This document shows positions 1 through 64,000 of a stretch of 64,000 nt of DNA, piece after piece. The notes below the pieces were generated by a model, which searched no databases, was not told the DNA's origin, and saw only the letters and a program-made list of their open reading frames with translations. Position 1 is the first letter of the stretch. Every line of letters begins with the position of its first letter. The DNA lies in the NCBI GenBank assembly GCA_043513815.1, contig CP121313.1, positions 4,054,783 through 4,118,782 of the forward strand, written 5' to 3'. Source of the stretch: Cellvibrionales bacterium (GTDB taxonomy: Bacteria > Pseudomonadota > Gammaproteobacteria > Pseudomonadales > Halieaceae). Both the position numbers and the translations under genes were made by a program.

Positions 1-923
1 GGGAGCTGGGCGAATGTTTTGCCGAAGCGGTGCGCGCCCTGCTGATCCAATCCGGAACTCCGGCTTCACGGGTGCGCGCCATTGGCAGTCACGGGCAAAC
101 CGTACGCCATCACCCTCCCAGCCTCGCCGGATCCGGCGGGCAAGCCTATACCCTGCAGATTGGAGACCCGAATACGGTTGCAGAGCTGACGGGCATTACC
201 ACCGTGGCAGATTTCAGGCGTCGCGATCTGGCCGCCGGTGGCGAGGCAGCCCCCCTGGTCCCGGCCTTCCACAACTTCCTGTTTGCCGACAGCCAGAAGC
301 GCCGGGCCGTTGTCAATATCGGGGGAATCGCCAATGCCTCACTCCTGCTGGAAGGCGAGGTGGGCGGTTTTGACACCGGTCCTGGCAACACACTGCTGGA
401 CCACTGGATTCTTCGACACCGGGGCGAGCGCTACGACCCGCTGGGAGCCTGGTCGGCGGAGGGCGAATCCAGCACCGCACTGTTACAGGCGCTGACGTCA
501 CACCCTTACCTGGGGCTAGCGCCCCCCAAGAGCACTGGCAAGGAGGCGTTTAACCTCGACTGGCTGGACCAGGTGCTCCAGGACTTCCCTTCGGTTACTG
601 CGCAGGATGTGCAGGCCACACTGGCGGAGTTCACAGCGCATAGCATTGCCGAGAGCCTGCAAGGCTTTGATTTGGACGAGGTCTATGTCTGTGGCGGTGG
701 CGCCGCCAACACCGATCTCATGCGGCGGCTTTATCAGCGTCTGTCACCGGTCTATCTGGGCTCGACGACAGAGCTGGGCTGCGATCCTGCCTGGGTGGAG
801 GCTGCGGCCTTTGCCTGGCTGGCCAGGCAGACGCTGGAGGGACTTCCCGGCAACGTGCCGGCCGTAACCGGAGCAGCCGGATTACGGGTGCTGGGTGCGA
901 TTTACCCTGGACAGATCGTCTGA
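1..923 (+). CDS. anmK: anhydro-N-acetylmuramic acid kinase (5' end lies outside the window)
   Basis: The frame is open from base 3 to the stop at 923. The translation carries AnmK-type blocks (GSHGQTV, ADFRRRDLA, APLVPAFH, NIGGIAN, DTGPGN, PKSTGKE, VCGGGA, AFAWLA, LPGNVPAVTGA) collinear with E. coli AnmK from about residue 78. Confidence 0.9.
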   Translation, partial: ELGECFAEAVRALLIQSGTPASRVRAIGSHGQTVRHHPPSLAGSGGQAYTLQIGDPNTVAELTGITTVADFRRRDLAAGGEAAPLVPAFHNFLFADSQKRRAVVNIGGIANASLLLEGEVGGFDTGPGNTLLDHWILRHRGERYDPLGAWSAEGESSTALLQALTSHPYLGLAPPKSTGKEAFNLDWLDQVLQDFPSVTAQDVQATLAEFTAHSIAESLQGFDLDEVYVCGGGAANTDLMRRLYQRLSPVYLGSTTELGCDPAWVEAAAFAWLARQTLEGLPGNVPAVTGAAGLRVLGAIYPGQIV

Positions 924-950
924 AGGGAAGGAGTTCGGTGTCTGCAGCTG

Positions 951-1304
951 CTATATGGAGAAGGAGGCGCCACAACCACAGGTGGTGGCCGCGTTGGGGT
1001 TGGTGACCGTGAAACGCGCACCTTCGAATCCCTCGGTATAATCGACCTCGGCGCCCACCAGATACTGGTAGCTCATGGGATCGACGAGCACCGTCACGCC
1101 GTCACGCTGCACGGCAGTGTCGTCGTCGGCCACATCTTCATCGAAGCTGAATCCGTACTGGAAGCCCGAACAACCGCCGCCGGTGATGTACACCCGCAGT
1201 TTCAATCCGGGATTGCCTTCCTCGGTAATCAGTTCCCGCACCTTGTCGACCGCACGATTGGTCAATTGCAGAATGCCGGGTACGAAGGTTTCGGTTGCGC
1301 TCAT
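951..1304 (-). CDS. erpA: iron-sulfur cluster insertion protein ErpA (A-type carrier)
   Basis: 117 aa. HesB/IscA-type sequence with GGGCSGFQY and the C-terminal CGCGxSF cysteine motif. Confidence 0.92.
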
Positions 1305-1352
1305 AATGCTTCTACCTCAGGGGCGGCATTATGTAATAACCAAGTATTTTGA

Positions 1353-1826
1353 TCAACTTTTGATCGGGGTAACCTGCTGGGGCGCAGTGTCGGCCGATGT
1401 GTCCTGGCCCTCGGTGGACGGGGCCCGGGCCGATGAATCCTTGGACTTCTTGGACGCGTCGCCGGTGTGAGTAAGGCTGCCGTTGACCTCGGCACCGATA
1501 GCCATTTCGACCAGCGTATAGTGCACATTGCCCTGCACACGGGCCTTGGAGGCCAGTTCCAGGTGCTTGGTGGAGTAGACATCGCCGGTCACAGCGCCAT
1601 TGACGATCACCGAAGGCGCGCGAATCTCTCCCTCGACCAGACCCTTGTCCACCACGCGCACCATGGCATCCTTACCTTCTACGGCAACAATATTGCCGCG
1701 CACGATGCCTTCAATATCGACATTCCCGCTGAACTTGATGTCACCGACGATCTCGGTGTCCCGTGACACCAGAGTGGTCGCATTAGATGAGCTGAAAGTG
1801 CTCTTGCCGTCTTTACCGCCTAACAT
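1353..1826 (-). CDS. bactofilin-family polymer-forming cytoskeletal protein
   Basis: 157 aa. Repetitive beta-helix pattern typical of bactofilin/CcmA (G.I.F.G...I.G.V.G.I) with a disordered acidic/Ser-rich tail. Its start overlaps the stop of the upstream gene by 14 nt. Confidence 0.85.
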   Translation of the reverse strand: MLGGKDGKSTFSSSNATTLVSRDTEIVGDIKFSGNVDIEGIVRGNIVAVEGKDAMVRVVDKGLVEGEIRAPSVIVNGAVTGDVYSTKHLELASKARVQGNVHYTLVEMAIGAEVNGSLTHTGDASKKSKDSSARAPSTEGQDTSADTAPQQVTPIKS

Positions 1827-2550
1827 CGCTAATCTTCTCCTGTACCGACCACGGGAATTCTTTTTCTACTCTGACGCGCTTGGGTTTGCTGGACTTCGCC
1901 TCCGCACTCACGGTGTCTGGCGTGAAGCCTGCAGGCAGCGCAAGTTCACCATCTATAGCTTGAAAGTACTTGAAGCGCAATCGAATTTCCGGATCCGGAA
2001 CCTGTTCTGAGAGCTCGGACAAGTTGTAGGCCTTCTGCTGCCCATCCTCCTCACCGTGCACCAGGATCTCCAGGCTGCCGGTCAAAAGATTATGCTTGCG
2101 CGCGCTTTGTTGCACGAGGATTCGGAATTGGTAGTTATCATCTTCCTGGCCCGGCTTGAGATCAATGCTGTGTACACTCAGTCCTTCGGCCTGCTCGCCC
2201 GGGGCCATCAGGCTGCGGTAGAAGTGCACCCCCTTTTCCAGCTCGGCGATCGCTTCCTGCTGCTCGGCGAGCTCCTCCCGCACCAGTTCCAGGGCAGCCA
2301 AATCGATTTCTCGGCCGGTTTGCGCATCACTCTTCCATTGCCGAAGGGATTCCAGCTGCCTGGCCTGGGCCACCACCTGTTCGCGCAAGCCGCGATTTTC
2401 CCAGGCGCTTTCCATTCCCAGGTAGAGGTTGCCATACCCGCCCGTCAACACGCCCGCAAGAAACAGCCCCAGGGCCGCCAGCGCCAGCCGAACCCGTCGG
2501 CGCCGACGCGAACGCGGGTCGTCCTGTATGACAATGGAGCGTGTCGTCAT
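1813..2550 (-). CDS. membrane-anchored coiled-coil protein (DUF6776-like), hypothetical
   Basis: 245 aa. Arg-rich N-terminus, one predicted TM segment ([17 protein letters not shown]), then a heptad-like Q/E/L-rich stretch. ATGA overlap with the argC stop suggests translational coupling. The family name is from memory only. Confidence 0.7.
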
Positions 2551-3575
2551 GGCAGCAAGGCTATGCCTTCCAGGCCGCAGGTTTCAGCCAGCCCGAACAT
2601 GATATTCATGGCCTGCACCGCCTGGCCGGATGCACCCTTCACAAGGTTATCCTCCGCCACGGTGACCACCGCCGTATTGCGGCCCAGGGGCCGGGTGACG
2701 GCGATGCGGCACTGATTGGAACCGCGCACAGCGCGCGTCTGCGGTAGCTGGCCAGCCGGCAGGACGTCTACAAAAGGCTCGTCCTGGTAGTGCTGCTCGT
2801 AGAGCGACTGCAGGTCTATATCGTCCGTCAGCCGTGCATAAAGCGTTGCCAGGATGCCACGAATCATCGGCACCAGGTGAGGCACAAAGGTCAACTCAAC
2901 CGGCTTGCCCGCCATCGCTGACAGACCCTGTTCGATCTCGGGCAAGTGTCGGTGCCCGGCCACGCCGTAGACCTTGAAGTTGTCCGATGCCTCGGACACC
3001 AGGTTGTCTATTTTGGCCTGCCGGCCCGCGCCGCTGACGCCGGACGCAGCGTTGGCCACCAGGCCGTCAAATTCAACAACGCCGGCAGCGAGCAGCGGGT
3101 AGAAGCCAAGCTGCACCGCGGTCGGGTAGCAGCCTGGACAGGCTATCAGCTGAGCGCCCGCCATCTCGGCCCGGTACATCTCGGGGAGACCATAGACGGC
3201 GCGCGGGATGATATCCGGGCAGGCATGGGGCTCCCCGTACCAGCGCGACCAGGTGGCGGCATCGCGCAGGCGAAAATCAGCCGACAGGTCGACCACCCGG
3301 GTTCCCGCATCCAGCAGGGCGGGGACCGAATTCATGGCAACATTGTGGGGCGTGGCATAGAACACCACATCGCAGTCCGCCAGGGCACCCGCGTCCGGCG
3401 CCGCGAAGCTCAGCTCGCAGTGGCCGCGCAGGTTGGGAAACAGGTCGTCCACCCGGCGGCCCGCTTCCGATCGCGAGGTAATGACCTGTATGTCCACCTC
3501 ACCGTGACCCGCCAGCAGGCGCAGCAATTCCACACCCGTATAGCCTGTGCCACCGACGATTCCTGCCTTGATCAC
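2547..3575 (-). CDS. argC: N-acetyl-gamma-glutamyl-phosphate reductase
   Basis: Rossmann start [13 protein letters not shown] and the catalytic-Cys region [10 protein letters not shown] chose the GTG at 3575 because a GGAG sits 7 nt upstream and it gives the canonical N-terminus. The ORF track extends to 3629, adding 18 non-conserved residues. Confidence 0.92.
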
Positions 3576-3691
3576 TGCCTCACTCCTGCCCGCGTCTGCG
3601 CGGGATTCCTGTCGCCGCGCCCAAATCACGGATAATATAGGATTTTTTCCACCACAGGCGCGGTAATTATGCCCGCCAGCGCACGGAAACC

Positions 3692-5401
3692 ATGCAGGCA
3701 GGCAAATACTTTCAAAACCTTTCTGACCACCGCGCCCTGTTGCCCTACGCCCTGCTGGGCCTGGTCGCCGGGCTGCTCTCGGCGGCGGCCGTACTGGCTT
3801 TCGAATGGCAGATCCAGGCCCTGGGCTACCTGTGGATGGGCTCCGGTTCCCCGGACGGGTTTGAGTCGCTGCCTGCCTGGCAGCGATTCGCTATCCCGAT
3901 GGCCGCTGCCGCGGTGCTGGGCATCGTCTTTGGTGTGCTCAAACCCGAGGACCGGGAAACCGGAATTGTGCACGTGCTCAGCCGCATGCACAGCCACTAC
4001 GGACAGCTCCCGTTGCGCAATGCCCTGGTACAGTTTTTCGGTGGCGCCCTGGCCCTGGCGGGCGGACACTCCGGTGGTCGCGAGGGTCCCGGCGTGCAAC
4101 TGGGAGCCGCCATCAGCAGCTGGTTGTCACACTGGCTGCAACTGCCCAACAACAGTCAGCGCATTCTGATCGCCTGCGGTACCGCGGGCAGCATCGCCGC
4201 CGCCTTTAACACGCCCCTGGCCGGTGTCGTGTTCGCCATGGAAGTGATCGTGGCGGAATACACCGTGGTCGGGTTTACACCTGTACTGGTCGCCGCCATC
4301 AGTGCGACCACCCTGAGCCAGGCACTAGGCGGCGGTCTGGCCGCGTTCGCCATCCCCGAAGTCAGCCTGACATCGCTGCTCGAACTGCCGCTGATACTAT
4401 TACTGGGCATCGCTGCCGGGATAGTCGCGGGCAGCTTTGCCTGGCTGCTGCAGCTGTGCCTGCGCGCCGGCCGCCTGCCTCCCCTGGTGCGCTTCCTGAT
4501 GGCCGGCCTGCTGACCGGCAGCCTGGGGCTGATTGTCCCCGAAGTGCTGGGCATGGGTTACGACAGCCTGGAGCAGGCGGTAGAGGGCAAGATTGGCCCG
4601 CTGGCGCTGGGTGTGCTGCTGGGCGCCAAGCTACTGGCCACCGCGGTTACCGTCGGCCTCGGGCTACCTGTCGGCGTCATCGGCCCCAGCCTTATTATGG
4701 GCAGCTGCCTGGGCGGACTGGTGGGTTTTGCCGGTATTGCCGTATTCCCGGAATATGGCTCCGACCTCTCGCTCTACGTGGTGATAGGGATGGGTGCCGC
4801 CATGGCGGCAATACTGAATGCGCCGCTGGCTGCGCTGCTGGCTGTCGTCGAATTGACCGGCAATGTATCCGTGGTGTTTCCCACCATGCTGGCGATCGTC
4901 GCTGCAACACTGACCAATACCGCCGGGCTCCGCGCCCGCTCCGCCCACCGCACCGTGCTGCGCTTCTTACAACGCGCCATCCCGGAAGACCCGATCAGCC
5001 AGCTGCTGCACCAGACTACCGTGCTCACAGCCATGGACCGCAGCATCCGCGCCTTCAACCATGGACTGGACAGGGAGGATTATCCGCTGGAGGCCTCACC
5101 CAACTGGTGCCTGTTAAAGCGGGAGGAGGAATACCTGTTCCTGGTGCGCGGTGCCGAAGTGAAGGGACTACTGGAGCCCCTGGAGCAAAACGCGCGCCTC
5201 GACCTGATGGAGCAGGACCTGCGGCGCTGGTCAATCACCCAGGTGTCGCCACGGGCTACTCTCCGTGAGGCACTGGACGCCATGCGTCGCGACGACGCCG
5301 AAGCCGTCGTCGTGTTCGACAAGCGGGTGACTGGTGACCTGGGCATACGCGGAGTGCTGACTCGCGATATCATTGACCAGTTCTATCTCATGCGACTGTA
5401 G
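3692..5401 (+). CDS. ClC-family chloride channel / H+-Cl- exchanger with C-terminal CBS pair
   Basis: 569 aa polytopic membrane protein with ClC selectivity motifs ([18 protein letters not shown], GxFxP-like GVIGPSL) and a soluble C-terminal region of about 140 aa. Confidence 0.9.
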
Positions 5402-5435
5402 CCCGCGGAACCCAGGCCTCAATATAGGAACCGAC

Positions 5436-5861
5436 ATGCTCTACCTCTGGCTCAAGGCGCTGCACATCATCTTCGTGGTGTGCTGGTTCGCGGGAATCTT
5501 CTACCTGCCACGCATCATGGTGTACTACGCAGCCAGTGAGCACGCGGAAACCCGGCGCCAACTGGCGGTAATGGCTCGCAAGCTCTATCGCTTCGTCACC
5601 CCGCTGGCGGCCATCGCCATCGTCATGGGCCTCGCCTTGATTGCCATGAACCCGGAATACTACCTGTCAGCCCGCTGGCTGTGGATCAAGCTGCTCGCGG
5701 TGCTATGCCTGGTGGTTTACCACTTCTACTGCGGCCGCCTGGTAAAAGCCATCAACGCAGATACCGATGAACACACCCACGTCTACTTCCGGGTATTCAA
5801 CGAAGTGCCGGTGCTGTTCCTGTTCCTGATCGTCATCCTGGCGATCATCAAGCCCTTCTGA
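5436..5861 (+). CDS. hemJ: protoporphyrinogen IX oxidase HemJ (UPF0093 family)
   Basis: 141 aa four-TM protein starting MLYLWLKALHIIFVV.WFAG.FYLPR, the HemJ signature N-terminus. ATG at 5436. The longer track ORF from 5373 adds non-hydrophobic residues. Confidence 0.85.
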   Translation: MLYLWLKALHIIFVVCWFAGIFYLPRIMVYYAASEHAETRRQLAVMARKLYRFVTPLAAIAIVMGLALIAMNPEYYLSARWLWIKLLAVLCLVVYHFYCGRLVKAINADTDEHTHVYFRVFNEVPVLFLFLIVILAIIKPF

Positions 5862-5898
5862 TGAGGACGGGCAGCGCGACAATCCGCGGGAGTTCGGC

Positions 5899-6676
5899 AT
5901 GAACAAATCGACACCGGCAGTGATGTGTGTAGCGGAGCTGGACCCCACTGGCGGTGGCGGCATCGCGGCGGATATCGAAACCATGGGCAGCCTCGCCTGT
6001 CACTGCACCCCGATCATTACCGCTATCAGCATTCAGGACACGCAGGACATCAAGGACTCCGCGATTGTTGACAGCCTGCTGCTGATCGAGCAGATGCGCG
6101 CCGTGCTGGAAGACATCGACGTGTCTGCCATCAAGCTGCACCAGTTGGCGACCGTCGCCCACATCGAGAGCATTCACACGGTACTCAAGGACTACCCCGC
6201 CAGGCCCACGGTGCTGGATCCGGCGCTCTGGTCGCTGCCGGTGGAATCCGACTATGGCGACGCACTGTGCGCACTACTGCTGCCGCTTACCACCCTTCTG
6301 GTACTGACCGAGGAGGAGGCGCTGGAGCTGGCCGGCAGTGCCGACAATACGACCGCCTGCGCCCACGAACTGCTGGAGATGGGTTGCGACGCGGTATTGA
6401 TTTCCACCGAACCAGGCCTCTACCAGAGCTACGTCAGCCGGCTTTACGGCCGCTCCGGCCTGCAACAGAGTTTCGAGTGGGAACACCTGCCCAACAATTT
6501 CGTGGGTGCCGGCAGCACCTTTGCCGCTGCCATCACCGCCTACATGGCCCACGGTCTGCCGATTCCAGTCCGCTGTGCGCCAGGCCCAGGAGTACACCTG
6601 GCGCGCCCTGTCCAACGCCCGGCGCATTGGAATGGGCAAGCTGGTGCCCGGGCGCATTCGCACCCGCGAGAACTGA
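5899..6676 (+). CDS. thiD: hydroxymethylpyrimidine/phosphomethylpyrimidine kinase, ThiD-like, with an apparent +1 frameshift near 6565
   Basis: The N-terminal block [14 protein letters not shown] and the [10 protein letters not shown] anion-hole block are ThiD/ribokinase-like. After ...AHGLPI the annotated frame turns into an Arg/Ala/Pro-rich tail ending at 6774. The +1 frame reads [31 protein letters not shown] and stops at 6676, which is a typical ThiD C-terminus. Confidence 0.75.
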
Positions 6677-6770
6677 CAACAAGCTGGCAAGGCCGCCGGA
6701 AACTCGCTTTCCGGTGGCGAGCGGCGAGAAGAGCCGCAATAATGGACGCCGATTTTGGAAGTGGACAGTC

Positions 6771-9082
<2,312 letters not shown>

Positions 9083-9089
9083 GGCGCCG

Positions 9090-9695
9090 ATGTCTGCACG
9101 CTGGCTGCTCCTGCCTCTATTACTGCTACCCCTGGAACCGAAGGCGGAGTGTGACTGCCTCTGGCAGGGGGCTTTCGCTGACGTTCAGCAGACCACCGAC
9201 CTGGTGGTCGCAGGCGAGGTGGTGGCCAGCAGCGGAAACTCTATAGATGTGCTGGTCTCGCGCACCCTGCGTGGCGAACTGTTTCGCAGCACGGTGCGTG
9301 TCTGGCTAGATACCGGCGACCTGTGCCGAGCCCCGGTCGACACCTTTCCTCTGGACACCACCTGGGTCATGGCACTGGAACGCATCACAGAGATTCCACC
9401 GGGCGGCTTCAATCCCGGTACTCCCAACATCAGCTATGGCCGCGTGGGCGACTACAGCCTGTCCCGCTGCGGCGGCTACTGGCTGCGCCAGGCGGAAAAC
9501 ATGGTCAGCGGTAACCTGACCGGGGGGCCCCGCTGGGAGATGGAGCCCAAGATGTCGCCAATCCTGATGGACCTGGTAGCCGCCTATGTGAGCGGCGAAC
9601 TGGACCGGGAGACCCTTGAACAAGCCGGCCGTGTCGATCCGGCCCTGCAGGAGCTGATTATCAATACCCGGTTGTTCCTGCGCCAGGGGCAGTAG
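9090..9695 (+). CDS. secreted hypothetical protein with four Cys in a TIMP/NTR-like pattern
   Basis: 201 aa. Hydrophobic signal-like N-terminus MSARWLLLPLLLLPL, then ECDC. It lies 8 nt after the hemB stop. I recognise no named family with certainty. Confidence 0.7.
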   Translation: MSARWLLLPLLLLPLEPKAECDCLWQGAFADVQQTTDLVVAGEVVASSGNSIDVLVSRTLRGELFRSTVRVWLDTGDLCRAPVDTFPLDTTWVMALERITEIPPGGFNPGTPNISYGRVGDYSLSRCGGYWLRQAENMVSGNLTGGPRWEMEPKMSPILMDLVAAYVSGELDRETLEQAGRVDPALQELIINTRLFLRQGQ

Positions 9696-9709
9696 CGCAC
9701 TGGCCAGTC

Positions 9710-10303
9710 CTACCCAGGGCCAGGCACCAAAGCCAGCAGTTCATCAATCATCATTAGCGACAGACCCCAGATACGCCGGCCCTCGTAGAGGTAGCACGGC
9801 AGGGGGATGGGCACCCTGTCACGTTTCCACTCCATGGTTTCGCGGTTACCGTAATCGTTGAGAAAATCCACCGGCACCCAGATCACCTCCGCCACCTCGT
9901 AGTTCGGCGTAAACTCCACCTCCCGCGCCAGCCGGAACAGGTAGGGGGTCACTATCATGGGCCGTCGGTGCAGCAGTCGCGGGCGGGCGGTGATTTCCGA
10001 CAGCCTGCCGATACAGGGCTCAGCCTTGCCCAGGCTCAGGCCGATCTCTTCCTCAGTTTCGCGTTTGGCAACATCCAGACCGTGGCGGTCCGCAGGCTCC
10101 ATGCGACCGCCCGGAAATGCCATATGCCCGGACCAGGGGTCTCCCGGGTGCTCGGCGCGCTTGATCATGAGTAGCTCACAGCGACCGCGGCGTTCCCGCA
10201 GGATCATCGCCACCGCGGAGCGCAGCATCAGCGCCCGCAGCATTTTCCGGCGCGGGCGATGGTGGCTAAGAGCGTGTTCGATTTGCTTCAGGGAGAGGGA
10301 CAC
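9710..10303 (-). CDS. NUDIX hydrolase, CoA pyrophosphatase-like
   Basis: 197 aa. NUDIX box GGRMEPADRHGLDVAKRETEEEIGL, preceded by the LLMIKRAEH...G.MAFPGG arrangement typical of NudL/PCD1-type CoA pyrophosphatases. Confidence 0.85.
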   Translation of the reverse strand: MSLSLKQIEHALSHHRPRRKMLRALMLRSAVAMILRERRGRCELLMIKRAEHPGDPWSGHMAFPGGRMEPADRHGLDVAKRETEEEIGLSLGKAEPCIGRLSEITARPRLLHRRPMIVTPYLFRLAREVEFTPNYEVAEVIWVPVDFLNDYGNRETMEWKRDRVPIPLPCYLYEGRRIWGLSLMMIDELLALVPGPG

Positions 10304-10426
10304 AGGGCTGTTGCCAGTAAGGATAAGCTCATTAAGCCAGCCACCCGCCAGCCTGACAAGCGGGCTGTCAACGGATCCGCTACTGCTGCGTTAACTATCA
10401 GGGAGTCAAAGGAACTCCATGCTACG

Positions 10427-11053
10427 ATGACTGACACTGCCACCTTGATCTGCTACAGCTGGATCGAACAGTTTCCCGGAGAAAAAGGGGACCCGAACCT
10501 GGACCGACAGAGCGCCATGAACGGTTTTCTCCAGGGCGTTGAACGGCGCGCACTGCGAGTCGCGGAGCTCTCCGTAGGCAACCGCGAGGATGCTCTCGAG
10601 CTGGTTCAGGAAGCCATGCTGGGCCTGGTGCGACGCTACAGCCTGCGCCCCAGCGACGAGTGGAAGCCGCTTTTCTATCGCATCCTCCAGAGTCGTATCA
10701 ATGACTTCCACCGTCGGCGCGCGGTCAGGCGCCGGGTGATGACCTTCATGCCCGGCAGTGCTGATGCCGACACGGAGCCAGACCCACTCGACCAGGCCAC
10801 TGCCGGAGAGCGGGAAAACCCGGCCCGCGCCCTGCAGCAGGAGATTGCCCATCAGGCTATGCTGGAAGCGATCGGGCGCCTGCCCACCCGCCAACAGCAG
10901 GCCTTCGTGTTGCGCGCCTGGGAAGGCATGTCCACGCGCGATACGGCGCTGGCCATGGATTGCAGCGAAGGCAGCGTAAAAACCCATTACAATCGAGCCT
11001 TGAGATCCCTTCAGGCTGCGCTGGCAGAGCACTCACCTCATGCACAGGAATGA
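10427..11053 (+). CDS. ECF-type RNA polymerase sigma factor (sigma-70 family group 4)
   Basis: Region 2 (EDALELVQEAMLGLVRRY ... FYRILQSRINDFHRRR) and region 4 HTH (LRAWEGMSTRDTALAMDCSEGSVKTHYNRALRSLQ). I chose the ATG at 10427; the track ORF start at 10259 would overlap the divergent NUDIX gene. Confidence 0.85.
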   Translation: MTDTATLICYSWIEQFPGEKGDPNLDRQSAMNGFLQGVERRALRVAELSVGNREDALELVQEAMLGLVRRYSLRPSDEWKPLFYRILQSRINDFHRRRAVRRRVMTFMPGSADADTEPDPLDQATAGERENPARALQQEIAHQAMLEAIGRLPTRQQQAFVLRAWEGMSTRDTALAMDCSEGSVKTHYNRALRSLQAALAEHSPHAQE

Positions 11054-11402
11054 TCAGGACAACAGCGCAGATGCGCTGGAAACATTGGCCCGGGCCAGCC
11101 TCGACGACAGCGTCGCGCATCTCGACGCCGCCACCCTGTCGCGACTCAATCGCGCCCGTCAGACGGCGCTGGCCGAAGCCAACAAACCCTACAACCCTGG
11201 CAACTGGCTGGCGCTGACCGCAGCAGCCTTTGTGCTCGTTGTTATAGCCGTGGCACTACCCCTGGTTCAGGGCGGTAGCCCAGACACTGCCAGAGAACCT
11301 TCTCTGGACCCGGCCGCCTACACTGCGGCGGAGGATGCCGCCCTGATAGAAGATCTCGACCTGGTGCTGTGGATGATGGAAAACGAGGATCATGCGAGCT
11401 AG
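11040..11402 (+). CDS. DUF3619-like single-pass membrane protein (putative anti-sigma / partner of the ECF sigma)
   Basis: 120 aa. Overlaps the sigma-gene stop by 14 nt. Cytoplasmic LD.S...LD..TLSRLNRARQ.AL segment, then one TM (WLALTAAAFVLVVIAVALPL). Confidence 0.7.
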   Translation: MHRNDQDNSADALETLARASLDDSVAHLDAATLSRLNRARQTALAEANKPYNPGNWLALTAAAFVLVVIAVALPLVQGGSPDTAREPSLDPAAYTAAEDAALIEDLDLVLWMMENEDHAS

Positions 11403-11802
11403 CCAGGTTTTCGCTGCACTGCTGCTGATCTCTGTCCACGGCGGCGCCTGTTCACAGGCGCTGGCCCAGGCACCGACCTGGAACCAGCTCACAGCGGACC
11501 AGCAGCAACTACTGCATCGTCACCAAACCCAGTGGGATGCCCTGCCGGAGCCTGAACGCAAGCGGCTGGCGAACAATGCCCGGCGCTGGTCGGCCATGTC
11601 CCCTGAGCAGCGCCAACAGGCGCGCAAGCGCTACCGCGCGCTCAAGGACCTGTCACCGGATCAACGCCAGGCACTAAGGCAACGCTGGCAGGGTATGGAC
11701 CCCGACCAACGCCAGCGATTGCGTCGACGGCTGGCAAACATGAGCCCGGAACAGCGCCAGCAGGCCCTGAACCGGATCGCCGAGCAGCAGGGCAGGAAGT
11801 AG
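11392..11802 (+). CDS. DUF3106-like secreted repeat protein
   Basis: 136 aa. Signal peptide, then four or five degenerate repeats of the form W..(M/L)sP(E/D)QRQ.(A/L)R.R. Overlaps the preceding gene by 11 nt. Confidence 0.75.
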   Translation: MRASQVFAALLLISVHGGACSQALAQAPTWNQLTADQQQLLHRHQTQWDALPEPERKRLANNARRWSAMSPEQRQQARKRYRALKDLSPDQRQALRQRWQGMDPDQRQRLRRRLANMSPEQRQQALNRIAEQQGRK

Positions 11803-11811
11803 CCGGCCCCC

Positions 11812-13302
11812 ATGTCTATCCCGGAAGGTGCCTTCCTGCACTTGGAATCACTGTTCTTTTCCTATCGTGCCCTGCCTGTGCTCAAGGGCATCAACTGGAC
11901 CTGGCGCGACGGCGAGCAATGGGCCTGCGTCGGTCCCAACGGCGCCGGCAAGACCACCCTGGCAGGCCTGCTGAGCCGGCAGCTTGATTGGGGTAGCGGA
12001 CAGCTTCTGCGCAGCGACCGCCTCAACAGGGGTCGCTGCAGCTATGTCTGCTTCGAACAGCAGAAAAGTCTGTGCGATCGGGACCGGCGCCTGGATGACT
12101 CGGAGTTTCGCAGCGATGCCCGCGACCCCGGGACCACGGTCGCGGCGGCCCTGGGCGCGGACCTGGACGCTGAGAAATGCCGCCAGTGGATAGCGCGACT
12201 GGGGATCGGACATATTCTTGAGCGTGGGCTGCGCTTCATCTCCACCGGAGAAATGCGCAAAACACTGCTGTTGCGAGCCATCCTGCAATCACCTGCGCTA
12301 CTCATTCTCGACAGCCCGCTCGACGGCCTCGATCGCGCCAGCCAGCAAGGCATGCGCGATATCCTCGAGTATTTTACCGGCACCGCCACTCGCGTACTGC
12401 TGCTGGCACGCAGCCTGACCGACATGCCGCAGGGGATCACCCACCTGCTGGTGCTTGACGAGGGCGAGGTGATCGCCGCCGGCCCGCGGCAACAGGTGCT
12501 GGCTGATCCTGCGGTCACATCCCTTATGAATCCGCCGCCGCTCAGCTTCGGTGCCCTGCCTCCCCCAGCCGAGCGCCCCTATACCCTGACACCGGATGCA
12601 CCCCTGCTGCAGTTACGGAATGTGTCCGTCAGCTACGGCGAGACCCGCGTCCTGAAAGCCGTCAACTGGACCCTGGGACCGGGGCAGCACTGCAATATCG
12701 CCGGCCCTAACGGCTGCGGTAAGACGACCCTGCTCAGCCTGGTCACCGGTGACAACCACAAGGCCTACGGGCAGGACATTACGCTGTTCGGACAACGGCG
12801 CGGCAGCGGAGAGAGTGTCTGGGACATCAAGCAAAAGTTCGGGCAGGTAGATACCCAGCTACACCTGAACTACAGCCGCGGGATGGCCGTGCTGGAAGTG
12901 GTCGTCAGTGGCTTCTTCGACAGTATGGGACTTTACGACGACTGGGGTGACGGGCAACTGGACATTGCCCGCGCCTGGCTCAGGACACTGGGTCTTGGGG
13001 AGCTGGCCCGGGCGCCGTTTGACACCCTGTCCTTCGGCGTCCAGCGTATGGTCCTGCTGGCCCGGGCCATGGTGAAATCACCGGCCATCCTGCTGCTCGA
13101 CGAGCCCTGCCTCGGGCTCGATGGGCACCACACCCGCGGCATACTCGATGCGGTGGATCACATCGCAGAGCAGAGTGACACCCAGATCGTGTTTGTAAGC
13201 CACAGCGTGGGCGAGATGCCGGCCTGCATCAATCAATGGCTGGAATTCGTGCCTACGGTTGACGGCTTCGATCTGCAGCTTCGCGAAGCGAGCGGAGCGT
13301 AA
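11812..13302 (+). CDS. tandem-ATPase ABC protein without a membrane domain, ModF-like
   Basis: 496 aa with two Walker A sites (GPNGAGKTT, GPNGCGKTT), two signature/Walker B regions (ISTGEMRK...LLILDSP; LSFGVQR...ILLLDEP), and no TM segments. Confidence 0.85.
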   Translation: MSIPEGAFLHLESLFFSYRALPVLKGINWTWRDGEQWACVGPNGAGKTTLAGLLSRQLDWGSGQLLRSDRLNRGRCSYVCFEQQKSLCDRDRRLDDSEFRSDARDPGTTVAAALGADLDAEKCRQWIARLGIGHILERGLRFISTGEMRKTLLLRAILQSPALLILDSPLDGLDRASQQGMRDILEYFTGTATRVLLLARSLTDMPQGITHLLVLDEGEVIAAGPRQQVLADPAVTSLMNPPPLSFGALPPPAERPYTLTPDAPLLQLRNVSVSYGETRVLKAVNWTLGPGQHCNIAGPNGCGKTTLLSLVTGDNHKAYGQDITLFGQRRGSGESVWDIKQKFGQVDTQLHLNYSRGMAVLEVVVSGFFDSMGLYDDWGDGQLDIARAWLRTLGLGELARAPFDTLSFGVQRMVLLARAMVKSPAILLLDEPCLGLDGHHTRGILDAVDHIAEQSDTQIVFVSHSVGEMPACINQWLEFVPTVDGFDLQLREASGA

Positions 13303-13396
13303 CAAATTTGGCCGTCCACTCTTCACCGATTCGGCGCTCGATGCGCGCTCGAGCTTGTTGTAGCGCTGGAAATGCCTGATTGGTGAGAGTCAGAGG

Positions 13397-13807
13397 CTAG
13401 GGCCTTGCCAGTGCGCGCAACTCGTCGCAGCTCGTGGCATCACAGTACAGCAGGCCGCGTTCGGCTGCCGCCCGCGCCGCTCCTTCCTCGCCCCGCTGCT
13501 GGTGCAGCCGGGACAGTTCCAGGTACACCAGGGCATTGCCGGGGTCCAGTCGCTGGGCGCGCTGCAGCAGGGCATCCGCGCGCAACAGGTCGCCTCGCCG
13601 TCGCGCCTCGCGCGCCTGGTCAAGCAGTCCCGCGCTGGCGGTCCGCAGCCCGGGTTCAGCGGCGGCGGGTGCTACCGAGGCAGGTGTCTTCTCGACAACC
13701 GCCGGCGAATCAGCCGGCGCGTCAGAGGAACGCATCGGCTCACTCGCGCAGCCGGCCAGTCCCAGGCCCGTTCCCAGCAGGGCGATCAGAAAAGCTCGCG
13801 AAACCAT
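13397..13807 (-). CDS. TPR-containing lipoprotein, hypothetical
   Basis: Lipobox LGLAGC after MVSRAFLIALLGTG, then an Ala/Pro-rich linker and one TPR-like unit (GDLLRADALLQRAQRLDPGNALVYLELSRLH). Start taken at the Met preceding the signal peptide. Confidence 0.7.
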   Translation of the reverse strand: MVSRAFLIALLGTGLGLAGCASEPMRSSDAPADSPAVVEKTPASVAPAAAEPGLRTASAGLLDQAREARRRGDLLRADALLQRAQRLDPGNALVYLELSRLHQQRGEEGAARAAAERGLLYCDATSCDELRALARP

Positions 13808-16032
13808 TCGATAATCCGCTCGGAAGTGCTCACACAAGGACCGCGCTCAGTCGGTTCCGACCCTGCTATGAAAGGCAGCAGGCGGGCGTTGGCGCAGTTG
13901 CGACTGCTGAGCTTACCACTGGCTTCGTCGACCCAGAAATGCTCGATACCGTCGGGTGTGCGATAGGCCAGTGGCCGGTGACTGGTGCGCGCCATGAAGT
14001 GAGACCAGATGCGGGCGGCGCCCGTGGCGCCGGTCAGCCCCGTTGCGGCATTGTCATCGCGCCCGATCCAGTTGACCGCCAGCAGATCACCGGAGAATCC
14101 CGCGAACCAGGAGTCGCGGTTGTCATTGGTGGTGCCCGTCTTGCCGGCTACTGCAAAGTCCGCCGGCAGCTCCCGGTAAACAATCTTGCCGGTGCCCTCC
14201 TGCACCACTTCTCGCAGGGCATAGTGCAGCAGATGGATTGCCTGGGTAGATGCGACCTGCTCATAGGCCAGAGGGAAACGCTGCAGCAGGCTTCCATCGG
14301 CGGCCACTACATCGCGGATGGTGTGCAGCGGCAGGTTGAAACCTCCGGCCGCAATGGACTGGTACAGGGACGCCACATCAATCGGTGCCAGCCCGCCGGC
14401 ACCCAGCAGCATCGCTGGCACGTCCGGCTGTGGGCGATCAACCCCCAACTGCTGCAAGGTCGCTCGCACGCGCTCGGTGCCCAGCTCCATGCCCAGGCGC
14501 GCGGTGGCCTGGTTGAAGGATTGGGAGAGCGCCCGGTGCAGCAGGACCGTACCGTGGGACTCACGATCAAAATTGGCAGGGGTCCAGCGGTTGGCCTGAT
14601 CCAGTTCGATGCTGAATTCGCTGTCGTCCAGAGGCGACGCCAGCGTCCAGCGCTCTGGTTCCTGCAAGGCGGTCAGGTAGACCACGGGTTTGATCAGGGA
14701 CCCCATCGGGCGAATGGCATCCAGCGCCCGATTGAAGCCGGCGAAGCGCGGCCGCCGCCCACCAATCAGCGCCCGCACTTCACCGTCGCCGAAACTGGTG
14801 ACAACCATGGCAGCCTGCAGTTCATCCTCGGCATCCAGACCGTCGAGCACCGACTGGATGCTGGATTCCGCCTGCCGCTGCAACTGGGGATCGAAGCTGG
14901 TAAAGATTCGCAGGCCGCGGGACCCCAGGTCCTGCTCCCGGTAATCACGACGCAGCTGGCGCCGGACCAGGTCCAGGAAGGCGGGAAAGCTGTTCATGAT
15001 GCGGGGGCGCTGACTGAGTCCCAACGGCATGGCAATGGCCACCTGGTACTCGGCCTCGTTGATCAACTGTTCTGCACGCATGACCCCCAGCACCGTATTG
15101 CGGCGCTCGATGGCGCGCTGGGGGTGCCGGATGGGGTTATACAGGGAGGGCCCCTTGACCATGCCGACCAGCAGCGCCTGCTGGTGCAGACCCAGCTCTT
15201 CGAGGGGCTGGTCGAAGTAGTGACGGCTCGCCAGACCGAAACCATGGATCGCCCGCGGCCCGTCCTGCCCGAGATAGACCTCGTTGATATAGGCCTCGAG
15301 AATCTCATCCTTTTCCGCGTGGAATTCCAGCAAACCGGCCATCACGACCTCGGTGAGCTTGCGGCTGAAGCTGCGTTCCCGCGTCAGGTAGTAGTTCTTG
15401 ACCAGCTGCTGGGTGATAGTACTGCCGCCCTGCACCAGGCGGCCGGCCCGCAAGTTGGCCCAGGCGGCGCGGGCAATACCCGTGGGGGAAATGCCCCAGT
15501 GCTGATAGAAGCGCCGATCCTCAACCGCCAGCAATGCCTGCCTCAGGCCGGGGGGCGACTGCGCCAGTTTGAGCAACAACCGGTCCTCCTGGTGGCGCGG
15601 ATAAATACCGCCAATCTGCACCGGCTCAAGACGGTAGAGCGGCACGCTGTCGGCGCCGGCACGCATTTGCAACAGGCGCCGTCCAGCGAACTCCAGCACC
15701 AGGCGCCCGCCCGGGCGGCGTTCGTCAGGGAACAGGAACTCACGGGTATACAGTTCCATGCGCTGTCCGCTGCGCCGCATCTGCCCGGGGGCAGAGAGTA
15801 CGGGCACGTCCCGATAGCCCAGCAGTGACAGTTCGTAGGCAAGATCATCGGCGCCCAACGCCAGCCCGGGATATAGCTCAAGCGGGCGCGCATAGACGCT
15901 GGCCGGCACTTCCCAACGGCGGTCGCTGAACGTCGAGCTGACCAGGGCATCCAGGTAGATCAACAGCACACTGGCCAGCACGGCGAGGGCGAGCAGGGCT
16001 CGCAGGACAATGGAACGGGTTTTGGTCTTCAT
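13786..16032 (-). CDS. mrcB: penicillin-binding protein 1B (bifunctional glycosyltransferase/transpeptidase)
   Basis: 748 aa. N-terminal TM, UB2H-like insert, GT51 motifs (EDRRFYQHWGI, GGSTITQQLVKN, RKL.E), and transpeptidase motifs SLIKP, SFN and KTGTT. Confidence 0.94.
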   Translation of the reverse strand: MKTKTRSIVLRALLALAVLASVLLIYLDALVSSTFSDRRWEVPASVYARPLELYPGLALGADDLAYELSLLGYRDVPVLSAPGQMRRSGQRMELYTREFLFPDERRPGGRLVLEFAGRRLLQMRAGADSVPLYRLEPVQIGGIYPRHQEDRLLLKLAQSPPGLRQALLAVEDRRFYQHWGISPTGIARAAWANLRAGRLVQGGSTITQQLVKNYYLTRERSFSRKLTEVVMAGLLEFHAEKDEILEAYINEVYLGQDGPRAIHGFGLASRHYFDQPLEELGLHQQALLVGMVKGPSLYNPIRHPQRAIERRNTVLGVMRAEQLINEAEYQVAIAMPLGLSQRPRIMNSFPAFLDLVRRQLRRDYREQDLGSRGLRIFTSFDPQLQRQAESSIQSVLDGLDAEDELQAAMVVTSFGDGEVRALIGGRRPRFAGFNRALDAIRPMGSLIKPVVYLTALQEPERWTLASPLDDSEFSIELDQANRWTPANFDRESHGTVLLHRALSQSFNQATARLGMELGTERVRATLQQLGVDRPQPDVPAMLLGAGGLAPIDVASLYQSIAAGGFNLPLHTIRDVVAADGSLLQRFPLAYEQVASTQAIHLLHYALREVVQEGTGKIVYRELPADFAVAGKTGTTNDNRDSWFAGFSGDLLAVNWIGRDDNAATGLTGATGAARIWSHFMARTSHRPLAYRTPDGIEHFWVDEASGKLSSRNCANARLLPFIAGSEPTERGPCVSTSERIIEWFRELF

Positions 16033-16110
16033 GTTGGGCGGGGAGTATAAGAGTAGCGACCGGCCCAGTCATTGCCCATAATAGCGGCCTTTCAAACCGG
16101 GAGACGGCAA

Positions 16111-17136
16111 GTGAAGCAGTACAAGGTATATGGCATTGGTAACGCTCTGGTGGACACGGAGATCCAGGTGGACGATGCGGAACTCTCCGCCATGGGTGTC
16201 GAAAAGGGCCTGATGACGCTGGTCGATGAAGCGCGCCAGCAGGAACTGGTCGGGCAGCTCAAGGACCACCTGATCACCGCCAAACGCGCCAGCGGCGGAA
16301 GCGCCGCCAATACCGTGATCGCAGTTGCCCGCTTTGGCGGCAGTGGTTTTTACTCCTGCAAGGTTGCCAATGACGACAACGGTGACTTCTACCTCGCCGA
16401 CCTGGAAGCGGCCGGCGTCGATCACAACTGGACCGAAGATCGCGGCGAAGGCACCACCGGTCGCTGCCTGGTGCTGATCTCCCCCGACGCTGAGCGCAGC
16501 ATGAACAGCTTTCTAGGCATCAGCGAAACCCTGGCCGCCAGCGAGCTGGTTCCCAGGGCTATCGAAGCCTCTGACTACCTGTACATGGAAGGCTACCTTG
16601 TCACCTCGCCCACGGGCCGGGCAGCAGCGATTACTGCCCGTGAACATGCTCGCGCCAAGGGTGTGGCCACCGCGCTGAGCTTCTCCGATCCCGGCATGGT
16701 CGAATTCTTCCGCGACGGCCTGGAAGAAATGCTCGGCGAATTCGGTGTTGACCTGCTGTTCTGCAACGAAGCAGAGGCCCTGAGCTGGGCGGGCAGCAAG
16801 GACGTGTCCGAGGCGGCTGAATCCCTAAAGCATGTCGCACGCCAGTTTGTCATCACCCTGGGAGCCAGGGGCGCGCTCCTGTTTGACGGCGAGCGTATGA
16901 TCGATATCGAAGGCACAGCCGCAGAAGCGGTAGACACCAATGGCGCGGGTGACATGTTTGCCGGCGCCTTTTTGCATGCCATCACCCGGGGGGAAGACTT
17001 CGAGACCGCGGGTCGCTTTGCCAGCCTCGCGGCCGCCCGGGTGGTATCCCGCTTTGGACCGCGCCTGTCCGCCAGTGAACACGATGAGGTGCTGAGGGAG
17101 TTCTTCGGCGAGGCGTCGGCTGCTGGCGGCGCCTGA
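16111..17136 (+). CDS. PfkB-family kinase, adenosine-kinase-like
   Basis: Begins KQYKVYGIGNALVD. Carries the PfkB signature-2 block DTNGAGDMFAGAF. I chose the GTG at 16111 with GGGAGA 7 nt upstream; the track ORF begins at 16072. Confidence 0.8.
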   Translation: MKQYKVYGIGNALVDTEIQVDDAELSAMGVEKGLMTLVDEARQQELVGQLKDHLITAKRASGGSAANTVIAVARFGGSGFYSCKVANDDNGDFYLADLEAAGVDHNWTEDRGEGTTGRCLVLISPDAERSMNSFLGISETLAASELVPRAIEASDYLYMEGYLVTSPTGRAAAITAREHARAKGVATALSFSDPGMVEFFRDGLEEMLGEFGVDLLFCNEAEALSWAGSKDVSEAAESLKHVARQFVITLGARGALLFDGERMIDIEGTAAEAVDTNGAGDMFAGAFLHAITRGEDFETAGRFASLAAARVVSRFGPRLSASEHDEVLREFFGEASAAGGA

Positions 17137-17149
17137 GCGGAGCACCCGT

Positions 17150-19507
17150 TCAGAACAGGGATTGCTGCTGGCCGCAGATGTCGTCGAAGCTGGTATCCAG
17201 GAAGTGCAGGATGCCGTCCGCCACCGGCGCCAGCTGTCGCTCGATATAGTACTGATAGTCCAAGGGTGCCTGGGGCTTGTCGGCAGGTTCTGCGCCGGCG
17301 GTGGTCATCACATATTCCACCCAGTCACCGCGGGCAGGCGCTGCATCTCCGCGAGCTCGCGCCAGCCTGGCCGCCTGCACATGGGGCGGCACGTTGCGAT
17401 CATAGTCGTCTAGCCGCCGACGCAGGCGCTTGCGATAAACCAGTTCGCGATCGAGTTCGCCCGCCTCTACCCGGGCCGCCAGATCGCGGATATAGTCCTC
17501 GAACGCCTCCCCGGCAAACACCCGGCGGTAGAGTTCACTCTGGAAGCCGCGGGCCAGGGCCGTCCAGTCGGTGCGGACGTTTTCCAGCCCCTTGAACACC
17601 AGTTCCGACTGACCCGCTCTTTCCACCACCCCGGCATAGCGCTTCTTGCTGCCTTTGTCAGAGCCCCGAATGGTGGGCATGACGAAACGTGAGAAGTGCG
17701 TTTCAAACTCCAGCTCCAGCAGGCTTTCCAGACCGAATTCCCGGGCCAGGCGATCCTGCCACCAGCGGTTGAGCTCGCCCTGCAGCCAGGCGCCTCGCTC
17801 CTGCGCCGACTGCCCGGGGCGATTCGCCACCGCCACGAACACCGAGTCTGTGTCGCCATAAATCACATGGTCACCCAGCGCATCGATCTGGTCACGAGTC
17901 TGCTGGATAATCTGGTGACCACGCCGCGTGATCGAACTGGCGAGTCTGGCGTCAAAAAAGCGACAGCCCGGCGTGCCAAGCACACCGTAGAACGAGTTCA
18001 TGATGATCTTGATGGCCTGGGACTGTGCCTGGTCGCCGCGGGCCTTGGCGGCATCGCGCAGCGACCACAGCTCCTCAATGATGTCGGGCAGCAGATGCGA
18101 GGTGCGGGCAAAGCGTGCACCGATAAAGCCCTCAACCGTATCTTCCTCGGTGGTGTCTTCGGCGGTACCCACGGCAAGCCCCATGGGATCCACCCGGAAG
18201 GTGCGGATGATGCTGGGATACAGGCTCTTGAAGTCCAGCACCAGTACATCGCTGTAGATGCCCGGCTCGGATTCCAGCACAAAACCTCCGGGGCTGGCAG
18301 TCTCATCCCGGCTGGCGTTGGGGGCGACAAACCCCGCGCGGTGCAGCCGGGGCAGGTAGAGAAAGTCAAAGGCTGCCACCGAACCTCCCTGTCGATCGAT
18401 GGCGAGGCCGGTCATCTGGCTGCGGGCGACGGCAAAATCCAGTAGGCCTGTGGTGGAAAAAATCTCCCACACCAGTTCACAGTCGCGAAGGTTGTACTCC
18501 GCCAGTGCGTCCTTGTCGTCCAGGAAAAGCTCGGTGATCTGTTCACCGCGCTGGCTGCCGTGCAACAGCTTGCCCTCGCCCAGCAGGTCGCGACTGACAG
18601 ACTCCAGCGAAAAGCTCTCAAAGCGATAGGTAGCCGTTCGCAGCAGGTCAATCCCGTCGAGCACCGCACGGCCGGGAATCTGCACAGCACGGCGCTCGCC
18701 GTCTTCATCCAGCTCGCGCCAGTGCCAGGGCTTACCATCACGCCCCAGCGGCAGGCGCCGGCCCAGCTTGTCCGCCACCCGCTGCAGGTACCACAAATCA
18801 AAATTGATGACGTTCCAGCCGATGATGATGTCCGGATCGTAGTCGGAAAACCAGGCTATGAAACGCGACAGCAGCTCCGCTTCACTGCCGCAACACTCCA
18901 CGTAGTCCAGCTCACTGGCATCGCCGCGCATGAACACTTTGCGCACCGGCTCACCTTCGTCGATCGCGTAAAGCCCAATGCTGTAAAGCTCCAGCCGATC
19001 AATGGCTGTTTCTATGTCCAGCGACAGCATCCGCAGGCGAGGACGATACTCCGCACTGCGGACCTGCACGGAACCCATGGCCTGGAACGCAAGGGAACCG
19101 CGCACAAAGCGCTCCATGAGGTAGCGATCAGCAGGGTTCAGGTCTGCCTCCAGCGGGTCAAGGCCGGCGTCCCGCAGGCGGTCCCGGGCCTGGCGCAGCT
19201 GGCGCTGGCTGCGAAAATAAAGGCCAGTGACGGGCTGCATGGCAAAATCACGCAGCGGCAACGGCTCCACGCGAAAGCTGAAATCAGCGCCCAGCAGCGT
19301 CCTGGCCTGCGCCACATCAGCGCTCGGCAGGAAAAACAGCACCTCCTGTGCGGGTACTACCAGACGGCGAGGCCCGCTATCCGTGGCCAGCCATAGCTCG
19401 AGCTCGACACCGGCGTTGCTATCGCGCCACTGTCGGGTCAGCAGAAATCCGGTGGTGGTCTCTGGCACGGGCATTGGCTCTGTAAGAAGATCTGGTATGG
19501 GCATCAC
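17150..19507 (-). CDS. polB: DNA polymerase II (family B)
   Basis: 785 aa. Exo motifs (LSLDIET, IIGWNVINFD, YNLRDC) and polymerase motifs (DFKSLYPSII, KIIMNSFYG, YGDTDS). Confidence 0.96.
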   Translation of the reverse strand: MMPIPDLLTEPMPVPETTTGFLLTRQWRDSNAGVELELWLATDSGPRRLVVPAQEVLFFLPSADVAQARTLLGADFSFRVEPLPLRDFAMQPVTGLYFRSQRQLRQARDRLRDAGLDPLEADLNPADRYLMERFVRGSLAFQAMGSVQVRSAEYRPRLRMLSLDIETAIDRLELYSIGLYAIDEGEPVRKVFMRGDASELDYVECCGSEAELLSRFIAWFSDYDPDIIIGWNVINFDLWYLQRVADKLGRRLPLGRDGKPWHWRELDEDGERRAVQIPGRAVLDGIDLLRTATYRFESFSLESVSRDLLGEGKLLHGSQRGEQITELFLDDKDALAEYNLRDCELVWEIFSTTGLLDFAVARSQMTGLAIDRQGGSVAAFDFLYLPRLHRAGFVAPNASRDETASPGGFVLESEPGIYSDVLVLDFKSLYPSIIRTFRVDPMGLAVGTAEDTTEEDTVEGFIGARFARTSHLLPDIIEELWSLRDAAKARGDQAQSQAIKIIMNSFYGVLGTPGCRFFDARLASSITRRGHQIIQQTRDQIDALGDHVIYGDTDSVFVAVANRPGQSAQERGAWLQGELNRWWQDRLAREFGLESLLELEFETHFSRFVMPTIRGSDKGSKKRYAGVVERAGQSELVFKGLENVRTDWTALARGFQSELYRRVFAGEAFEDYIRDLAARVEAGELDRELVYRKRLRRRLDDYDRNVPPHVQAARLARARGDAAPARGDWVEYVMTTAGAEPADKPQAPLDYQYYIERQLAPVADGILHFLDTSFDDICGQQQSLF

Positions 19508-19556
19508 GGGAGAGCTTGGTTACCCTATAGCTTATTGCGAACCCCGGGCGACCACC

Positions 19557-19904
19557 ATGAGCAAACCCACCATCAGCGACGACCCGCTCTACCTGCTTCT
19601 GAGAAACGAGGAGATCAGGGAGTTTAACGAGCAGCGTCATACACTGGACACCAACCGATTGAAGAGTGGCGACTATCGCGGCCGCGACCTGCGCAACATG
19701 GATGCCTCAGGGCTCGACTTCAGTGACTCCTATTTCCGCAACAGCGACCTGCGCGGCATCGATTTTCGGGAGACCAACCTGGAAGGTGCCAGCCTGATCG
19801 ACGCCAAGGTATCCGGCACCTATTTCCCTGAGGCTTTGAGTGCCGAGGAAATCAGGTTGTCATTGGACACCGGTACCCGGTTGCGCTATCGGCAACCGGA
19901 ATAA
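19557..19904 (+). CDS. small pentapeptide-repeat protein
   Basis: 115 aa. Consecutive A(D/N)LXX-type pentapeptides (GRDLRNMDASGLDFSDSYFRNSDLRGIDFRETNLEGASLIDAKV). ATG at 19557. Confidence 0.8.
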   Translation: MSKPTISDDPLYLLLRNEEIREFNEQRHTLDTNRLKSGDYRGRDLRNMDASGLDFSDSYFRNSDLRGIDFRETNLEGASLIDAKVSGTYFPEALSAEEIRLSLDTGTRLRYRQPE

Positions 19905-19908
19905 GCAA

Positions 19909-19954
19909 AACCCGTCTGACTAGCCGTCTGACTAGCCGTCTGACAATAGCCGAC
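19909..19954. repeat. 12-bp tandem repeat, 3 copies plus a partial (AACCCGTCTGAC TAGCCGTCTGAC TAGCCGTCTGAC AATAGCCGAC)
   Basis: Read directly from the sequence, between the convergent pentapeptide and DUF2333 genes. The final full copy encodes the last codons (S-D-G) of the minus-strand gene, and its TAG stop spans the junction of the two perfect copies. Confidence 0.9.
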
Positions 19955-21008
19955 GCAGATCGATAATGGCGGCATTGGCACGACTGATATAAGACGCCAT
20001 CACCAGCGAGTGGTTGGCCACCAGCCCGAATCCCGAGCCGTTGAGCACGATCGGACTCCAGACCGTCTGCTGGGTGGCTTCCAGCTCACGGATAATCTGC
20101 TGCAGGCTGATGCGGGCGTTCTTGTCTTCCAGGACGTCGGCAAAGTCCACTTCAGCGGCCCTCAGGAAATGGATCAGCGCCCAGGTAGAGCCGCGGGCGC
20201 TATAAAACACGTCATCGATCTCCAGCCACGGCGTGCGCACTTCGCCATCATCTGGCGTGGGTGTCGCCTGGGTGGCCTGGGACTCACCTGCCAAATCAGT
20301 ATTGATGCGACGCTGGCCCACGCTGGCGGTCAAGCGCTGTGAAAGGCTGCCGAGGCGCGTCTCCACCGTCGCCAGCCAGTAGGCCAGGTTGTCGGCGCGC
20401 GCATAAAACTGCGCGTCGCGTGCACTGCTGTCCGCCAGCCTCAGGGCATAGCTCCGGAGATGTCTAATGCCGGCCCGGTACTCGCGCTCGGAAGGGGGCA
20501 GCATCCAGGAATTTGCCTTGAAATTCAGCAGCGGCTCCGCCTCGGCCAGGTCGGGATCTTCCTTGGACTGCGACTGCGAGCGACTGTAGGACTCGCGCAT
20601 TGCCCGGGCCAGGTCGCGCACCTGGATCAACGCTCCATATTCCCAGTTGGGCATGTTGTCCAGCCACAGGCCCGGCGGGAAAATGTCATTGCGGAGAAAC
20701 CCCCCGGGTTTGTCGAGCAGGGTTTCGGCCACGCCGATCAGTGCGGTCGTGGTGACGGTGCCGGTCACTACCTTGCTGTCGTTGTCGGCGGCAAACCGTT
20801 CCGCCTGTTCCCGCACGTCGAACTGGGAAGGCGCCAGACTCCAGTACATGCCCAATCCCACGCACACCAGCAGATAGAGCCCCAGCGCACCGCCAATACC
20901 ACGCAACCAGCCCCCGTCCGGTGCCGCGGCGTGCAGGCGCGCTCGCAGTGCCGACCCGGATTCCCGGATACCTTCCAACATATCTACCTCCAACTGGCTA
21001 TCAGCCAC
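19932..21008 (-). CDS. DUF2333-family membrane protein
   Basis: 358 aa. One N-terminal TM (GIGGALGLYLLVCVGLGMYW), then the conserved block KPGGFLRNDIFPPGLWLDNMPNWEYG, which I remember as typical of DUF2333. Confidence 0.8.
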   Translation of the reverse strand: MADSQLEVDMLEGIRESGSALRARLHAAAPDGGWLRGIGGALGLYLLVCVGLGMYWSLAPSQFDVREQAERFAADNDSKVVTGTVTTTALIGVAETLLDKPGGFLRNDIFPPGLWLDNMPNWEYGALIQVRDLARAMRESYSRSQSQSKEDPDLAEAEPLLNFKANSWMLPPSEREYRAGIRHLRSYALRLADSSARDAQFYARADNLAYWLATVETRLGSLSQRLTASVGQRRINTDLAGESQATQATPTPDDGEVRTPWLEIDDVFYSARGSTWALIHFLRAAEVDFADVLEDKNARISLQQIIRELEATQQTVWSPIVLNGSGFGLVANHSLVMASYISRANAAIIDLRRLLSDG

Positions 21009-21027
21009 CTCGCGTCACGAAGGCGGC

Positions 21028-21471
21028 CTAGTGATGTTTGTGGCCCGTACCCGCCCCGATGGCGCGTACCTCAATATCGAGCTCAACGGTTTCCCCGTTG
21101 TCGAACTCCAGCGTCAGCGGCAGGCCGTCACCTTCGCGCAGCGCCTGCTGCATATTGAACAGCATCAGGTGTATCCCGCCGGGCGCCAGTTCGACGCTAC
21201 CGCCGGCCGGGATCGCCACTGCCGCCAGCCGCCGCATGCTCCACATGCCGTCTTCCTGCACGGAGCGGTGTATTTCTACGCTACCGGCCAGCGGTGTCGA
21301 CGCCGCTACCAGGGCCACGGTGGCGTCTGAAGAATTGCTGATAGTCATATAGGCGGCCCCGGTAGGCTGCCCCGGGGGCATTGCCCGCATCCAGCCGTCA
21401 CTGACTTCCAACGCCCAACACGGCAGAGCGGAGAAAACTGCGATCAGTGGCAGGAATCTGAAAAAATTCAT
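21028..21471 (-). CDS. periplasmic copper chaperone PCu(A)C (DUF461)
   Basis: Signal peptide MNFFRFLPLIAVFSALPCWA. Met/His copper motif (H..V.EDGM..M ... GG.H.ML) and a His-rich C-terminus GHKHH. Start taken at the ATG at 21471, not the longer track ORF. Confidence 0.85.
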   Translation of the reverse strand: MNFFRFLPLIAVFSALPCWALEVSDGWMRAMPPGQPTGAAYMTISNSSDATVALVAASTPLAGSVEIHRSVQEDGMWSMRRLAAVAIPAGGSVELAPGGIHLMLFNMQQALREGDGLPLTLEFDNGETVELDIEVRAIGAGTGHKHH

Positions 21472-21644
21472 CGAATAGTTCCTTGAGTGGAGCGACACTA
21501 TACCATTCCCGGTCCGCAGGCTGCGTCCTAGCGGTGACTTCCGAGGCGGTACCGGGGTGTCGCTTTTGCTGAACAACGGTAAAATTCCATGAAACTTCCC
21601 CGGGTGTTCAGGTCCAAGCCCCTACCCACAGAGAACCCATCGAA

Positions 21645-23420
21645 ATGCGACGACTGACCCACCTGCTACTTCTCCTGGCGCTGCAGCTCGCCCACCCGGC
21701 AGCCAGTGCGCAGGACCTTGTTCGGCCTGCGGCCGGACTGCCCGGCACGGAGCTATCACCGCCAGAGCAGGAATTCCTGCCGGTGGAAGAGGCCTACCGA
21801 CTGGCGGTCGAGGTTCTGGATGACCAGCAGATTCGGTTGTTCTGGCAAATCGAGGAGGGCTACTACCTCTATCAGAAACGCTTCAAGTTCAAGTTTGATA
21901 CCGAGTCCGGCCCGGTAGAGGTCACCCCCACATTTCCAGAGGGCATCACTCGCGAGGACGAGTATTTCGGCGTATCGGAAGTCCACTACCATTTTGCCGA
22001 CATTACCCTGGCACTGGATGCGCCCGTTGAGCGCGGCACCCTGACAGTGACCTCCCAGGGCTGTGCCGACGCCGGTCTATGCTATCCACCGCACCGGGAT
22101 CGCTTTGAGGTCGACTTCACACAGCGCACGATCGCTGCGGTAGCACCGAAGGGCGCCCGTTCCGCGCCCGGACCAGGCAGCGAACCCGGCAGCGAGCCTG
22201 TCGAAACGGTCAGTATGAGCGGCCTGTTTTACATGATGCTGCTGGCCTTCGTGGGCGGCAGCATCCTCAACCTGATGCCCTGCGTATTCCCGGTGCTGTC
22301 GCTCAAGGTGTTCAGTTTTGCCACCGGCAGTGAGCACAGCAAGCACGTGCACGGCTGGGTTTATGCGCTCGGCGTGGTGTCCAGTTTCCTGCTGGTGGCG
22401 GCGATTCTGATTTCGCTGCAGCGGGCAGGCGCCGCCGTCGGCTGGGGTTTCCAGCTCCAGGAACCCAGATTCGTGGCCTTGCTCGCCTACCTGTTTTTCG
22501 TCATGGGCCTGTCACTCTCAGGTCTGGTGGAACTGGGGGCAGGCTTCATGGGCATGGGAAGCCAGCTGGCCGAGCGTGGCGGCTATTCCGGCTCGTTCTT
22601 CACCGGCGTACTGGCGACTGTAGTCGCCAGCCCCTGTACGGCACCGTTCATGGGTACCGCACTGGGCTTTGCCGTCACGCAGCCGGCACCGGTGGCGCTC
22701 GCCGTCTTCGCGGCACTGGGCAGCGGCATGGCGGCGCCGATGTTGCTGTTGAGCTACAGCAAAACCCTGCGCCAGAAAATGCCCAAACCCGGACCCTGGA
22801 TGGAAACGTTCAAGCAGCTGCTGGCCTTTCCGCTCTACGCCACGGCCATCTGGCTGCTGTGGGTGAGCGGCCGCCAGACCAGTGTTACCACCATGGCAGT
22901 GTTGCTGCTGGGTATGCTGGCCATCGCTCTCGGACTCTGGCTGTGGCGCTATCGCCCCTGGGGTCGCTGGGCAGGCGCCTTCGCCCTGCTCGGAGCCCTG
23001 CTGTTAATTCCCAGCGACGCGCTGAACAGCCGCAGCCAGACGCCGACAATAGCCGACGATAGCGCCTGGTCGGAGCAACGACTGGCAGCTCTGCTGGACG
23101 CAGGCACACCGGTCTTCGTCAACGTGACCGCAGACTGGTGCATCACCTGTATCGCCAACGAAAGGGGCACGCTCGGCACCGAACGGGTCGAAGCCGCCAT
23201 GGCAGAAATGGGTATGGAGTACGTGGTGGTCGACTGGACTGATTATGATGCCGATATCGCCGGCTTCCTGGCCAGCTTTGGCCGCAATGGCGTGCCGCTC
23301 TACCTGGTCTATAGTGGGCGCCCCGGCACCGACCCGGAAGTGCTGCCCCAGCTGCTCACGCCGGGGATCGTACTGGACGCACTGGGCCGCGCCAGCGCAC
23401 CCGCTCTGGCCGAACGTTAG
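21645..23420 (+). CDS. dsbD: thiol:disulfide interchange protein DsbD
   Basis: 591 aa. N-terminal periplasmic domain (TSQGCADAGLCYPP), a central multi-TM core with CVFP and SPCTAP cysteines, and a C-terminal thioredoxin domain (ADWCITC). Confidence 0.94.
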   Translation: MRRLTHLLLLLALQLAHPAASAQDLVRPAAGLPGTELSPPEQEFLPVEEAYRLAVEVLDDQQIRLFWQIEEGYYLYQKRFKFKFDTESGPVEVTPTFPEGITREDEYFGVSEVHYHFADITLALDAPVERGTLTVTSQGCADAGLCYPPHRDRFEVDFTQRTIAAVAPKGARSAPGPGSEPGSEPVETVSMSGLFYMMLLAFVGGSILNLMPCVFPVLSLKVFSFATGSEHSKHVHGWVYALGVVSSFLLVAAILISLQRAGAAVGWGFQLQEPRFVALLAYLFFVMGLSLSGLVELGAGFMGMGSQLAERGGYSGSFFTGVLATVVASPCTAPFMGTALGFAVTQPAPVALAVFAALGSGMAAPMLLLSYSKTLRQKMPKPGPWMETFKQLLAFPLYATAIWLLWVSGRQTSVTTMAVLLLGMLAIALGLWLWRYRPWGRWAGAFALLGALLLIPSDALNSRSQTPTIADDSAWSEQRLAALLDAGTPVFVNVTADWCITCIANERGTLGTERVEAAMAEMGMEYVVVDWTDYDADIAGFLASFGRNGVPLYLVYSGRPGTDPEVLPQLLTPGIVLDALGRASAPALAER

Positions 23421-23584
23421 CCCGGGGCCGGAGAGACGCCGGTTTCCGGCAAAAAAGCGCGCGAACGTCCTCGAAAATGCATGTATCTGGCGTCAACTTG
23501 GCCTTTTTTACACTTTTTGGCTAGACGCCACGCCTGCATCTATGCACAATGCCGCTCTGAACGCGCTGCGCGAGGCACAACGGC

Positions 23585-24028
23585 ATGGCAACGATCCTGG
23601 TCCTCAACGGACCTAACCTCAACCTACTGGGAGAGCGTGAACCCGGGATCTACGGCACCGCCAGCCTGGCTGATATTCACCAGGCCCTGCAACAGCAGGC
23701 CCTCGATGCCGGCCATCACCTGCTGGCCATGCAGAGCAACGCTGAATACGAACTGGTGGAGCGCATCCAGGATGCGCGCCATGAAGGCATCAACTTCATC
23801 ATCATCAATCCAGCAGCCTTCACCCACACCAGCGTAGCGCTGCGTGACGCGTTGCTGGCGGTCGCAATACCGTTTATTGAGGTGCACCTATCGAACCCCC
23901 ACGCACGCGAGCGTTTCCGTCATCACTCCTATTTCTCCGATATTGCAGCCGGCGTCATCTGCGGCCTGGGCGCGAAGGGATACGAGTTGGCACTGACGGC
24001 GGCAATCACACAACTCGACAATAAATAA
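23585..24028 (+). CDS. aroQ: type II 3-dehydroquinate dehydratase
   Basis: 147 aa. [20 protein letters not shown] start, plus [17 protein letters not shown] and EVHLSN motifs. Confidence 0.96.
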
Positions 24029-24042
24029 ATGAGGACGGGTCC

Positions 24043-24519
24043 ATGGACATTCGCAAGGTTAAAAAACTGATCGAGCTCCTCGAAGAGTCCAACATTGATG
24101 AAATTGAAATCAAGGAGGGTGAGGAATCGGTGCGCATCAGTCGCAACGGCAGCGCGCAGGCCGCCGCGCCGATCCAGTACGCGCCACCGCCACCGCCGCC
24201 TCCGCAAGCGCCGGCGCCAGCCGCGGCACCCGCGCCCGCTGCTGAGGCACCCGCGGAAAGCCCTGCCGGCGCTGAGGAGACCAACGGACACGTGGTTACG
24301 TCGCCGATGGTCGGAACTTTCTATCGCTCGCCGTCTCCCAGCTCGCCGGCCTTTATCGAGGTGGGGCAGCATGTAAAGGTCGGCGATGTCATCTGCATTG
24401 TTGAGGCCATGAAGATGATGAACCAGATCGAAGCGGACAAAGCGGGCACCATCGAGGCAATCCTGGTCGAGAACGGCCAGCCGGTGGAATTCGATCAACC
24501 CCTGGTCACGATCGTCTAG
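24043..24519 (+). CDS. accB: acetyl-CoA carboxylase biotin carboxyl carrier protein
   Basis: 158 aa. Pro/Ala linker and the biotinyl-lysine motif [10 protein letters not shown]. Confidence 0.96.
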
Positions 24520-24535
24520 CGGCGAGGAGAGAACA

Positions 24536-25882
24536 ATGCCGTTGCTGGATAAAGTCGTCATCGCCAATCGCGGTGAAATTGCACTGCGGGTGCTGCGCGC
24601 CTGCAAGGAAATGGGGATCAAGACAGTGGCTGTTCACTCCCAGGTGGACCGGGAACTGATGCACGTGAAGCTGGCGGATGAGTCGGTGTGCATCGGGCCA
24701 GCGCCCTCCAGCGAGAGCTACCTCAATATTCCCGCCATCATCTCCGCCGCAGAGGTCACTGACGCGGTGGGTATTCACCCGGGCTACGGCTTCCTGGCCG
24801 AGAACGCCGATTTCGCCGAGCAGGTTGAGCGCAGTGGTTTTACCTTTATCGGGCCCAATGCCGATGTGATCCGGCTGATGGGCGACAAGGTGTCCGCTAT
24901 CGAAGCCATGCAGGCGGCTGGCGTACCCACGGTACCGGGCTCCGACGGACCGCTGGACGATGACAGCGAACGCACCGTGGAGATTGCCAGGCGCATTGGT
25001 TACCCCGTCATCATCAAGGCCGCCGCCGGCGGCGGCGGTCGCGGCATGCGCGTCGTACAAAGCGAGGCCGCCCTGCTCAATGCAGTGTATGTCACGCAGT
25101 CTGAGGCGGCCGCCGCGTTCGGCAGCGACAAGGTCTACATAGAGAAGTTTCTTGAAAACCCCCGCCACGTTGAAGTCCAGGTGCTGGCCGACAGCCACGG
25201 CAACGCAATACACCTGGGCGACCGCGATTGCTCCCTGCAGCGGCGTCACCAGAAGGTCATTGAAGAAGCGCCGGCGCCCGGTATTCCCCAGGAGGCCCGC
25301 GAGGAAGTGTATGAGGCCTGCACCAATGCCTGTAAGAAAATCGGCTATTGTGGTGCCGGCACCTTCGAATTTCTGTACGAGGACGGCGGATTCTATTTCA
25401 TCGAGATGAACACCCGGGTCCAGGTCGAGCACCCGGTCTCGGAAATGATTACCGGCATCGATATCGTCAAGGAACAGATCCGGGTGGCCAGCGGTCTGCC
25501 ACTGTCTTTTACCCAGGAAGACGTGACCTTTACAGGCCATGCCTTCGAGTGCCGTATCAATGCCGAGGATCCGCGCACCTTCATGCCTAGCCCCGGTCAT
25601 GTCAGCCATTTCCATGCTCCGGGCGGCAACGGTGTACGCGTCGACTCGCACCTTTATGGCGGCTACTCGGTGCCGCCCCACTACGATTCACTGATCGCCA
25701 AGATCATCACTTACGGCGAATCCCGAGAGGTGGCACTGGCACGCATGCGCCAGGCGCTGGAAGAGCTGGTGGTGGAAGGCATACGCACCAACGCCGACCT
25801 GCACCGGGATCTGGTCCGTGACGCCGCTTTTGCCCGAGGCGGAGTCAGCATTCACTACCTTGAAAAACGGCTCAACGCCTGA
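24536..25882 (+). CDS. accC: acetyl-CoA carboxylase biotin carboxylase subunit
   Basis: 448 aa. [10 protein letters not shown] start, ATP-grasp motifs, EMNTR.QVEHPV. Confidence 0.97.
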
Positions 25883-25893
25883 GAGATTCGGCA

Positions 25894-26772
25894 GTGGCCT
25901 GGTTGCAAGTACGGCTTAATACCCGAGCTGAATTGGCGCCCGCGGCCGAGGATATCCTGCTTGCTCTGGGCGCCGCTTCGGTGACCCTCGAAGACAATGC
26001 CGACCAGCCCCTGTTTGCCGGCGCCGAGCCGGAGCAGCAACTCTGGCAACAGACTCGCGTCAGCGGGCTGTTCCCCGCCGATACCGATCTCGACAGCCTG
26101 CGCGCCGGACTGCCCGCGGACTACCGGGACCTCATGCACGCCGAGCTTCTGGAAGACAAGGACTGGGAGCGTGAATGGATGCAACACTACCAGCCCCGCC
26201 AGTTTGCTGACGGTCTCTGGCTGTGCCCCTCCTGGCTAACCCCCCCTGACCCGACGGCGGTCAATATCATGCTGGATCCCGGCCTGGCCTTCGGCACCGG
26301 AACCCACCCGACCACCGCCATGTGCCTGGGCGAACTGGCAGAGCGCGTTGAGCCGGGGATGCGTGTAGTGGACTTCGGCTGCGGGTCCGGCGTGCTGGGT
26401 ATCGCCGCCCTGCTGTTGGGTGCTGCCTCGACGCTGGCAACCGATACCGACCCACAGGCCTTGACAGCGACCTGGGCCAATGCTGAACGCAACGGCATTG
26501 CGAGCGGACAGTTGCAGGTATGCCATCCGGATGACCTGGACGGCGATGCCAGGGCTGAACTGGTGGTCGCAAATATTCTGGCAGGACCACTCTGTGACCT
26601 GGCGCCGGTGCTGACTGCCAAGCTGGCACCTGGCGGCACGCTGCTGCTGTCCGGGATCCTGCGGGAACAGGTAGACACCTTGCGTGTCTGCTACCCGCTG
26701 CAGCTTGACGTCGCCCGCGAGCAGGACGGCTGGGTGGCGCTGGTAGGCCAGGCCCCGAAGGAGCAGCCGTGA
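25894..26772 (+). CDS. prmA: ribosomal protein L11 methyltransferase
   Basis: 292 aa with a GTG start. LDPGLAFGTG.H.TT and the SAM motif DFGCGSGVLGIAA. Confidence 0.93.
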   Translation: MAWLQVRLNTRAELAPAAEDILLALGAASVTLEDNADQPLFAGAEPEQQLWQQTRVSGLFPADTDLDSLRAGLPADYRDLMHAELLEDKDWEREWMQHYQPRQFADGLWLCPSWLTPPDPTAVNIMLDPGLAFGTGTHPTTAMCLGELAERVEPGMRVVDFGCGSGVLGIAALLLGAASTLATDTDPQALTATWANAERNGIASGQLQVCHPDDLDGDARAELVVANILAGPLCDLAPVLTAKLAPGGTLLLSGILREQVDTLRVCYPLQLDVAREQDGWVALVGQAPKEQP

Positions 26773-26783
26773 AAGAACTGCAG

Positions 26784-27419
26784 ATGGCCACCTGCCCCCA
26801 TTGCGACGCCAGCTTCCAGGTCGCTGCGGCACAACTCGAACAGGCCGGCGGTCGAGTGCGCTGCGGCAACTGCCTGCAGATCTTTGACGGGGTGCGCAGT
26901 GAGATCGACTTTATCGCGCCGACCCTGCCCGACGACAACAGCGCGCACCCGATTCTTGAGCTTGAGGTCAAGCCCATGGCGGCCGCCGAGTTGCCCGCCA
27001 GCAGTGGCGGCATTGCCTGGAGCGCCTGGACCATCCTGGCGGCCTTGCTAACCGTGCTGGCAGTGCAGCTCTACCTGCCGCAGCTGGAAGCTGAGCGTGC
27101 CCGCGACAGCCTGCAACTGGCCCGCCTGGTCATCCGTCCACACCCGGACGCCGACGGCGCGCTGAGGCTTGATGCGGTGATACGCAATCCTTCAGCGGAA
27201 GCCGCCCCGTTGCCGCTACTGGTGCTGGGCTTTACCAATCGCCAGGGCGAGCCACGAGCCCGAAGGGCCTTCCTGCCGGCCGAGTACCTGCACGGCTCTG
27301 GCCCGCTACGACTGCCTGCCAACAGCGAGCTGCAGGTGTCGATTTCGCTGGCCGATCCCGGCCGCGATGCGGTCAATTATGTCGCCCGACTGGAGCCTGT
27401 CACCGCCCGGGCGGATTGA
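26784..27419 (+). CDS. MJ0042-type zinc-ribbon / DUF3426 membrane protein
   Basis: Starts MATCPHC....F.V....L....G.VRCG.C...F, followed by one TM and a C-terminal beta-rich domain. The track ORF begins 15 nt earlier at a GTG. Confidence 0.75.
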   Translation: MATCPHCDASFQVAAAQLEQAGGRVRCGNCLQIFDGVRSEIDFIAPTLPDDNSAHPILELEVKPMAAAELPASSGGIAWSAWTILAALLTVLAVQLYLPQLEAERARDSLQLARLVIRPHPDADGALRLDAVIRNPSAEAAPLPLLVLGFTNRQGEPRARRAFLPAEYLHGSGPLRLPANSELQVSISLADPGRDAVNYVARLEPVTARAD

Positions 27420-27440
27420 TCAAAAAATCCTCAATTCCCC

Positions 27441-27469
27441 TTGGAGCCTCCAGGGCTTGCGAGTATCAT
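27441..27469 (+). promoter_or_regulatory. candidate sigma-70 promoter of dusB-fis (TTGGAG-17-TATCAT)
   Basis: Hexamers with a 17-nt spacer, read 36 nt upstream of the dusB ATG. Motif-only call. Confidence 0.35.
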
Positions 27470-27504
27470 AACGCCCCTTTTCCGCCATCCGGGCACCCCG
27501 CCGC

Positions 27505-28491
27505 ATGATCGCGATCGGTCCTTACAGACTGAACAACAATGTCGCACTCGCCCCGATGGCCGGCGTTACAGATTTGCCTTTCCGACGGCTCTGCAAGCGA
27601 CTCGGCGCGGGGCTGGTGGTCTCGGAAATGGTCACCAGCGACACGCGTCTATGGAATACCCGCAAGTCCCGGCAGCGACTGTTGCACGGCGATGAATGCG
27701 AACCGCGTTCTGTGCAGATAGCCGGCGGCGACCCGCAGATGATGGCCGACGCCGCGCGCTGCAACGTGGAACTGGGTGCCCAGATTATCGACATCAACAT
27801 GGGCTGCCCGGCCAAGAAAGTCTGCAAGAAGGCGGCTGGCTCAGCACTACTGCGAGATGAAGAGCTGGTGCGCGCCATACTCGAAGCAGTGACCGCGGCC
27901 GTCGACGTACCCGTCACCCTGAAGATTCGTACCGGCTGGTCGCCAGAGAACCGCAACGGCGTTACCGTGGCCCGTATTGCCGAGGACGCCGGCATCGCCG
28001 CCCTCGCCGTACATGGCCGTACTCGTGCCTGTCGCTTCATGGGCCAGGCCGAGTACCAGACCATCGCCGAGATCTGCCAGGCGGTCGACCTGCCGGTATT
28101 TGCCAATGGCGATATCACCAGCCCCCGGCAGGCACAGCGAGTACTCTCCCAGACCGGCGCCGCCGGCATCATGATTGGTCGCGCTGCCCAGGGGCGGCCC
28201 TGGCTCTGCGGCCAGGTCGCACACTACCTGGCCCACGGCGAACTGGCCGACGAGCCCGCCCGGGAAGAAAGGGCCGCCATCATGCTGGAACACCTGCGCG
28301 GCCTGTACGATTTTTACGGAGAATTCATGGGCCTGCGCATCGCGCGCAAGCACATCGGCTGGTACCTGCAGCAGGCACCCGGGGCAGAAACCTTCCGGCG
28401 CCTGTTCAACCAGCTGGACAGCGCCGCCGAACAGGAAGCCGCGCTGCATAGCTTTTTCAATGACACCGAAGACAAGGAGTTGGCCGCATGA
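27505..28491 (+). CDS. dusB: tRNA-dihydrouridine synthase B
   Basis: 328 aa. [22 protein letters not shown], and TIM-barrel Dus motifs. ATGA overlap with fis. Confidence 0.95.
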
Positions 28492-28808
28492 GAGTGGGGG
28501 AAACCCTGGCGGAACGGAAGCCGAACACATCACTGGACCTGCCTGCAGAAGGTGGCAACGGCAAAGGCTCCAGCCTGCGCCAGAGCGTGCGCCTGGCAGT
28601 GAGGGCTTATCTCGAAGAGCTGGAAGGCGAGTTGGGCAGTGAGGTGTACCAGATGGTGCTCGCAGAAGTCGAGGCACCTCTGCTGGAAGAAATCATGCAG
28701 TACACTCGCAATAACCAGACCAGGGCGTCACAGATGCTCGGTCTCAATCGCGGCACCCTGCGCAAGAAGTTGAAGCAATACGGACTGCTGACCGATAACG
28801 GCGCCTGA
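28488..28808 (+). CDS. fis: DNA-binding protein Fis
   Basis: 106 aa. C-terminal [25 protein letters not shown] is diagnostic. Confidence 0.94.
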
Positions 28809-28838
28809 GCGCCTCTCAACTACAGACTGGACCCCCTC

Positions 28839-30413
28839 ATGACTGAGACAGATCTTGTTCCGGTTCGGCGTGCGCTAATCAGCGTGTCCGACAAAACCGG
28901 TATCGAGGACTTTGCCCGTGGTCTTGCCGACCAGGGCGTTGAACTGCTTTCCACCGGTGGCACCTTCCGCCTGCTGCGGGACGCCGGCATCACCGTGACC
29001 GAGATCGCCGAGTACACCGGCTTTCCAGAGATGATGGACGGCCGGGTAAAGACGCTGCATCCCAAGGTACACGGCGGCATCCTGGCCCGCCGCGGCACCG
29101 ATGACGCGGTCATGGCCGAACACGGCATCGACCCGATCGACATGGTGGTGGTCAACCTTTACCCCTTCGAGCAGACCGTTGCCAAACCCGATTGCAGCCT
29201 CGAGGACGCGGTGGAGAACATCGATATCGGTGGACCCACCATGGTACGCGCCGCTGCCAAGAACCATCGCCATGTCACCATCGTGGTGAATGCCGGCAAC
29301 TACCCCTGCATTCTCGAAGAGCTGCAGGACAAGGGCGGCTGCCTCAGCTATCGCACTCGCTTCGACCTGGCCGTGCGCGCCTATGAACACACCGCCGCCT
29401 ATGACGCCGCCATTGCCAACCACTTTGGCAGGCTGGTGGAAGGCGGCAGCGACGCCTTCCCGCGCACCTTCTCCACCCAGTTTCATCGGGTTCAGGAAAT
29501 GCGCTACGGTGAAAACCCGCACCAGGCCGCTGCGTTTTACAAGGAAGCCAAGCCGGCAGAGGTTGGCATCGCCACGGCCAAACAGTTGCAGGGAAAAGCG
29601 CTGTCCTACAACAACGTCGCAGACACCGACGCCGCCCTGGAATGCGTCAAGCAATTCGACCAGCCCGCCTGCGTGATCGTCAAACACGCCAATCCCTGCG
29701 GCGTGGCGGTGAGCGCAACGATCGCGGAGGCCTACCAGCGCGCGTTTGGCACCGATCCGGAATCGGCCTTCGGCGGCATTATCGCCTTCAACCGTGAGCT
29801 GGACGCCGACACCGCGGCGGCCATCATTGAGCGCCAGTTTGTAGAAGTCATCATCGCACCAGAAATCAGCACTGCAGCGTTGGCGGTCACCGCGGCCAAG
29901 GAAAACGTGCGGGTACTGCGCTGCGGCGCCTGGAGCGAGGCCCTGCCCGCCCTGGACTACAAGCGCGTCAACGGCGGACTGCTGGTACAGGACCGCGACC
30001 TCGGCATGATTGGCGCCGAAGAGCTGAAGATTGTTACCCGCAAGCAGCCTGACGCCGAACAGATGCAGGACATGCTGTTCGCCTGGAAGGTCGCCAAGTT
30101 CGTCAAATCCAATGCCATCGTCTACGCGGCCGGCGGCCAGACCATCGGTGTGGGCGCGGGCCAGATGAGCCGCGTAAATTCTGCTCGCATCGCTGCCATC
30201 AAGGCCGAACATGCCGGCCTGGAAGTGAAGGGCTCGGTGATGGCCTCGGACGCCTTCTTCCCGTTCCGGGATGGCATGGACAACGCGGCGGCGGTGGGCA
30301 TCAGTGCTGTGATCCAGCCGGGCGGCTCCATCCGCGACGACGAGGTCATCGCTGCCGCCGATGAGCACGGCATGGCCATGGTCTTCACCGGCATGCGCCA
30401 CTTCCGTCACTGA
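28839..30413 (+). CDS. purH: bifunctional AICAR transformylase / IMP cyclohydrolase
   Basis: 524 aa. [22 protein letters not shown], and the ending FTGMRHFRH. Confidence 0.97.
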
Positions 30414-30431
30414 TACAGGAGGGCTGGCACG

Positions 30432-31709
30432 GTGAATGTCCTGGTAATTGGTAGCGGTGGTCGAGAACACGCCCTGGCCTGGAAGGCAGCACAGTCTGTT
30501 GACGTGGGCACGGTTTTCGTCGCGCCCGGCAATGCCGGCACCGCGACGGAACCTGGCGTCGAGAATATCGACATAGCGCCTGGCGATTTCGCTGCACTTG
30601 CCGATTTCTGCGCGGCACGCGATGTGGATCTGACCATCGTCGGTCCCGAGGCACCGTTGGTAGAGGGTATTGTCGATTACTTCAGTGAACGCGGCCTGCG
30701 CTGCTTCGGCCCGTCGGCAGCGGCCGCCCAGCTGGAAGGCTCCAAGGCCTTCAGCAAGGATTTCCTGGCGCGCCACAATATTCCCACCGCCGCCTACCAG
30801 AACTTCACCGAGCTTGAGCCGGCACTGGCCTACCTGCGCGAGCGCGGTGCGCCGATCGTCGTCAAGGCCGACGGATTGGCCGCCGGCAAGGGCGTGATTG
30901 TTGCTGAAACCCTGGAGCAGGCAGAGGCCGCCGTGCACGACATGCTGTCCGGCAACGCCTTTGGCGAGGCAGGCTGCCGCGTGGTTATTGAAGACTTCCT
31001 CAGCGGCGAGGAAGCCAGCTTTATTGTCATGGTGGACGGCGAGAACGTGCTGCCCATGGCCACCAGCCAGGATCACAAACGCGTCGGCGACGGCGACACC
31101 GGCCCCAACACTGGCGGCATGGGAGCCTACTCACCGGCCCCGGTGGTGACCGATACCGTCTACCAGCGCGTGATGGACGAGGTCATCTATCCGACCGTGG
31201 CCGGCATGTCGGCAGACGGCATGCCCTACACAGGGTTCCTTTACGCCGGCCTGATGATCGCCGCCGACGGCAGCCCCAGGGTCATCGAGTTCAATTGCCG
31301 CTTTGGCGACCCGGAAACCCAGCCGATCATGATGCGACTGAACTCCGATCTCTGCGCACTGTGCAACGCTGCCCTTGACCGGCGTCTTGCCGACACGGAG
31401 GCACAGTGGGATAGCCGCGCCTGCATGGGTGTGGTGATGGCGGCTGGCGGCTACCCGGGTAGCTACGGCAAAGGCTTCGAGATCTCCGGACTGGAGCAGG
31501 CCGACAGCGAAAACCGCAAGGTTTTTCACGCGGGGACTGCCCTTAAGGACAACACCGTCGTTACCAGCGGCGGCCGCGTAGTGTGTGTGACGGCGTTGGG
31601 GGATTCCATCGCGGCGGCGCGGGATGCCGCCTACGTCGGGGTCGAGCAGATCAGCTGGGAAGGCGTGGTATTTCGCCGCGATATCGGCTGGCGCGCGATC
31701 CAAAGATAG
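30432..31709 (+). CDS. purD: phosphoribosylamine-glycine ligase
   Basis: 425 aa with a GTG start. [19 protein letters not shown]-grasp fold, EFN.RFGDPE. Confidence 0.97.
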
Positions 31710-31738
31710 CGGAGTCCAATTCCGTTACACTTGGGTGC

Positions 31739-32383
31739 ATGGAAAGACGCAAACTCACACTGCTGGATCACCTTATCGACAACGCCGACCAGGTGCTGCG
31801 CACCCTGGGTGGTGACGCCAACCAGGCCGGCCGACCCTCACCCGCCAACAGTAGCCCGGAACCGGAGCTCGACGACACCCAGCGCCATCACGCCGCGGGC
31901 CTGATGCGTGTAAACCATACCGGTGAAGTCTGTGCCCAGGCCCTTTACCAGGGTCAGGCGCTGACCGCCCGCCTGCCCGACGTGCGCGAGGAGATGGAGC
32001 AGGCCGCGGCTGAGGAGATTGACCACCTGGTGTGGTGTGAAGAACGCCTGAACCAGCTGGGCAGCCACACCAGCCGCCTGAATCCCTTGTGGTACGGCTT
32101 ATCCTTCGCCATGGGGGCGGCAGCCGGACTGGCCGGTGATCGCTGGAGCCTGGGCTTCGTGGCCGCCACCGAAGACCGCGTGTGCCGTCACCTGGAAGAT
32201 CACCTCGAGCGACTGCCTGAAGACGATCATCGCAGCCGGCGCATTGTGGAACAGATGCTGGAAGATGAACGCCGACACGGTGAGGCCGCCCTCGAAGCGG
32301 GCGGCGAAGAATTTCCGGAACCGGTCAAGCGCGCCATGGCCAGCGTCTCTCGCATCATGACCGACACCAGCTATCGGCTATAG
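31739..32383 (+). CDS. coq7: 2-polyprenyl-3-methyl-6-methoxy-1,4-benzoquinol hydroxylase (di-iron Coq7 type)
   Basis: 214 aa. Di-iron ligand motifs RVNH.GE..A..LY.GQ and E.DH, repeated as E..H in the second half. Confidence 0.9.
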
Positions 32384-32401
32384 GCCACCACGCGGCGTCC
32401 T

Positions 32402-32824
32402 TCAGGGGGTCTCTTCAAGCGCGTGACTATGGGTCATCTCGACACCCGCCGCTTCCATCATGATGCTGGCGGAACAGTACTTTTCAGCCGACAGCGAGAC
32501 AGCGCGGGCGACCTGGTTTTCCTTGAGCCCGCGCCCTGTCACCACGAAGTGCACATGGATTTTCGTAAACACGGCAGGCACCGCATCGGCCCGCTCAGCG
32601 CGCAGTTCGGCGCGGCAGTCTGTCACATCCTGGCGGGACTTTTTCAACATCGACATGACGTCAAAGGCCGAGCAGCCACCCAGCCCCATCAGCAACATCT
32701 CCATCGGCCGCGGGCCCATATTGCGCCCGCCGTGGTCCGGCGGACCGTCCATCACCACGCTATGCCCGCTGCCGGCTTCGGCCAGGAACATGGCGTTATC
32801 TACCCATTTAATGATTGCTTCCAT
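32402..32824 (-). CDS. OsmC-family peroxiredoxin-like protein
   Basis: 140 aa. The OsmC pattern with two conserved Cys (GLGGCSAFD and SAEKYCSAS). Confidence 0.85.
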   Translation of the reverse strand: MEAIIKWVDNAMFLAEAGSGHSVVMDGPPDHGGRNMGPRPMEMLLMGLGGCSAFDVMSMLKKSRQDVTDCRAELRAERADAVPAVFTKIHVHFVVTGRGLKENQVARAVSLSAEKYCSASIMMEAAGVEMTHSHALEETP

Positions 32825-32931
32825 GATGCGTAAGTCCTTGATGATTCGTTAGTATTACCGGCAAAGGTATCTGTTTACTTTAGTTGTCACTAGTCTAGTA
32901 TTACGCCAACAACCCAACAGGAGAGTCGGGT

Positions 32932-33597
32932 TTGATAAAACCGCAAATTCTCAAAGCCATCCCCAACATCGAGAACTTCCTGCGCTACTGCCAGCGCCAG
33001 GACTTCAAGCCCAAGTCGCAGATCATTCGCATGGGCGAGGTCAGCAACTCACTGTATTTCATTCTCGACGGCTCGGTGTCCGTCATTGTCGAAGACGATG
33101 ACGATCACGACATGGTCGTCAGCTACCTGAATCCCGGTGACTTCTTCGGCGAAATGGGCCTGTTCGGGGACGACGAGGAGCCCCGCAGCGCACTGGTGCA
33201 GGCGAAGACCCAGTGTGAAGTCGCCGAGATCAGCTACGAACGCTTCCACAAGATTCGCGCCCAATTCCCCGACATTCTGTTCGGCATCGGCAAGCAGATG
33301 GCAAACCGCTTGCGCATCACCACCCGAAAACTGTCCGACCTCGCCTTTGTCGACGTGTCCGGCCGTATAGCCCACACGCTGCTGGACCTGTGCCAGCAAC
33401 CTGACGCCATGACCCATCCGGATGGCATGCAGATCAAGGTAACCCGGCAGGAGCTCGGGCGCATTGTCGGCTGTTCCCGGGAAATGGCCGGCCGCGTACT
33501 CAAGACCCTGGAGGACGACGGTTTGCTGACTGCCAGCGGCAAGACCATTGTGGTTTTCGATCCCACCCGCAGGGCGCCCCCGGAAGCGGCACCCTGA
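32932..33597 (+). CDS. crp: cAMP receptor protein (Crp/Vfr-type global regulator)
   Basis: 221 aa. TTG start with AGGAGA upstream. cNMP-binding block FFGEMGLF and the C-terminal HTH QIKVTRQELGRIVGCSREMAGRVLK. The position next to trpC and osmC matches Pseudomonas vfr synteny. Confidence 0.92.
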   Translation: MIKPQILKAIPNIENFLRYCQRQDFKPKSQIIRMGEVSNSLYFILDGSVSVIVEDDDDHDMVVSYLNPGDFFGEMGLFGDDEEPRSALVQAKTQCEVAEISYERFHKIRAQFPDILFGIGKQMANRLRITTRKLSDLAFVDVSGRIAHTLLDLCQQPDAMTHPDGMQIKVTRQELGRIVGCSREMAGRVLKTLEDDGLLTASGKTIVVFDPTRRAPPEAAP

Positions 33598-33628
33598 TCC
33601 CGCACCAGGCACTGCAGGCACCGACAGC

Positions 33629-33671
33629 AGTCGTCTAGCTAGAAAGTCGTCCAGAAAGCCGTCTAGAAAAA
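33629..33671. repeat. tandem 12-16-bp repeat, 3 copies (GTCGTCTAGCTAGAAA GTCGTCCAGAAA GCCGTCTAGAAAAA)
   Basis: Read directly between the convergent crp and trpC genes. The last copy contains the trpC stop codon (TAG on the minus strand) and its final Phe codons. Confidence 0.85.
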
Positions 33672-34454
33672 TAGCTCCCGGAGTTTCGCTCCGGGATCTT
33701 CAGCACGCATGAACGCCTCGCCCACCAGGAAGGCGTTGACCTCCCGCTGCTGCATCGCCAGAACATCTTCTCGAGAATTGATACCGCTCTCGGTAACGAC
33801 CGTTCGATCCGCTGGAATATGCGCCAGCAGTTCCCAGGTCGTTTCCAGGCGCGTGTCAAAGCTGTGCAGGTTGCGATTATTGATTCCCACAAGAGGGTTG
33901 TTGAGTGGCAAGCTACGATCCAGCTCCGCCCGGTCGTGCACCTCAATCAGCACGTCCATGTCCAGGTCGATCGCCGCGGCGTGCAACTCCGCCATCTGGC
34001 CGTCTTCCAGCGCGGCCACGATCAGCAGGATGCAATCCGCGCCCAGCGCCCTGGCTTCCAGCACCTGGTAGGGATCGACAATGAAATCTTTGCGAATGAC
34101 CGGCAGCATGCAAGCCTCGCGCGCCTGCTGTAGATAGCTGTCAGCCCCCTGGAAGAAATCCACATCGGTCAGGACAGACAGGCAACAGGCGCCACCCGCC
34201 TCGTAGCTCCGCGCGATGGCCGCCGGGTCAAAGTGCTCGCGGATTACCCCCTTGCTGGGCGAGGCGCGCTTGGCCTCGGCAATCACGGCCGGCCTTTCCC
34301 GCGCTGCGTCGAGCACCGCTCGGGCGAAGCCGCGGCAGGCATCCTGATCGCGAACCCTTGCGTCCAGCTCAGACAGCGAAGTCTGCGCAATGCGCGCGGA
34401 CACTTCTTCCCATTTGCGGGCGATGATCTCCCGCAGAATCGTCGGTGTACTCAT
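33663..34454 (-). CDS. trpC: indole-3-glycerol phosphate synthase
   Basis: 263 aa. [15 protein letters not shown], and NNRNL motifs. Confidence 0.95.
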
Positions 34455-35473
34455 ACGCCGGCAAACTCGGTGAACTGCTTGAGCTCGGTGATCTTTTGCA
34501 GGGCCGCGCCGCTGGCCACGGCGTCATCCGCCATTTGCACGCCGTCGGCCAGGGTCGGGGCGACGCCGCTGACATAAATGGCTGCGCCCGCATTGAGTAT
34601 GACCATATTGGCGGCGTCGTCATTGCTGCCCGACAGCGCCGCCTTGATCAACTCAACAGACTCTGCACTGCTGCCGACCACCAGATTCTCCAGCGTGCCG
34701 ACCGGACGCCCGAACTCGTTTGGGTGAATGGCGTATTCGCTGATACTTCCATCCCGCAGTTCGGCCACCTGGGTAGGGCCGGCAATGCTGATCTCGTCGA
34801 GGCCATCGTGGGCATGCACGACCATGATATGTTCGCTGCCGAGGCGCTTGAGTACTTCGGCCATGGGGCGGCACAAACCAGGGTCAAAGACGCCGACAAG
34901 CTGGCGTTTGACGCCCGCTGGATTGGTCATTGGACCCAGCATGTTGAACACCGTCCGCAGCCCCAGCTCCTTGCGCGGACCCGCTGCGTGCTTCATCGCG
35001 CTGTGGTGTTGCGGGGCAAACATGAAACCCATGCCCACCTCCTTCACACAGCGCGCCACCTGCTCGGGGTCAAGCTCCAGGTTGATGCCCAGCGCCTGCA
35101 ATACGTCGGATGAGCCGCTGGTGCTGGAGACACTACGGTTGCCGTGCTTGGCTACATGGGCGCCAGCGGCTGCCGCCACGAAGCTCGCCGCGGTCGATAC
35201 GTTGAACAGATTGGCACCATCACCACCGGTGCCGACAATATCTACGAGGTACTCCGCCTCGATATGCACCGGCGTGGCGAGCTCGCGCATGACTTCCGTC
35301 GCGGCGGCAATTTCATCGATGGTTTCGCCCTTGATGCGCAGCGCCACCAGGAAGGCGCCGATCTGCGCCTGGCTTGCCTCCCCGCTCATCACCTGGCGCA
35401 TGACCGAGCGCATTTCCTCGCTGTTGATATCGGCCGATTCGACCAGTCGTTCGATCGCCTGTTGTATGTTCAT
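34451..35473 (-). CDS. trpD: anthranilate phosphoribosyltransferase
   Basis: 340 aa. [30 protein letters not shown]. Confidence 0.96.
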
Positions 35474-35475
35474 GT

Positions 35476-36063
35476 TCAGTTTGCTCCCTGGTTTAGGAAG
35501 TTACGCAGCAGGTCGTGACCATGCTCGGTGAGAATGGATTCCGGATGGAACTGCACCCCTTCCACCGGCAGTTCACGGTGGCGCAGCCCCATGATTTCAT
35601 CCAGTTCGCCGGCATCGGTTTCGGTCCAGGCGGTGATTTCCAGACAGTCGGGCAGGCTTTCGCGCTCGACCACCAGAGAGTGGTAACGGGTGGCCTCGAA
35701 GGGATTGCTGAGTCCCGAAAAGACACCTTCGCCACGATGATGTATGAGGGAGGTCTTGCCATGCATGACCTGCCGCGCCCGCACTACCCGGCCGCCATAG
35801 ACCTGACCGATACTCTGGTGCCCCAGGCAAATACCGAGAATGGGAAGGCGACCCGCGAAAGCCTCGATCAGGGGCATGGAGACGCCCGCCTCGTTGGGGG
35901 TACAGGGCCCGGGGGAAATCACCAGCCGCTCCGGGTTGAGGGCCTCGACGCCCGCCACGTCGATCTGGTCGTTGCGCATTACCACAACGTCCGCGCCCAA
36001 CTCACCGAGATACTGCACCACGTTGTAGGTGAAGGAGTCGTAGTTGTCGATCATCAGCAGCAT
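35476..36063 (-). CDS. trpG: anthranilate synthase component II (glutamine amidotransferase)
   Basis: 195 aa. [20 protein letters not shown], and FHPES triad motifs. Confidence 0.94.
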
Positions 36064-36067
36064 GACA

Positions 36068-37582
36068 CTATTCCCCCCCGGCCCCGTTGCTTCCCGCCTG
36101 CACCATGGCCGCCGCGCGGAACATGGCCCGCGCCTTGTTCATGGTTTCCTTGTACTCCAGGCGCGGCACTGAATCTGCCACCACGCCGCCACCCGCCTGG
36201 ATATGCAGCATCTGATCCTTGATGACCGCAGTGCGGATAGCGATAGCGGTGTCCATGTCGCCCTGCCAGGAAATATAACCAACAGCACCGCCGTAAACGC
36301 AGCGCTTGACCGGCTCCAGCTCGTCGATGATTTCCATCGCGCGAATCTTGGGTGCGCCGCTGAGCGTGCCGGCCGGCAGGGTCGCGCGCAACACGTCGAT
36401 AGCGCTGTAGTCAGGCCCCAGTTCTCCGGTGACGTTGGAAACGATATGCATCACGTGAGAATAGCGCTCCACCACCATCTTGTCGGTCAGCTCCACGCTG
36501 CCGGTTTTGGCGATGCGGCCCACATCGTTGCGCCCCAGGTCAATCAACATCAGGTGTTCGGCAATTTCCTTGGGGTCCGCCAGCAGTTCGGCTTCCATCT
36601 CCCGGTCCTCTGCCTCGCTGCGCCCGCGACGCCGGGTGCCGGCGATAGGTCGCACGGTGACCGTGCCCTGTTCCAGTCGGGCAAGAATCTCGGGGGATGA
36701 GCCGACGATATGGAAATCGGATAGATTCAGGTAGTACATATAGGGCGACGGGTTGAGGTTGCGCAACGCCCGATACAAGTCCAGCGGTGGCGCCGTAAAC
36801 GGCAGGCTCAGGCGCTGGGAGGGCACCACCTGCATAACATCGCCGGCAAGGATGTACTCCTTGATGCGATCCACGGCCTGATAATAGGACGCCTCGGTAA
36901 AGTGCGAGCGGTACTGGCTTTCCACCATGGATTCCTCAGAGCGCGAGGCACTGGCCGCCGCCAGGTCAATATCCGCCGGCGGCGCCGTAGGCTCGCGCAG
37001 GCGGGTAGTAAGCTCATCCAGTCGCGCCTGGGCAGATTCCCAGGCGTCGTGACAATCGGCCTCCACGGTCACTACCAGGCGCACCGTTCCCGCGAGGTTG
37101 TCGAACACCAGGATTTCGTCAGCGACCATCAGCAGCACATCGGGAACGCTCAACTCATCCTCGGGCACGCTGTCTTTCAGACGCGGCTCCACATAGCGCA
37201 CACAGTCGTAGCCAAAGAAGCCCACCAGACCGCCATGAAATATCGGCAGATCCTCGAGTTGTGGTACGCGAAAGCGCTGACTGAATTCATCGACGAAAGC
37301 CAGCGGGTCTTCCACCTGTTCCGTGTGCGTGGTGGTCTCGCCGTCGATCAGGCTGACCTGGTAGCCGCGCACCTCAAGCCGCTGCCGACAGGGCAGGCCA
37401 ATGATGGAGTAACGACCCCATTTTTCCCCACCTTGCACGGACTCCAGGAGGAACGACCAGGGCCCATCGGCCAGCTTGCGATAGGCGCTCAGCGGGGTTT
37501 CAGTATCGGCGAGTACTTCGCGACTAACCGGTATGCGGTTGTAGTCCTGCGCCGCCAGGTCGGCGAATTGTTGCGGGGTCAT
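36068..37582 (-). CDS. trpE: anthranilate synthase component I
   Basis: 504 aa. LLES (Trp feedback site), GGAVGY, and the chorismate-binding C-terminal domain. Confidence 0.96.
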
Positions 37583-37596
37583 GTGACATCCTTGGA

Positions 37597-37643
37597 GACA
37601 GAAAAGGGAAAAAGCGCGCAGACACGGCCCTCAGGCCGTGCCG
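37597..37643 (-). terminator. candidate trp attenuator: GC-rich hairpin followed by a T-rich tract
   Basis: Minus strand reads CGGCACGGCC-TGAG-GGCCGTGTCTG, giving a stem of about 9 bp including one G-U pair, then GCGCGC TTTTT CCC TTTT. The hairpin starts 2-6 nt after the leader-peptide stop, depending on how far the stem is extended. Caveat: the T-run is about 7 nt from the stem base, which is not canonical. Confidence 0.4.
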
Positions 37644-37644
37644 A

Positions 37645-37680
37645 TTACCATCGCCAGCGGGCGACGGGGGGCATTGTCAT
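37645..37680 (-). CDS. trpL: trp operon leader peptide (MTMPPVARWRW)
   Basis: 11-codon ORF in the trpE 5' leader, ending in UGG-CGA-UGG-UAA (two Trp in the last three codons), followed immediately by the hairpin. The Shine-Dalgarno is weak. Confidence 0.5.
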   Translation of the reverse strand: MTMPPVARWRW

Positions 37681-37735
37681 GCCCAGGCTAGTTCCTGCTG
37701 CTCGCACAGCGATCTCCAGGATGAGAAGGACAGAT

Positions 37736-37763
37736 ATTGTACCTGAGCGATGTGCTCACGCAA
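37736..37763 (-). promoter_or_regulatory. candidate trpEGDC promoter (TTGCGT-16-TACAAT)
   Basis: Hexamers read on the minus strand. The -35 overlaps the rpe stop codon, and the -10 lies about 56 nt upstream of the leader ATG. Motif-only call. Confidence 0.35.
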
Positions 37764-38427
37764 CGGCTGCCAGCTGCGCGCGCATGGCGGCGATCACCTC
37801 GGCGTAGTCGGGCGCATTGAAGATCGCGGAGCCCGCTACAAAGGTGTCGGCGCCGGCCTCGGCAATCTCGCGAATATTCTTTGCCGAAACGCCGCCATCG
37901 ATTTCTAGGCGAATATCCAGGCCACTTTCATCGATCAGCGCACGCGCCTCGCGCAACTTGTCGAGGGCTGAGCGGATAAACGACTGGCCACCGAAGCCGG
38001 GATTTACCGACATCAGTAGCACCATATCGACCCTGTCCATCACATAGCGCAGGGGCTCGAGACTGGCCGCCGGATTGAACACCAGACCGGCCTTGCAGCC
38101 CGCGTCGCGAATCATCTGCAGGGAGCGATCGACATGAATCGACGCGTCCGGGTGGAAGGTGATGTAGCTGGCACCGGCCGCCGCGAAGTCCTCGATCAGG
38201 CGATCCACCGGCGACACCATCAGGTGCACATCAATGGGCGCAGTCACCCCGTGACTTCGCAGCGCCTTGCAGACCATCGGGCCAATGGTCAGGTTGGGGA
38301 CGTAGTGGTTATCCATGACATCGAAATGAACGATATCGGCGCCCGCCGCCAGCACGTTATCGACCTCTTCACCCAGGCGGGCGAAGTCAGCGGAGAGAAT
38401 GGACGGGGCTATCAGGTAGTCGCGCAT
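37756..38427 (-). CDS. rpe: ribulose-phosphate 3-epimerase
   Basis: 223 aa. [22 protein letters not shown], and [11 protein letters not shown] motifs. Confidence 0.96.
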
Positions 38428-38456
38428 GGGCGGGTCTCACACGGAAAGGCGGCATT

Positions 38457-39125
38457 CTAATGGATGGCCAGCCGCGCATCCAGCGCCTCCAGTCGCTCCG
38501 GGGTACCGACATCTTCCCAGTCTCCGGAGTAATGCTCTCCTCGCAGCACACCGGCCGCGATAGCCTGCTCCAGTAACGGCAACAGCGGTCGTGCGCCAGG
38601 CTCACAGCCACCAAACATGGCCGGACTGTAGACGCCCAGTCCACTGTAGGTGAAGCGATCCCCCGCCCTGCGATCCAAAAGCCCGCTGCGGGCCAGGTGA
38701 AAATCCCCCTGCGGGTGCTGGGGCGGGTTGTCGACCAGCACCAGGTGTGCGCCGGCTTCCGGCGGGTCCACTGCCAGCAGGTTGGCAAAGGGGTAGTCGG
38801 TCCAGATATCGCCGTTGACCACCGCAAAGGGCGCATCGCCCAGCAGGGACAGGGCCTGCACGATACCGCCGGCGGTTTCCAACGGTGCCTGCTCCCGCGA
38901 CCAACTGACCTGATCGCCCCAGGGCGAGGCCCGCAGCCGCTCCACGATCTGCTCACCAAGCCAGGAAACATTGACCACCAGGCCTTCAAAACCGGCCGCC
39001 AGCAGGCGCTCGACGTGGTACTCGATAAGGGGTTTACCGCCCACTTCCAGCAGCGGTTTTGGCGTATGCTCGGTGAGCGGGCGCATGCGTTCGCCACGGC
39101 CCGCCGCCAGGATCATGGCCTTCAC
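38457..39125 (-). CDS. murU: N-acetylmuramate alpha-1-phosphate uridylyltransferase
   Basis: 222 aa nucleotidyltransferase starting MKAMILAAGRGERMRPLT...PKPLL. Overlaps amgK by 4 nt, the same gene pair as Pseudomonas amgK-murU. Confidence 0.85.
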   Translation of the reverse strand: MKAMILAAGRGERMRPLTEHTPKPLLEVGGKPLIEYHVERLLAAGFEGLVVNVSWLGEQIVERLRASPWGDQVSWSREQAPLETAGGIVQALSLLGDAPFAVVNGDIWTDYPFANLLAVDPPEAGAHLVLVDNPPQHPQGDFHLARSGLLDRRAGDRFTYSGLGVYSPAMFGGCEPGARPLLPLLEQAIAAGVLRGEHYSGDWEDVGTPERLEALDARLAIH

Positions 39126-40147
39126 GGTGCAGTACCCCCCCAGTCAACCGAGGCGACGGCGGGCTCAATGCGGTCCTGCCACCAGCCTGCGAACTCGCCC
39201 AGCGCCTCGTAGCGCGGCAGTACCTCGCCGATGTAATGCAGCACCAGGGGGATGTCCTTGAGATAGCCCGGTTTCTGGTCGCGCAGCGCGAGTCGGGTGA
39301 AATTGCCCAGCACCTTGATATGCCGGTGCAGGCCAATCCAGTCGAACCAGCGCAGAAAGGTGTCTTCGTTGTCGCCTGCGAAACGCCCGGTGTCCAGCAG
39401 GCCTCCGCGAAAAGCCAGGGCCCAACGACGAACCTGAGCCGGGGGCCAGCGCAGGTAGCAGTCTTTTAACAGCGAAACGAGGTCGTAGCAGAGCGGCCCA
39501 ACCACCGCATCCTGAAAATCGATCAGCCCGAGCCCACCGTCGGGCTTCATCAGCAGGTTGCGGCACATGTAGTCCCGATACACCAGCACCTGGGGCTGGC
39601 TGACCGCATCGGCGATCAGGCACTGGCCCAGTCCCTCGATCGCTGCCAGCTCGCCGGGCGCCAGCTCCAGGCAGAGAAAGGCTTCACAGAACCACTGCCG
39701 GAAACGGCTGAATTCCTCTGCCAGCAGGGCCTCATCATAGGCGGGAAGCGGCGCATCGGACACGTCCACTGCCTGCAATTGCAGCAGCAGGTCCAGGGCC
39801 CCCAGGTAATCCTCTGGCGGTTGGGCCAGGTCCAGCGCGTCCTGCAGGTGCCGATTCCCGAAGTCTTCCAGCAGCAACCAGCCGCGCTGAATGTCATGGG
39901 ACAACAAAGCTGGCACCGGGAGCCCGGCGCCCGCCAGCAGGGCCTGCACTGACACGAACTCTGCGTTCTTCTCCGTGGCGGGGGGCGAATCCGCACAGAT
40001 AAAGCTCTGCTCGCCGGTGCGCATGCGGAAATAGCGGCGTGCGCTGGCATCGCCGGTCACTGCCTCCCAGCCCACCTGCCCCGCGTCTACCGTCAGCGCA
40101 CTGGCGGCCCAGCGCCTCAGTTCGGCTTGCCTGGCATCCATTAGCAC
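39122..40147 (-). CDS. amgK: N-acetylmuramate/N-acetylglucosamine kinase (aminoglycoside-phosphotransferase fold)
   Basis: 341 aa. APH-family Brenner/catalytic region (YRDYMCRNLL ... IDFQDA). Position upstream of murU and divergent from lptD. Confidence 0.85.
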   Translation of the reverse strand: MLMDARQAELRRWAASALTVDAGQVGWEAVTGDASARRYFRMRTGEQSFICADSPPATEKNAEFVSVQALLAGAGLPVPALLSHDIQRGWLLLEDFGNRHLQDALDLAQPPEDYLGALDLLLQLQAVDVSDAPLPAYDEALLAEEFSRFRQWFCEAFLCLELAPGELAAIEGLGQCLIADAVSQPQVLVYRDYMCRNLLMKPDGGLGLIDFQDAVVGPLCYDLVSLLKDCYLRWPPAQVRRWALAFRGGLLDTGRFAGDNEDTFLRWFDWIGLHRHIKVLGNFTRLALRDQKPGYLKDIPLVLHYIGEVLPRYEALGEFAGWWQDRIEPAVASVDWGGTAP

Positions 40148-40285
40148 GGGCGCGCCCCTCGAGAATGCATTATCATCCCGGTTCCTTCGAAACCCTCATT
40201 CAACCAATCGCGCAGCACCATGACCAGGGACCGGCCACGCCGCACCTATAATCGTTTTGTTCGTCGCCTCCGTGACGTCAACCCA

Positions 40286-42676
40286 ATGCGCAGAGACCAC
40301 TGGGGCAGCGCTGTGCTGTGCCTGATGGCCAGCCTCCTGACGCTGCACGCACAGGCGACCTTCGCCGACGATGTGCCCGGCGAGGATACCAGCCCGGTAG
40401 CGGACTCCGCCAACGATTGCGGCGCCTTTCCCTTCCTCGACTGGACTGGTGATGTTGAACAGACCGGTACCGCCGCCCTGCGCAGCCAACGCTGTCGCGG
40501 TAGCTACCGGGATCCTCTGGCGAACGTCGACACCTCCCGGGACCCGGCACTGGAAGACATCGAGGCCACCGCCGCGCGCTCGGAGCTGGAAGGTGACATG
40601 GTGCGGTTTTTTGGTGGGCTGGAAGCGCGCCAGGGCTATCGCGTCATTCGCGCCGCTGAGGGCGAGTACGACCGCGCCACCGGAACCGGCAGCCTGCTGG
40701 GCGACGTGGAAATTCGCGAGCCCGGATTGTTGCTTCGCGGCGCGACCGGCACTGTGGACAGCGCGACCGGTGAAGCGCGCCTCACCGCCAACCAGTTCGT
40801 GCTCCACGAGCAGCATTTACGAGGCGGCGCCGACCTGGTGGTGCGTCGCGGCGATGGCATTATCGAACTCGACGACGGCTACTTCAGCTACTGCCCGCCA
40901 CAGAACGACGGCTGGCAACTGCAGGCCAGAGAGTTGGAGCTGGATATCGAAGAGGGCGTCGGCACCGCCCGCAACGCCAGGATCAAGCTGGGGGGAACCT
41001 CTGTTTTTTACACGCCGTACCTCAGGTTCCCGCTGGACGACCGCCGCAAGTCAGGCTTTCTGTTTCCGGAAATCACCGACGATTCCAACGGCGGCCTGGA
41101 TATTGCCACTCCCTACTATTTCAACCTGGCCCCCAACTACGATGCGACCCTGACGCCGCGCTACATCATGGACCGCGGCCTGCTGACCGAGCTCGAGTTC
41201 CGCTACCTCTCACCCCAGGCGGGCTACTGGGAGCTTGGCGGCGCCTGGATCAGCGGTGACGACCAGTACCAGCAGGACGTCCCCGATGAAGACGGCGACC
41301 GCTGGCTCTCGGCGATCGAGCAGCGCGGCCTGTTCGATCAGCGCTGGCGTACCAATATCGATTTCACCAAGACCAGCGACGACGAGTACTTCAACGACAT
41401 CGGCACCACCTCGCTGGAACTCAAGCAATCGACCCACCTGTTGCAGGCTGGCCAGGTGGACTACCTCGGCGACAACTGGCTGACCACCTTGCGGCTGGAG
41501 GAGTTCCAGACTATCGCTCGCGACGTTGTGCGCGACCAGTACAGCAAACTGCCGCAGCTCAGCGTCCAGCGCACCGCCGCCAGCCAGGCCTTCAGCCCCA
41601 ACCTGTTATGGCAGAGCGACTACGCCTACTTCGACCACAATGACGAACCCACCGGCCACCGGCTCTATAACGAGATCGGGGCCAACTATCCGATGCAGTG
41701 GATCTGGGGCTTCCTGACGCCCACCGCCAAGTATCGCCAGCTCAACTACGACCTCGATGAGGCGGTGATTTTCGACGGCGGTCCCGACGACGCCCCCGAT
41801 GTGGGAGCGCCCATGGTCAGTCTCGACGGCGGGCTGTTTTTTGAACGCAGCACCCCCTGGGGCATGCAAACCCTCGAGCCCCGCATCTATTACCTGTGGT
41901 CGGATTTCGAAGAGCAGCAGGGCCTGCCTAGTTTCGACACCACCGAGCTGACGTTTACCTACAGCCAGCTGTTTCGGGAGACACGGTTTTCCGGGAATGA
42001 CCGCATCGACGACTCCAACCAGCTGTCATTCGGCCTCACCACACGCTTTATCGACCAGGACAGCGGCCGCGAAAAGCTGGCCGCCAGTGTCGGCCAGATC
42101 TATTACTTCGACGACCGCCAGGTCAACGTGGGGGCGGCAACGGCGGAAGATACCGAGGGCAGCTCCGCGATCGCCGCAGAATTTGCAGTATCGCCCAGCG
42201 AACAGTGGGAATTCCGCTCTGCCTGGCTGTGGAACACCGACGAGAACGAGATCGACCAGAGCACCTTCCAGGCGGGCTGGCGCGGGGACGGTGGCGCTAT
42301 CGTCAATCTCGGCTACAGCTTCCGCCGCAACCGCACCACGGCCAATGATGGCCGGGATATCGACCAGCTGGATTTTTCCACCTACTACCCGTTCAGCAAG
42401 GAATGGCGGCTATTCCTGCGTTCACTGTACGACCTGGAGGAAAACGAACGGGTCAATGATATGGCCGGAATAGAGTACAATAGCTGCTGCTGGCGGGTGC
42501 GACTCGTCTACCAGCGTTATATCGACCAGAACACGAACAGAGCCGCCATTGAACTGGTCGAATACGACAATGCAACCTATATCGAATTCCAGCTGAAGGG
42601 ACTGGGCGGCGTTGGCACCCGCGTCTCCGAACTGTTGGAAGAATTTATTCGAGGATACCAAGACAGTGATTTATAA
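40286..42676 (+). CDS. lptD: LPS-assembly outer-membrane protein LptD
   Basis: About 796 aa. Signal peptide after the ATG at 40286, an OstA N-terminal domain, and a large beta-barrel ending in an aromatic-rich C-terminus. Followed by surA-pdxA-rsmA as in other gammaproteobacteria. Confidence 0.94.
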   Translation: MRRDHWGSAVLCLMASLLTLHAQATFADDVPGEDTSPVADSANDCGAFPFLDWTGDVEQTGTAALRSQRCRGSYRDPLANVDTSRDPALEDIEATAARSELEGDMVRFFGGLEARQGYRVIRAAEGEYDRATGTGSLLGDVEIREPGLLLRGATGTVDSATGEARLTANQFVLHEQHLRGGADLVVRRGDGIIELDDGYFSYCPPQNDGWQLQARELELDIEEGVGTARNARIKLGGTSVFYTPYLRFPLDDRRKSGFLFPEITDDSNGGLDIATPYYFNLAPNYDATLTPRYIMDRGLLTELEFRYLSPQAGYWELGGAWISGDDQYQQDVPDEDGDRWLSAIEQRGLFDQRWRTNIDFTKTSDDEYFNDIGTTSLELKQSTHLLQAGQVDYLGDNWLTTLRLEEFQTIARDVVRDQYSKLPQLSVQRTAASQAFSPNLLWQSDYAYFDHNDEPTGHRLYNEIGANYPMQWIWGFLTPTAKYRQLNYDLDEAVIFDGGPDDAPDVGAPMVSLDGGLFFERSTPWGMQTLEPRIYYLWSDFEEQQGLPSFDTTELTFTYSQLFRETRFSGNDRIDDSNQLSFGLTTRFIDQDSGREKLAASVGQIYYFDDRQVNVGAATAEDTEGSSAIAAEFAVSPSEQWEFRSAWLWNTDENEIDQSTFQAGWRGDGGAIVNLGYSFRRNRTTANDGRDIDQLDFSTYYPFSKEWRLFLRSLYDLEENERVNDMAGIEYNSCCWRVRLVYQRYIDQNTNRAAIELVEYDNATYIEFQLKGLGGVGTRVSELLEEFIRGYQDSDL

Positions 42677-43958
42677 GCGTCTGACAGCAGCCCTGTGCGC
42701 AAGTTGGTGCCTGCTTTCGATGCTCGGCGTGCTGGCAGTGCCGGTCGCCATGGCACAAACCCAGGTTCTTGACTCGGTGGTCGCCATCGTCGAGGACGAC
42801 GTAATCATGGCCAGCGAGCTACGCCGCCGGCTGGCCCTGGTGCAGCAGAGCATTCAGCGCTCGGGGCGCGAGGCACCGCCCCAGGACGTACTGGTGCGGG
42901 AGACACTGGACCGCCTGATTCTCGAAAGCATACAGCTGCAGATGGGTCAGCGCGCCGGCGTGCGCATTAGCGACGCCCAGCTCAACGACTCTATCAGCAG
43001 GATTGCCGCCCGCAATGGCATGAACCTCGAACAGTTCCGCGTGCAGCTGGAATCCGAGGGGCGCTCCTACCAGGCCATGCGTGAAGATGTGCGCCGGGAG
43101 TTTGTTATCCAGCGCGTCCAGCAGGGCAACGTCAACCAACGCGTGCAGATCACCGACGAGGAGGTGGAGAACTTCCTGGAATCTGAGGAAGGCAAACAGC
43201 TTACCGCCGAGGAATATCACCTGGTTCACGCCCTGTTGGCCGTCTCCAGTGACCCCGGCACTGCCGAGGACCAGGCCGCAGCGGAGCAGATCAATGCGCT
43301 GTATACCCGCATCGCCGCCGGCGAGAGCTTCGATGAGGTCGTGACCGGCAGTGGTCTGCCCTTCCAGGGTGGCGACCTGGGCTGGCGCGCCCGTGAAAAC
43401 CTGCCCAGCCTGTTCGCCGATGTAGCACCGGGTCTCAAGGTCGGGGAAACCGCCGCTCCCATCCGCAGCGCCAGCGGCTACCACCTGGTCTTCCTGGCGG
43501 AGAAGCGCGGTGGCGAGATGTTGGTGCAGCAGACCAAGGTACGCCACATCCTGCTCAAGCCTTCCGCTATTCGCAGCTCAGAGGAAACCCGCGAACTGGC
43601 CCGCCAGCTGCGGCAAGACATCATCGGCGGGGAAGACTTCGGCGAGCTGGCACGAGAGTATTCTGAAGATATCGGTTCGGCCCAGGAGGGCGGCGATCTC
43701 GGCTGGACCACGCCAGGACAGATGGTGCCGGAGTTTGAGAATATGATGAATTCCACCGAACTCAACAGTATCTCCCAGCCCTTCGAGAGCCAGTTTGGCT
43801 GGCATATCCTCGAAGTACTGGAGAGGCGCCAGGAAGATCTCTCCAACATGGTTGTCAGCAACCGGGCCCGGGAAATGCTGCACCAGCGCAAATATCAGGA
43901 AGAGCTGGATGCATGGCTGCGGAAAATTCGCGACGAGGCCTTCATCGACATCAAGTAA
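42666..43958 (+). CDS. surA: periplasmic chaperone / peptidyl-prolyl isomerase SurA
   Basis: Signal peptide, SurA N-domain ([15 protein letters not shown]), and two parvulin domains (the second with GGDLGW ... F.....GW). I chose the GTG at 42666, overlapping the lptD stop by 11 nt; the exact start is uncertain. Confidence 0.92.
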
Positions 43959-44947
43959 TGCCTAGCCAGCGTATCGCCATCAGCTCCGGCGAACCCGCCG
44001 GCATCGGGCCGGACCTGCTGGTACAGCTGGCTCAACAGCCCCATGCCGATGAACTGGTGGCGCTGGCCGACCCGGCGTTGCTGGAAGCCCGTGCCAGGTT
44101 GCTCGAGCTGCCACTCAAGCTAAGCCCCTTCAATCCCTCGGCACGCCCACAGGCGCAGCCCGCGGGCAGCCTGCAGGTATTACCGGTCGCCCTGGCCAAG
44201 CCCGTCGAGCCCGGCCGGCTCGACGTGCTCAATGCACCTTACGTGCTGGAAATGCTGCGGCGCGGCTGTCAGGGCTGCCTGGACAGGGAGTTTGATGCTC
44301 TGGTCACAGCACCCGTGCAGAAGTCGATCATCAATGACGCCGGCATTGCCTTCTCGGGCCATACGGAATTCTTCGCCGAGGCCTGCCACACTGAACAGGT
44401 GGTCATGCTGCTGGCGGCAGGAAACCTGCGGGTGGCGCTGGCCACCACTCACCTGCCACTGTCCGCAGTACCGGGCGCCATCACCGCTCAAGGCCTACAG
44501 TCCATACTGCGGGTGCTGCACCATGACCTGCACAAGCGCTTCGCCATCGACGAACCGAGGATTGCGGTACTGGGCCTTAATCCACATGCCGGTGAAAGCG
44601 GGCACCTGGGGCGAGAAGAGATCGAGACCATTGCTCCGGTGTTGGAACAGCTACGCAGGGAGGGTATGGCACTGGTCGGTCCACTGCCCGCCGACACCGC
44701 CTTTACCCCGCGGGTGCTGGACGCCTGTGATGCCGTGCTCGCCATGTACCACGACCAGGGCTTGCCGGTACTGAAGTACGCGGGGTTCGGCAAGGCCGTA
44801 AACGTGACCCTGGGCCTGCCGATCATTCGCACCTCGGTGGACCACGGCACCGCCCTGGAACTGGCCGGGCGCGGCGGCGCCGACGTCGGCAGCCTGCGGG
44901 AAGCCCTTGCCCTGGCCAGCCACCTCGCTGGCAGTGGGCAACAATGA
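43958..44947 (+). CDS. pdxA: 4-hydroxythreonine-4-phosphate dehydrogenase
   Basis: 329 aa. [24 protein letters not shown], and DHGTA motifs. The ATG overlaps the surA TAA (TAATG). Confidence 0.95.
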
Positions 44948-44960
44948 GCGCTTTGCTACC

Positions 44961-56391: not shown

Positions 56392-56684
56392 TTTCCATCA
56401 GAGTCTGTTCCGGTCGCATAGGGAACAGGTTGCCTCCGCTCAACGGCGCATGTTGCTGCGCAACATAAACGTTTGCTTCGCCCTACTGCGCCCACCGCTC
56501 CTTGCAGTCGCGCTGGACCTCAGTGGACTATCCCGGCCGGCAATCAAAGACTGCAGTCTCCGAAGAGCCGACAAAAGCTATCGCTCCGCGCGGAATCATT
56601 GCAGGGTGTTCTTGCAAATCACACTATTTTTCATGATCAGCGCCAGATTCTTCCAAGGCTTTTGCCTGCCGCACAGTTTCCTAA

Positions 56685-57017
56685 TTAGAAAGCTCTGGTG
56701 TGCTCCAGCAGGTATGCCTTCAGCATTTCTCTAAAATCTTCGTCGCTTGAGTTCTTTGCCACCAGTTGAAAGCTTTTTCTTGGGAGTTCGTCGCTATGAT
56801 TCGAGTCGTACCTGAGTATCGCTCGCTCGAGCTGCAGTCTGAGCTCTTCATCCAGCTCACCCAGCTTCCCAGGCAAAGCCGCTCCACGCAATTGGACTAC
56901 TTCAGACTGAAGGCGATCTGCCTCTGCGGCCAGAGCCGCTGTATCTTCTATGCGCACGCCTGAAGCAGCTCTGAGTCCCTGTGTCTCTCTTGTGTCTGAT
57001 TGGATACAGCTGACCAA
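56685..57017 (-). CDS. hypothetical protein (possible 3' part of a frameshifted gene)
   Basis: 110-codon ORF with a TTG start in the low-GC region after the tRNA. Coiled-coil-like Leu/Glu/Arg-rich sequence with no recognisable family. Overlaps the next ORF by 70 nt in another frame. Confidence 0.35.
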   Translation of the reverse strand: MVSCIQSDTRETQGLRAASGVRIEDTAALAAEADRLQSEVVQLRGAALPGKLGELDEELRLQLERAILRYDSNHSDELPRKSFQLVAKNSSDEDFREMLKAYLLEHTRAF

Positions 57018-57292
57018 CTTTCCTCGCAGTCATCAATCCAACGAATTAGGTCATTAGATTCATAGGCCACTATGCCATGCGTGTCGCGGAGATACTTCGC
57101 CAGGTCACCGTTCGGCATAATGCGACACGCGCGTCGCAAACCATGAAAGATGGCCCCGGCTGCGCAGTGTGTGGGTAAATATGACTCTGAACCCGATTTA
57201 TTCTTGATCCCCTGATCCCCTGATCCCCTGATCCCCTGATCCGGCCGAACTTCCAGTGACACAGTGTCTGCATCAACGTTTTTACTCGCCAC
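56948..57292 (-). CDS. hypothetical protein (possible 5' part of a frameshifted gene; contains the 8-bp repeat if the GTG start is used)
   Basis: 114-codon ORF from the GTG at 57292. An internal ATG at 57118 (MPNGDLAKYLRDTHGIVAYESNDLIRWIDDCEESW) is an alternative start that would leave the repeat upstream. No family recognised. Confidence 0.3.
   Translation of the reverse strand: MASKNVDADTVSLEVRPDQGIRGSGDQGIKNKSGSESYLPTHCAAGAIFHGLRRACRIMPNGDLAKYLRDTHGIVAYESNDLIRWIDDCEESWSAVSNQTQERHRDSELLQACA
57206..57242. repeat. 8-bp tandem repeat GATCCCCT x4.6, giving five GATC sites spaced exactly 8 bp apart
   Basis: Read directly. GATC begins at 57206, 57214, 57222, 57230 and 57238. Confidence 0.95.
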
Positions 57293-57402
57293 AGGAGGTA
57301 AGCTGGATGTGGTTTACACGGTAAAAACAGTTAGCGGGAATCTTATGTTCTCGGATTAACTGGCCAGCGGCGCTGAATGGAGTGATATCCGGAGCAGTCA
57401 AT

Positions 57403-58011
57403 ATGACCGAGCGCCACGATTGGGACACGATCATCAAAGTTGACGAGGCGCTGTGCATCTCCTGCGGAAATTGCGTCCGAACCTGCCCCGCCGGGCTGAT
57501 CACCAATAAGGATCTTCCTGTCCCGATCGAAAACTCGTGGGACCTGTGCATTGACTGCGCTCATTGCGTTTCCGTATGCCCGACCGGAGCGTTGCACCAG
57601 CGCACCATGGGGCCAGAGGATGGCACACCAATAGATATTCGCTGGGAACGGGTCAGGCAGTTTCTCGGCTCGCGGCGTTCGACGCGTGTCTACGTCAACA
57701 AACCTCTTGAGAAGGAGTGGATCCGGCAAGCCCTGGACCTCACCCACTACGCGCCAAGTGGTGAAAACCGGCAGGGTGATATCCTGCGCTGGGTCGTCAT
57801 CAGTGATCCCGCGCAGGCTTATCCTCCATTAGTCGAACTGCTCGGTCTGCCGGAGGGTACAGTGACTTACGAAACGTATCCTGCTGGGGTACAGCGCCGA
57901 AACATTCCTGCGGATTCCGCACCGGAAACACCCCCAGGTGATCTGGCAATGACTACCGAGACAATATCAGGAGCAAGGCCAGCCCCGCCTCCAGAGCTGC
58001 AGCCTTTTTAA
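57403..58011 (+). CDS. 4Fe-4S dicluster ferredoxin domain fused to an internally deleted nitroreductase domain (probable remnant)
   Basis: There are two CxxCxxCxxxCP motifs (CISCGNCVRTCP, CIDCAHCVSVCP). The nitroreductase N-terminal block follows (RRSTRVY...L..A..APSGENRQ..RWVVISD). It joins directly to the usual C-terminal LLGLPEG motif, so about 100 central residues appear to be missing. Confidence 0.6.
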   Translation: MTERHDWDTIIKVDEALCISCGNCVRTCPAGLITNKDLPVPIENSWDLCIDCAHCVSVCPTGALHQRTMGPEDGTPIDIRWERVRQFLGSRRSTRVYVNKPLEKEWIRQALDLTHYAPSGENRQGDILRWVVISDPAQAYPPLVELLGLPEGTVTYETYPAGVQRRNIPADSAPETPPGDLAMTTETISGARPAPPPELQPF

Positions 58012-58189
58012 ACGCAGTATGCGGCGCATGCAGCCTGACGGTTGCAGAAGACGAATCTCGCGGCGGGATTCGCCGGCCTGGCGAAGTGAACGGCAACGCA
58101 ATCGCCGTCATCAAATGGCAAGTGTGTCGATGGAGTCCGTGATGTAATCGGAGCCTCAGGAACTACTTATGAAAGTGCGGGCAGTGACC

Positions 58190-58978
58190 ATGAAGAAAAA
58201 CCCAGGCATCGAATCACTTGTGTTTGCAGCCTGCCTGCTGGTGCCGGCCGCCGCCGTGCACGCGGAAGAGTGGGAATGGCTGCTGACGCCCTACTTGTGG
58301 GGGATAGAACCCAGCCTGGACGTGACGGTAAACGACGAGATGGATCTCGGCGGCGATGCGGACTTTTCCGATGTGCTGGATAAGCTCGAAATGACAGCGA
58401 TGATTCACTTCCAGGGCATGCGCGGCCGTTTCGGCTTTTTTACGGATCTGGCCTATTTGGAAACCAGCGACCAGAACAGCTCGGCCCGTCGATCGGTACT
58501 TCCTGGCTCCCGGAGTTTGCTGAGAGATACCGACCTGGAGCTTACCCTGTTTGAGGCTGCCGGACTCTACCGGGCGTGGGGAGAAAAAGGCAGTCAAACG
58601 CTGGACCTGATTGTCGGCGTCAGAGGCCTTGACCTGGATTACGATCTTGACGTCGAGTCCTTGCCAAATGGAAACTTCAAGCGCAGCTACACTGTCTCGG
58701 ACACCTACTACGATGGCTTTGTCGGGGTGCATTACATGCTACCCCTGAACGAGAACTGGACAATGTCGCTGCGCGCCGATGCAGGCACCGGCGACACCGA
58801 CTACAGCTGGACTGCCAATGCGCTACTTGAATACCACTTCGGTCGAGATTCGCAGTATGGCGCGTTGGTAGGATACCGCTACCTTGACATGCAGTTTGAT
58901 AACTCCAGTGGCAGCCAGGATATCGAGAGCGATTTAACGGTACAGGGCTTTATGCTCGGCTTTGCGTTTCGATTCTAG
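58190..58978 (+). CDS. small outer-membrane beta-barrel protein
   Basis: Signal peptide (MKKNPGIESLVFAACLLVPAAAVHA). Alternating amphipathic strands with aromatic girdles. The C-terminal ...GFMLGFAFRF ends in Phe, as expected for a BAM substrate. Confidence 0.8.
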   Translation: MKKNPGIESLVFAACLLVPAAAVHAEEWEWLLTPYLWGIEPSLDVTVNDEMDLGGDADFSDVLDKLEMTAMIHFQGMRGRFGFFTDLAYLETSDQNSSARRSVLPGSRSLLRDTDLELTLFEAAGLYRAWGEKGSQTLDLIVGVRGLDLDYDLDVESLPNGNFKRSYTVSDTYYDGFVGVHYMLPLNENWTMSLRADAGTGDTDYSWTANALLEYHFGRDSQYGALVGYRYLDMQFDNSSGSQDIESDLTVQGFMLGFAFRF

Positions 58979-59056
58979 CTGCGGAGAAAATCATTCTGGA
59001 AGAGTACACATCCAAACATCCAAATAATCAAACTAGTGATAGCAGGAGTAAAGACG

Positions 59057-60223
59057 ATGAGTAATACAGAGAAGCAATCAACCACCGTGCCTTTGGACTG
59101 GAAGCAAGTGTGGTTCACGAACTGTCCGATGGTGTCCGCCAACAATGTGGACCAGGAGTTGGGGTGGTGTCGTGAGGAGTTCAAGAAGATTGGCGTCGAT
59201 TATGCCTATTTTCGCTCCGCTCCGGAGAACAACTGGTACCCACACTACATACACAATCTCGACAACCTGATTCGCTTTGGCGGCCTGAACCCGGCGATCC
59301 ACGTGCAGGCCGACATTCGTCGCACCGTGCTGCTGGGGGCGACGTGGGTCTACGAGGGCGGGGTGATGCAGGTGCGAGCCCGCGACAAGATCTTTCGCGT
59401 TACGGATTTGAAGGGCAAGAAGATCGGTATCACCAAGAGCCTCAACACCATGAAAAATGACTGGTGGCGTGTCCAGGAGCATCAGGGTATCGAGAACATG
59501 CTGATGCTGCATGACATGACCATGGATGATATTGAGCTGGTCGAGTTCCCTTACCCGGATGACTGGTACGACAAGCCCGAGATGCTGACTCCGCCGATGA
59601 ACAACCCCTCCGAGTTGTGGATGCGCCGCGACCATAAGCACGATTACGCCTTCCGACCATTGGAGAAGGCCCTGATGGATGGAACCGTTGATGCCATCTA
59701 CAACCAGATGGGACAACTTGGGCAGCTCTCGGAAGCGACTGGTGAAATCAAGTCCATCTTCGACCTGTCCAAATTGCCCGACTGGACGCTACAGGTCGCC
59801 AACACGCCCGCCGTCATCACCTGCACTGACGTGATGGCCAAGGAGCACCCTGAGCTGGTCATTGCCTACATGAAAGCCATGATCAAGGTCGGCCGCTGGG
59901 CCAATGAGCACAAGCACGCTGCAGCGGTGATTCTCAATCGGCAGACCTTCTACCTGGATGCAGAGGCCACCTACGAGGGCATCAAGCAGGTCGATATGGT
60001 GCCAAGCCTGTCGGCGCAGAACCTGGAAACCATCAGGATCGGCAAGGACTTCATGTTCAGTCACGACTACATAAAGAACGATTTTGACGTGGAAGAGTGG
60101 GCGGCTCCGGAGTTCCTGGAGCGGGCCGCTATTGAAGTACTCGAGGAGGAGTGGGAGAGAAGAAGCTGGAGCAAGCTTCCAAAGGGAGGTGGTATCGACG
60201 TGGACGGCACGCGGCTCGGCTAA
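59057..60223 (+). CDS. cytoplasmic DszB-family protein (2'-hydroxybiphenyl-2-sulfinate desulfinase homologue; NMT1/SsuA-like periplasmic-binding-protein fold)
   Basis: 388 aa from the ATG at 59057 with AGGAG 8 nt upstream, and no signal peptide. It is collinear with my recollection of Rhodococcus DszB:
- TNCP against SNCP (Cys27).
- H-x9-RFGG against H60...R70FGG73.
- DLKGKKIGIT against DLAGRRIGVS.
- MDDIELVEF against VDDVELVPI.
- GTVDAIY against GDVDALY.
- EEWAAPEFL against DQWAAPEFL. Confidence 0.8.
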   Translation: MSNTEKQSTTVPLDWKQVWFTNCPMVSANNVDQELGWCREEFKKIGVDYAYFRSAPENNWYPHYIHNLDNLIRFGGLNPAIHVQADIRRTVLLGATWVYEGGVMQVRARDKIFRVTDLKGKKIGITKSLNTMKNDWWRVQEHQGIENMLMLHDMTMDDIELVEFPYPDDWYDKPEMLTPPMNNPSELWMRRDHKHDYAFRPLEKALMDGTVDAIYNQMGQLGQLSEATGEIKSIFDLSKLPDWTLQVANTPAVITCTDVMAKEHPELVIAYMKAMIKVGRWANEHKHAAAVILNRQTFYLDAEATYEGIKQVDMVPSLSAQNLETIRIGKDFMFSHDYIKNDFDVEEWAAPEFLERAAIEVLEEEWERRSWSKLPKGGGIDVDGTRLG

Positions 60224-60326
60224 TCGCAAGTAAGCCTGTGTGGTAAAGGGTTCTCCTCCCACAGCAGGGCACGAAGGCAGGACCTGTATGAAGGAAGGAT
60301 CAGATATGACTGACTAGCACGATAGT

Positions 60327-60812
60327 TTGCCAGCCGCCAAGCAGACGCCGCTGAAGCTTTATGTCACCTCGCAAGAGGCCTACGAACGTTGGCAGGCGGA
60401 CCCGGAGGTGATGATTCTAGATGTTCGCACGCCCGAGGAGTTCCTCTTTGTGGGGCACCCGCCAATGGCCTGGAAGATTCCCATCATTGCCCAGAGCTAC
60501 GAGTGGAACGCCGATGCGGGCACATTCCCCATGCAACTCCTGGCGGATTTTGTCGAGCGGGTGAGTCAGGTGGCGACACCTGAGCGCACTATCCTGGCCA
60601 TGTGCCGCTCCGGCGGGCGCAGTGCCATGGCGGTAAACCTGCTGGCGCAGGCCGGCTTCAAAAACGTGTACAACATAGTGGACGGCATGGAAGGTGACGT
60701 AAACGGTGATTCCGAGAGTGTCGCCCAGAGCCAGCAGCCCGCCAGCGGCTGGAAGAATACAGGGTGCCCCTGGACAAAAAGCCTGACCCCGGAGCAGACG
60801 CTCCTGCCCTGA
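60327..60812 (+). CDS. single-domain rhodanese-like sulfurtransferase
   Basis: 161 aa. ILDVRTPEEF and the active-site loop CRSGGRS. The start is uncertain: a TTG at 60327 comes immediately after an in-frame TAG, and an in-frame ATG lies at 60288 upstream of that stop. Confidence 0.75.
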   Translation: MPAAKQTPLKLYVTSQEAYERWQADPEVMILDVRTPEEFLFVGHPPMAWKIPIIAQSYEWNADAGTFPMQLLADFVERVSQVATPERTILAMCRSGGRSAMAVNLLAQAGFKNVYNIVDGMEGDVNGDSESVAQSQQPASGWKNTGCPWTKSLTPEQTLLP

Positions 60813-60877
60813 ATACACTTGCGTTATGGGGCGCTGCTTGACCGTGCATTTAAAGCCGAAGAATTAGAGGAACTGAC

Positions 60878-62581
60878 ATGAAAGTGGTTATCGTTGGTGG
60901 TGTGGCTGGTGGTGCGTCCTGTGCGGCGCGCCTGAGAAGGCTGGATGAGAACGCCGAAATCATCATGGTGGAAAAAGGGCCCTATGTGTCCTACGCCAAC
61001 TGCGGCTTGCCTTACTATGTCGGCGGCGTGATTGAAAAGGAATCCAGCCTGCTGGTCGCATCGGAGCAGATGTTCAAGAGTGTGTTCGGCATCGATGTGC
61101 GCACCAACTGCGAGGCGATATCCATTTCGGCAGATGCCAAGACTATTGATCTGCGCAATGTCGAAACCGGCGAGACCGCAACGGAATCCTACGACAAGTT
61201 GGTGCTCTCCCCCGGGGCTGCGTCTATTCATCCCCCACTGCCGGGCATCGACCTGCCCGGGATTTTCCAGGTACGCACCGTGCCTGACGTAAGGGCGATA
61301 AAGGAATGGATAGAGGGCGGCACCACCTTCCTCGCCGGCATGTCCAATTACTCAGGTATACAGATGAAGAAGCCTGCCCGGCGAGCCGTGGTGGTGGGCG
61401 GCGGGTTTATCGGCCTGGAAATGGCGGAGAATCTTGTGCACCTGGGGTTTGAGGTCACGGTGCTGCAGCTGCTGCCACAAATCCTGGGCCCCCTGGATCC
61501 GGAAATCGCAGTCATGGTTGAGGAGTACATCAGCGGTAATGGCGTGCAGCTGGAGCTTGGTGACGGCGCTGCTGAATTTGAGCAACTGGAAAACGGCTCG
61601 ATCAACGTCAAGACCAGTTCCGGCAAGACCCACGCCGCGGACGTGGTGATTCTCGCAATCGGGGTGCGTCCGGAAACCGCGCTGGCGAAAACTGCGGGCC
61701 TGGAGATCGGCGAGCGCGGCGGTATCCGGGTGGACGACCAGATGCACACCAGCAATCCGGACATTTTTGCCGTGGGTGATGCCGTCGAGGTGAAGGATTT
61801 CGTGACCGGTGAGTGGAGCCTGGTGGCGCTGGCAGGTCCGGCGAACCGCCAGGGCCGAAGTGCGGCAGATGTGATTGCCGGTCGTGACTCCAGCTTCCGC
61901 GGGAGCCAGGGCACGGCGATTATCGGCCTTTTCGGCGGTGCAGTTGCCTGGACAGGTGTGAGTGAAACGACCCTGGAAAGGCTGGGTGATACCGACTACG
62001 AAAGAGTGTATCTCTACCCCAACTCCCACGCCGGCTACTACCCCGGGGCGAAGATGATCGGCCTGAAAGTCCTGTTCCGCAAGTCAGATGGCAAGGTGCT
62101 GGGTGCCCAGGCACTGGGCGAGGATGGCCCTGCGGTGGACAAGCGCATCAGTGCCCTGGCCATGGCAATCCAGATGGGTGCGACAATCTACGACCTGGAG
62201 GAAGCGGAGCTGTGCTATGCGCCGCAATTCGGCAGCGCCAAGGACCCCGTGAACTTCGCGGGCATGGTCGCGGCGAATATCATGGAAGACGGGATGGCGG
62301 TCAGCCACTGGGACGAATTGGAAGGCGCCTTCCTGCTGGATGTGCGCCAGCCGGTGGAACTTGTGATAGAGAGCGTACCCGGCGCAGTCAATATACCGAT
62401 CGGTCAACTGCGCTCGCGTATGGAGGAACTGCCAAAGGATAAGGAGATTCACCTTATCTGCCGCTCCGCCCAGCGCGCCTATTACGCTCAGCGGATGCTC
62501 GCGCAACATGGCTTCAAGGTGCGCACCCTCTCTGGAGGCATCCTCTCCAGGGCCATGCATGTTTCGGAACAGATGAAATGA
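60878..62581 (+). CDS. CoA-disulfide reductase-family flavoprotein with a C-terminal rhodanese domain (CoADR-RHD / persulfide-reductase type)
   Basis: 567 aa. FAD motif VVIVGGVAGGAS, the single redox Cys in SYANCGLPYY, the NAD(P)H motif VVVGGGFIGLE, and a C-terminal rhodanese with CRSAQRA. Confidence 0.9.
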   Translation: MKVVIVGGVAGGASCAARLRRLDENAEIIMVEKGPYVSYANCGLPYYVGGVIEKESSLLVASEQMFKSVFGIDVRTNCEAISISADAKTIDLRNVETGETATESYDKLVLSPGAASIHPPLPGIDLPGIFQVRTVPDVRAIKEWIEGGTTFLAGMSNYSGIQMKKPARRAVVVGGGFIGLEMAENLVHLGFEVTVLQLLPQILGPLDPEIAVMVEEYISGNGVQLELGDGAAEFEQLENGSINVKTSSGKTHAADVVILAIGVRPETALAKTAGLEIGERGGIRVDDQMHTSNPDIFAVGDAVEVKDFVTGEWSLVALAGPANRQGRSAADVIAGRDSSFRGSQGTAIIGLFGGAVAWTGVSETTLERLGDTDYERVYLYPNSHAGYYPGAKMIGLKVLFRKSDGKVLGAQALGEDGPAVDKRISALAMAIQMGATIYDLEEAELCYAPQFGSAKDPVNFAGMVAANIMEDGMAVSHWDELEGAFLLDVRQPVELVIESVPGAVNIPIGQLRSRMEELPKDKEIHLICRSAQRAYYAQRMLAQHGFKVRTLSGGILSRAMHVSEQMK

Positions 62582-62633
62582 ACAAGTCTCTGCAAATCGT
62601 GACCTTGTTGTTCAAGGTATGTCGGTCTAGTCC

Positions 62634-63512
62634 GTGAGTGCTGTAATGGAGTTTCTTCAGAGCACGTTTTCGCCCCTGGTGTTGGTTTTTACCGTATCCA
62701 ACCTCGCCGCCATGGGACTGCAGGTAAGCCTGCCCGAAGTCATGGAGGCGATGAAAAACAGGGTCGCCATTGTGCTTATCTTTGTTTGGGGCTGGATCCT
62801 TGGGCCGGCCATCGGGTACCTGATAACCCTGCTGCTTCCACTCGAGGAGCCCTATAAGATTGTGATCCTGCTCGCCAGTCTTGCACCCTGTGCTCCGTTC
62901 CTTCAGCAGATGGTAGGAAAAGCCAGTGGGGATATCAGTTTTGCCGGGGCTCTCATACCACTGGTTGCCGTCGGTACGGTGATCCTGATGCCGGTAATGG
63001 CTCCCTTTTTGATCAAGGGGCTGACTATCAATGCCGTGGCGCTGGCAAAACCGCTGCTTTTGACCATACTCCTGCCCCTGCTGATTGGCGCGGCGATACG
63101 GCACTACTATGGGAACACGGCGACTCGTGTTTACCCTGCTGTGAAAGTCCTGGCAAAACTCTCGACCTTACTCACGGTCCTGTGGTGCCTGATTCTATTC
63201 GGCAAGGGCATGCTCAATACGGCTGGAGAGCTCGCTCTCATGGCCATGACCGTATTCATGGTCGGCATGGCTCTGTTTACCTACCTGATAGGCTTTGGGA
63301 TTCGCCAGAACCAGCGCAGTGTCATGGCGCTGGGTATGGGTACGCGCAATGTCGCCGCCGTGTTGGCGGCGGCTCTCGCCATTCCAAACGCGGACCCGCG
63401 CATATTGGTGATGACCGTCATGTGGACTTTGTGGTCCGTCGTTCTCGCCGCCATAGGGGCCTGGGTCTTTGCACGGCAAGCCGGAAAATCGACTGCAACT
63501 ACCACCTCATAA
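62634..63512 (+). CDS. bile acid:sodium symporter (BASS/SBF-like) family permease
   Basis: About 290 aa with 9-10 predicted TM segments and an internal two-fold pattern typical of BASS proteins. Start is the GTG at 62634 or the ATG at 62646. Confidence 0.82.
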   Translation: MSAVMEFLQSTFSPLVLVFTVSNLAAMGLQVSLPEVMEAMKNRVAIVLIFVWGWILGPAIGYLITLLLPLEEPYKIVILLASLAPCAPFLQQMVGKASGDISFAGALIPLVAVGTVILMPVMAPFLIKGLTINAVALAKPLLLTILLPLLIGAAIRHYYGNTATRVYPAVKVLAKLSTLLTVLWCLILFGKGMLNTAGELALMAMTVFMVGMALFTYLIGFGIRQNQRSVMALGMGTRNVAAVLAAALAIPNADPRILVMTVMWTLWSVVLAAIGAWVFARQAGKSTATTTS

Positions 63513-63567
63513 GCACCGGGCCGTTCGCGACCAGGCCTGACCTTAGGATTGCTTGCCGGAGCCACCT

Positions 63568-64000
63568 ATGAATGTCTTGTTAAAGGAATTGCGAAGCAAT
63601 CCAGTGCTGTGGCTGCTGGTGTTGGTGCCGGTGGTGCTCGTGGCTCATAAACTCAAGCCCGACGCGCACACTATGCTGTTTGTCTTGTCGGTGCTGGCCA
63701 TCATTCCCCTGGCGGCCTTCATGAGTCACGCCACGGAATCGGTGGCGTCCAAAACCGGGGATGGTGTCGGCGGTCTGCTCAATGCCACCTTTGGCAATAT
63801 GACCGAGTTGATTATCGCGCTGACCGCTCTGAAGGCGGGGGAATATATGCTGGTAAAGGCCAGTATCGCGGGCGCGATCGTCACCAATACCCTGTTTATG
63901 CTCGGCATGGCCTTTGTCCTTGGCGGACTCAAGTTTCATGTGCAGGAATACAATAAGCTCAATGCCCGCGTCTTGTCGAGTATGCTGTTTATAGCCACGG
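63568..64000 (+). CDS. calcium/proton exchanger (CaCA/CAX family), 3' end outside the window
   Basis: Not in the ORF track because it runs off the window end. My own translation from the ATG at 63568 reads MNVLLKELRSNPVLWLLVLVPVVLVAHKL...ESVASKTGDGVGGLLNATFGNMTELIIALTALKAG...IAGAIVTNTLFMLG. This contains the alpha-1 repeat (GN..EL) of CaCA exchangers. Confidence 0.85.
   Translation, partial: MNVLLKELRSNPVLWLLVLVPVVLVAHKLKPDAHTMLFVLSVLAIIPLAAFMSHATESVASKTGDGVGGLLNATFGNMTELIIALTALKAGEYMLVKASIAGAIVTNTLFMLGMAFVLGGLKFHVQEYNKLNARVLSSMLFIAT

Follow-up and report, generated by a model that had tools for sequence, protein, structure and literature searches.

Genes at the locus

Five genes lie on the plus strand of the window, which is the 64-kb stretch of DNA analyzed here, and all five open reading frames were found where the preliminary description had placed them (Table 1). 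From the outer-membrane protein (OMP) gene to the BASS permease gene, the intergenic gaps are 78, 103, 65 and 52 bp, and AGGAG is located 8 nts upstream of the DszB-like ATG at 59057. Neither an LLM monooxygenase, a DszC-like acyl-CoA-dehydrogenase-type gene nor an SsuC-type permease was found within the 64-kb window, and the sole SsuB-like match was a 35-residue Walker-type fragment at 12.6 kb, approximately 46 kb from the DszB-like gene. This confirmed the view that no DszA/DszC-type monooxygenase, and no ABC permease or ATPase near the DszB-like gene, accompanies the set.

Table 1. Features of the locus and their positions in the window
Feature	Coordinates	Strand	Characteristics
Decayed 2x[4Fe-4S]-ferredoxin/nitroreductase remnant	57382-58011	+	residues 143-228 of the family missing; 3′ part frameshifted
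OMP, small outer-membrane beta-barrel	58169/58190-58978	+	signal peptide; C-terminal ...FAFRF; partial TIGR04219 match
DszB-like protein, 388 aa	GTG 59036 / ATG 59057-60223	+	DszB family; cytoplasmic; periplasmic-binding-protein type II (NMT1/SsuA-like) fold
Single-domain rhodanese, 161 aa, TTG start	60327-60812	+	PF00581, E = 6e-14
CoADR-rhodanese fusion (CoADR-RHD), 567 aa	60878-62581	+	Pyr_redox_2 + Pyr_redox_dim + Rhodanese
BASS permease, secondary transporter, 292 aa	62634-63512	+	SBF PF01758, E = 4e-14

The single-domain rhodanese has the active-site loop C93-R-S-G-G-R-S, and its best PDB matches are 2FSX and 8W14. Relatives of this type have thiosulfate sulfurtransferase activity, and a Cys-S-S-SO3- adduct is stable on related rhodaneses (PMC10925157). 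CoADR-RHD consists of a pyridine-nucleotide-disulfide oxidoreductase with a single redox cysteine, Cys42 (SYANCG), followed by a C-terminal rhodanese domain with a cysteine of its own, Cys528 (ICRSAQR). Its score with the CoA-disulfide reductase model TIGR03385 was 419 bits, under the equivalog cutoff of 578.8 bits as expected of the fusion subtype. The nearest solved relatives, all matching over the full length (E = 1e-137 to 1e-154), are B. anthracis CoADR-RHD (3ICR, E = 5e-154), S. loihica Npsr (3NTA) and E. faecalis CoA-persulfide reductase (8A56); judging from these matches, CoADR-RHD is closely related to persulfide reductases whose biochemistry has been characterized.

The DszB-like protein

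The only PDB sequence matches of the DszB-like protein were the DszB entries 2DE2 and 2DE3 (E = 2e-10, full length). In the alignment, T-N-C23-P, the (S/T)-x-C-P motif that follows strand 1, corresponds to S-N-C27-P of DszB, H63 to His60 and R73-F-G-G76 to Arg70-F-G-Gly73; the spacing from His to Arg is exactly 10 residues in both proteins, and the WAAPEFL block is common to them. Cys27, His60, Arg70 and Gly73 are active-site residues of DszB, and what these conserved residues bind is the S-oxyanion group rather than the organic part of the substrate (PMC12168087). The Cys/His/Arg/Gly set was invariant in a family alignment of 109 sequences (23-88% identity to the window protein), as well as in 25 distant relatives. 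The catalytic columns, the His 10 residues before RFGG and the C-terminal WAAPEFL block, which had been pointed out from the sequence, were thus all borne out. The AF2 model (pLDDT 91.6) gave a consistent picture: the top PDB matches by Foldseek were DszB 2DE3/2DE2 (E = 1.8e-19, TM 0.69/0.77), with SsuA and Thi5 ranking behind.

DszB homologues routinely carry an erroneous annotation as ABC substrate-binding proteins, and all homologues of the present protein are publicly annotated as 'ABC transporter substrate-binding protein'. A non-catalytic role, be it that of an orphan solute binder or sensor in the cytoplasm or of a misidentified ABC substrate-binding protein, would agree with this annotation, with the weak NMT1 and SsuA_fam profile matches, with a Tat-like signal in one homologue (P0116) and with the location of one distant relative (L093) in an ABC operon. 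However, the score with TIGR01728 (SsuA_fam) was 58.3 bits, far under the cutoff of 163.5, and only residues 204-354 matched. A signal peptide is absent in approximately 119 of the 120 closest homologues, and the window protein, described earlier as lacking one, begins 12 residues ahead of the conserved core and has no export signal. ABC ATPase-like ORFs were seen in only 4-5 of 81 related loci and never adjoined the DszB-like gene, so the homologues do not sit in ABC operons as a rule. With the DszB Cys/His/Arg and Gly pair invariant and DszB as the best structural match, a non-catalytic role is highly improbable, and the product of 59057-60223 is a cytoplasmic DszB-family enzyme, not a transport binding protein.

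This enzyme is a member of a distinct, extremely conserved subfamily. Across phyla, its members are approximately 86% (81-94%) identical in protein sequence even though synonymous sites are saturated, and their operon partners are only 30-70% identical. A second cysteine, C256, is invariant in the subfamily and absent from DszB and from monooxygenase-linked relatives. A C-terminal helix (residues 351-373) is followed by a flexible tail ending T-R-L-G, of which R-L-G is conserved.

Conservation of the gene neighborhood

We compared the genes within 10 kb on either side of the DszB-like gene in 81 loci, which represent more than 10 phyla. A rhodanese gene was present in 58 loci, and either rhodanese or CoADR-RHD in 70; in 40 loci the rhodanese was no more than 450 bp from the DszB-like gene, and all the 61 rhodanese copies were on the same strand with it. 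CoADR-RHD was found in 31 loci, SulP in 32 and BASS in 29, while the OMP gene was a neighbor in only 6 of the 81 loci and in 4 of 80 metagenome loci. The same partners were observed on independent metagenome contigs. In Synechococcus and Aliisedimentitalea, the DszB-like and rhodanese genes form a minimal unit, preceded in the latter by an AraC-type regulator. The recurrence of rhodanese, CoADR-RHD and permease neighbors in many phyla therefore held, and of the proposed five-gene unit a core remained: the unit is the DszB-like gene and rhodanese, often with CoADR-RHD, and OMP and BASS are not equal members of it.

Other neighbors occurred in subsets of the loci. A ferredoxin-nitroreductase lies directly downstream of the DszB-like gene in 22 of the 81 loci, which also have a true crotonase. 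A BCR/double-cubane-like reductase and two ATPase activators (activases) flank the gene in at least 8 contigs, and it is nested between reductase subunits and activases in L081, L094, L095, L099, L102, L103 and L108; glycyl-radical-enzyme genes are also among the neighbors of relatives. The SulP neighbor scored 432 bits with the sulfate-permease model TIGR00815 (cutoff, 380), and the regulators were of MalT, AraC/QhpR, TetR and histidine-kinase types. The SulP permease, the MalT- or AraC-type regulator and the intact ferredoxin-nitroreductase/crotonase pair, commonly present elsewhere, are missing in the window, where the nitroreductase persists only as the decayed remnant at 57382-58011. No LLM or ACAD homologue was found within 10 kb on either side in the 81 loci, and none of the sulfite-handling genes TauE/SafE, SorA and SoeABC was among the recurrent neighbors.

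At least 273 of the scanned genomes of representative species encode a member of the subfamily, and these carriers range over proteobacteria, Chloroflexota, Actinomycetota, Acidobacteriota, Nitrospirota, cyanobacteria and others, both anaerobes and aerobes. Fourfold-degenerate sites differ by approximately 0.5 and GC3 follows the GC content of the host (r = 0.76), indicating that the gene arrangement is old rather than recently transferred. The linkage of the DszB-like gene to its partners is maintained by selection.

Comparison with known systems

The only role of DszB of which we are aware is in the aerobic 4S pathway of fuel desulfurization, where it catalyzes the final and rate-limiting step. 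The DszB-like protein shares with this 2′-hydroxybiphenyl-2-sulfinate desulfinase of the Rhodococcus 4S dibenzothiophene pathway the fold, the cytoplasmic location, the active-site set and the (S/T)NCP, RFGG and WAAPEFL motifs, but the two are only approximately 21% identical. The subfamily adds the invariant Cys256 and a 30-residue C-terminal extension ending R-L-G, and has many polar invariant residues (K127-S128, D135-W-W-R138 and R191/H193/K194/D196) where DszB binds the hydrophobic biphenyl. The 4S operon context, with dszA and dszC, is absent from the window and the 81 loci, and the partners are instead rhodanese, CoA-persulfide reductase, anion permeases and, in some loci, anaerobic-type reductases.

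DszB-like genes of sulfur scavenging in rhizobia and Sphingobium, arranged as LLM monooxygenase, DszB-like and acyl-CoA-dehydrogenase-like genes or located in ssu neighborhoods, belong to the same superfamily, share the invariant Cys/His/Arg/Gly-Gly and are likewise annotated 'ABC substrate-binding protein'. Their products, however, are 23-28% identical to the present protein, have T-R-C-P for T-N-C-P and Val at the position of C256, lack the C-terminal tail, and have as their linked partners flavin monooxygenases, which depend on oxygen, in place of rhodanese and CoADR-RHD. SsuA and TauA, the periplasmic sulfonate-binding proteins, share the fold class and a weak profile similarity in the C-terminal lobe, whereas the DszB-like protein has neither signal peptide nor ABC partners, scores under the cutoff and has catalytic residues that SsuA lacks. 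THI5/NMT1 HMP-P synthase, a second-tier structural match, is a cytoplasmic enzyme on the same fold and is also unusually conserved, but it is approximately 12% identical, has an unrelated PLP/His chemistry and does not share the active-site residues.

The closest parallel to the partner genes is in cst-like sulfide/persulfide-stress operons (E. faecalis CoA-persulfide reductase with the rhodaneses RhdA/RhdB, S. loihica Npsr and B. anthracis CoADR-RHD), which contain a close CoADR-rhodanese homologue and, like the present set, combine the fusion with a membrane transporter and a rhodanese of the single-domain type. We know of no DszB-like gene in these operons. They are under persulfide-sensing repressors of the CstR type, whereas the regulators at the DszB-like loci are MalT-, AraC/QhpR- or TetR-like, and no CstR/BigR/SqrR-type repressor, sulfide:quinone oxidoreductase or persulfide dioxygenase was among the recurrent neighbor clusters.

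Possible function of the module

Because no oxygen-dependent partner enzymes accompany the set in the many phyla where it recurs, an organosulfur compound is probably processed here by an oxygen-independent route that has yet to be described. The idea that a DszB-family enzyme has been recruited to a different, uncharacterized sulfur pathway is supported by the catalytic columns, the fold, the neighbors, the lack of ABC operons and the near-absence of signal peptides. The module comprises the DszB-like enzyme, rhodanese, usually CoADR-RHD, and anion permeases, which are of the BASS type here and of the SulP and/or BASS type elsewhere. The explanation that we favor, with about even chances of being right, is an oxygen-independent desulfination, possibly of a thiosulfonate, in which sulfite is released and sulfane sulfur goes to rhodanese and CoA-persulfide reductase.

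We infer the transport direction and the roles of the individual enzymes to be as follows. An anionic organosulfur compound with an S-oxyanion group would enter the cell, most likely a sulfinate (R-SO2-), possibly as a thiosulfonate (R-SO2-S-). In the latter case, Cys93 of rhodanese would take off the sulfane sulfur as a persulfide, from which it would pass to CoA and be reduced to H2S by CoADR-RHD with NAD(P)H; organic thiosulfonates are good sulfur donors for rhodanese and leave the sulfinate behind. The -SO2- group would be held by H63, R73 and the G75-G76 backbone of the DszB-like enzyme, and C23 would cleave the C-S bond to give R-H and (bi)sulfite, which may be exported by SulP or BASS, or captured by the rhodanese persulfide as thiosulfate. 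It is the conserved active-site residues that suggest a sulfinate substrate and a sulfite product, and the gene content that hints at a thiosulfonate. Some observations count against this desulfination. A simple hydrolase does not explain the 81-94% cross-phylum identity, the invariant C256 and the conserved R-L-G tail, and the strongly reducing neighbors in subsets of loci are not needed for a purely hydrolytic reaction. Protonolysis of the DszB type is, in addition, chemically easy only for aryl and heteroaryl sulfinates. The usual sulfite-handling genes do not recur near the DszB-like gene, and its product is rich in Met (4.6%), in contrast to typical sulfate-starvation proteins, which makes a plain sulfur-scavenging role doubtful.

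An alternative, which we consider unlikely, is a reductive relay in which a C23 Cys-S-SO2- adduct formed from sulfinate, sulfonate or sulfite is reduced on the enzyme and the sulfur leaves as sulfide, not sulfite. Low-potential partners (the ferredoxin-nitroreductase, or the BCR/double-cubane-like reductase with its ATPase activators) would reduce the adduct to a persulfide or a C23-S-C256 trisulfide, and rhodanese and CoADR-RHD would unload H2S. The subfamily-specific C256, which strand topology suggests to be on the same N-lobe sheet edge as C23 and G76, fits such a relay, and so do the nesting in the seven loci named above, the downstream ferredoxin-nitroreductase and the fact that the most conserved neighbors are persulfide-handling partners. 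The extreme conservation and the flexible conserved tail would also suit docking with several partners. However, an intact reductase partner is lacking in approximately 55 of the 81 loci, the window and the minimal two-gene units among them, and we know of no reductive relay chemistry for the DszB-like fold. An extension of the relay, which we likewise regard as unlikely, is that the module is a new oxygen-independent route from oxidized organosulfur (sulfonate or sulfinate) to sulfide: with electrons of very low potential, the ATP-driven BCR/double-cubane-like reductase or the ferredoxin-nitroreductase would reduce sulfonate to sulfinate, or the bound Cys-S-SO2-, and the sulfur would be carried on C23/C256 and freed as H2S by rhodanese and CoA-persulfide reductase.

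It is also rather unlikely that the substrate is an inorganic sulfur oxyanion (thiosulfate, polythionates, sulfite or a thiosulfate-loaded rhodanese) instead of an organic sulfinate, so that the enzyme would join rhodanese, CoADR-RHD and the sulfate-type permease in the assimilation or detoxification of thiosulfate and sulfane sulfur. Rhodanese and CoA-persulfide reductase alone can convert thiosulfate to sulfite and sulfide, which favors this possibility, as do the SulP score over its cutoff, the stable Cys-S-S-SO3- adduct of related rhodaneses and the binding of the S-oxyanion, not the organic moiety, by the conserved residues. On the other hand, C-S chemistry of organosulfur compounds is what the whole wider family is associated with, from DszB to the relatives encoded in LLM-monooxygenase/ACAD clusters, the crotonase, glycyl-radical-enzyme and BCR-like neighbors suggest organic, probably CoA-linked, intermediates, and a BASS-type organic-anion carrier is a frequent neighbor.

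A literature search found no publication on this subfamily. Its wide distribution, its near-unchanged sequence and its physical linkage to persulfide-handling enzymes, joined in some lineages by low-potential reductases that depend on ATP, point to an unrecognized organosulfur transformation, probably widespread, that may proceed in soils and sediments and would not need oxygen. Once the substrate is identified, the sulfur cycle would gain a step and new desulfinase scaffolds would become available, and the result could bear on anaerobic desulfurization of sulfonates and sulfinates; the route from sulfonate to sulfide, if true, would reduce S(IV) without siroheme and would explain how desulfonation can proceed anaerobically. 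The module can be tested directly in cultured carriers, namely Chelatococcus asaccharovorans (DSM 6462), Kaistia dalseonensis, Rhizobium leguminosarum ATCC 14479 and Synechococcus sp. RedBA-s.

Identity of the DszB-like protein

Of all PDB sequences, DszB alone matched the 388-residue DszB-like protein, and it did so along the full length (E = 2e-10). In this alignment T-N-C23-P falls on S-N-C27-P of DszB, H63 on His60, R73-F-G-G76 on Arg70-F-G-Gly73 and WAAPEFL on WAAPEFL, and Cys27, His60, Arg70 and Gly73 are the very residues that a recent paper names as the DszB active site (PMC12168087). The invariant columns of 109 sequences, 23-88% identical to the window protein, were C23, H63, R73, G75, G76, D135, L149, L206 and P251. 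Therefore, the catalytic constellation given in the preliminary description is real, and it is the most conserved feature of the family. The protein scored 58 bits with the SsuA family model, far under the cutoff of 163.5, and 25 bits with the NMT1 model; all database names for the homologues are 'ABC transporter substrate-binding protein'.

The AlphaFold model built from the 109-sequence alignment (pLDDT 91.6, pTM 0.89) superseded an earlier, poor AF2 model from 18 close homologues (pLDDT 66.9). Its best PDB matches were DszB structures (E = 1.8e-19, TM 0.69/0.77), with SsuA, Thi5 and TauA behind. At the level of sequence, this shows a predicted cytoplasmic DszB-family enzyme with the complete set of sulfinate-binding and catalytic residues. 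The protein is Met-rich and not sulfur-depleted, which speaks weakly against a classic sulfate-starvation protein and makes that role unlikely.

Gene set in the window

ORF calling returned the five plus-strand genes at exactly the coordinates first described, with intergenic gaps of 78, 103, 65 and 52 bp in the order of the table below, and profile searches upheld the types of the four neighbouring genes. AGGAG lies 8 nt 5' of the ATG at 59057, and the N-terminus from this codon agrees with the homologues.

Features of the sulfur cluster and its surroundings in the window
Feature	Position	Strand	Remarks
OYE flavoprotein gene	55089-56237	+	24-bp in-frame tandem repeat at 55830-55932
tRNA-Met (CAT)	56315-56391	+	
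Poorly coding, lower-GC DNA	56392-57380		8-bp tandem repeat at 57205-57242
2x[4Fe-4S]-ferredoxin/nitroreductase remnant	57382-58011	+	family residues 143-228 missing (~86-codon internal deletion), 3' end frameshifted
Outer-membrane barrel (OMP)	58190-58978	+	ORF call
DszB-like	59057-60223	+	ORF call
Rhodanese	60327-60812	+	ORF call
CoADR-rhodanese	60878-62581	+	ORF call
BASS permease	62634-63512	+	ORF call
CaCA-family antiporter gene	63571-64000	+	cut by window end

The fusion of CoA-disulfide/persulfide reductase and rhodanese (CoADR-RHD) is close to three solved enzymes, namely Bacillus anthracis CoADR-RHD (3ICR, E = 5e-154), the Shewanella loihica persulfide reductase Npsr (3NTA) and the Enterococcus faecalis CoA-persulfide reductase (8A56), and keeps both catalytic cysteines. 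The single rhodanese has the loop CRSGGRS. Among solved structures it comes nearest to M. tuberculosis Rv0390 (2FSX) and to an encapsulin-associated Acinetobacter rhodanese (8W14), the latter a thiosulfate sulfurtransferase (PMC10925157). Scanning 56200-64000 for promoters and terminators gave sites at chance level only, so that co-transcription is argued for solely by the short gaps, the shared strand and synteny; no Rfam element or riboswitch was found 5' of the cluster. The antiporter gene (Na+/Ca2+ exchanger, PF01699) starts 59 bp past BASS, and genes for Na+/H+ exchangers and TMEM175-type channels are recurrent near the cluster in other loci.

Upstream of the cluster are dnaG, rpoD, a response regulator, the OYE flavoprotein and tRNA-Met. 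Directly after the tRNA there is ~1 kb of poorly coding DNA, which holds only small ORFs that matched no family or plasmid, and 4.8 perfect tandem copies of the 8-bp unit TGATCCCC. This stretch and tRNA-Met could be a genomic-island junction; within the window, no direct (att-like) repeat of the tRNA 3' end and no integrase were found. The repeat in the OYE gene (4.2 copies, 93% matches) codes for FKQPAEGS repeats, which form an insertion in the old-yellow-enzyme-family protein.

The nearest relatives come from one uncultured gammaproteobacterial bin and one bin of Halieaceae, whose DszB-like proteins are 93-94% and partners 93-96% identical to those of the window. In both, the set is more complete, comprising MalT, crotonase, nitroreductase, AraC, DszB-like, rhodanese, CoADR-RHD and BASS, and the SulP permease was confirmed in the gammaproteobacterial bin, whose locus reaches that far. 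Genes for crotonase, SulP, MalT and AraC are absent at the window locus, and the nitroreductase, which in 22 other loci follows the DszB-like gene directly as an intact gene, is left as a remnant upstream of the cluster instead. Thus the window set is a trimmed yet intact core of DszB-like, rhodanese, CoADR-RHD and BASS.

Neighbourhood across genomes

Eighty loci were taken from one-genome-per-species collections (273 matching genomes), and partners were counted by tblastn over 81 loci. By record title, the hosts include Gamma-, Alpha-, Beta- and 'Delta'-proteobacteria, Chloroflexia/Anaerolineae, Actinomycetota, Acidobacteriota, Nitrospira, Planctomycetes, Calditrichia, Ignavibacteria and Synechococcus, together with one Methanosarcinales bin that may be a binning error.

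Genes near the DszB-like gene in 81 loci
Gene	Loci
Rhodanese	58/81
Rhodanese or CoADR-RHD	70/81
Rhodanese within 450 bp	40/81
SulP sulfate-type permease	32/81
CoADR-RHD	31/81
MalT-like regulator	31/81
BASS	29/81
2x[4Fe-4S]-nitroreductase	22/81
Crotonase with both catalytic Glu (read from sequence)	21/81
AraC (QhpR-like) regulator	9/81
Glycyl-radical enzyme/PFK-like/activase/ferredoxin block	9/81
OMP	6/81

In agreement with the preliminary description, the sulfur-handling neighbours recur; the rhodanese copies, 61 in total, share the strand of the DszB-like gene without exception. The unit is reduced to DszB-like and rhodanese in Synechococcus sp. RedBA-s and in Aliisedimentitalea, and in the latter it follows an AraC-type regulator. 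What stood of the five-gene set originally described is the DszB-like/rhodanese core, often with CoADR-RHD, while the OMP proved peripheral. The stated lack of ABC and DszA/DszC-type monooxygenase partners extends to the homologues: ABC ATPase-like ORFs occur in 4-5 of the 81 loci and are adjacent in none, by which an ABC-transporter association was rejected, and genes of the flavin monooxygenase (LLM) and acyl-CoA-dehydrogenase (ACAD) types were found in 0/81. These neighbourhoods show selection for physical linkage to enzymes of persulfide transfer and reduction and to anion carriers, in a module independent of oxygenases.

Conservation and clade-specific features

Identity of the DszB-like protein to the window copy lies at 81-94% across the 80 loci, with a median of 85.7%; these loci are best matches, so this identity is somewhat inflated, but the contrast with the co-located partners (medians of 51% for rhodanese, 70% for CoADR-RHD and 30% for BASS) is internal and still striking. 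Recent horizontal transfer as the cause of ~86% identity was rejected because synonymous sites are saturated (differences of ~0.5 at fourfold-degenerate sites), GC3 tracks host GC (r = 0.76) and the partners are only 30-70% identical. To our knowledge, evolution this slow is rare for a simple catabolic hydrolase, which points to contacts with several proteins or to a mechanism that is unusually demanding. Separately, GC3 of the DszB-like genes is high (0.69-0.97) even in hosts of 44-55% GC, suggesting strong codon bias or high expression.

An exhaustive family search over 1.84 billion cluster representatives gave no more than 929 related clusters, and the window protein falls inside one tight clade. 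The relatives that come next share 26-45% identity, have 345-365 aa and lack the last 30 residues. The clade has T-N-C-P where distant members have T-R-C-P, and, at a position that is Val in DszB and in the distant group, a second invariant cysteine (C256). Unlike the distant group, it also has the invariant polar residues K127-S128, D135-W-W-R138, R191/H193/K194/D196 and F199-R200-P201. It ends in a C-terminal helix and a flexible tail (pLDDT below 60), with x-R-[L/I]-G as the last four residues in over 105 of 120 homologues. On rhizobial and Sphingobium replicons, distant members (23-28%) stand between an LLM-monooxygenase gene and an acyl-CoA-dehydrogenase-like gene, in that order, or amid ssu genes, contexts of classical oxygen-dependent sulfur scavenging, and one lies beside MttB/corrinoid and molybdopterin oxidoreductase genes.

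Candidate mechanism and alternatives

On the Rhizobium leguminosarum ATCC 14479 plasmid, the DszB-like gene lies between two benzoyl-CoA-reductase (BCR)/double-cubane-like subunits and two ATPase activators, with BASS, two rhodaneses and SulP next. A metagenome scan found this association in at least seven further contigs, with duplicated reductase pairs in two (L094 and L095), where, as on the plasmid, subunit pairs flank the DszB-like gene and the activase ATPases are of two distinct kinds. BCR-like genes are essentially absent from the 80 closest genome loci, and the association belongs to a branch of 65-90% identity.

We infer that the substrate is an anionic organosulfur compound taken up by the cell, from which the enzyme strips an S-oxyanion group. 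The reading in which each of the three conserved enzymes has a part is a thiosulfonate/sulfinate route, to which we give an even chance as a general model. The rhodanese would take the sulfane sulfur off R-SO2-S-, and this sulfur would become H2S via CoA and CoADR-RHD. The DszB-like enzyme would convert the leftover sulfinate to R-H and sulfite, which might leave through the permease or be turned into thiosulfate by the rhodanese persulfide.

The thiosulfonate/sulfinate route does not account for the reductase partners, C256, the tail or the extreme conservation, and these features motivate two rivals: a reductive sulfur relay and an inorganic-oxyanion substrate, both of which we consider unlikely. 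The conservation is explained by none of these models. If the reductase link reflects reductive desulfonation, the pathway would be of a new kind. By fold and active site the protein is a member of the DszB family, but it differs by gene context from the 4S-pathway desulfinase and likewise from SsuA-type binding proteins; a non-catalytic binding role is very improbable. The partners of the protein are similar to the CoA-persulfide-reductase/rhodanese pairs in cst-like sulfide-stress operons, whereas the sensors, SQR and dioxygenase of those operons are not among the recurrent neighbours of the DszB-like gene. Our literature search found no description of the subfamily or its gene cluster.

Variant loci and homologues

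At L009, L017, L022, L028, L030, L032, L036, L045 and L063, and also L158 and L161, the DszB-like gene stands beside a fixed block of an unclassified glycyl-radical enzyme, a PFK-family kinase, a radical-SAM activase and often a ferredoxin-domain protein. The best matches of the glycyl-radical enzyme are HypD and HpsG, all far under cutoffs, and its pairing with a PFK-type kinase is unusual.

Homologues of 461-493 aa, one of which (P0102) bears a JGI name of that kind, proved not to be rhodanese fusions. Most have N-terminal K/A/P-rich extensions, and P0102 and P0093 look like frameshifted read-through. About 10% of close homologues (P0058, P0064, P0088, P0094-P0097, P0101, P0105, P0112, P0113 and P0118) carry an extension of 85-110 residues, in which Lys/Ala/Pro-rich low-complexity segments surround a conserved amphipathic helix, and which resembles encapsulation or scaffold-targeting peptides. 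P0116, a close homologue of 74% identity, has a twin-arginine (Tat) signal, in which a hydrophobic stretch comes after SRRTFIQ, and thus the folded protein may be exported in at least one lineage. At L093 (8001-14672), a distant DszB-like protein is present as six tandem paralogues (356-362 aa each), encoded between ABC permease and ABC ATPase genes; genes for a porin and a conventional NMT1 binding protein lie upstream of them.
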